DNA of 24,000 nucleotides from positions 31,412 to 55,411 of the forward strand of contig JBBSGD010000008.1 of the NCBI GenBank assembly GCA_038254435.1. Direction: 5' to 3'. The notes under the pieces are model-generated. The model searched no databases, had not been told where the DNA came from, and was given only the letters and a program-made list of their open reading frames with translations. Position 1 is the first letter of the stretch. Each line of letters starts with the position of its first letter. This stretch comes from Actinomycetota bacterium (GTDB lineage: Bacteria; Actinomycetota; CADDZG01; WHSQ01). Of the stretch, positions 1-24,000 are shown piece by piece. The translations under genes were made by a program, and so were the position numbers.

Positions 1-507
1 TCTGCCACTACGGAGATGGAACAGGAGGACCTTCTTCCCTCGCCATGGGCGCCCGGGAGATCGCACACTCCGGATGGTTGGTGCGTCTAGAAAGGGTCCG
101 TGGGGAATGGTGATCGGTCGTCGCCCGATCATCCTCTCTACCTCTTCTCCGGCACCGGGAGTTGGAGAAGTAACTACATCCGCGGCTTGGGCTAACGCGT
201 GCATATACCGTTCGTCGGTTTCTGGAGTGTGTGGGTTCTGGATGTCGTGGACCGTCCACACCACTTTCTTGCCCTGGTGCCGGTGCGTTCTCAATACCTC
301 GGCTAACCGATGGGGTGAGTACTGTTCCCATGTGAAGTGAAAGTGCGTAATATCCCAATCCTCTTCGTGTTCACGTAACCACCCGGGTCGATAGAAGTTG
401 GGCAACGCCGGCCAGCATTCGTCGCGGTGAACCAGGTGACAAACGGAACCTTCCAAACGATCCACATAGTCATGTACGGGAGGATAAGAAAGCACTCGGA
501 CCATCAT
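1..507 (-). CDS. putative glycosyltransferase-like protein, N-terminal 169 codons (3' end lies beyond the left window edge)
   Basis: My own translation of the minus strand from ATG at 507-505 reads MMVRVLSYPPVHDYVDRLEG...GKKVVWTVHDIQNPHTPE...VVTSPTPGAEEEVERM... and stays open to position 1. It is absent from the ORF track because it has no stop in the window. Its ATG overlaps the TGA of the upstream gene (ATGA at 504-507). The product call is weak and rests on operon context and a 'WTVHD' GT-like N-terminal pattern. Confidence 0.55.
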   Translation of the reverse strand, partial: MMVRVLSYPPVHDYVDRLEGSVCHLVHRDECWPALPNFYRPGWLREHEEDWDITHFHFTWEQYSPHRLAEVLRTHRHQGKKVVWTVHDIQNPHTPETDERYMHALAQAADVVTSPTPGAGEEVERMIGRRPITIPHGPFLDAPTIRSVRSPGRPWRGKKVLLFHLRSGR

Positions 508-1571
508 GTCGCGTAGCTCTCCAGAAGGCTCTCGACGTAACAGGCAGCCTTTGTCGCTCCATTTCCAGGCGCGAGGGCTGTCAACGCCGGAGGCGCACCC
601 GGTCGGGATGCTTCGATGAGGAGTCGCTTCCATTCGGAGGGTGCGGGCCAATCGAACAAGACCTTGGCTGCTCCGATCCGGCAGAGACACCGCGCTTTGC
701 GCACCTGTTCGTCGAAGGGCATCTCCTCGGGGATGCATATCAATGGTCTTTGTGCGGCTGCCACTTCCATGACCGTATTGTCGCCTGCACTTGCAACAAC
801 CACGTCCGCCGCCCTGATGTGATCCAGGGTGTCCCGGACCCACCCCTCGACTCTGAGATTGCGACTGCCTGAGGCCGGACCTTTCTTACCAACGACAAGC
901 CACTGCCAGTCTGGGCAGGCTTGCGCGGCCTCGGTCACGGCATGAGGAACCCCTGCGCCTCCGGCGCCGGAAAGGACCGTAACGCAGGGCCCGTCCGGGA
1001 GATCCAGTCTCGTGCGGGCGACCTTGCGATCGGGCATAGAGACATCGTCGTAACGACTCATTCCTCCCGCGTAAACGGTCTTGTTCGCTATCCACTGCGG
1101 GGTCGCAGGATCCTCGAGCGAAGCAGGCCAAGGGGCAAGAAGCCCGGATGCTAGCTGATACGCATCGAGATGTGCGTGGTCGAACCTGTTCCCGTGCTGT
1201 CTCACGATGACTGAAGGAGTTCCGGTCAATCGCGCTAGTCGGGCGATTTCGACGGAGACATCAATGAGCATCAGAGCCGGCTGGTTACATGCGATCCAGC
1301 CGGTAATCGTCGAGACTCGTTCTCTTAAGCCTCTTACACCGAAAGGCGCGTAATGAAGCGGTGCATCTCGTAGTTCGGTCTCTTGCCACTCGTGACCGGG
1401 AACATCATCGTCCATCGGGAGCACTGCGGTTTGGAAGCCCGGGCACGACTCGACTCGGCGCGAAGTAAAGAGCGTTGCCGGAGACCGGAGGTGGGCGCCA
1501 ATAAGGGCTGCGCGCTGCACGTGACCTGCTCCACGATGATGTGCGTACCAGGCGAGAATCTTCTCCACCAT
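504..1571 (-). CDS. MurG-like / GT28 C-terminal-domain glycosyltransferase
   Basis: 355-aa ORF with an ATG start. The C-terminal part VVASAGDNTVMEVAAAQRPLICIPEEMPFDEQVRKA matches the Glyco_tran_28_C pattern. Its start overlaps the upstream stop (TAATG at 1569-1573). Confidence 0.8.
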   Translation of the reverse strand: MVEKILAWYAHHRGAGHVQRAALIGAHLRSPATLFTSRRVESCPGFQTAVLPMDDDVPGHEWQETELRDAPLHYAPFGVRGLRERVSTITGWIACNQPALMLIDVSVEIARLARLTGTPSVIVRQHGNRFDHAHLDAYQLASGLLAPWPASLEDPATPQWIANKTVYAGGMSRYDDVSMPDRKVARTRLDLPDGPCVTVLSGAGGAGVPHAVTEAAQACPDWQWLVVGKKGPASGSRNLRVEGWVRDTLDHIRAADVVVASAGDNTVMEVAAAQRPLICIPEEMPFDEQVRKARCLCRIGAAKVLFDWPAPSEWKRLLIEASRPGAPPALTALAPGNGATKAACYVESLLESYAT

Positions 1572-2662
1572 TAATGCTCGCAGATCCGTAGGTAGAGGTC
1601 TTCATAGCGCGTAACCATCCTTTCTATCGAATACCGGGTCTCGACGATCTCACGACATCGGGATCTGTCGCAGTCGAGGGCCTCACGGGCACGGGATGCC
1701 ATGCCCTCGATATCACCCGGAGGAATTATGTAGTCGTCGAATACACCACCCAGGATCTCACGCACCGCCCCGCGATCGAAAGCTACGACCGGCGTGCCAC
1801 ATGAGAGCGACTCGATGACTACCAGCCCGAACGGCTCTTCCCAGCACGGGGTCACCAGCGTAACCGATGCCTTGCCCACTATTTCGGACAGCTCGGAAGT
1901 TTCGAGGTGCCCGGCGTATTCATCAGAGGGACGAAGCCGAGGCCTCACCTCATCGTAGAAGTACGTCTCATCTGCCATCGGACCGGCAAGGATGAGGTCT
2001 AGGCCTGCGCGATGAGCCGCTTCGATCGCCAGATGGGGCCCCTTTTCGGGCACGAATCTTCCGGTCCAGACCGCATAGGTTCGATCGGGCGCTGAATGGA
2101 ACTGCCAGCTTTCGGTATCCACCCCGTTTGGTATGACCTCCCGGATCGTGATGCCCTCCCAGGTACGGGCATTGGCTTCCGACACGGAGACAAAGATCGT
2201 GTCGCGCGCTCGATTCGAGTTGCTGCTGATCGCGCTCTCGAGCCACGGAGTGGGAGGAGTGTGTAGCGTAGTCACGAGGGGACGATTGATCGCGGACGCC
2301 ATCGCTACAGGCAAGTAGTGCAGCGAGCTGTTCTGAATTACGTCGAAGTCGCTTTCGCGTAAGTGCAGCATGAGGTCGAGGTATGCGTGGTGCCTCTCAA
2401 GGAACGGAAGCGCCAACATGCTCGGATCCTCGAGCGCACGATTCGAGAATCGGATGGGTCGTCCCGAAAGTATGGGTACGGTAGCGGTGGCCGGATCGGA
2501 CTCGTCCGAGGCGAAAAGGGTAACTGAATGCCCACGAGCTCTCAAGCTCGTCGCCAGGGCATGGGTCTGCGCCTCCAACCCGCCTGCGAACGGCTCTTGA
2601 ATTGGGTGGTCCGCCGAACCGATTACTCCGATCCGGAGTCTGCCCGACGGGATGCTGTTCAC
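1571..2662 (-). CDS. GT4-family glycosyltransferase (Glyco_transf_4 + Glycos_transf_1)
   Basis: 363-aa ORF starting at GTG 2662, with GAGAGG 5 nt upstream. The N-terminus RIGVIGS...FAGGLEAQTHALATSLRARGH and the C-terminal EPFGLVVIESLSCGTPVVAFDRGAVREI (E-x7-E region) are typical of GT4 enzymes. Confidence 0.9.
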   Translation of the reverse strand: MNSIPSGRLRIGVIGSADHPIQEPFAGGLEAQTHALATSLRARGHSVTLFASDESDPATATVPILSGRPIRFSNRALEDPSMLALPFLERHHAYLDLMLHLRESDFDVIQNSSLHYLPVAMASAINRPLVTTLHTPPTPWLESAISSNSNRARDTIFVSVSEANARTWEGITIREVIPNGVDTESWQFHSAPDRTYAVWTGRFVPEKGPHLAIEAAHRAGLDLILAGPMADETYFYDEVRPRLRPSDEYAGHLETSELSEIVGKASVTLVTPCWEEPFGLVVIESLSCGTPVVAFDRGAVREILGGVFDDYIIPPGDIEGMASRAREALDCDRSRCREIVETRYSIERMVTRYEDLYLRICEH

Positions 2663-2851
2663 CGAAACCTCTCAGGAGATGTCTGGTAATCCCTTTCGGT
2701 ACGAGAAGACATGCCCGACGCTCGGTATCCGTTCGGCTGGGGCAACAGCCTCTCGCACGTCGCGGAAATCGGCTCGCCGACGAACCGTGCTTGACGAGTA
2801 CCCCTTTCAAGCGAGCCATAACCTCGAAGGACGCAACTCGCTCCTCTAGCC

Positions 2852-3406
2852 TTGCGGCTAGCTCTGTGTAGTCGACCCCACCACCGTCACACACTCCCGA
2901 ATCCCCTACATCCCAGACGGATACTTGGCACACCTAAGGGGATCGAGGCATGGACGTGGGCACCGGGCATGCCGTGTCCGCCTGTGGGCACCGATGCGAC
3001 CATGGCCTGGATCAAGAACGACGGTTGGGTGTGGGTGTTCTGCGCCGTCGACCACTTCTCGGCCGAGGCGTGGACTTCTGTCGCCAAGCGCGGTGATCGC
3101 TTCGCTTCTCTCGAGCCGATCTACGACGCGGTCACCGATCGCTTCGACAGGGTCGACGCCGATCTCGCCCGCGGCATCGCGCTGCGGCACGACTGGGGGC
3201 CGCAATACACCTCCGGTCACTTCCAGGGGGCGATCGCCTGGCTGGGGATCGAAGACAGTCCCGCGCTCGCCGGTGAGCCGCCCTGCAACGGCTGTGCCGA
3301 GCGCTTCATCCGGACGCTCAAGGAGCAGTGCCTGTGGGCACGGCTCTACGAGGACATGGAAGATCTCCGCCAGGCGGCGATCGAATTCACCCATTGCTAC
3401 GGATGA
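2852..3406 (+). mobile_element. IS remnant: truncated DDE (rve integrase-core) transposase lacking the N-terminal HTH region and the C-terminal tail
   Basis: The translation contains GTDATMAW..DGWVWVFCAVDHFSAEAW (first D), ALRHDWGPQYTS (second D) and NGCAERFIRTLKEQCLW (E). There is no DNA-binding N-terminus upstream. The ORF ends at ...EFTHCYG*, where homologs continue with about 40 more residues. Confidence 0.8.
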
Positions 3407-3434
3407 AAGTCAAGTGGCATGACAGACCCCTCCT

Positions 3435-3650
3435 TCAGGCGCGAGCATGTATCCGGGTGCGGGTGACCCCGGGAACAAACCAAGTTGATCTGAGGGTAGG
3501 GGGCCACTCGGCTCCGGCGCCGTCGAAGATCACGGTGACGTCGTCACCCGCTTCCTTGAGCTCACGGGCCACCTGCAGTCCGTTCACCACCCGCCCCAGG
3601 TCGGCCTTGGTCTCTGTTCCGGCAAGCACGAGGATCGCTGCTTGGCCCAC
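3435..3650 (-). pseudogene. DsrE-family protein, probably 3'-truncated
   Basis: GTG at 3650 is preceded by GAAGGAGGG with 5-nt spacing. The translation GQAAILVLAGTETKADLGRVVNGLQVARELKEAGDDVTVIFDGAGAEW fits the actinobacterial DsrE-family N-terminal half. The tail PPTLRSTWFVPGVTRTRIHARA is unlike the family, and the gene ends 29 nt from the IS fragment. Confidence 0.5.
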
Positions 3651-3820
3651 GGTTCCCTCCTTCGCTAGCAGGCTCACGGAAACGCTACCCACTCGAAACC
3701 GTGCTAATAGGCCGCCCGCTTTCCACACTGTAAGGAAACGCACAATCTGCGAATGGACACGACCTCGGAAGCGTTGCCCCCAGCAAGACGAAACCGAGGA
3801 GGTGCCCCATAGTCAAAGCG

Positions 3821-4093
3821 GTGTGGAATGACCGGGTAATCGCGGCGAGCGACGACACCATCGTGGTGGAGGGAAACCACTACTTCCCGAAGGAGTCCGT
3901 CGAGACCTCGTTTCTGAGAGAGAGCCGTTCCAAGAGCTTGTGCCTGTGGAAGGGGGTCTGCAGCTACTACACGGTCGAGGTCGACGGCGCAAGGAACGAA
4001 GACGCCGCCTTCTACTACGCAAGACCCTCGTTGCTCGCCCGCCGGATCAAGGGTCGGATCGCATTCTGGAAGGGAGTGCGGATCGAAAAATGA
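3821..4093 (+). CDS. DUF427 domain-containing protein
   Basis: WNDRVIAASDDTIVVEGNHYFPKESV...CLWKGVCSYYTVEVDG..NEDAAFYYARP...RIAFWKGV is the DUF427 signature. The track start is GTG 3821. The in-frame upstream codons read IVKAVWN, and an SD GAGGAGG sits 6 nt before ATA 3809 (see findings). Confidence 0.85.
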   Translation: MWNDRVIAASDDTIVVEGNHYFPKESVETSFLRESRSKSLCLWKGVCSYYTVEVDGARNEDAAFYYARPSLLARRIKGRIAFWKGVRIEK

Positions 4094-4109
4094 TCCCAGG
4101 AGGGGAGCT

Positions 4110-4650
4110 TCAACGAGCGCTGTCTCTCGGACTTTTAAGATCGTAGTGCCGCTCGGCCCGCTCGGCCCCGGCCCAGTGAGCCTCGAGCTCGACCCCCAAG
4201 CCCTCGACAACCCTATTCACGTAGTTGAAGTAGGAGGCGATCTGGTTCGCGTCCACGATCGCCCGATCGTCGAACCCTGGCTTGGCGCAGAGCCTCCACA
4301 TCCGACTCCCCTACCGAGTCAACCTTGAGGGTCAGCTTGACGGCGTAACGGCACAACGCGGCCATGCGTGGAGTCAATCGATCGAAGGAACCGGAGGCGA
4401 CCGCCTCCTTCAGAGGTCCGTCGCCCGATTCCCGGGTCAACGAAGCTCCATGATGTGTCACTCAATAAGGGCAGTCGTTGCCTGCGGAAACGACGACGGC
4501 GATCGCTTCCCTCTCCGCGCGAGAAAGCGGCGACGCGCCAAACATGATGGCCCGGTAGAGGGCCAGGTGTCCCCGCAAAGCCTCTCGGTTCAGGGAGTGC
4601 GAGGCTAACGTTGTCGAGACCCTCGCACCTTCTGCCTTATCAACCCACAC
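4110..4650 (-). pseudogene. AhpD/carboxymuconolactone-decarboxylase-fold 'peroxidase-related enzyme', interrupted by an in-frame TGA (4462-4464) and a +1 frameshift (about 4278)
   Basis: Three track ORFs (4462-4650, 4213-4461, 4110-4301) concatenate into one family-like protein: ...LSRAEREAIAVVVSAGNDCPY[TGA]VTHHGASL...RMAALCRYAVKLT...ESDVEALRQA[shift]GFDDRAIVDANQIASYFNYVNRVVEGLGVELE. Confidence 0.8.
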
Positions 4651-5362
4651 GGAATCTTCCTCCCCGTCCGGCGGCCAGCTTTCCCAGCGCTTCCGGCTGC
4701 TCGATCCGAACCTCTGCGTATCCGAGAGACACCAGGCCCTTTTCTTCCAGCTGTTTCAGGATCTTGTTCAGTGAGGGACGTTGGGCCCCTAGCATGGCAG
4801 CGAGAGTTCTTTGAGGCAGGGGAATGCGGCCGTCTCTCTCCTCGTCGAGCAGCAGGCGGGCCACCTGTTCAACGAGCGAGCGGCCGAGCAGCTCCATGAT
4901 CCTCGCCTGGCTGGCAGAGACCCGGGCGGCCACGCTCGAGAGCCATCTCCTGGCGATCGTGGGGTGCTCGGTGAGAAGGGATTCGAAGTTCGCCGGTTCC
5001 AACAGCAGCACCCGCGTGCGCTCGAGGGTCCGGGCCGAATAGGGCATGCTCATGCCCAAGATCAGCTGCAGATCCCCATCCACCTCTCCGGGGCGCAGCA
5101 GCCCTACGACCGAGCGGCGAGGACCCGATCCAACGACCATCTCCGAGACCCCCGCGCGCATGATGAGAGCTCCGGGCGGAGCGTCGCCGGCGTGGAACAG
5201 AAGGGCGCCTCGCTCGTGTTCCCGGGGTGAGAGGTAGGAGGCTAAGGCAGCGAGGTCTTCCTCGATCAGGGGAGTGGTACGGCTGTCTCCCACGCAGCGA
5301 GCCACCCAGGCTGCCTCCTGAAGCCCCCTGTCGGGTCCCTTTCCCGAAAACAAAGCCGTCAT
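4640..5362 (-). CDS. Crp/Fnr-family transcriptional regulator (cNMP-binding domain + C-terminal HTH)
   Basis: The effector domain reads GALLFHAGDAPPGALIMRAGVSEMVV...GEVDGDLQLILG. The HTH reads LPQRTLAAMLGAQRPSLNKILKQLEEKGLV. The start is uncertain. The options are ATG 5362 (no SD), GTG 5305 (AGGAGG 8 nt upstream), and the track's GTG 5599, which would add an atypical 79-aa extension. Confidence 0.85.
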   Translation of the reverse strand: MTALFSGKGPDRGLQEAAWVARCVGDSRTTPLIEEDLAALASYLSPREHERGALLFHAGDAPPGALIMRAGVSEMVVGSGPRRSVVGLLRPGEVDGDLQLILGMSMPYSARTLERTRVLLLEPANFESLLTEHPTIARRWLSSVAARVSASQARIMELLGRSLVEQVARLLLDEERDGRIPLPQRTLAAMLGAQRPSLNKILKQLEEKGLVSLGYAEVRIEQPEALGKLAAGRGGRFRVG

Positions 5363-5461
5363 GAAGATGACATTGTAGGAGCTGCCGCATTCCTGGTCCT
5401 CCCTCACGTCGATTTCTGGCCGAGCCAAGGCGACCGCGCGACGCTCCGCTTGGGGCACTTG

Positions 5462-5477
5462 TGTCAGACGGCTGACA
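5462..5477. promoter_or_regulatory. TGTCA-N6-TGACA inverted repeat, a candidate Crp/Fnr-type operator in the divergent intergenic region
   Basis: The sequence tgTGTCAgacggcTGACAtt sits 100 nt upstream of ATG 5362. It has the same architecture as the CRP-class consensus TGTGA-N6-TCACA. A 5+5 palindrome is expected many times by chance in 24 kb, so only its position supports it. Confidence 0.3.
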
Positions 5478-5588
5478 TTGTCGGGAACGCCCACCCCTCG
5501 TGACGGGTTCGCCCAGGCGCAATCATCCCGCCGCTTCGCAGTCCGAGCGGGTGAGAAGCGTCTCGGTCGGGCGGTCTGAGGAATGAGG

Positions 5589-5822
5589 ATGGCAAACACA
5601 ACCGCGCGAGGGCGTAAGACGCGCTCGTTGCGCCGGGATCACCAACCTACTTTCGGGACCCGCAGGAGAAGGTGGGTCGCGTCGATCATGGGCGGCATCG
5701 TCGTGGTCGGGGGTTTCACCTTCTTTTTTTCTAACCGGCTCGGCGGGCGGGAGGGTTTCGGTATCGGGTCATGCGACGTGGCTCCTTTGATCGTCCCCTT
5801 TTGTCGTAGGAAGGAGCCATGA
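5589..5822 (+). CDS. hypothetical small membrane protein (basic N-terminus + one TM helix)
   Basis: ATG 5589 has GAGGA about 7 nt upstream, and there is also an ATG at 5583. The predicted TM segment is WVASIMGGIVVVGGFTFFF. The stop overlaps the SRPBCC start (ATGA at 5819-5822). I recognise no homology. Confidence 0.3.
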   Translation: MANTTARGRKTRSLRRDHQPTFGTRRRRWVASIMGGIVVVGGFTFFFSNRLGGREGFGIGSCDVAPLIVPFCRRKEP

Positions 5823-6319
5823 GGACCCGGCCGATTGGGCTGAAGCGGCAGCGCGTCCCGGTCTCGGCGCCGCGGTCGCTCACCTTCGAGGTCGTGGCAA
5901 GCGCCGGCAAGTCACTCGAGGAGCGGCCGGACGGCGCCAAGGTCGTGCAGTTCTCCACCACCTTCCGGGGTAAGGAGGTCCCCACCACGGAGCTGGTCGT
6001 TATCGAGCCGCCTGACCACATCCGTTACGAATGGCTCCAGGGTCCGCTGCCCGAGGTGAACGAGATCATTTCCTTCATCGACAACGGCGAGGGGACCGAG
6101 CTGGTCTACGAGGGAGATTTCTCCGCGGGGCCGGGGCTCATCAATTGGGTCTACGGACGGCTGGTGGTCAAGCCGATATTCGACAGGCTTGTCCTGAAGC
6201 ACCTCGAACAGAGCAAATGCATGGCAGAGCAGAGGGCGAGGAGAACCCGGGTCCACCCCGGCCCCACCGCCGACGACTCCAGCAACCACTCCCTGCCTAG
6301 GTCACAGCCCACCACCTGA
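5819..6319 (+). CDS. SRPBCC (START/polyketide-cyclase-like) family protein
   Basis: ATG is preceded by GGAAGGAG. The pattern VPVSAPRSLTFEVVA...IRYEWLQGPLPEVNEIISFIDNGEGTELVYEGDF...VVKPIFDRLVLKHLEQ is typical of Polyketide_cyc2/SRPBCC folds. Confidence 0.7.
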   Translation: MRTRPIGLKRQRVPVSAPRSLTFEVVASAGKSLEERPDGAKVVQFSTTFRGKEVPTTELVVIEPPDHIRYEWLQGPLPEVNEIISFIDNGEGTELVYEGDFSAGPGLINWVYGRLVVKPIFDRLVLKHLEQSKCMAEQRARRTRVHPGPTADDSSNHSLPRSQPTT

Positions 6320-6354
6320 GCCCGACCTCCCCTCCTCACGAGCGCGTTGCGTGC

Positions 6355-7143
6355 TCAAGCTCTCGTCGCGCTGAACAGCTTGTAGCCGAGCACGCCGTCT
6401 CCGACCGCCTCTATGCCAAGAGAGACCAGGTCGCGCCCCACCTTTAAGGCTTCCGGTCGGAGGCCGGGCCGCAGGGCGTCGAGATCGATCCCTCCAGCTC
6501 TAACGACCATCTCGGCTAAAGCCAAACGGCGGCGCACCTGCTCGAGCAGGCCGCCGAGCTCGTAGTCGAGCGACACGCTCCTCGGGTCCCCGAAGCCGGC
6601 CTCGCCCAAGAGGCTTTCGTATCCGGAACTCCCAAGCGCCCCGCCGACGCACGCGCTCCACGAAACAAGCGGGTCGAGCGGCAGCGGCAGCTCGCCCTCA
6701 AGCGTCACATCCGACAAGGCGATGCGGCCCCCCTTTCGCACAACTCGGTGCAGCTCGCCGAGCGCGGCTGCCTTGTCCGGAACGAGCGACAGGACACACT
6801 CGGCAATGGCGCCGTCCAACGACGCGGGTCGCAGAGGGAGGTTCTCCGCCGCTCCCACCGCCGCGACGCTCGTCTCGGAGGCGACCTTCACGGCATCCGG
6901 TGCGAGATCGATCCCGACCGGGACCATACCGGCGTCGGCGAGCGAGCGGACGCCGAAGCCGCCTCCGCAGCCCAGGTCGAGCACGAGGGAACCGCGTGCA
7001 AGCGCGAGGTCCTCCACGGTCGCGGCCGTCGTTCGTTCACCGCCGGGATGCATCCGCTCGCCGAGCAGGAGGTGTGCCAGAGGGTGGCTCCACACCGAGC
7101 AGCAGGTGCGGCGCAGAACGGCTTTTTCGGGGGCCTCGATCAT
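6355..7143 (-). CDS. ArsM-like class I SAM-dependent methyltransferase
   Basis: The SAM motif is VLDLGCGGGFG. DGAIAECVLSLVPDKAAALGELHRVVRKGGRIALSDV resembles ArsM 'D.VISNCVINLS.DK...RVLKPGGR.A.SDV'. SWSACVGGAL...YESLLGEAGF resembles ArsM 'W.GC.AGAL...Y...L..AGF'. There is an N-terminal CC pair (RTCCSVW). ATG 7143 overlaps the upstream TGA (ATGA). Confidence 0.85.
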   Translation of the reverse strand: MIEAPEKAVLRRTCCSVWSHPLAHLLLGERMHPGGERTTAATVEDLALARGSLVLDLGCGGGFGVRSLADAGMVPVGIDLAPDAVKVASETSVAAVGAAENLPLRPASLDGAIAECVLSLVPDKAAALGELHRVVRKGGRIALSDVTLEGELPLPLDPLVSWSACVGGALGSSGYESLLGEAGFGDPRSVSLDYELGGLLEQVRRRLALAEMVVRAGGIDLDALRPGLRPEALKVGRDLVSLGIEAVGDGVLGYKLFSATRA

Positions 7144-8618
7144 GTCATCGGTAGTTCGCTCGCCGCGGGCCGGGCCCTACGCCCTGGCGCGAACCGGTGC
7201 AGGGTGTTGTAGACGCAGAAGGGGATGATGCGCCCATCGGGGAGCGCCTCCTGGATGCAGCAGCGCTTGGCGCGTGAGACGTCGAAGTTGTGGCGGTCCA
7301 TGAACGCCTCGATGGTGATCGAGAACAGGCTGCCCACCACCTCGGAAGAATCGAGCTCCATGATCGGCCCGCAAGCGCAGGCGAAAGCGGCCGCCTGTCC
7401 CTGCGATCCCGCCGGGTTGGACTTCGAATAGAGCTGTTCCAGGGTGGCGCGCATCTCCGCGAAGTCCGACTCGAAGGCCGGAGTGAGGACCGGAAGAGCG
7501 GCATTGGAGACGTAATCGAGGTAGTCCTCGACCTCGACCATGCGCGGCAGCGGCATGACCTCGGCCCCGTTGGTCCACGCATAAGTCGCCGCCGTGCACA
7601 TCGGGTCACAGCAAGGGATGGGGATGAAGTCGGACTTGAGAAAGGTTCCTCCCGTCTGGTGCTCGACGGCATCGATCACGTCGGTAACCGTCGTGCGATC
7701 CATCGGGTCGAAGGGGACCCACCGGCCCTCACCGAACTGCGGCTGGAAGCTGACCGCCCGCACCGCCGGGTGGTCGAGGCCGAGCTGGATGATCGCTCCG
7801 ATCTCGTGATCGTTGACGCCCTTGGCGATGGTGGCGACGAGAACGACCGGAACCCCGGCCCGCCCGAGCTGATCGAGAGCTTCGAGCTTGACCCCGAGCA
7901 GGTCGGCGCGGTCGCGCATCGCCTCCAGCGAAGATGCCTCGAAGCCATCGAACTGAAGGTAGACCTTGACGCCGAGCTCGCCGGCGAGCTCGCAAACCCG
8001 CCGGTCGCGCCCGAAGCGGATCCCGTTTGAGTTGACCACCGTGTGCTTGACTTTCCCGCTGCCTGCCACCAGCGCCATGACCTCGCCGAAGCGGGGGTGG
8101 ATCGTTGGCTCCCCGCCTGACAGCATTACGACGTCGGCCGGGCCTCCTTCCGCCGCCACGACCGCATCGAGCATCGCCTCGATCTCGTCGAGCGAGGCAT
8201 GGGAGCCGTGCGGGCTCGCGGCGAAGCACGCGGGGCATTCGAGGTTGCAGGCCTGGGTGATCTCCAGCAGGGTCACGCAGGCGTGCTGCTCGTGCTCGGG
8301 GCAGAAGCCGCAGTCGTAGGGGCAGCCGTGCTCGGTTTCTGTCGCGGTGTGTACGGGTGCTCGCCCCGGTCGTTTGAACTTGCGGCTCCAGCGATACCAG
8401 GAGGCATCCGAGCAGGTCAGAACGGAGTGCTTCCCGTGCTCGGGGCAGTGCTTCACCATGAGGATCCGCCCGGCGGACTCGACGATGTCGGCGGGAACCA
8501 GACGCTTGCAGTGAGAGCAGAGGGAGTCGGTGTGGCTTATGAGGGCGGCCGGGGCACCTTCTCGAACCTGTTGCGTCACCGTAAAAGCCCCCTTTTCGAC
8601 CTCTTGATCACCCGTCAC
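7140..8618 (-). CDS. radical SAM enzyme with N-terminal rubredoxin-like Cys motifs (COG1964 / tetraether-synthase-like architecture)
   Basis: The CxxxCxxC motif is CNLECPAC, followed by SGGEPT. The N-terminus has CSHC...MVKHCPEHG and GCPYDCGFCPEHEQHAC. The C-terminus has IPIPCCDPMC and FMDRHNFDVSRAKRCCIQ...IPFCVYN. The start is GTG 8618, or GTG 8579 with AAGGGGG about 8 nt upstream. Confidence 0.9.
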   Translation of the reverse strand: MTGDQEVEKGAFTVTQQVREGAPAALISHTDSLCSHCKRLVPADIVESAGRILMVKHCPEHGKHSVLTCSDASWYRWSRKFKRPGRAPVHTATETEHGCPYDCGFCPEHEQHACVTLLEITQACNLECPACFAASPHGSHASLDEIEAMLDAVVAAEGGPADVVMLSGGEPTIHPRFGEVMALVAGSGKVKHTVVNSNGIRFGRDRRVCELAGELGVKVYLQFDGFEASSLEAMRDRADLLGVKLEALDQLGRAGVPVVLVATIAKGVNDHEIGAIIQLGLDHPAVRAVSFQPQFGEGRWVPFDPMDRTTVTDVIDAVEHQTGGTFLKSDFIPIPCCDPMCTAATYAWTNGAEVMPLPRMVEVEDYLDYVSNAALPVLTPAFESDFAEMRATLEQLYSKSNPAGSQGQAAAFACACGPIMELDSSEVVGSLFSITIEAFMDRHNFDVSRAKRCCIQEALPDGRIIPFCVYNTLHRFAPGRRARPAASELPMT

Positions 8619-8658
8619 GCTCGCGAACGCTCATGTCCTCGTCCACCTTAAGGTCGCC

Positions 8659-9351
8659 TTGGTAGAGCCCGGTAACCTCATCGCCTTCAGACCGGTTCGG
8701 AGTGTCTGCTCGCTTACAGAGGTTGGCCCGAATGCTATCGGCGAGGGGGGTTCCCACGGGAGGGATCTCGAGATAGGGAAGGGTACAGTCATCGGCGAGG
8801 CGACGTGGGACCGAGCGGCCCGCTTCTATCGGTTGCAGCAAACCCTCGAACGTCCCTCCCTTGGTGCTGCCGCAGCGCTTAGCGCGGTCGAGTCGCATCA
8901 CAGGCTGCTGGACCTCGGAACGGGAACCGGGGCCGTTCTGGCCGAGTTCGCGTCGGCGCGGCGGCGTCTTCGCCTCGCCGTCGGGGTCGAGCTTTCTCCG
9001 CAGATGTTGATCCGCGCTAAGAGGAGGCATGCCGGGCATCTAATCCGAGCCGACGCCGGCACTCTGCCTTTCGATGATGGCTCCTTTGACGTTGTGGTCG
9101 CGGCCTGGACGGTGAAGCGCTCGGATGCTGATGTCACCGTCTCGATGTGCGCCGAGGAGGTGTGTCCGCTCACACCCGGCGTCCGGCGGATCAGCTGGGA
9201 CTTACCGGATCCCAAGAGCCTACGGATCGAGCAGGTGAGGGAGATCCGCGACGATATCGGTGCCGCGTTGAGGCGCTCCTCGCTCAACTGGACGGTAGAG
9301 CTGCGCAGTCTAGAGGGCGAGTCGCACCCCCATAGGAAGAAGGCAACGTGA
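8659..9351 (+). pseudogene. chimeric relic: 5' part of a class I methyltransferase fused in frame to the 3' part of an LMW-PTP-type arsenate reductase (ArsC)
   Basis: Residues to about 152 carry RLLDLGTGTGAVL...LSPQMLIRA...LPFDDGSFDVVVAAW (methyltransferase motifs I-II only). From about nt 9115 the frame reads ADVTVSMCAEEVCPLTPGVRRISWDLPDP...VREIRDDIGAAL. This aligns with the B. subtilis ArsC C-terminus (ADLVVTLCGDAADKCPMTP...HWGFDDP...VRDEIGNRL). The catalytic CTGNSCRS N-terminus is absent. Confidence 0.6.
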
Positions 9352-9390
9352 CCACGCTGTTGGTCGCGCGGGCTCGTTCTGGGTAGATCG

Positions 9391-10647
9391 TCACCGCCCG
9401 GCGATGGCCGTGTGCGGGTGAAAGGCAGCCCAGGCGAACCAGAAGGCAGTCTCTTGGGCGACGGGCTGCAGGCTCGCACCGGCGAGAGGCCCGGACACGA
9501 TCCGGCCGAACATGTTGATGCGTCCTCCGGTCCGGTCATCCACGAACCCATCATCACTTGCCCGGACCTCGACGAGGCGCCCACGTGCCCTCGCCGCCCA
9601 CACCGTTGCCGACCAGCTTTGGGGACCGGCGTCCACGAGCCGGGACGTCTCCGGTTGGTGGACGCCGAAGTGGAACAGAGCCACCAGCGCACGGCCATCG
9701 AGTCGCGCGTGCTCAACCACCCGGCCTTGCCCGTGCGACGGAAACGGAAAGGCGACGGAACCCGAACGGCCGGCGACACCGATAACCCTCGTCTTGGGCG
9801 GGAGCCGAGGGTCCGTGTATGAACGCAGCGACGAATCCGGCGACGGCCTGAAGAAGATGCTGTCCTGAGACGCGTCCGACCCATAGCCCGCATAGGGATC
9901 GGTCCGATAGCTCGCGTTGGAGCGGGGCGGCGCGAGCACCTTGCCCGCGGGATGCGCTCGCTTCCATGCGCCGAAGGGAACCGTCAGAGCGAGAATGGGC
10001 TTGAGGCGGCGCCCGGTCTCGGAACCGCTCAAGGGGCGACCGCTTATCTGGCTCCACAGTGAAAGGGTCTCGAAATCGAACATGACGAGGTTGGCGTGGA
10101 AGAGCTCGCCTGAAACTCCGAAGCTGAGGGTGCGACCACCGGCCGTTCTCGAGTAAGCGACCCCGCTGTTGCACAGCGGACAGTAGGAGACAACCACAGG
10201 ACGACCGCCGACGACGTCGTTGACGACCTCGTGGTAGAGGAGGATTCTGACCGGATAAGCGCGCGCGTCACCGTGGATCGAGACGGAGATGACTAGGTCG
10301 GCCCGGTTGAGGTAGCCGGCGTCGCGGGCCGCTTGGAATGTGGGGTGGCGGATCGCAGGTATCGAGTTGAAGGGCACGCAGAAGGCCCCCACCCCCTGGG
10401 AGATGGCGGCGGTGTTATGGGCCGGAGTGCAGGTCTGCTGCGTGACCCGCTCCAGCCGGTGCAGCCGAGAGCGGGGACTTTGCCGCCCACGATCCCCAAG
10501 TGGTCGCGAATCCCGGGCAGCTGGTCCCAGGGCCACCGATCTGGAAGCGTCGGACGGGCCCCGGGCGCCCGGCGGCAGAGAGCCTCCCGCAGAGGTGCAG
10601 GCGGCCACCAAGAGGACAGATCCGACACAGGCGGCCGCGAGTTTCAT
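9391..10647 (-). CDS. DUF3179 domain-containing lipoprotein
   Basis: ATG 10647 overlaps the anti-sigma stop (ATGA). The signal is MKLAAACVGSVLLVAAC with a lipobox. The DUF3179 core is ARAYPVRILLYHEVVNDVVGGRPVVVSYCPLCNSGVAYSR...SFGVSGELFHANLVMFDFETLSLWSQ. The track start at 10764 is a longer upstream extension. Confidence 0.85.
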   Translation of the reverse strand: MKLAAACVGSVLLVAACTSAGGSLPPGARGPSDASRSVALGPAARDSRPLGDRGRQSPRSRLHRLERVTQQTCTPAHNTAAISQGVGAFCVPFNSIPAIRHPTFQAARDAGYLNRADLVISVSIHGDARAYPVRILLYHEVVNDVVGGRPVVVSYCPLCNSGVAYSRTAGGRTLSFGVSGELFHANLVMFDFETLSLWSQISGRPLSGSETGRRLKPILALTVPFGAWKRAHPAGKVLAPPRSNASYRTDPYAGYGSDASQDSIFFRPSPDSSLRSYTDPRLPPKTRVIGVAGRSGSVAFPFPSHGQGRVVEHARLDGRALVALFHFGVHQPETSRLVDAGPQSWSATVWAARARGRLVEVRASDDGFVDDRTGGRINMFGRIVSGPLAGASLQPVAQETAFWFAWAAFHPHTAIAGR

Positions 10648-11330
10648 CTCAACTTCAATCGCGCCGCGGCCCTGTCCACGTCGCGCGCGTCGTCGCCTAT
10701 CACGAGGGAGGACACCGGTCGCGGCGCGCAGTAGAGAACTGCCTCCCCGAGCGTCGCCGTCCATGTTTCCTCAGAGGCGAGGTGGACCGCTCCGTTTGCC
10801 GTCGGAAACGGTCCGTCGGCGCGGTAGACGACGAGGTGATGCCCGGCGTGGTCCCGATACTTGTAGGCGACGAGCCTAAGCCCGCCGATCTCGCCTTGGC
10901 GCGCCCCGCGCAGCACCAGGTCGCCGATGTGCTGCGGCAGCTTTGGAGTCGCGGCACGGACCAGCACCCGTTGGCCTCGGTAGTCCGTCAGGACCGCTTG
11001 GATGACCGCCGGCTGATGAGTGGATGCCTGCCACCAATAGCCAAGGCCGGCGAGAGACATCACCATGGCCATGGCTGTGGCCAGCAGGACGAGATGGCGC
11101 CGGCGGGCGGGATGCTCCACGCCGGCGACCACGGTGCGAACCCGTTCCTTGAGGAACTGTGGGGCGAGCTCCCGGGCTGATTCCGCCAAGCTTCGGCCGC
11201 GCCGCGCCACTTGCACCTCGTTCCAGCAGTCCTCGCACTCGAGCATGTGACGCTCGAAGGCCCGCCGTCGGCGCGCCCCCATCAGGCCCGCAAGGTAGGT
11301 GGCGGCGTTGCGTTCCGGCTCATGTGCCAT
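10644..11330 (-). CDS. membrane-anchored anti-sigma factor with zf-HC2 (ZAS) motif
   Basis: The N-terminus FERHMLECEDCWNEV carries H-x3-C-x2-C. There is a single TM helix, LVLLATAMAMVMSLAGLGYWW. It lies directly downstream of the ECF sigma gene and overlaps it by 11 nt. Confidence 0.8.
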   Translation of the reverse strand: MAHEPERNAATYLAGLMGARRRRAFERHMLECEDCWNEVQVARRGRSLAESARELAPQFLKERVRTVVAGVEHPARRRHLVLLATAMAMVMSLAGLGYWWQASTHQPAVIQAVLTDYRGQRVLVRAATPKLPQHIGDLVLRGARQGEIGGLRLVAYKYRDHAGHHLVVYRADGPFPTANGAVHLASEETWTATLGEAVLYCAPRPVSSLVIGDDARDVDRAAARLKLR

Positions 11331-11841
11331 ATTCGTTCACCTCGCTCGCCAGGAGCGCGGCCAGCCTCTTGCGCCCCCGGTGCACACGCGACAAGACGGT
11401 GCCCCGCGGCGAGCCCGTGAGCTTGGCTACCTCCAGCGCGGTCAGACCCGCCAGGTCCATGAGGGTGATCGCCACCCGCTGTTCCTCCGGGAGCTGCCAC
11501 AGGGCCTCGTGCACGACGGTACGGCGGAGGGCCGCGATCGCTTCATCGGCCGCGTCGACATCCTCGTGGGGCCAGCGGACCTCTTGCACCGGCGTCTCGT
11601 AGCGGTAGGCCGCCCTGCGCAGGAGGCTCCGGCCCGCATTGAGGCAGATGGTCGCGATCCACGGCTCCACCCGGCGTGGGCGCCGATTGGTCGTCCACGC
11701 TTGGAAAGCCTTGAGGTACGTCTCCTGCACCAGGTCCTCGACGTCTTGCTGATTGCGCGCGAGTCGCCGAGCGAGGTTGTATACGAGGTCCAGTGCCGGC
11801 AGCGTCGCGTTGAGAAACTCGTCCGCAGGACGCGTCTTCAT
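11320..11841 (-). CDS. ECF-type RNA polymerase sigma-70 family factor
   Basis: Region 2 is DVEDLVQETYLKAFQAW. Region 4 is TLMDLAGLTALEVAKLTGSPRGTVLSRVHRGRKRL. ATG 11841 forms an ATGA overlap with the upstream stop. The track start at 11880 is a TTG. Confidence 0.9.
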   Translation of the reverse strand: MKTRPADEFLNATLPALDLVYNLARRLARNQQDVEDLVQETYLKAFQAWTTNRRPRRVEPWIATICLNAGRSLLRRAAYRYETPVQEVRWPHEDVDAADEAIAALRRTVVHEALWQLPEEQRVAITLMDLAGLTALEVAKLTGSPRGTVLSRVHRGRKRLAALLASEVNEYGT

Positions 11842-13058
11842 CCCCGCCACACCTTGGTGTCGGGATGGAAGGCGGCCCAATCAAACCAGAACGAGTCCGT
11901 CGCGTTCGCCGACCGGAGCTGCGTGCCCTTAAACCGCCCCGAGATCGCACGGCCGAAGATGTTCCAGGCGCTGTGCGTCCTTTCGTCGACGAGCCGGCCT
12001 CGGACCGATGCGAATCGAAGCGGCCTTCCCTTCACGAGGGGGCGGAAGGCAGCCGCCGCGCCGACGCGCTTGGAGGTAGCGATAGTCGGTGCGTCCAGGG
12101 CCGAAGCCGCGCCCCTCTTCCACACGACGAGGGCCGAGCGGCCGGCGACGTGCGTGTTGATCGCCGCGACCCCGTTCCTCGCTCGTGCCGCGAGAGCTGC
12201 GTATGGGAACGCAACGTAACTGCGGCCTGCGGACACCCCGAGTACCCGGTCGACCGCCTCGAGCCGGCCGTCGGTAGGTCCCTCGAACAAGAACGGAGGA
12301 TTGTTGACGTTGTCGTAGCCCGGGTAGGGGTTGTTTGCGTACGGTCGATCAAACCCGGTGGCGCGCGTCAGCACGCGGCCGTCTGGAAAGGAGGCCTCGA
12401 AGTCGGCCCACGCGACGATGCGTGCCGGCACCCGCTTCAGAAGCGCTCCCTTGAGCGACCCGGCAACCGCCTGCCCGAGGGCTTGCGGCCACAACGAATC
12501 GGTGGCTCGATCGTACATGACGAGGTTCGAGTGGTAGAGACTTCCCGAGGTCCCGAAGGTCGTCGCAGTGCCCTTGACGGTGGGGCGGACGTATGCCAAA
12601 GCCGTGTTGCACAGCGGGCAGAAGGTCACGGCCACCGGGGTCCCGCCCACGACGTCGTTTACGATCTCATGCCACGTCATGATCTCGAGTGGGTAAGCGC
12701 GGGCCTCGCCGCCGACCTCGATCTCGACAACAGGCTCTTGCGGCTTCAGGAAATCGATCTCTGCGACCGGGGCGAGGTCCGGTTGGTCCAGTGCGGGAAT
12801 GGAGTCCTTGGAGACCACGGCCCGGATGTTCGAGGGCGACACCGTGACTCGTATGTGCCGGGTGACAAGGCCTCGCACGTCCCCTGAAGATGCCGTCGTG
12901 TGTGCCTCGCCGGCCGAGCGTTGCGAGGAAGGCTGCCCGCCGGGAACGACGGCTAGGGCCACAATGACCGTGGCGGCAACGGCCAGTCCTGCAACGATCC
13001 CAAGGAGGCGCCGCTTGCGCCGGCCCAACACCCAGTTCGGCTTGCCCGTGGGGCCCAT
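11838..13058 (-). CDS. DUF3179 domain-containing protein with N-terminal signal anchor
   Basis: The core is ARAYPLEIMTWHEIVNDVVGGTPVAVTFCPLCNTALAYVR...FGTSGSLYHSNLVMYDRATDSLWPQ. The TM segment is LLGIVAGLAVAATVIVALAVV. ATG 13058 shares 1 nt with the TlpA stop (TGATG). The track start at 13061 is a TTG. Confidence 0.85.
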   Translation of the reverse strand: MGPTGKPNWVLGRRKRRLLGIVAGLAVAATVIVALAVVPGGQPSSQRSAGEAHTTASSGDVRGLVTRHIRVTVSPSNIRAVVSKDSIPALDQPDLAPVAEIDFLKPQEPVVEIEVGGEARAYPLEIMTWHEIVNDVVGGTPVAVTFCPLCNTALAYVRPTVKGTATTFGTSGSLYHSNLVMYDRATDSLWPQALGQAVAGSLKGALLKRVPARIVAWADFEASFPDGRVLTRATGFDRPYANNPYPGYDNVNNPPFLFEGPTDGRLEAVDRVLGVSAGRSYVAFPYAALAARARNGVAAINTHVAGRSALVVWKRGAASALDAPTIATSKRVGAAAAFRPLVKGRPLRFASVRGRLVDERTHSAWNIFGRAISGRFKGTQLRSANATDSFWFDWAAFHPDTKVWRG

Positions 13059-13642
13059 CAACCGATCCCGAAAGCCTCGTGAATCCTTTGGCGCAGGAGC
13101 CCGGCCGTGAGCTGTCCGGTGACTTCGTCGACGACTCTGCCGCGGGCATCGATGAATACGGTCGTGGGCATGCCGGTGCCGCCGAAGGCGTCGAAGACCC
13201 GGCCCTGCGGATCGGATGCGAGGCGATAGCGGACACCGGTCTGGGCCGCGAGGCGGTCCGCTCCATCGCGGCTGTCGCGCTGATCGATGCCCACGAACGC
13301 CACTTCGTTGCCGAGTGTCTGGAACTCACGCTGGAATGCGGGCATCTCCGCGGCGCAGTTTGGGCACCACGACGCCCAGAAGTTGAGGACGAGCGGCCTG
13401 CCCTTGTATGCGGCCAGCGAGAACCGTTTGCCCTCGAAGTCGATCAACGACACGCGCGGCGCCGGTTGCCCGCCTACCTGCACCCCTTTGTCGGAGCCTC
13501 CGAAGAGCAGGAATCCGAGACCGGCAAGGCCGGCGATGACGACGACCGTGACGGCGGCCCTCATCCTCGTTTGCTTGGGTTGAACGAGATGCCGCGGGGG
13601 CTTGCGGGAGCTAGCCTTGCGCCGTCTCTTGTCGTCGCCCAT
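13058..13642 (-). CDS. TlpA/ResA-family thiol-disulfide oxidoreductase (membrane-anchored thioredoxin fold)
   Basis: The motif is LVLNFWASWCPNCAAEMPAF (WCxxC). The signal anchor is AAVTVVVIAGLAGLGFLLF. ATG 13642 has GAGAGAAGGA upstream. The track start at 13756 is a GTG with no better support. Confidence 0.9.
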   Translation of the reverse strand: MGDDKRRRKASSRKPPRHLVQPKQTRMRAAVTVVVIAGLAGLGFLLFGGSDKGVQVGGQPAPRVSLIDFEGKRFSLAAYKGRPLVLNFWASWCPNCAAEMPAFQREFQTLGNEVAFVGIDQRDSRDGADRLAAQTGVRYRLASDPQGRVFDAFGGTGMPTTVFIDARGRVVDEVTGQLTAGLLRQRIHEAFGIG

Positions 13643-13756
13643 GCGAATCCTTCTCTCGGTTTTGGCGCACTCGGCGATCCTGACATCGCTGACTCTCTTA
13701 GGGACGCCCCCGACCGGCTTCTGATTGCCTCGCGCTCCCGACTGAGAGGCAATCAC

Positions 13757-13795
13757 GGAACCGGAAGGGGCGTCCTAGAAGGATGTAACGGTTCC
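13757..13795. promoter_or_regulatory. GGAACCG ... CGGTTCC inverted repeat (7-bp arms, 25-nt spacer) in the TlpA/CcdA divergent intergenic region; candidate ECF -35 elements or operator
   Basis: The sequence is GGAACCGgaaggggcgtcctagaaggatgtaaCGGTTCC. It places a GGAAC pentamer (the common ECF -35 core) on both strands between the divergent starts 13642 and 13838. I could not identify a convincing -10 (CGT) at canonical spacing. Confidence 0.25.
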
Positions 13796-13837
13796 CGGGC
13801 TAAGTGGGCACCGTGGCGTGAAAGAGAGGAGCTCTGG

Positions 13838-14716
13838 GTGCCACCGTTGGAAATCGCCCTTGTCGCCGGAGGGCTCTCGACAGTCAATCCGTGCGGTTTC
13901 GCCCTCTTGCCTGCCTTCTTGTCGCTCTATGTCGGAGCCGACGAGGCGCGTCTTCCCGGCGGGGCGACCCGAGTGATGCAGGGTCTGCTGGTGGGCCTCG
14001 TCGTGACTGGGGGCTTCCTAACCACTTTCGGGGCCATCGGTCTTCCGCTCGTCCTCGGCGCCGGCCGCGTCGTGGATGCCATCCCCTGGGCTGGCTTGAC
14101 CATGGGGGTGGCTCTGGTTGTCATGGGGACGGTTCTCCTCGCCGGGGGCCATGCATCGATCACGCTAAGGAGCCCGGTAACCGTGCACCGAGACCGCCGG
14201 CTGGCGACGGTCTACCTCTTTGGAGTGGGCTACGGAGCGGCATCGCTCGGGTGTGCGCTCCCGGTCCTGCTCGCCGTGGTGGGCGCGTCCCTGGCCGGCC
14301 ACGGCGTGATCGCCTCGCTTCAGGTCTTGGCCTTCTACGCGGCCGGGATGGGGCTCGTGCTCATGGCCTTGTCTGTGTCGGCAGCCCTGCTTCGGGACGG
14401 ATTGGCGAGAAGGCTAAAGTCGATACTTCCCTATTCTCAGCGCATAGCAGGGGCGCTCCTCACCGTGACGGGGGCCTACCTCGGCTATTACTGGTGGCGC
14501 GTGCGGTTCGGCGATATCGCCACGCTCGGGCGCGACCCGCTCGTGAGCAGCGTCGAGCGACTTACCGCATTCGTGCAACGGTTGTCCTCCACCGCGGGGA
14601 GGTGGATCATCTTGGGTGCCGCCGTGCTGGTAGCGGGCGCTCTCTTATCGGCATCATGGCGCCGGCGCAGCAACGGCCCCGACCAAGGGCCCCGCACCGG
14701 GAGACCCCGGGCTTGA
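13838..14716 (+). CDS. ccdA: CcdA/DsbD-family cytochrome c biogenesis-type transmembrane thiol:disulfide electron transporter
   Basis: GTG 13838 has GAGAGGAG 5 nt upstream. The conserved Cys motifs are STVNPCGFALLPAF and AASLGCALPVLLAV, in a multi-TM protein. The upstream 253 codons of track ORF 13079-14716 are antisense to tlpA and are not coding. Confidence 0.9.
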   Translation: MPPLEIALVAGGLSTVNPCGFALLPAFLSLYVGADEARLPGGATRVMQGLLVGLVVTGGFLTTFGAIGLPLVLGAGRVVDAIPWAGLTMGVALVVMGTVLLAGGHASITLRSPVTVHRDRRLATVYLFGVGYGAASLGCALPVLLAVVGASLAGHGVIASLQVLAFYAAGMGLVLMALSVSAALLRDGLARRLKSILPYSQRIAGALLTVTGAYLGYYWWRVRFGDIATLGRDPLVSSVERLTAFVQRLSSTAGRWIILGAAVLVAGALLSASWRRRSNGPDQGPRTGRPRA

Positions 14717-14897
14717 TTGTCGCTGTGCGGCGCTTGTGGTCGCGGGCGCTGCCTCGACTCGGTTTAGCAAGCCGCAAACTCGGCCGTAGAGCCCGGTAGT
14801 GCGACGTGAGTCGGCCGGCGGGATTTGTCCCATCGACGAGATCGGTCTATTCTTCACGTGAAAATAGGGGAAATCGCTCGTGAGGATGTGATGACAC

Positions 14898-15608
14898 GTG
14901 AGGCTCGCCTCTACAGCCGTGCGAACAGCCGACCCATATCGGGACATCGACGTCATAGACGCCCGGGCCCCTCGGCTCAACCAGGCGACCGTGGGGATAC
15001 TCAGCCTCGTGGCCGTCCTGACCGGGTGGTGGTGGCTCCTCGGGCTGCTCGCCGTGCAGTTGATCGCGGGGCTGACCCTCGGTCGCAAGTTCTGTCTTCC
15101 GTGCGTCTTCTATTTCGAGGTAGTGCAGCCGCGCATCGGCGAGGGCGAGATCGAGGACTCACGGCCCCCGAGGTTCGCCAACATCCTCGGTTCCGTATTC
15201 CTCGGCGCGGCCACACTGGCCCACCTTGTCAATCTCAGCACGCTCGGCTGGGTGCTTGGCGGGATCGTGGCGGCGTTGGCGCTAGTCGCGGCGGCTACCG
15301 GTCTCTGCGTCGGCTGCGAGCTCTACCGCGCGGTGGCGCGCGCCCGCGGCGTTAGGTCGGGGGAAGTGAGAGCCGTCGATCTCGCAGAGCTCGGGGTCAC
15401 GCCGGGAGACGAGATCGTGGTGCAGTTCACCCACCCACTGTGTACCGAGTGTCGGGACCTAGAAACAAGGCTCACCGCGTCGCGGCGGCGTCTGGTTTCG
15501 GTGGACGTCTCCAAGCGGCCCGACATAGCCCACAGATACCACGTCTCCGTCGTCCCCGCCGCATTCAGTGTCGACCGCGAGGGCACCGTCCTGGAGAGAC
15601 TCGCCTAA
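14898..15608 (+). CDS. DUF4395 membrane domain fused to a C-terminal thioredoxin/glutaredoxin-like CxxC domain
   Basis: The start is GTG. The DUF4395 pattern is APRLNQATVGILSLVAVLTGWWWLL...GRKFCLPCVFY...PPRFANILGSVFLG...ATGLCVGCELY. The C-terminus is IVVQFTHPLCTECRDLE...DIAHRYHVSVVPAAFSVDREGTV (CTEC motif, Trx-like). Confidence 0.8.
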   Translation: MRLASTAVRTADPYRDIDVIDARAPRLNQATVGILSLVAVLTGWWWLLGLLAVQLIAGLTLGRKFCLPCVFYFEVVQPRIGEGEIEDSRPPRFANILGSVFLGAATLAHLVNLSTLGWVLGGIVAALALVAAATGLCVGCELYRAVARARGVRSGEVRAVDLAELGVTPGDEIVVQFTHPLCTECRDLETRLTASRRRLVSVDVSKRPDIAHRYHVSVVPAAFSVDREGTVLERLA

Positions 15609-16021
15609 GACGTCCTGTCCGAGCCCCAGGGGCACTTCTAAATCCGAGACGGCTAAGGACAGGACGCATCCTGCTGCTTGACATCCAAATCGAGTTCGTC
15701 CAGATGGGCTGTTTCGGTATCGGGCGGCATTCAGGTGCCAAGGGCACGTCGTGCCAATACACCTCCATCGACGTGAAGAGCTCCCATGTGTTGGGCCGAG
15801 CTTTACATGCTGGCGAAGGTGCCCGACACTGCGGGCCGGCTGAGCCACATCGAGTCGTCGATTCCCCTGTTGATGTGGACCTAGCATCGTAGCCTGCGCG
15901 GAGAGCCTTGATAGGAGAGCCAAACGAGGGATGACCCGGACATTCTCTGTTCATGGCATCGAGATGCACCACCGGTCTGCTTTCGGCTCGAGTGGCTTGG
16001 CTACCAAGACCGTAGGTCGAA

Positions 16022-16046
16022 GGCCCCCGGGAGCAACCCGGGGGCC
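16022..16046. terminator. perfect 10-bp all-GC hairpin (GGCCCCCGGG-agcaa-CCCGGGGGCC); candidate bidirectional or factor-independent terminator between convergent genes
   Basis: All 10 positions pair by Watson-Crick rules around a 5-nt loop. The hairpin lies 50 nt downstream of the stop of the minus-strand gene 16096-16920. Neither side has a U-tract, which is common in high-GC genomes but lowers confidence. Confidence 0.45.
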
Positions 16047-16095
16047 GAGACGGACGACCACACTGAGAAAGCGTTTCAGCGCTCCACTAGTGCGA

Positions 16096-16920
16096 TCATC
16101 GCTTGACGATCTTGACGAGCTGCAATGACTCGATGGGGTGTCCCTTCGCCGTCATCTCCTTTACCTCTCCGATGTCGCGCACGTAGTACTTGTGGTCGCG
16201 GATGTTGGGCTCGAGGGGTGTCCATTCCTTGGTGAGCTCCACGTTCCGGTTCAGCTTGTTCGCGCCGAAGTGCCCATACGGCACTTTGATCTCGGCCGCG
16301 AGGCTCATCACCCGGTAGTGATCTTCTGCATGGTGCCTGTAGAATTCCTGGCGGTACGTGTGGCCGACCTGAGGGTTCGCTTCCATGAAGATCCCGGCCT
16401 CGGCTCCGTTCCTTCCGGTTCTCCAGCTCCCCTCTGTGCTAGTCACGTGGCCGTTCTTGTCGAGTTCCGCGGTGTTCTCACCGAAGTACCAGACATTGCC
16501 GTCCTCGTCCTGTGTGTAGTAGTCGCGTGTTCTCTCCGCGAGCCGGCCGTTGAGGTAAACCTTGTCCTTGACGACTCTGCACCGAACTCCGACGATCGTA
16601 GTCACCTGATTGGTCACGCTCAATACATCGCGCGAGCGCGTCGCTCCCTCGGCACCTCGGTAGATGTAAGTGATGCCGGGCTTGAGTGGGTACCAAGCGT
16701 TATCGATGCGAGTGGTGAAGTTGGCAGGATCGTACTTTGGAGAAAGACGAGGCTTGACCGGCTGCATCTTGGCGCGTCCTGGAGCATGCACTGATCGCTG
16801 TGCTAAGACCCGTGAGACTCCAACTCCGAGAAGTCCCACGGCCAGAGCTCCCGCAAGCATGGCACTACCCAGTTTGACAATCGTCCACCCTGTCTGGTGG
16901 CCTTTAGATGTGAACCTCAT
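16096..16920 (-). CDS. hypothetical membrane-anchored/secreted protein (no domain recognised)
   Basis: ATG 16920 has GAGGAGG 7 nt upstream. The N-terminal anchor is LGSAMLAGALAVGLLGVGV. Coding-like composition runs throughout, for example DNAWYPLKPGITYIYRG...DGNVWYFGENT...GSWRTGRNGAEAGIFM...EWTPLEPNIRDHKYYVRDIGEV. Confidence 0.75.
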   Translation of the reverse strand: MRFTSKGHQTGWTIVKLGSAMLAGALAVGLLGVGVSRVLAQRSVHAPGRAKMQPVKPRLSPKYDPANFTTRIDNAWYPLKPGITYIYRGAEGATRSRDVLSVTNQVTTIVGVRCRVVKDKVYLNGRLAERTRDYYTQDEDGNVWYFGENTAELDKNGHVTSTEGSWRTGRNGAEAGIFMEANPQVGHTYRQEFYRHHAEDHYRVMSLAAEIKVPYGHFGANKLNRNVELTKEWTPLEPNIRDHKYYVRDIGEVKEMTAKGHPIESLQLVKIVKR

Positions 16921-16988
16921 GCTTTGTACCTCCTCTGTTTCGGCCGATGCGTTCTGTCCCGGAAGCGATGGCGGCTCCTCCCTGGAGG

Positions 16989-17309
16989 CTAGTTAGCTGC
17001 GTCGCCGCCGTCGGGGGACTCGGTGTCACCCTCGATGACGACTACCCTGTAGCTCTCGTCCAAACGCACATCGACGGTGGGCCCGCCGGGCTTGGTGACT
17101 TCCACTTCCCAGGTAGCACCGTTCTCGTTGTCTCGCTCGACCGCGTTCGCGCTCCCTCCGCCGGTGGCCTGCAGGGCAGCCGCTATCGCTCGATCTGCCT
17201 GCGCCCCGGTCGCTCCTCCTTCGGCATCACTGCCGGCGACCGCAACTCCGCCCCCGATCGCGGCCAGTGCTGCCACGACTACTGCGCTCATAACGACACG
17301 CTTTCGCAT
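16989..17309 (-). CDS. PepSY domain-containing secreted protein
   Basis: ATG 17309 has AAAGGAG 8 nt upstream. The signal is MRKRVVMSAVVVAALAAIGGGVAVAG. The PepSY-like part is ADRAIAAALQATGGGSANAVERDNENGATWEVEVTKPGGPTVDVRLDESYRVV. The track start at 17450 is an unsupported extension. Confidence 0.75.
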   Translation of the reverse strand: MRKRVVMSAVVVAALAAIGGGVAVAGSDAEGGATGAQADRAIAAALQATGGGSANAVERDNENGATWEVEVTKPGGPTVDVRLDESYRVVVIEGDTESPDGGDAAN

Positions 17310-17587
17310 AAGACTCGCTCCTTTCATTGACGACTGATAGAGCTCAGGATAGGGATGCCGACCTGAATGCACGCTGAAAGCGCGCGATAACGACTCTTCA
17401 GGTCGGGATCTGAGGCAGTGGTACATCGACTCGTCCCAGCTGGCGCGCATTCGGACTCAGGTGAAAGAATCGGTGTCTAGGCGCGCCCGGTGCCGACTGG
17501 AGCATTGGGTCCTCGACCTCGAGGTCGCATTTGGATCCGGTCGGCGAAGATTGCAACTCGCCCCGCATGGGCCGGGGTAGGAGGGAG

Positions 17588-18829
17588 ATGGTGTCAGTGC
17601 CGGCGTTCGCGACTGCTCTAGCCGACCGGCTGCGCTCGTCCCTCCTCCGGCGTGGTCGTAGGCCAGGGCTGCGGACGGCGAAGACGACGCTCGCCGCCGT
17701 CCTGTCGTTCGTCCTGGCAGAGAGGTTGGGTACGAGCGGGCAGCCCGTCCTGGCCCCGTTGACCGCACTGCTTGTGGTCCAGTTGACGATGTACGAGACT
17801 GTCGCCCACGGCCTCCAGCGCATCGTGGGCGTCGTGGCCGGCGTGCTCGTGGCGGTGGCCGTCGCGACCTTCGTAGGGCTGACTTGGTGGAGCCTCGGCG
17901 CGGTGGTCGCGCTGTCGCTCATCCTCGGCCGCCTGCTCAGGTTGGGATCGCAGCTACTCGAGGTCCCGATCTCAGCCATGCTGGTTCTTGCGGTGGGGGG
18001 CTCGCAGGACGTGGCTGCGGGGCGAGTGTACGAGACGCTTATCGGCGCCGCCGTCGGCATCTTGGTAAACGCAGTCATTTCGCCCCCCTTGTACCTGCAA
18101 CCGGCCGGCGACGCGCTCGGCGAGCTAGCCGACCGGATGGCACTGTTTCTGCGACAGCTCGCCGACCAGCTGCGCGCCGGCTGGTCGCGCGAGGCAGCCG
18201 ACCGATGGTTGACAGAGGCGCGTCTTCTCGGCGCCGAGGTCTCGCGCGCCGACCGGACACTGGCGCGCGTCGAAGAGAGTGCGCGCTTCAATCCGCGCGG
18301 CGCGCGTGCACGCGAGGCGCGGCCACGGCTGCGTACCGGACTGACCGGCCTTGAGCACTGTCAGATCACGCTGCGCAGCCTGTGCCGGGCGCTCCTCGAC
18401 AGGACCTACTTCGTGCCGGGCGAACAGGAGACAACGGCGTACGACGAGGGGGTGCGCAACGCGCTGGCCGACGTGTTGGAGGCTGCGGCCAACGCGATCG
18501 AGCGGGTTGTTGCCGTCACGTCCGGTATCGGACCGGCGGAGGCGGCGCGCGACGAGGTCGACGCACGCTTGCCGGAACTGCACCGGCGGCGCGACCAGCT
18601 AGCCGAGCTCCTGCTCGTTGACCCGCATACAGATCAAGGCGCTTGGCAGCAGCACGGCGCCTTGCTCGCCGCGGTCGATCGATTGCGCGTCGAAGTGGAG
18701 GCCGCCGTCCGGCCATCCGACGCCGCATGGCGGCCACTGCCGGTTACCGATCGGCAGCGGCGGGCGGTGCGGCGAATGTTCATGGCCGGCAGAAAAGGCC
18801 TCGAAACACGTCGTCGACGACGCTTGTGA
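17588..18829 (+). CDS. FUSC / aromatic-acid-exporter (ArAE)-family membrane protein with a cytoplasmic coiled C-terminal half
   Basis: GLRTAKTTLAAVLSFVLAERLG...PVLAPLTALLVVQLTMYETVAHGLQRIVGVVAGVLVAV...RVYETLIGAAVGILVN is the FUSC-like N-terminal pattern. ATG 17588 is preceded by AGGAGGGAG, and GTG 17591 is also possible. Confidence 0.8.
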   Translation: MVSVPAFATALADRLRSSLLRRGRRPGLRTAKTTLAAVLSFVLAERLGTSGQPVLAPLTALLVVQLTMYETVAHGLQRIVGVVAGVLVAVAVATFVGLTWWSLGAVVALSLILGRLLRLGSQLLEVPISAMLVLAVGGSQDVAAGRVYETLIGAAVGILVNAVISPPLYLQPAGDALGELADRMALFLRQLADQLRAGWSREAADRWLTEARLLGAEVSRADRTLARVEESARFNPRGARAREARPRLRTGLTGLEHCQITLRSLCRALLDRTYFVPGEQETTAYDEGVRNALADVLEAAANAIERVVAVTSGIGPAEAARDEVDARLPELHRRRDQLAELLLVDPHTDQGAWQQHGALLAAVDRLRVEVEAAVRPSDAAWRPLPVTDRQRRAVRRMFMAGRKGLETRRRRRL

Positions 18830-18913
18830 GCGTCGGGCGACTCGGGCTTGCCTTTAGCGCTTTCTTTCTTGCCTCCAACACATTGGTGCCTCTCGATGGC
18901 GGTACGGTGACCT

Positions 18914-19630
18914 GTGACTTCCTATAACCGTTTTGCGCAGGAGCTCTTCACGGGGCTACCGGCGCGCTATGAGGTGCTCGCCGAGATCCTTTCTTTCGGG
19001 CAGAACGCCCGCTGGCGCAAGACGTTGGTGGATCCGATCGCCTCCGCTCAGCCGGGGTGCATCCTCGATGTTGCTACCGGTCCCTGTGGTGTGGCGCTTC
19101 AGCTGGCAAGACGCACCGAGGCGCACGTGGTGGGACTCGACATCACGCTCGCAATGTTGCGCCGCGGCCAGGAGCGCGTGCAACACTGCGGGCTCGAGAA
19201 CCGAATCGATCTCGTTCTCGGCCGCGGAGAGCAGCTTCCCTTCGCCGATGGCACCTTCGACGCCCTTACCTTCACCTACCTACTGCGCTACGTCGACGAG
19301 CCGGCCGCTACCGTCGCAGAGCTCGCCCGAGTCGTGAGAGCAGGCGGCACGGTTGCGAGCGTCGAGTTCTTCGTGCCGCCAAACCGCATAGCGCGTGCGC
19401 TCTGGGTTCTTTACACGCGCGCCGTGCTTCCGGTACTGGGTTTCATCTTCGGCGGGACCGAATGGTGGAAAGTGGGACGCTTCTTGGGTCCCAGCATCTC
19501 GCGACATTGCGCACGCAATCCCCTTGAGCGTAATGTCGAGCTGTGGGAGGCAGCCGGCATTCGTGACGTGTCGGTACGCCCAATGAGCTTCGGGAGTGGG
19601 CTTGTCATGTGGGGGACAAGGGATGGCTGA
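18914..19630 (+). CDS. UbiE/MenG-family class I SAM-dependent methyltransferase
   Basis: The start is GTG. ILSFGQNARWRK matches the UbiE 'SFG....W(K/R)' motif. The SAM motif is ILDVATGPCGVAL. It also has LPFADGTFDALTFTYLLRYV and VVRAGGTVASVEF. Confidence 0.85.
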   Translation: MTSYNRFAQELFTGLPARYEVLAEILSFGQNARWRKTLVDPIASAQPGCILDVATGPCGVALQLARRTEAHVVGLDITLAMLRRGQERVQHCGLENRIDLVLGRGEQLPFADGTFDALTFTYLLRYVDEPAATVAELARVVRAGGTVASVEFFVPPNRIARALWVLYTRAVLPVLGFIFGGTEWWKVGRFLGPSISRHCARNPLERNVELWEAAGIRDVSVRPMSFGSGLVMWGTRDG

Positions 19631-20357
19631 CAAACCGCTGCGTCCCGCCTTCTATGCCAAAGGGCGCGGCATCGCGGGCGACTGCTGGGTGCTCCTTCAT
19701 CCACCCTACACGTTGTGGCACCTGTCCTACGTTGTCATTGGCGGGAGCCTGTCGTCCACGTTCGAAGTGGGTCGCCTCATTGCGACGCTGAGCGCCTTCT
19801 TCCTTGCCGTGGGTGTTGGATCACATGCGCTCGACGAGCTCCAGGGTCGCCCTCTCAACACCGGCTTCTCGGACCGCGTACTGGTGATCACCGGTGTCAC
19901 AGGGCTGTTGGGTGCCATTGGATTCGGGATCCTTGGAGTCGTCATCGTGGGATTAGGAGTCATTCCGTTTATCGCCGTGGGCACGTGGCTTGCTGCGACG
20001 TACAGCCTCGAGTGGGTGGGTGGACGCTTCCATACCGATGTTGCATTCGCCCTCGCGTGGGGATCGTTTCCGCTCCTCACCTCTTACTACGCGCAGGCTG
20101 AAACGATACGCGCACCGGCGCTCCTGGTGGCCGCCGCAGCCTTCGGCTTCTCCTACGTACAGCGCGTGCTGAGCACGCGCGCGCGTTTCCTTCGCCGGCG
20201 GGTCGTGGCGGCTCGGGGCCGGTTGGATCTTGCGGACGGTACGTCGCAGGAGTTCGCGGTGAACTGGATGCTCAGGCCCTTGGAGCTGTCCCTACGCGTG
20301 TTGGCGTGGTCGCTGATTGCTACCGCGCTGGGACTCCTGACCCTGCGCATTTCGTAG
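19623..20357 (+). CDS. multi-pass integral membrane protein of unknown function, translationally coupled to the methyltransferase
   Basis: ATG 19623 overlaps the upstream stop by 8 nt (ATGGCTGA). There are about 6-7 hydrophobic segments and an acidic loop motif, GSHALDELQGRPLN. I could not place it confidently in the UbiA family or any other. Confidence 0.7.
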   Translation: MADKPLRPAFYAKGRGIAGDCWVLLHPPYTLWHLSYVVIGGSLSSTFEVGRLIATLSAFFLAVGVGSHALDELQGRPLNTGFSDRVLVITGVTGLLGAIGFGILGVVIVGLGVIPFIAVGTWLAATYSLEWVGGRFHTDVAFALAWGSFPLLTSYYAQAETIRAPALLVAAAAFGFSYVQRVLSTRARFLRRRVVAARGRLDLADGTSQEFAVNWMLRPLELSLRVLAWSLIATALGLLTLRIS

Positions 20358-20469
20358 GGAAGACGCTATCGAGATAGCACGAAGAGACTTCCGGATTGCC
20401 CGCCTCCCATGCCGGCCGCGGGCCGCAAGAGCTGCACGCCCTCCCGGCGAGAAGCTCAGCCGTGAACGC

Positions 20470-20682
20470 TCACACGCTCCCCGGCGCCGGGGAATACGCG
20501 TTCACCGAGAGAAATGCCGCGCAACAGCCGCCGCGCGATGGAGGTCCAGTCAGGTCTCCTAGTCCCCGATTATGAGGACCAGGCCAATCGATGGGGTTGC
20601 TGATCGCCCAGTAGATGATGGTTATCACGACGACTGCGAACATGGTGACGGCAACGACGGCGATGACCGGCATCTCGATCAT
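20470..20682 (-). CDS. possible small membrane protein (very uncertain)
   Basis: The first roughly 30 codons (MIEMPVIAVVAVTMFAVVVITIIYWAI) are hydrophobic with GC3-rich codons. There is no SD, and the 3' half has atypical codons and overlaps a GC palindrome at 20479-20492. Confidence 0.2.
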   Translation of the reverse strand: MIEMPVIAVVAVTMFAVVVITIIYWAISNPIDWPGPHNRGLGDLTGPPSRGGCCAAFLSVNAYSPAPGSV

Positions 20683-20726
20683 CGGCTCAAGCTATGCAGC
20701 GGGTGCGTCGGATAGAGAGAAGAGGA

Positions 20727-21254
20727 ATGGCCGTGCGAGTGATCTGTGGCGACATCACCAAGCTCGAGGTGGACGCGGTCGTGAACGCCGCCAATCGCAC
20801 GCTGAGGGGCGGAGGCGGGGTTGATGGAGCGATCCACGCAGCGGGAGGACCGGCGATTCTGGCCGAGTGCGAGAAGATCCGAGCGGATGCTTTCCGTGAT
20901 GGCCTGCCGACCGGTCGTGCCGTGGTGACGACTGCAGGGAGATTGCCGGCAAGATGGGTGATCCACACGGTGGGACCCATCTACGACTCGGACCCAGATC
21001 CGGCTAGGTCGTTGGCTTCTTGTTACTCAGAGTCCCTGCGGGTCGCAAGAGAAGTGGGGGCCGCGAGCATCGCGTTTCCTGCCATCAGCACCGGGGTCTT
21101 TGGTTATCCCGTCGAAGAAGCAGCAAGGATCGCCATCGGCACGACGGCCGGGAGCACTGCACAGGTGAAAGAGATCATTCATATCTGCTTCAGCATCCGA
21201 GACCGCGATATCTATCAGGCCGCACTCGAGCAGTGGCAGAACGAACTGGCCTGA
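20727..21254 (+). CDS. macro-domain protein (O-acetyl-ADP-ribose deacetylase, YmdB/MacroD-like)
   Basis: VRVICGDITKLEVDAVVNAANRTLRGGGGVDGAIHAAGGP...AVVTTAGRLPARWVIHTVGP...SIAFPAISTGVFGYP is the canonical macro-domain motif set. ATG 20727 follows GAGAGAAGAGGA. Confidence 0.9.
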   Translation: MAVRVICGDITKLEVDAVVNAANRTLRGGGGVDGAIHAAGGPAILAECEKIRADAFRDGLPTGRAVVTTAGRLPARWVIHTVGPIYDSDPDPARSLASCYSESLRVAREVGAASIAFPAISTGVFGYPVEEAARIAIGTTAGSTAQVKEIIHICFSIRDRDIYQAALEQWQNELA

Positions 21255-21632
21255 GGCACACCAGCCCCGGCGCACCAGATCCCACAGCATCACCAAGGGA
21301 TCGACGCCCATCGGCGCATCATCGTTGTGGTGATGATCGCGCAGAGAGCAGCGTCTGCCACGGGCAACCGGAGCCGACGCGCTCTCGTCGCCGGACTGCC
21401 CGACACCAACACGCATGAGCTCAAGTCCGAGGAAACCCGCTTAGCATTCTTTCGCGCCAAGGTCCACGACCGACTTCTGCGTTCCTTCCTTGCCAGTCAT
21501 CGCTCCCGCGCCTTTCGGGCATCGCTGGGCAATTCGCATCATCGACGCGACGGTCGACGACTACGTCGCAGAACGCGCGATCGAAGGCCCTTGAAACTCG
21601 TCTCAATGTTGCGAGTTCAACCCCAAGGAAGG

Positions 21633-22517
21633 TTAGCGCCTCGGTGGGTCGTGGTCCTCGGCGAGGGTGATGAAGGGCTTGAGGAACGTGAGCCGCTCGA
21701 ACACATCCCGGTAGCGGGGGCTTTGGAAGTTGATCTCGCGGTAGGCGAAGTCGTTTCCCGGCCTCGGACTCAGAAAGCCATCCCGAGTCGCTAAGACGAC
21801 AACGTCGGGGACAGCTTCGACAAAGACGGGCGTGAACGCCCAGTTGTCGGGCGGGCTGGTCGGCACAGTGCCCGTGCCGCCGGGGTTGATGTTGGGCAGC
21901 GTCTCGATGCCGGCCCCGGAGGCAACCTCCCGGGCCAGCACACGGTGCTCGGCCTCGTTGGTCGCGATCTGCGCCATGATCTGCGCGGCGCGCGGCCTGC
22001 CCTGGTGGGCGAGCTCACGCACGGCGGCCAGGAAGGCGGTGTCGAACACGCCCTCTAGGTGCTGCTGGGCAATGATCCACAGTCGCAGATCACGAAAGGT
22101 CTTGGCGCCGGCCGGGAAGCTGAAGTGATTCGGCCTTTGCACCTTTACGCCTGTTAGGCGGGCGAAGAACTTCTGGTGGATCTGCTCCTGGATGGCGGCC
22201 GCTTTGAAGTAGTCGAGATCGTCGTCCTCGAGGCCAAGGCCGTTTGCGACGCCGTGGCTGTAGAGCGTCACAGCCAGTTGCTCGGCGGTCTGGGCGATCT
22301 TGAAGATCCTGGCCGCGGGCGTCACGTCATCAGGCTGGCGGAATATCCTGCGCCGAGCGCGAGGCGCTGCCTCTGCTGCTAGCGCGTCAAACAGGCTTCC
22401 ACCTGCGACCGCTCCGACTGCGCCGAGCGCGCCCGCCCGGAGCAAGGAGCGGCGCGACATCGCCCGAAGCAGGTTCGTCGTGTGGGCCCCACCAGCAGTA
22501 TCTAGGTCCAGCGTCAT
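21633..22517 (-). CDS. ferritin-like domain-containing protein with twin-arginine (Tat) signal
   Basis: ATG 22517 has AAGGAG 6 nt upstream. The Tat motif is MSRRSLLRAGALGAVGAVAGG. The ferritin-like helices are AQTAEQLAVTLYSHG, AAAIQEQIHQKFF and IATNEAEHRVLAREV. Confidence 0.85.
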   Translation of the reverse strand: MTLDLDTAGGAHTTNLLRAMSRRSLLRAGALGAVGAVAGGSLFDALAAEAAPRARRRIFRQPDDVTPAARIFKIAQTAEQLAVTLYSHGVANGLGLEDDDLDYFKAAAIQEQIHQKFFARLTGVKVQRPNHFSFPAGAKTFRDLRLWIIAQQHLEGVFDTAFLAAVRELAHQGRPRAAQIMAQIATNEAEHRVLAREVASGAGIETLPNINPGGTGTVPTSPPDNWAFTPVFVEAVPDVVVLATRDGFLSPRPGNDFAYREINFQSPRYRDVFERLTFLKPFITLAEDHDPPRR

Positions 22518-22565
22518 GGCAGTCTCCTTGTCGTTCTATCTGGGTGGCGGTGGTTGCCGGAGGAC

Positions 22566-22652
22566 TTACGCTCGGCCGACACCGGCGTCGAGTGCCGACA
22601 TCAGCAACGGGCACAAGAATGGTCGGGATAAGCCGCATCGAGTCGGCGACAT
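22566..22652 (-). CDS. 28-codon upstream small ORF (MSPTRCGLSRPFLCPLLMSALDAGVGRA) with a near-perfect SD
   Basis: GGAAAGGAGG sits 5 nt before ATG 22652. The ORF ends 48 nt upstream of the ferritin-like gene start. I recognise no homology, and the only support is the ribosome-binding geometry. Confidence 0.3.
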   Translation of the reverse strand: MSPTRCGLSRPFLCPLLMSALDAGVGRA

Positions 22653-22820
22653 GGGAACCTCCTTTCCTTGCTGCTCCCGGCTCGGGTTTGTAGTTCTGGT
22701 GGCTATACGTATCAACCGGCGGCCGGGATTGCGAGATGGACCGCGCGGCTGGTTAACGTTCGGACTCACGGACGGGGCGGTCAATGAGCCAAGCTCGACA
22801 GCCAGGTTGATGGACCGGGC

Positions 22821-22945
22821 TCAACCCGTGAGCCCGACGGGCGCCGGCCTTGCGGCGCGCCGAACGACGAGGTCCCGCAGCCGCCCCGGGTGGTCGGTAA
22901 CAATCGCGTCGACGCCACCGGGATGGGTTTGCACTTGGATCCGCG
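22821..22945 (-). pseudogene. C-terminal fragment of a glycerophosphodiester phosphodiesterase (GDPD)-like gene
   Basis: The minus-strand frame ends ...IQVQTHPGGVDAIVTDHPGRLRDLV...*. 'GVD.I.TD.P' is the characteristic GDPD C-terminal motif. The upstream part of that frame is antisense to the intact permease gene, so only about 40 codons can be genuine. Confidence 0.35.
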
Positions 22946-22964
22946 AGAGTGATTGGAGAAGGAC

Positions 22965-24000
22965 ATGGCGACTTCTACAATGGCCCCCGAGACAGCCCGC
23001 CCCGGGCTCCGGAGAGAGATCGGGTTCATCGGCCTGCTGTGGGCCTCCGGGGGGTCGATCATCGGTTCTGGCTGGCTGTTCGGCGCCCAGCTGGCACTCG
23101 TGGCCGCGGGACCCGCGGCGATCATCTCGTGGGTAATCGGTGCCGCTGCGATCATCATCCTCGCCCTCGTTCACGCCGAGCTGGGCGGCATGTACCCGGT
23201 CTCCGGAGGCACCGCACGCTTCCCGCACTATGCCTTCGGCGGGGCGGCCGGTGCTTCGTTCGGCTGGTTCTCGTGGCTCCAGGCGGCGACGGTCGCCCCC
23301 ATAGAGGTGCTGGCGATGATCACTTACGGGCAGCACTACTCATTCTCCAGCGGCTGGATGCACATCGAGAGCGGTGAGACGATCCTGACGGCGCCTGGGA
23401 TCGTTGCGGCGATTGTCCTGATGGCGATCCTCACCGCGATCAACTTCCTAGGCGTGCGCCTGCTGGCTCGAACCAACAGCACAGCGACGTGGTGGAAGAT
23501 CGGCGTTCCGCTGTTAACGATCTTTGTCCTCGCGCTCGTCAGCTTCCACGGCAGCAACTTCACTGCCGCCGACGGGTTCAGCCCTTACGGCGCCAAGGGG
23601 ATCCTCGGAGCTGTCTCCACGAGCGGGATCATCTTTGCATTGCTCGGGTTCGAGCAGGCCGACCAGCTTGCCGGCGAGAGCGCCAACCCGAAGCGTGACA
23701 TCCCTCGAGCAGTGATCGGTGCGATCCTTCTCGGTTCCGTCATATACATCCTGCTGCAGTTGGCGTTCCTCGGAGCGCTGCCTGCGAACCTCATTCACGG
23801 AACCTGGGCCACGGCCGCGTACACGAAGCTCACCGGGCCGTTCGCCCAACTTGCTAGCCTCGCGAGCGTGGGCTGGCTGGCAACCATCATCTACTTCGAT
23901 GCGATCATCTCGCCTGGTGGCACGGGCTTGATCTACACAACGTCGTCTTCGCGGGTCTCCTATGGCCTCAGTCGCAACGGCTACTTCCCGGCGGCTTACG
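22965..24000 (+). CDS. APC-superfamily amino acid permease (3' end lies beyond the right window edge)
   Basis: My own translation starts at ATG 22965, with GGAGAAGGA upstream. It reads MATSTMAPETARPGLRREIGFIGLLWASGGSIIGSGWLFGA...VHAELGGMYPVSGGTARF...GFEQADQLAGESANPKRDIPRAVIG... and stays open to position 24000. It is absent from the ORF track because it has no stop in the window. Confidence 0.9.
   Translation, partial: MATSTMAPETARPGLRREIGFIGLLWASGGSIIGSGWLFGAQLALVAAGPAAIISWVIGAAAIIILALVHAELGGMYPVSGGTARFPHYAFGGAAGASFGWFSWLQAATVAPIEVLAMITYGQHYSFSSGWMHIESGETILTAPGIVAAIVLMAILTAINFLGVRLLARTNSTATWWKIGVPLLTIFVLALVSFHGSNFTAADGFSPYGAKGILGAVSTSGIIFALLGFEQADQLAGESANPKRDIPRAVIGAILLGSVIYILLQLAFLGALPANLIHGTWATAAYTKLTGPFAQLASLASVGWLATIIYFDAIISPGGTGLIYTTSSSRVSYGLSRNGYFPAAY

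Follow-up and report, generated by a model that had tools for sequence, protein, structure and literature searches.

A translationally coupled Tes-type radical SAM enzyme and ArsM-like methyltransferase in an Actinomycetota bacterium

The closest defined system to the gene pair described here is the TrsS / DVU_1553-DVU_1557 neighbourhood (NF045646, NF045667, NF045669, NF045666 and NF045645), which was defined bioinformatically. Its radical SAM enzyme is related to Tes, its short methyltransferase resembles ArsM and, by alignment, retains both ArsM cysteines, and a pyridine-nucleotide-disulfide oxidoreductase is also part of it. PMC13188914 lists TrsS as one of several new selenoprotein families and credits these to Haft and Tolstoy, 2025. 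This neighbourhood was not considered in the original prediction for our locus.

Three other systems invite comparison. The first is archaeal Tes/GDGT-MAS, which is the M. jannaschii enzyme of PDB 7TOL (PMC13459092; see also 7TOM). The second is ArsM/AS3MT, represented by CmArsM (PDB 4FR0/4FS8). The third comprises the ArsL/ArsM and ArsS/ArsM pairs, which make arsinothricin and arsenosugars, respectively, and which broadly resemble our pair in placing a radical SAM enzyme beside a cysteine-bearing ArsM-type methyltransferase. However, ArsL and ArsS belong to other radical SAM families, and in them the SAM-derived radical is the alkyl donor. These arsenic pairs are located in ars operons. PMC8552651 places arsQML in such an operon.

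The window analysed here is a stretch of 24,000 nucleotides in which the genes for a Tes-related radical SAM enzyme and an ArsM-like methyltransferase with two conserved cysteines lie next to each other, as they do in the TrsS system. The original prediction was that the pair builds and then methylates an unusual arsenic-carbon, or lipid carbon-carbon, product. Its premises of a coupled pair, a Tes-type enzyme and ArsM cysteines stood, whereas a conserved link to arsenic did not.

Table 1. Features of the locus, in positions of the window
Feature	Position	Strand	Description
Crp/Fnr-family regulator	4640..5599	-	cNMP_binding + HTH_Crp_2
SRPBCC/START-like protein	5819..6319	+	Convergent with methyltransferase gene; Pfam Polyketide_cyc2 E 5.9e-5, under family cut-off
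Class I SAM methyltransferase gene	6355..7143	-	262 aa; DVU_1556-like and ArsM-like
Putative substrate-site cysteines of methyltransferase	C14/C15 7099-7104; C116 6796-6798; C165 6649-6651	-	
SAM motif I of methyltransferase	6958-6984	-	VLDLGCGGG
ATGA stop/start overlap	7140..7143	-	Translational coupling; read from sequence
Radical SAM gene	7140..8618	-	492 aa; start option at 8579 gives 479 aa; Tes/GDGT-MAS-type four-domain architecture
C-terminal domain	7215..7613	-	Eight clade-invariant Cys (C336, C337, C341, C414, C416, C453, C454, C468); alignment
Radical SAM cluster motif	8226..8249	-	C124-x3-C128-x2-C131; seen in sequence, invariant, inside PF04055
N-terminal auxiliary [4Fe-4S] motif, predicted	8277..8324	-	GCPYDCGFCPEHEQHAC (C99, C103, C106, H109, H112, C114); alignment
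Rubredoxin-like zinc ribbon, N-terminal	8412..8540	-	Residues 27-69; PF23545 E 1.8e-15
Chimeric pseudogene	8659..9351	+	Second, generic methyltransferase (N-terminal half, ~8797-9114) + thioredoxin-type ArsC (C-terminal part, ~9109-9276)
DUF3179 protein	9391..10764	-	CPLC motif; PF11376 E 2.9e-79

A coupled gene pair with conserved cysteine ligands

The radical SAM and methyltransferase genes form a real, intact, translationally coupled and functionally linked two-enzyme module, and the bacterial family of which it is a member is large and uncharacterised. At the junction the minus strand reads ...CCG ATG ACA TGA / ATG ATC GAG, so that the ATGA noted earlier is indeed common to the stop of the first gene and the start of the second. 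Of 64 related loci, 36 had the same 4-nt overlap and 57 had either an overlap or no more than 20 nt between the genes. In one metagenomic locus (L090) the two enzymes are naturally fused in a single protein (P0090). The NCBI and Logan gene calls place the radical SAM start 13 codons downstream, giving the shorter product in Table 1.

All of the motifs quoted in the original prediction were present in both proteins. In the radical SAM protein these are C34SHC37...C58PEHG, GC99PYDC103GFC106PEH109 and C124NLEC128PAC131, and towards the C-terminus PC336C337DPMC341, RC453C454IQ and PFC468VYN; its cysteines showed no variation in alignments of 25 homologues or of 64 clade members. In the methyltransferase they are C14C15, AEC116VLSLVPDK, KGGRIALSDV and SAC165VGGAL. 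The invariance of the cysteines among homologues shows that these motifs did not arise by chance.

The radical SAM protein is a COG1964/Tes-type enzyme with the Tes/GDGT-MAS fold and predicted auxiliary metal centres, as had been proposed. Pfam identified Radical_SAM (PF04055) and Zn_ribbon_HMPTM. Against NCBIfam, the TrsS model scored 312.8 bits (cut-off 490) and the Tes model (NF045702) 307.3 bits (cut-off 450), the latter match covering profile positions 2-314 of 486, or the N-terminal two thirds only. The protein matched 7TOL over its full length (E 3.2e-69, 31% identity), and its AF2 model (pLDDT 78) superposed on the four-domain fold of 7TOL with a Foldseek TM of 0.77 over 488 columns. 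The ligand sets of the Tes structure (3Cys+His, 3Cys+His and CX3CX2C) are matched by invariant residues here (PMC13459092). Thus C34, C37, C58 and H61, the proposed zinc ribbon ligands, are invariant in homologues and correspond to the identical 3Cys+His set at the rubredoxin-like site of Tes (PMC13459092). The predicted N-terminal cluster motif GCPYDCGFCPEHEQHAC aligns with GCPYDCGLCPNH of 7TOL, and its C99, C103, C106, H109, H112 and C114 were invariant in 89 of 89 sequences from the methyltransferase-paired, Lgt-paired and TrsS groups, except that H112 is an arginine in TrsS. The CC...C cluster motif of the Tes C-terminus is also conserved.

The C-terminal domain is where this protein departs from Tes. 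Its eight cysteines were kept in 55-57 of 57 sequences of the methyltransferase-paired (MT) clade and in 7/7 close relatives. MjTes has counterparts only for C341, C453/C454 and C468, and the 7TOL alignment shows none for C336, C337, C414 and C416, so that the clade carries four invariant cysteines beyond those of Tes. Six of the eight are shared with TrsS. The extra cysteines could simply bind another electron-transfer cluster.

The likeness drawn earlier to the ArsL and ArsS pairs was not supported as kinship: beyond the superfamily core the protein appears unrelated to these enzymes. Neither the ArsS model (TIGR04167) nor an ArsL model was among the best 25 of its 38 NCBIfam matches, and the radical SAM protein of a relative, L077, scored 39 bits on the ArsS model (cut-off 300).

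The methyltransferase has a class I SAM fold and is locally similar to ArsM over residues 100-192. Its best NCBIfam match was the DVU_1556 family (123.5 bits, cut-off 155), followed by ArsM (PRK11873; 92.5 bits, cut-off 263), and the five best matches in a PDB sequence search were all ArsM structures. C116 and C165 align exactly to Cys174 and Cys224 of CmArsM, the As(III)-binding pair named in the prediction, with a spacing of 49 residues against 50. The objection that these cysteines might not be conserved among orthologues fails, because both are invariant (57/57 sequences); the N-terminal CC dyad was found in 54-55 of 57. The protein differs from ArsM in length (262 aa compared with ~380 aa), in having no ArsM C-terminal domain, and in the N-terminal cysteines: Cys44 and Cys72 were not found, and the GCGNP-type motif that holds Cys72, already noted as missing, is replaced by HPGG, with the CC dyad at residues 14-15 instead. 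The best fold matches of its model were AtmM/RebM, PMT, TleD, MitM and SpnF, which are sugar, phosphoethanolamine and terpenoid/polyketide methyltransferases; ArsM was absent among the best 50.

Distribution and gene neighbourhood

We surveyed the 80 best-matching GTDB species loci, which comprise 60 MT-clade and 20 Lgt-clade loci. The methyltransferase-paired radical SAM proteins formed a single NJ clade from Chloroflexota, Acidobacteriota (including Bryobacterales) and Actinomycetota. A methyltransferase gene lay directly downstream of the radical SAM gene in 56 of the 58 assessable MT-clade loci (56/80 of all surveyed), which bears out the expected synteny with an ArsM-like gene; the only exceptions were two loci on truncated contigs and two from Anaerolineae. 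The cassette was also present in Streptomyces, Kitasatospora and Mycobacterium. This obligate pairing and the bacterial host, which its nearest named relatives place in the Actinomycetota, distinguish the enzyme from archaeal Tes, for which the literature cited here mentions no such partner.

The sister clade, found in Paenibacillus, cyanobacteria, Planctomycetota and Bacteroidota, shows ~40% identity and has identical N-terminal and radical SAM motifs. In contrast, it has no methyltransferase, C336, C453 and C468 are mostly replaced, and the neighbours of the MT clade occurred in 0/20 of its loci. An Lgt-like membrane-protein gene lay within the locus in 16/20 cases, immediately upstream where the order was read, and in those loci a small transmembrane protein is encoded downstream.

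The family of our pair is a sister of the TrsS / DVU_1553-1557 neighbourhood. Models of that system were the best NCBIfam matches of both window proteins and of their orthologues. A bona fide TrsS locus in a Desulfarculaceae MAG (L088) encodes a radical SAM enzyme, a two-cysteine methyltransferase and a pyridine-nucleotide-disulfide oxidoreductase; its TrsS protein scored 628 bits on the TrsS model and its methyltransferase 248 bits on the DVU_1556 model, compared with 128-134 bits (cut-off 155) for orthologues of the window methyltransferase. The two systems nevertheless differ. The gene order is not the same, the window methyltransferase following the radical SAM gene with the 4-nt overlap, and this methyltransferase bears the N-terminal CC dyad. 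L088 carries all of the DVU_1555, DVU_1557 and DVU_1553 accessory genes, whereas the Pfam families of the C-GCAxxG-C-C protein (DVU_1555), the redox protein (DVU_1557) and the PaaK-like CoA ligase (DVU_1553) were absent from the genes called on the window contig. The hosts of our pair are aerobic Actinomycetota, Chloroflexota and Acidobacteriota, and no selenocysteine forms were seen for it.

The commonest recurrent neighbour of the pair was a MerA/glutathione-reductase-like class I flavoprotein disulfide reductase, which occurred in 21/60 MT-clade loci from three phyla and in 0/20 Lgt-clade loci; it is missing from two thirds of the MT-clade loci, the window included. SRPBCC homologues were found in 12/60 MT-clade loci, in L090 and in 0/20 Lgt-clade loci, and the SRPBCC/START-like protein may have an accessory ligand-binding role. 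Genes for a CDP-alcohol phosphatidyltransferase (7/60) and PlsY (5/60) also recurred in the MT clade. DUF3179 homologues were present in 8/60 MT-clade loci and in L086/L087, and it is uncertain whether this protein is part of the module. Crp/Fnr homologues lay near the pair in 4/60 loci, the L040 and L080 matches being 49-56% identical, and the Crp/Fnr protein is a possible regulator of the pair.

The divergent neighbour of the radical SAM gene had been described as an ArsC relic that ties the locus to arsenic. A C-terminal ArsC part is present: residues 151-206 of this ORF match positions 71-127 of the 133 in the NCBIfam model of thioredoxin-type ArsC (E 7.9e-6) and residues 72-129 of pI258 ArsC (1JF8/1RXE), without the rest of the domain and its N-terminal CX5R P-loop. 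The ORF is not simply an ArsC fragment, however, as a class I methyltransferase contributes its N-terminal half at residues ~47-152. In L057 an intact 218-aa homologue is encoded divergently to the radical SAM gene, a second methyltransferase occurs in L043, L044 and L053, and the chimera's tail is frameshifted in the window by a 1-nt deletion relative to L002. The 'relic' is a lineage-specific deletion chimera, and the tie to arsenic drawn from it was not supported: none of the 60 orthologous loci matched the ArsC tail. Of the 148 proteins encoded nearest to the pair, most match one of 25 families, none of which is an ars family, so the expected synteny with ars genes was not found. Five contigs from the three closest relatives that we examined, whose proteins are 70-72% identical to that of the window, also carried no ars genes. 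We found no ars operon or ArsR context for the window's pair among the genes of its contig, these relatives and the 60 loci; in L090, HTH_5 regulators of the ArsR/SmtB type flank the fusion protein.

Alternative explanations and a proposed mechanism

We tentatively favour the idea that the pair is an uncharacterised sister of the TrsS/DVU_1556 system, with a C-H bond being functionalised and a thiol-bound heteroatom methylated. We counted in favour of this proposal the gene overlap, the fusion, the synteny, the Tes-type ligands, the ArsM cysteine alignment, the kinship with TrsS and the recurrent flavoprotein (21/60). We counted against it the methyltransferase fold ranking, in which ArsM does not appear among the best 50; the scores of both proteins, which fall under all curated family cut-offs; the loci without the flavoprotein; the SRPBCC, CDP-alcohol phosphatidyltransferase and PlsY genes, which point to ordinary lipid metabolism; and the possibility that the extra cysteines hold a further electron-transfer cluster.

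The first alternative is the synthesis of bacterial membrane-spanning lipids of the brGDGT/iso-diabolic acid type, where the radical SAM enzyme would couple two alkyl tails as Tes does and the methyltransferase would modify the lipid. The Tes fold and every Tes cluster ligand are retained, Acidobacteriota, Bryobacterales among them, are represented in the clade, the three lipid-related neighbours named above recur, and the methyltransferase fold resembles those of lipid and natural-product enzymes. We nevertheless consider this doubtful. It leaves unexplained the four invariant cysteines of the methyltransferase at the ArsM metalloid site and the associated disulfide reductase, as well as the four invariant C-terminal cysteines beyond those of Tes. 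The cassette is also present in Streptomyces, Kitasatospora and Mycobacterium, which, to our knowledge, are not known for tetraether lipids. Although the published candidates for brGDGT synthesis are bacterial Tes homologues (PMC8941075; bioRxiv 10.1101/2022.04.07.487437), no such homologue has been experimentally confirmed (PMC11868695), and only 3 of 14 iso-diabolic-acid-producing Acidobacteria had one (PMC13159169).

The second alternative, organoarsenical biosynthesis, would have the radical SAM enzyme form an As-C bond and the methyltransferase act as an ArsM, as in ArsL/ArsM or ArsS/ArsM. The aligned Cys174/Cys224 pair, the ArsM structures that head the PDB matches, the second rank of ArsM among NCBIfam families, the ArsC tail two genes away and the HTH_5 regulators beside the L090 fusion are consistent with it. 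Yet the ArsC tail recurs in none of the 60 loci, ars families are absent from the neighbour families and from the three nearest relatives, and ArsS and ArsL are outside the best 25 of 38 matches, with the ArsS score of L077 far under its cut-off. The methyltransferase itself scores well under the ArsM cut-off, has neither the GCGNP-region cysteine nor the ArsM C-terminal domain, and finds no ArsM among its best 50 fold matches. We therefore regard this explanation as improbable.

Very improbable, too, is a two-component radical C-methylation or methylthiolation, in which a pair of proteins would divide between them the chemistry that follows the logic of RlmN/Cfr or MiaB. The methyltransferase would load a methyl group on a cysteine, persulfide or cluster sulfide for the radical SAM enzyme to move to an unactivated carbon, for example as extra methyl branches of bacterial lipids. 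With regard to this explanation, the tight coupling, the fusion, the cysteine-rich proteins and the Pfam name HMPTM, taken from a proposed pterin dimethyltransferase activity, fit it, but its basis is purely analogy, we take the HMPTM assignment of MJ0619 to be superseded by its Tes/GDGT-MAS function, and we know of no separate class I methyltransferase that charges a radical SAM enzyme.

Returning to the TrsS-like proposal, we suggest the following mechanism. The radical SAM enzyme would split SAM at its CX3CX2C cluster, and the 5'-deoxyadenosyl radical would take a hydrogen from the substrate, which is probably hydrophobic, at an unactivated sp3 carbon. The steps past hydrogen abstraction are inferred by analogy. 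The carbon radical may be trapped, as in Tes, by sulfur or another soft heteroatom at the C-terminal auxiliary site, which here has eight invariant cysteines rather than four. Instead of being resolved to a C-C bond, the resulting C-X species (X being S, Se or a metalloid, for example As) would be handed to the methyltransferase, which may use C116 and C165, along with the N-terminal CC dyad, to grip X between them and then methylate it with SAM. The disulfides formed in the cycle could be re-reduced by the dedicated MerA/glutathione-reductase-like flavoprotein where it is encoded nearby; the window lacks this gene. Arsenic is a possible, but unsupported, identity of the heteroatom.

Implications for bacterial Tes homologues

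Bacterial Tes homologues serve as genomic markers for the producers of brGDGTs, which are palaeoclimate biomarkers, and none has been characterised (PMC8941075; PMC11868695). One clade accounts for three quarters (60) of the 80 loci surveyed here. Functionally, this clade is almost obligately tied to an ArsM-like methyltransferase armed with cysteines, and about a third of its loci encode a MerA-like disulfide reductase. This pairing and the reductase are hard to reconcile with a simple tail-to-tail coupling of lipids. Either a methylation step that depends on a thiol or metalloid has gone unsuspected in brGDGT-type chemistry, or these genes are unfit to serve as markers of tetraethers.

In relation to the TrsS system, which is just as uncharacterised, the pair offers an aerobic counterpart that is free of Sec. 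It is a compact two-gene target, and because it occurs in culturable genera (Streptomyces, Kitasatospora, Mycobacterium and relatives of Ktedonobacteria), the question can be tested directly.

We also offer a speculation to which we give little weight, namely that the module forms carbon-heteroatom bonds by a third route, one that runs through a substrate radical. This radical would be created by a Tes-fold enzyme on the terminal carbon of a lipid tail and trapped by As(III), sulfide or selenide bound to the extra set of cysteines, after which the ArsM-like partner would methylate the heteroatom. We know of no established biosynthesis for arsenic-containing hydrocarbons and fatty acids. If true, this route would provide a bacterial pathway to such terminally dimethylarsinoyl (or methylthio or methylseleno) lipids, and many of the 'bacterial Tes homologues' that are counted as brGDGT markers would do something else.

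The coupled gene pair and its conservation

The ORF list and the junction sequence bear out the predicted translational coupling of a radical SAM gene to a methyltransferase gene. The minus-strand sequence across the junction is CCG ATG ACA TGA / ATG ATC GAG, and thus the ATGA at 7140-7143 is common to the radical SAM stop and the methyltransferase start. The motifs are also in their expected places (CSHC...CPEHG, GCPYDCGFCPEH, CNLECPAC, PCCDPMC, RCCIQ and PFCVYN in the radical SAM protein; the CC pair, AECVLSLVPDK, KGGRIALSDV and SACVGGAL in the methyltransferase), and the arrangement is far from chance. In public gene calls of the same contig the radical SAM protein has 479 aa, as its start is placed 13 codons further in. 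We reject the possibility that the pair is decayed or non-functional, since neither ORF is broken and no clade-invariant residue has been lost. No RNA family was found in an Rfam search of the window, a promoter scan gave 0 promoter-like sites, and a terminator scan gave terminator-like sites at chance level.

Coordinates of the pair and of neighbouring features in the window
Feature	Position	Strand	Remarks
rve (integrase core) match	~2969-3406	+	weak match, same contig
DUF427 (NTP_transf_9)	3821-4093	+	small protein
SRPBCC	5819-6319		
Methyltransferase	6355-7143	-	262 aa, ATG start
Radical SAM	7140-8618	-	492 aa, GTG start
Divergent ORF	8659-9351	+	methyltransferase and ArsC parts
DUF3179	9391-10764		
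Anti-sigma	10644-11330		
ECF sigma	11320-11880		
DUF3179	11838-13061		second paralogue
Redoxin-like	about 13058-13642		mapped from the call in L001
DUF4395	14898-15608		

Scanning a single genome for each GTDB species gave at least 571 relatives. We analysed the best 80, all at 39-45% identity, and counted genes at their loci by tblastn with named queries. A methyltransferase homologue lies directly downstream on the same strand in 56 of these best 80. When a neighbour-joining tree of the radical SAM proteins was rooted with a true TrsS, the methyltransferase-paired sequences formed one clade with the window protein and its close relatives. Only four clade members are without a methyltransferase: L009 and L032, whose contigs end too early, and the Anaerolineae loci L025 and L034. 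Among these best 80, the clade is drawn from Chloroflexota, Acidobacteriota, Actinomycetota (including Streptomyces, Kitasatospora, Actinomadura and Mycobacterium) and one MAG labelled Thaumarchaeota. In a partly redundant set of 64 loci, the identical 4-nt stop/start overlap occurs in 36, and an overlap or a gap of at most 20 nt in 57. In a 743-aa metagenome protein, P0090, radical SAM enzyme and methyltransferase are naturally fused. Proteins from Actinomycetota MAGs are the nearest relatives that bear a name. In the three nearest relatives that we examined (P0005, P0010 and P0013, aligning with the window protein at 70-72% identity), the pair is kept on 5/5 contigs and all surroundings differ.

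The P0090 fusion (L090, 8001-10232) has ArsR/SmtB-type HTH_5/HTH_20 regulators, glyoxalase-fold proteins, an AHSA1/SRPBCC protein and MFS fragments on its flanks. The contig binned as Thaumarchaeota (L041, 1309-3448) bears a bacterial-type pair and has the highest TrsS score, 351 bits, among the relatives whose scores were checked; it could be a mis-binned contig or a case of horizontal transfer.

The other 20 of the best 80 loci form a separate clade without the methyltransferase, found in Paenibacillus and other Bacillota, cyanobacteria, Planctomycetota and Bacteroidota. Their radical SAM proteins have other residues in place of several C-terminal cysteines. An Lgt-like membrane protein gene is present in 16 of the 20 loci; in the gene orders inspected it stands immediately upstream of the radical SAM gene, and a small transmembrane protein of ~100 aa is encoded downstream. 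Such radical SAM genes with a prolipoprotein diacylglyceryl transferase-like neighbour lie at positions ~5200-7800 in L045, L048, L060, L064, L065 and L069, and likewise in L072, L073, L076, L077 and L082. We regard these Lgt-flanked genes as a second module, where an action on lipids is more plausible.

Cofactor ligands and substrate-site cysteines

The radical SAM protein matches the Pfam Radical_SAM family and an HMPTM-type N-terminal zinc ribbon. Its best NCBIfam score is to TrsS (312.8 bits over the full length, cut-off 490), followed by the archaeal tetraether lipid synthase Tes (307.3 bits over the N-terminal two thirds only, cut-off 450). Because its scores stay below the HMM cut-offs, we exclude the protein from Tes and TrsS, and likewise from ArsL and ArsS, which are absent from the 25 best of its 38 NCBIfam matches. 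Some homologues are annotated by JGI as HMPTM (pterin dimethyltransferase); we reject this annotation too, as it rests on the superseded assignment of MJ0619.

The expected Tes-type architecture of the enzyme is supported by sequence and by a predicted structure. The sole strong PDB sequence match is the GDGT-MAS/Tes of M. jannaschii (7TOL, E 3.2e-69), with both halves aligned. An AlphaFold2 model (pLDDT 78, pTM 0.81) superimposes on 7TOL with a TM of 0.77 over 488 columns at 31% identity, and the fold matches that follow (SkfB, MoaA and viperin) cover the radical SAM core only. Four centres are described in a review for the Tes structure (PMC13459092): first a rubredoxin-like Fe and second an N-terminal [4Fe-4S], each with 3 Cys + His as ligands, then the radical SAM cluster, and lastly a C-terminal [4Fe-4S] with 3 Cys + Met. 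The counterparts in the window protein are, respectively, C34, C37, C58 and H61; C99, C103, C106 and H109; C124, C128 and C131; and C341, C453/C454 and C468, and all are invariant in 25 homologues and 64 clade members. Four further cysteines, C336, C337, C414 and C416, are clade-invariant and have no counterpart in the 7TOL alignment. Thus, the C-terminal domain may hold an additional metal or heteroatom site.

The partner is a class I SAM methyltransferase by Pfam. Among NCBIfam models it scores highest against the DVU_1556 family, which supplies the methyltransferase of the TrsS neighbourhood (123.5 bits, cut-off 155); arsenite methyltransferase comes second (92.5 bits, cut-off 263), and the matches that follow include several ArsM-like selenoprotein models. 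Membership of ArsM is rejected, because the score lies below the HMM cut-off. The best five PDB sequence matches are all arsenic methyltransferases (4FR0/4FS8, 4KW7, 5EG5, 5EVJ and 8XT7; E 4e-13 to 2e-10), spanning residues 100-192. Counted along this alignment, C116 falls on Cys174 and C165 on Cys224 of CmArsM, its As(III) ligands. The predicted conservation of these ArsM-type cysteines holds: among 56 syntenic orthologues and the window's own protein, both are invariant (57/57), the N-terminal CC dyad is present in 54-55 of the 57, and HPGG stands where ArsM has its GCGNP region. The folds closest to the AlphaFold2 model (pLDDT 84.6) are sugar, phosphoethanolamine and natural-product methyltransferases (AtmM/RebM, PMT, TleD, MitM and SpnF), and ArsM is not among the top 50. 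"ArsM-like" thus fits the substrate-site cysteines and the local sequence, not family membership or overall architecture.

Gene neighbourhood and the divergent ORF

Around the 60 methyltransferase-clade loci (tblastn, from the best 80 of at least 571 relatives) the most frequent neighbour is a class I pyridine-nucleotide-disulfide flavoprotein (21/60), followed by SRPBCC (12), DUF3179 (8), CDP-alcohol phosphatidyltransferase (7), MFS transporters (7), MauE-like proteins (6) and PlsY (5). All seven are absent from the 20 sister-clade loci. The flavoprotein scores highest against PRK06370 "FAD-containing oxidoreductase" (435 bits) and MerA (361 bits) but reaches neither cut-off; a representative from the acidobacterial locus L020 has a CxxxxC motif and lacks the MerA-type C-terminal Cys pair. 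No flavoprotein gene was found in the window, which also contains a Crp-type regulator gene.

Between 9391 and 13756, DUF3179 paralogues with a CPLC motif stand on either side of the ECF sigma and anti-sigma genes, and the redoxin and DUF4395 genes adjoin. This group looks like an extracytoplasmic thiol-redox cluster. DUF3179 is named in reviews on prokaryotic selenoproteins. By BLAST clustering, five further loci have DUF427 homologues close to the pair (L046, L047, L055, L063 and L080), four from Actinomycetota and one from a MAG labelled only Actinomycetes. The rve match, which lies ~3 kb away from the module, probably marks what is left of a transposase.

The divergent ORF had been described as an ArsC relic. 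The C-terminal part is indeed ArsC: residues 151-206 match the C-terminal part of thioredoxin-type ArsC, including the C82/C89-region motif and excluding the P-loop. Residues ~47-152 come from a generic class I methyltransferase, of which they form the N-terminal half. A Solirubrobacteraceae MAG (L057) has an intact 218-aa homologue of this half in the corresponding divergent place, and second methyltransferases of its type occur in L043, L044 and L053. From this two-part composition and these homologues, the ORF is a deletion chimera in which a second methyltransferase was joined to a once-adjacent arsC. It is not an assembly artefact, since it is present in two independent assemblies of the contig, L001 and L002. 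Relative to L002, which represents the same population, the window copy has lost 1 nt from a run of C (GGTG-CCGC against GGTGCCCGC), which frameshifts the last ~25 codons (window 9230-9351, L002 1390-1560); this is either further pseudogene decay or a sequencing error.

In three actinomycete genomes (L043 2627-5345, L044 3538-5763, from Spirillospora, and L053 4164-9046) the module is accompanied by a MerA-like flavoprotein and a second, cysteine-poor methyltransferase homologous to the chimera's N-terminal half. Thus, the ancestral cassette may have been fuller, with four genes.

Relation to the TrsS system and a model for the module

At the Desulfarculaceae locus L088, reached via the methyltransferase homologue P0140, each component of the DVU_1553-1557/TrsS neighbourhood scores above its NCBIfam cut-off: pyridine-nucleotide-disulfide oxidoreductase/dicluster protein (1003 bits), DVU_1557 redox protein, DVU_1556 methyltransferase (248 bits), DVU_1555 C-GCAxxG-C-C protein, TrsS (628 bits) and DVU_1553 CoA ligase. 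Like the window module, this system has a core of a Tes-like radical SAM enzyme and a two-cysteine ArsM-like methyltransferase. Its methyltransferase retains both ArsM-type cysteines, and its TrsS retains 6/8 C-terminal cysteines. One third of the window module's relatives also share a disulfide oxidoreductase with it. Gene order, accessory genes, phyla and scores set the window module apart. Judged by NCBIfam model names, a table in the review PMC13188914 and the one locus L088, the module is most aptly called a sister, so far unnamed, of the TrsS/DVU_1553-DVU_1557 system. TrsS has no experimentally assigned function, and we found no functional work on DVU_1555, DVU_1556 or DVU_1557 in the literature. 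The kind of system is only recently noticed, and the module itself is a new, unnamed variant of it.

Our data establish a coupled two-gene module with Tes-type cofactor ligands and an ArsM-type cysteine site. For its chemistry we tentatively propose a redox-coupled reaction on a heteroatom rather than plain lipid coupling, because a disulfide reductase recurs both in the methyltransferase clade and in the TrsS system. SAM would be cleaved at the radical SAM cluster, and hydrogen would be taken from an unactivated carbon of a hydrophobic substrate. The C-terminal site with its many cysteines would then catch the carbon radical; the Tes enzyme does so through a transient C-S bond to a sulfide of its cluster (PMC13459092). 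The partner could next methylate the heteroatom, held by its four cysteines as ArsM holds As(III), and the flavoprotein, where present, might recycle thiols.

The main rival is synthesis of membrane-spanning lipids, as proposed for bacterial Tes homologues (PMC8941075; bioRxiv 10.1101/2022.04.07.487437). We consider it unlikely, although the Tes-type fold and the lipid-related genes nearby give it some weight. Neither the invariant cysteines nor the disulfide reductase find an explanation in it; moreover, a Tes homologue occurs in only 3/14 Acidobacteria that produce iso-diabolic acid (PMC13159169), and no bacterial Tes homologue has been validated (PMC11868695). Arsenic, as a special case of heteroatom chemistry, is quite improbable: the original organoarsenical reading overreached, as the ArsC tail occurs in 0/60 methyltransferase-clade loci (tblastn), and ArsC, ArsB/ACR3 and ArsR are absent from the 25 Pfam families most matched by the 148 nearest neighbour proteins. 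The supposed historical tie of the locus to arsenic is thus confined to this lineage, where the chimera says that arsC was once nearby, and nothing general about the module follows. On arsenolipid biosynthesis, we found only work on ArsL and ArsS in the literature.

The module calls into question whether bacterial Tes homologues should serve as markers for tetraethers. It also provides a two-gene entry point to its radical chemistry in culturable hosts, among them Streptomyces vastus JCM 4524, Kitasatospora hibisci, Mycobacterium sp. SM1 and Dictyobacter alpinus.

Follow-up and report, generated by a model that had tools for sequence, protein, structure and literature searches.

Membrane-anchored TlpA of Bradyrhizobium reduces the cysteine pair of the exported proteins ScoI and CoxB, which form copper sites. 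In Streptococcus pneumoniae, CcdA, Etrx and MsrAB2 make up extracellular reducing pathways (PMC3914529). The SigK–RskA regulon of Mycobacterium tuberculosis comprises mpt70, mpt83 and dipZ, and redox-sensitive cysteines have been proposed for this regulator pair (PMC5547695, citing Veyrier 2008). Separately, DUF3179 has been listed as a predicted UxxC/T selenoprotein family (PMC9312934, PMC13188914); both reports give this predicted status only, without partners, regulation or fold.

Here we describe an actinobacterial locus in which two DUF3179 genes are chained to genes for a TlpA-like redoxin and an ECF sigma/anti-sigma pair and face a ccdA-like gene. We propose, with a probability of about 0.62, that it encodes a dedicated extracytoplasmic reducing pathway which is autoregulated by the ECF pair and ends at the two DUF3179 proteins as acceptors.

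Results

Organization of the locus

The window is the whole stretch of DNA analysed, 24,000 nt in length. Its minus strand carries, in the order of reading, genes for a TlpA/ResA-like membrane-anchored redoxin (194 aa, 13058-13642), the signal-anchored paralogue DUF3179-2 (406 aa, 11838-13058), an ECF sigma factor (173 aa, 11320-11841), a membrane-spanning anti-sigma factor (228 aa, 10644-11330) and DUF3179-1, the predicted lipoprotein paralogue (418 aa, 9391-10647). Direct reading of the junctions gives a 1-nt overlap in TGATG between tlpA and DUF3179-2 (GGTTGATGG), ATGA between DUF3179-2 and sigma (GGGGATGAAG), an overlap of 11 nt between sigma and anti-sigma (ATGGCACATGA) and again ATGA between anti-sigma and DUF3179-1 (AGATGAAA). 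On the plus strand lie the gene for a predicted membrane thiol-electron conduit of the CcdA family (292 aa, 13838-14716) and a DUF4395 + Trx-like fusion gene (236 aa, 14898-15608). The first-pass annotation was confirmed for these seven genes, their four start/stop overlaps and all its cysteine motifs, each being present in place. No cytochrome c maturation genes were found in ~21 kb of the source contig around the operon.

The redoxin and its proposed membrane partner

The tlpA gene starts at ATG 13642. A 232-aa reading frame beginning with GTG at 13756 was rejected, because that start would fall upstream of the gene's own promoter. The protein opens with a strongly positive tail followed by a hydrophobic segment, a predicted membrane anchor; its WCPNC motif is present (CPNC at 13355-13366), and it matches AhpC-TSA (PF00578, 6.4e-23) and Redoxin (PF08534, 1.7e-22). 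The orthologue models of TlpA (NF047696, 63.7 bits, cut-off 230) and ResA (NF002854, 91 bits, cut-off 170) both stay below threshold: judged by these profiles, it is a generic TlpA-like redoxin and an orthologue of neither. It is also weakly similar to the Trx domain at the N-terminus of NF010625, a model of MsrA/MsrB fusions; PilB of Neisseria is a related Trx–MsrA–MsrB fusion.

The divergent membrane protein shows the motifs NPCGF and SLGCALP, whose cysteines C19 (codon starting at 13892) and C139 (14252) are invariant among homologues, and has an additional hydrophobic helix at its C-terminus. Searched directly, it matches nothing in Pfam, even at E <= 10, and no relevant model in NCBIfam. 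A profile of 24 homologues nevertheless matches CcdA 5VKV (E=1.4e-5, residues 5-217) with both transmembrane cysteines aligned (PC...P and GC..P), nine of the 24 match PF02683 (CcdA / DsbD_TM), and 5VKV is the top Foldseek match (probability 1.00, TM 0.59, E 0.049). The proposed CcdA-type conduit thus holds as a family assignment by profile and fold, but not as a direct match to a library model; CcdA identity is recognisable at those two levels only.

The neighbouring fusion protein contains CLPC, CVGC and CTEC, all six cysteines being invariant in 31 homologues. Its DUF4395 half is clear (PF14340, 1.6e-29, 103 bits); the Trx half scores 22.2 bits against the Pfam thioredoxin cut-off of 23.5, and PF00085 is found in some homologues. 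The charge distribution places all three CxxC motifs on the cytoplasmic side (predicted), orthologues of ~70% identity adjoin unrelated genes, and DUF4395 is absent from 80/80 other DUF3179 loci. Its assignment to an extracytoplasmic module, suggested at first, is therefore doubtful and we do not retain it.

An ECF pair inside its probable regulon

The sigma factor scores 77.1 bits with the sigma70-ECF model TIGR02937 (cut-off 42.9). It has the features of ECF (group 4) factors: regions 2 and 4 only (Sigma70_r2 2e-13, Sigma70_r4_2 4.4e-12) and a gene that overlaps the anti-sigma gene. None of the specific sigma equivalog models reaches its cut-off, the best, SigM- and SigH-like, being sub-threshold. 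The anti-sigma factor (zf-HC2, 23.3 bits, cut-off 22.2) does carry the ZAS motif noted earlier, HMLECEDC (HxxxCxxC) at 11226-11249, on the predicted cytoplasmic side of one hydrophobic transmembrane segment (aa 78-100). The extracytoplasmic domain has one invariant cysteine, C201 (codon starting at 10728). Five orthologues all retain H28, C32, C35 and C201, together with ~40 other residues of the sensor domain. RsrA is a soluble redox-sensing anti-sigma factor; the window protein reaches 23 bits with its model (cut-off 62.5) and, unlike RsrA, spans the membrane.

The motif G(C/G)AATC-N17-GTCC stands back-to-back ahead of tlpA and the ccdA-like gene. One copy, an exact GCAATC-N17-GTCC, occupies 13702-13728 on the minus strand and precedes the ATG of tlpA by 59 nt; the other occupies 13749-13775 on the plus strand, with 62 nt between it and the GTG of the ccdA-like gene. 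The window holds three matches (0.11 expected), the remaining one being intragenic (836-862). The motif is kept in seven related loci with spacing fixed at 17 nt, and exact copies number 18 in 121 kb of sigma-bearing loci (0.4 expected) against two in 1616 kb of other loci. Except for 836-862, every copy precedes a tlpA, DUF3179, ccdA-like, sigma, DoxX or DUF7482 gene by 30-120 nt. Every related locus with a cognate sigma factor has the motif apart from L059, and L211 repeats the divergent arrangement; there, an orthologue of DUF3179-1 (57% identical) sits after the ccdA-like gene. The regulator pair thus lies inside its regulon, as first suspected, with a conserved ECF-type promoter on either side of the divergence, and this promoter is probably dependent on the cognate sigma factor. 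ECF control does not extend to DUF3179 in general: a cognate pair is nearby in 3/80 loci, and is confined to one Actinomycetota clade.

The DUF3179 proteins

Both paralogues exceed the PF11376 gathering cut-off of 27 (DUF3179-1, 267.4 bits, 2.2e-79; DUF3179-2, 336.2 bits, 2.4e-100) and cover profile positions 1/3-292 of 292. Export, predicted earlier for both, agrees with the lipobox LVAAC in DUF3179-1 and by RRKRR plus a hydrophobic anchor in DUF3179-2. The HExxND...CPLC block is found in each (HEVVNDVVGGRPVVVSYCPLCN and HEIVNDVVGGTPVAVTFCPLCN), with CPLC at 10171-10182 and HEVVND at 10216-10233 in DUF3179-1, and CPLC at 12609-12620 and HEIVND at 12654-12671 in DUF3179-2. The latter has only two cysteines, C147 and C150, both within CPLC.

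The family comprises 10,356 representative clusters. Among 74 representatives, C147 is conserved in 68 and C150 in 67; for the H-E-N-D residues the counts are 72 (H130), 69, 73 and 70. Three representatives lack both cysteines yet keep HExxND, and CxxT and SxxC variants occur among homologues. W190, an NPY.GYD block and other residues are also invariant.

In its AF2 model (pLDDT 95.9), DUF3179-2 is an internally duplicated β-module with CPLC and HExxND in the N-terminal copy. CPLC sits in a β-hairpin turn (knuckle), unlike the helix N-terminus of thioredoxin-fold enzymes. Solved structures offer no significant counterpart, all Foldseek matches having E >= 0.02; recurrent weak ones are to Rieske-fold or NirD proteins (E >= 0.23, probability <= 0.75). 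The Rieske motif is CxH-x15-17-CxxH. A Rieske-fold [2Fe-2S] domain was considered and rejected: x-x-H-x16-C-x-x-C fills three of the four ligand positions and the fold match is non-significant. The resemblance offers no more than a hint at where the fold came from.

In many relatives, selenocysteine takes the first CPLC position. In 79 of 80 metagenome loci, TGA stands in place of the C147 codon and is flanked on either side by DUF3179 homology, a lower bound that puts the Sec forms at no fewer than 79 metagenomic homologues. A covarying SECIS-like hairpin lies ~16 nt downstream of the in-frame UGA (z = -1.25, compared with -0.12 in Cys forms; P = 2.5e-8). These are homologues elsewhere: the window DUF3179 genes have no in-frame UGA and a Cys (TGY) codon at this position.

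Fusions and gene neighbourhoods

DUF3179 and redoxin domains are fused in both orders. Redoxin–DUF3179 proteins (P0007, P0044, P0066, P0099, P0111, P0241) and one redoxin–DUF3179–DUF3179 protein (P0242) are matched by the reverse order in P0249 and in single ORFs of L054, L065 and L082, and P0305 is a triple fusion, DsbD_TM–redoxin–DUF3179 (that is, CcdA–redoxin–DUF3179). Both CPxC motifs are retained in every one.

We sampled 80 DUF3179 loci, one per species, from many phyla. A redoxin or CcdA-like gene lies <= 2.5 kb from DUF3179 in 24 of them. Redoxin genes occur within 2.5 kb at 17 loci and at >= 4 kb at four (Poisson P = 1e-6), CcdA-like genes at 13 and one, respectively (P = 2e-9). Pfam scans of 205 further neighbouring ORFs gave no other recurrent partner, and a reverse search starting at the CcdA-like protein also finds DUF3179–CcdA–redoxin loci. 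The predicted association with redoxin and CcdA is thus enriched across phyla. At 56/80 loci such a neighbour is absent; the partner gene may therefore lie elsewhere, or the partner may not always be required.

The same CcdA-like/redoxin pair occurs within a copper-ATPase/CopZ cluster at L217, a cytochrome c gene follows the redoxin at L215, and relatives have around them genes for ArsR-type regulators, MerA-like flavoproteins, DoxX/HvfX-like proteins and a membrane protein with weak likeness to MerT.

Discussion

We now propose a pathway for this locus. Electrons from the cytoplasm would pass the membrane via the two-cysteine CcdA-like protein, which would reduce the WCPNC disulfide of the anchored redoxin; the latter, probably in direct contact with the exported DUF3179 proteins, would recycle their CPLC pair. 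C147 would act as the reactive nucleophile and C150 as the resolving residue, both in the β-hairpin turn beside the conserved H-E-x-x-N-D motif. We infer this direction of flow, and an enzymatic rather than metal-binding role. Most likely, DUF3179 is a thiol/selenol-dependent reductase of an extracytoplasmic substrate, in a pathway analogous to CcdA–Etrx–MsrAB2 of Streptococcus pneumoniae. G(C/G)AATC-N17-GTCC would drive tlpA–DUF3179-2–sigma–anti-sigma–DUF3179-1 and its divergent copy the ccdA-like gene, so that in this Actinomycetota clade the pathway would form an autoregulated ECF regulon. The earlier suggestion that DUF3179 proteins are dedicated clients of a CcdA–TlpA relay is well supported by the fusions in both orders and the triple one, by synteny across phyla and by Sec at the first cysteine; at the level of sequence, these indicate a reactive cysteine as the end-point of the relay.

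The geometry of the modelled site would also suit another role. The CPLC knuckle together with H130 would give a set of two cysteines and one histidine like the copper site of Sco, and DUF3179 could then be a Sco-like binder or chaperone of a metal with thiol affinity such as Cu(I) or Hg(II), with the relay only keeping the ligand cysteines reduced, in the manner of TlpA acting on ScoI and CoxB. We regard this as possible, though clearly less probable than a reductase. The near-invariance of H130, the Rieske-like H-x16-C-x-x-C spacing with its weak Rieske/NirD matches, and the ArsR-, MerA-, MerT- and DoxX/HvfX-like neighbours of relatives and the copper cluster at L217 all fit metal binding, and some enzymes use Sec to bind a metal, UxxC being present in heavy-metal ATPases. 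However, CxxT, UxxT and SxxC variants would lose one ligand yet typify redox enzymes, W190, NPY.GYD and the other invariant residues suggest a pocket larger than a chaperone needs, no metal transporter is found in the window, and none of the Foldseek matches is significant.

It is improbable that DUF3179 is instead the input of the ECF system, its redox or ligand state being sensed by the anti-sigma factor's extracytoplasmic domain, perhaps via Cys201, while TlpA and CcdA reset the sensor. Such a role would suit regulator genes embedded between both paralogues and translationally coupled to them, as well as the invariance of Cys201 and its domain, but DUF3179 accompanies redoxin or CcdA in many phyla without an ECF pair, and the family far exceeds the regulatory clade. 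Least probable of all is that the cysteine pair has a structural role, in a disulfide or a zinc site, and that clustering is coincidental, TlpA and CcdA serving cytochrome c or CuA maturation. This is the classic role of TlpA, ResA and CcdA, and both the cytochrome c gene at L215 and the loci without a redox neighbour are in keeping with it; against it stand the independent fusions, the strong synteny enrichment, the single-Cys variants and a locus with no ResB/CcsA-type genes. Because Sec replaces the first cysteine in at least 79 homologues, a merely structural C147 is already disfavoured.

Comparison with known systems

The window proteins share the Pfam family of the predicted selenoproteins, whose Sec position maps to C147, but are Cys forms. 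With TlpA–ScoI/CoxB the likeness lies in a membrane-anchored redoxin that acts, here putatively, on the Cys pair of an exported protein, and in the client site, two Cys and one His in Sco and the conserved C147, C150 and H130 of DUF3179, where metal binding is putative; in contrast, DUF3179 is no thioredoxin-fold Sco protein, and there are no cytochrome oxidase genes near the operon.

The locus differs from SigK–RskA in its exported proteins (MPT70 and MPT83 belong to the FAS1 family), in a sigma factor that is SigM-/SigH-like at best, below threshold, and in having its regulators inside the operon. The two are alike in placing a small regulon under an actinobacterial ECF sigma and membrane anti-sigma factor, and in combining a CcdA/thioredoxin-type reductant (DipZ there) with two exported paralogues without assigned function, one a lipoprotein.

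Like CcdA–Etrx–MsrAB2, the locus unites a CcdA conduit with a TlpA-like thioredoxin, anchored by a membrane segment or a lipid, and a Cys-dependent client exposed at the surface, and in both cases the client is also fused to a thioredoxin domain in other species. Here, however, the proposed client is DUF3179, whose sequence is not related to that of MsrA or MsrB; it comes as two paralogues of ancient divergence where the other system has MsrA and MsrB, and the whole is placed under an embedded ECF sigma/anti-sigma pair.

Organization of the locus

The locus comprises seven genes, delimited from the ORF listing, family scans (Pfam and NCBIfam) and the gene calls of the contig. Five lie on the minus strand: a TlpA/ResA-like redoxin (13058-13642), DUF3179-2 (11838-13058), an ECF sigma factor (11320-11841), an anti-sigma factor with a zf-HC2 domain (10644-11330) and DUF3179-1 (9391-10647). 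Two follow on the plus strand: a CcdA-like gene (13838-14716) and a DUF4395–thioredoxin fusion, DUF4395–Trx (14898-15608). The four junctions of the minus arm, read directly from the sequence, are TGATG, ATGA, ATGGCACATGA (overlapping by 11 nt) and ATGA, in full agreement with the start-stop overlaps described in the first-pass annotation; every protein motif that it listed was also found. All seven of its genes are present, with three corrections: the start of tlpA, a CcdA assignment lacking any Pfam or NCBIfam match, and a thioredoxin match of the DUF4395 fusion that falls just below the Pfam threshold. We place the tlpA start at the ATG at 13642, giving 194 aa in agreement with an independent gene call; the GTG at 13756, which opens a longer ORF, was dropped as it lies upstream of the gene's own promoter motif.

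Just downstream of the module lies a gene (7140-8618, minus strand) for a radical SAM protein whose zinc ribbon is of HMPTM type; this gene overlaps the start of a DVU_1556/ArsM-like methyltransferase gene (6355-7143, minus strand). The top NCBIfam matches of the radical SAM protein, TrsS (selenoprotein-associated, 313 bits) and the tetraether lipid synthase Tes (307 bits), are both below cut-off, and no characterisation of TrsS or DVU_1556 was found in the searchable literature. The adjacency recurs: in the related locus L213 a radical SAM gene of this type (5429-6850) lies directly 3' of the CcdA-like gene. Between the radical SAM gene and DUF3179-1 lies a 230-aa ORF (8659-9351, plus strand) composed of a class I methyltransferase over the N-terminal two-thirds and a tail with weak similarity to the C-terminus of low-molecular-weight phosphatase/ArsC (PF01451, E=0.11). 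Either a gene fusion or a frameshift that left a remnant may explain it. On the other side, the kilobase of lowest GC in the middle part of the window (0.589 vs about 0.66) encodes a 274-aa predicted exported protein with no Pfam or NCBIfam match (16096-16920, minus strand).

A divergent CcdA and a cytoplasmic neighbour

The CcdA-like protein is matched by neither Pfam (even at E <= 10) nor NCBIfam. Among its 451 detectable homologues most also lack Pfam annotation, and some are named CcdA family by NCBI and JGI. A profile of 24 homologues aligns almost full length with the solved Thermus CcdA 5VKV (E=1.4e-5), pairing both transmembrane cysteines, and nine of the 24 reach PF02683 individually. 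The AF2 model is of moderate confidence (pLDDT 71), with 5VKV as its top Foldseek match (probability 1.00, TM 0.59), and C19 and C139 are invariant. On these grounds the gene is predicted to encode a divergent CcdA-family conduit; its earlier naming as CcdA stands at the level of profile and fold. The subfamily also carries a conserved C-terminal extension (residues about 225-292) that the 232-residue solved CcdA lacks, with invariant Y217, Y218, W219, D233 and P234 and a seventh hydrophobic helix.

DUF4395–Trx had been counted as part of the extracytoplasmic module, an assignment we reject. From the distribution of K and R, its N-terminus, its 63-92 loop and its thioredoxin-like domain are predicted to face the cytoplasm. 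It is a highly conserved Actinomycetota protein (65-75% identity, 7,235 matches), all six of its cysteines being invariant in 31 homologues; it occurs in none of 80 DUF3179 loci, and its synteny is not conserved. Its neighbour in two other lineages is an acyl-CoA-synthetase-like gene, and CcdA, TlpA and DUF3179 are all missing from the surroundings. No promoter motif precedes the gene, and ccdA ends in a weak terminator-like hairpin. Co-transcription with ccdA may occur fortuitously or in the lineage of the window alone. Electron donation to CcdA from the cytoplasmic side is a conceivable but unsupported role.

DUF3179 is a duplicated β-module with a putative reactive cysteine

Bacteria of soils, groundwater and marine habitats widely carry DUF3179, often as a selenoprotein, and the family counts 10,356 representative clusters (50% identity) at E <= 1e-3. 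Over 74 diverse representatives P123, W190, G200 and G369 (numbered as in DUF3179-2) are invariant, and at least 90% keep each of H130, E131, N134, D135, C147, P148, L149 and C150. The CPLC pair, C147 and C150, provides the only cysteines of DUF3179-2. The AF2 model of this protein is almost all-β and very confident (pLDDT 95.9, pTM 0.93); CPLC occupies a turn joining two strands, and H130/E131 end the preceding helix. The two halves of its DUF3179 domain (gene at 11838-13058, minus strand) are mutually homologous (hhalign 99.6%, E=1.5e-23): a β-module of ~140 aa is present in tandem duplicate, with HExxND and CPLC kept solely in the N-terminal copy.

Searching the PDB by sequence and by profile revealed no solved relative, and Foldseek of the model against it gave no significant one; the recurring weak Foldseek matches are all Rieske-fold or NirD proteins. 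Rieske proteins bear the motif CxH-x15-17-CxxH, which the H-x16-C-x-x-C of DUF3179 resembles in spacing. This suggests a Rieske/NirD-like origin of the β-module, as a lead on its evolution and not a classification. The two paralogues of the window share 33% identity and thus diverged long ago; the related locus L211 holds a separate orthologue of each (57% and 60% identity), that of DUF3179-1 being located behind the CcdA-like gene.

In two reviews DUF3179 is catalogued among predicted selenoprotein families, with the motif UxxC/T (PMC9312934, PMC13188914). We scanned metagenomes for the pattern HExxND-N33-TGA-CCN-YTN-TGY and found at least 120 such stretches; DUF3179 homology runs continuously across the TGA in 79 of 80 loci fetched (E from 1e-40 to 1e-157). 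The 48 nt 3' of the UGA hold a 7-bp hairpin, e.g. ACGGGCAUCGUGUAUGCCCG, with compensatory stem changes. It lies some 16 nt downstream of the in-frame TGA, has a CGUGU-like loop (loci L085-L164) and is consistent with a bacterial SECIS element. The z-scores average -1.25 in Sec forms and -0.12 in the corresponding stretch of Cys forms (Mann-Whitney P = 2.5e-8). Sec forms read mostly TWUPLC and Cys forms (Y/F)CPLC; CxxT and SxxC variants also occur among the representatives. By these gene patterns C147 is the predicted site where selenocysteine repeatedly occurs, which, with the CxxT and SxxC variants, argues for a reactive nucleophile and not a buried structural ligand. The cysteine data thereby pass the check set in the first-pass annotation, under which poorly conserved CPLC cysteines or a buried structural zinc site would have counted against the proposal.

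Association of DUF3179 with TlpA and CcdA

Three independent lines, namely protein fusions, synteny and cysteine chemistry, indicate that DUF3179 is functionally tied to the TlpA/CcdA pair, as the first-pass annotation had proposed. Redoxin–DUF3179 fusions make up 5 of 120 close homologues, and 6 of 150 representatives at 50% identity are fusions. Pfam confirms redoxin–DUF3179 (protein P0241), the reverse order (P0249) and DsbD_TM–redoxin–DUF3179 (P0305). One further chain, P0242, reads redoxin–DUF3179–DUF3179 and matches the TlpA and both DUF3179 of the window's minus arm. DUF3179–redoxin is a single ORF in three Chloroflexota genomes (L054, L065, L082), followed in two of them by a CcdA-like gene. 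Every fusion retains both CPxC motifs.

Synteny was assessed in 80 DUF3179 loci, one genome per species, spanning Chloroflexota, Actinomycetota, Proteobacteria, Bacteroidota, Gemmatimonadota, Spirochaetota and others. The search used a 14-sequence alignment, that of 74 sequences being too diverse. As the CPLCN block served as one search pattern, the loci are biased towards Cys forms, and cysteine conservation was taken from phmmer representatives instead. Gene calling by length and GC3 is noisy in high-GC flanks; the statistics therefore rest on six-frame HMM matches. Within 2.5 kb of DUF3179, 17 loci hold a redoxin, 13 a CcdA-like gene, 24 either and 6 both; at 4 kb or more the counts are 4 for redoxin and 1 for the CcdA-like gene, an enrichment of redoxin and CcdA near DUF3179 with Poisson P of 1e-6 and 2e-9. 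Pfam scans of 205 other neighbouring ORFs revealed no further recurrent partner, the commonest being a Crp-type regulator (6 ORFs). A search begun from a CcdA-like homologue returns to a DUF3179–CcdA–redoxin locus (L215). A role of the window's pair in cytochrome c maturation was rejected, such genes being absent from the locus.

A lineage-specific ECF regulon

The core unit of TlpA, DUF3179, sigma and anti-sigma persists in related Actinomycetota loci, with the remaining genes changing position. In L002 a downstream operon holds the CcdA-like gene; in L211 that gene is on the divergent arm together with the second DUF3179 and DoxX, and in L213 it lies downstream, as does a radical SAM gene; DoxX is divergent in L214. 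In L007 and L009 the sigma/anti-sigma pair adjoins DUF3179, followed by a redoxin in L009, with none nearby in L007. A dyad search of upstream regions returned G(C/G)AATC-N17-GTCC, of invariant 17-nt spacing, in all these loci; a first guess, GGAAC-N17-CGCC, was dropped for lack of conservation.

The window carries exact copies 59 nt before the tlpA ATG (13702-13728, minus strand) and 62 nt before the ccdA-like GTG (13749-13775, plus strand). A third, GCAATC-N17-GTCC (836-862, minus strand), falls inside a glycosyltransferase-like gene (504-1571), where it probably arose by chance or serves as an internal promoter. These three matches compare with 0.11 expected, and none of 100 shuffles reaches three. 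Nine non-redundant loci with the cognate sigma (121 kb) hold 18 copies vs 0.4 expected, and all other fetched loci (1,616 kb) hold two. Copies precede tlpA, DUF3179, ccdA-like, sigma, DoxX and DUF7482 genes, a distribution characteristic of a small ECF regulon under its own control, to which the ccdA-like gene is predicted to belong; we infer that these promoters depend on the sigma factor. The earlier proposal that the regulator pair sits within its regulon is supported. The pair itself is lineage-specific: of the 80 loci, 3 have a cognate sigma and anti-sigma close to DUF3179, and in L006 one lies further off.

DoxX and DUF7482 genes, absent from the window, are likely further members. The motif precedes the former in L211 (524-1009, minus strand) and L214 (4278-4742, minus strand), where the DoxX-family membrane protein is weakly similar to HvfX, a Cu-binding RiPP maturation protein, and the latter in L002 (5190-6323, plus strand) and L007 (1042-2184, plus strand; Tat-lipoprotein signal). 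Class I flavoprotein disulfide reductases and ArsR-type regulators flank the module in L002 (1-3045), L213 (164-1525) and L215 (1-861); the flavoproteins score about 315 bits on the MerA and lipoamide dehydrogenase models, below both cut-offs. After the anti-sigma gene, L002 encodes a 260-aa membrane protein with a weakly MerT-like N-terminus.

The anti-sigma factor spans the membrane and its HxxxCxxC is invariant. Its extracytoplasmic domain has a single cysteine, C201 (codon starting at 10728), invariant in five orthologues, as are Y158, D160, H164, W190 and D213-D214; the domain is a candidate extracytoplasmic thiol sensor.

Discussion

The best-supported reading is a relay in which electrons would pass from the CcdA-like protein to the TlpA-like redoxin and on to DUF3179. 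In this scheme DUF3179 would be a terminal reductase of some extracytoplasmic substrate, with C147 (or Sec in its place) as reactive residue and C150 as resolving residue.

In the main rival reading DUF3179 would be Sco-like and handle a thiophilic metal at a 2Cys+1His site, which TlpA would keep reduced. The hairpin knuckle holding CPLC in the AF2 model and the conserved H130 suit such a site, as do the MerA-like, MerT-like, ArsR and DoxX/HvfX-like neighbours in relatives and the copper cluster around the CcdA-like/redoxin pair in L217; CxxT and UxxT variants, however, speak against it, together with the many other invariant residues of DUF3179. That the cysteines are structural, or that TlpA/CcdA is a bystander, is effectively excluded by the recurrent Sec, the fusions and the synteny. 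A sensory role of DUF3179 in ECF signalling is possible, as an add-on in the clade of the window only.

The CcdA/TlpA relay, the ECF/ZAS pair and DUF3179 as a selenoprotein are already known from published work. Searches on DUF3179 (PF11376) and DUF4395 (PF14340) found selenoprotein catalogues and incidental mentions alone; the linkage of DUF3179 to TlpA/CcdA, its internal duplication, the fusion architectures and the ECF regulon with its promoter are not described in the searchable literature. Placement as terminal acceptor would give a large orphan family a concrete biochemical context, supplying a residue to mutate (C147 or Sec) and a natural reductant for assays (the co-encoded TlpA domain), while the promoter motif defines co-regulated genes (DoxX, DUF7482). 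With these in hand, DUF3179 function is directly testable.

Beyond the relay, we give a chance of roughly one in three to a broader reading, in which DUF3179 is an unrecognised class of extracytoplasmic Cys/Sec-dependent reductases, covering >10,000 protein clusters from Chloroflexota, Actinomycetota, Proteobacteria and other phyla. Its tandem β-module may derive from the Rieske fold, the cluster ligands being replaced by H...C(U)-x-x-C. One actinobacterial clade would run it through a dedicated ECF regulon, whose anti-sigma factor may sense the extracytoplasmic thiol state via its lone invariant Cys. The terminal branches known for CcdA/TlpA pathways are cytochrome c/CuA maturation and methionine sulfoxide repair; DUF3179 would form a third major one, extending the known repertoire of extracytoplasmic thiol-reducing pathways. 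The nearest functional analogue of the proposed CcdA–TlpA–DUF3179 relay is CcdA–Etrx–MsrAB2 of pneumococci (PMC3914529).
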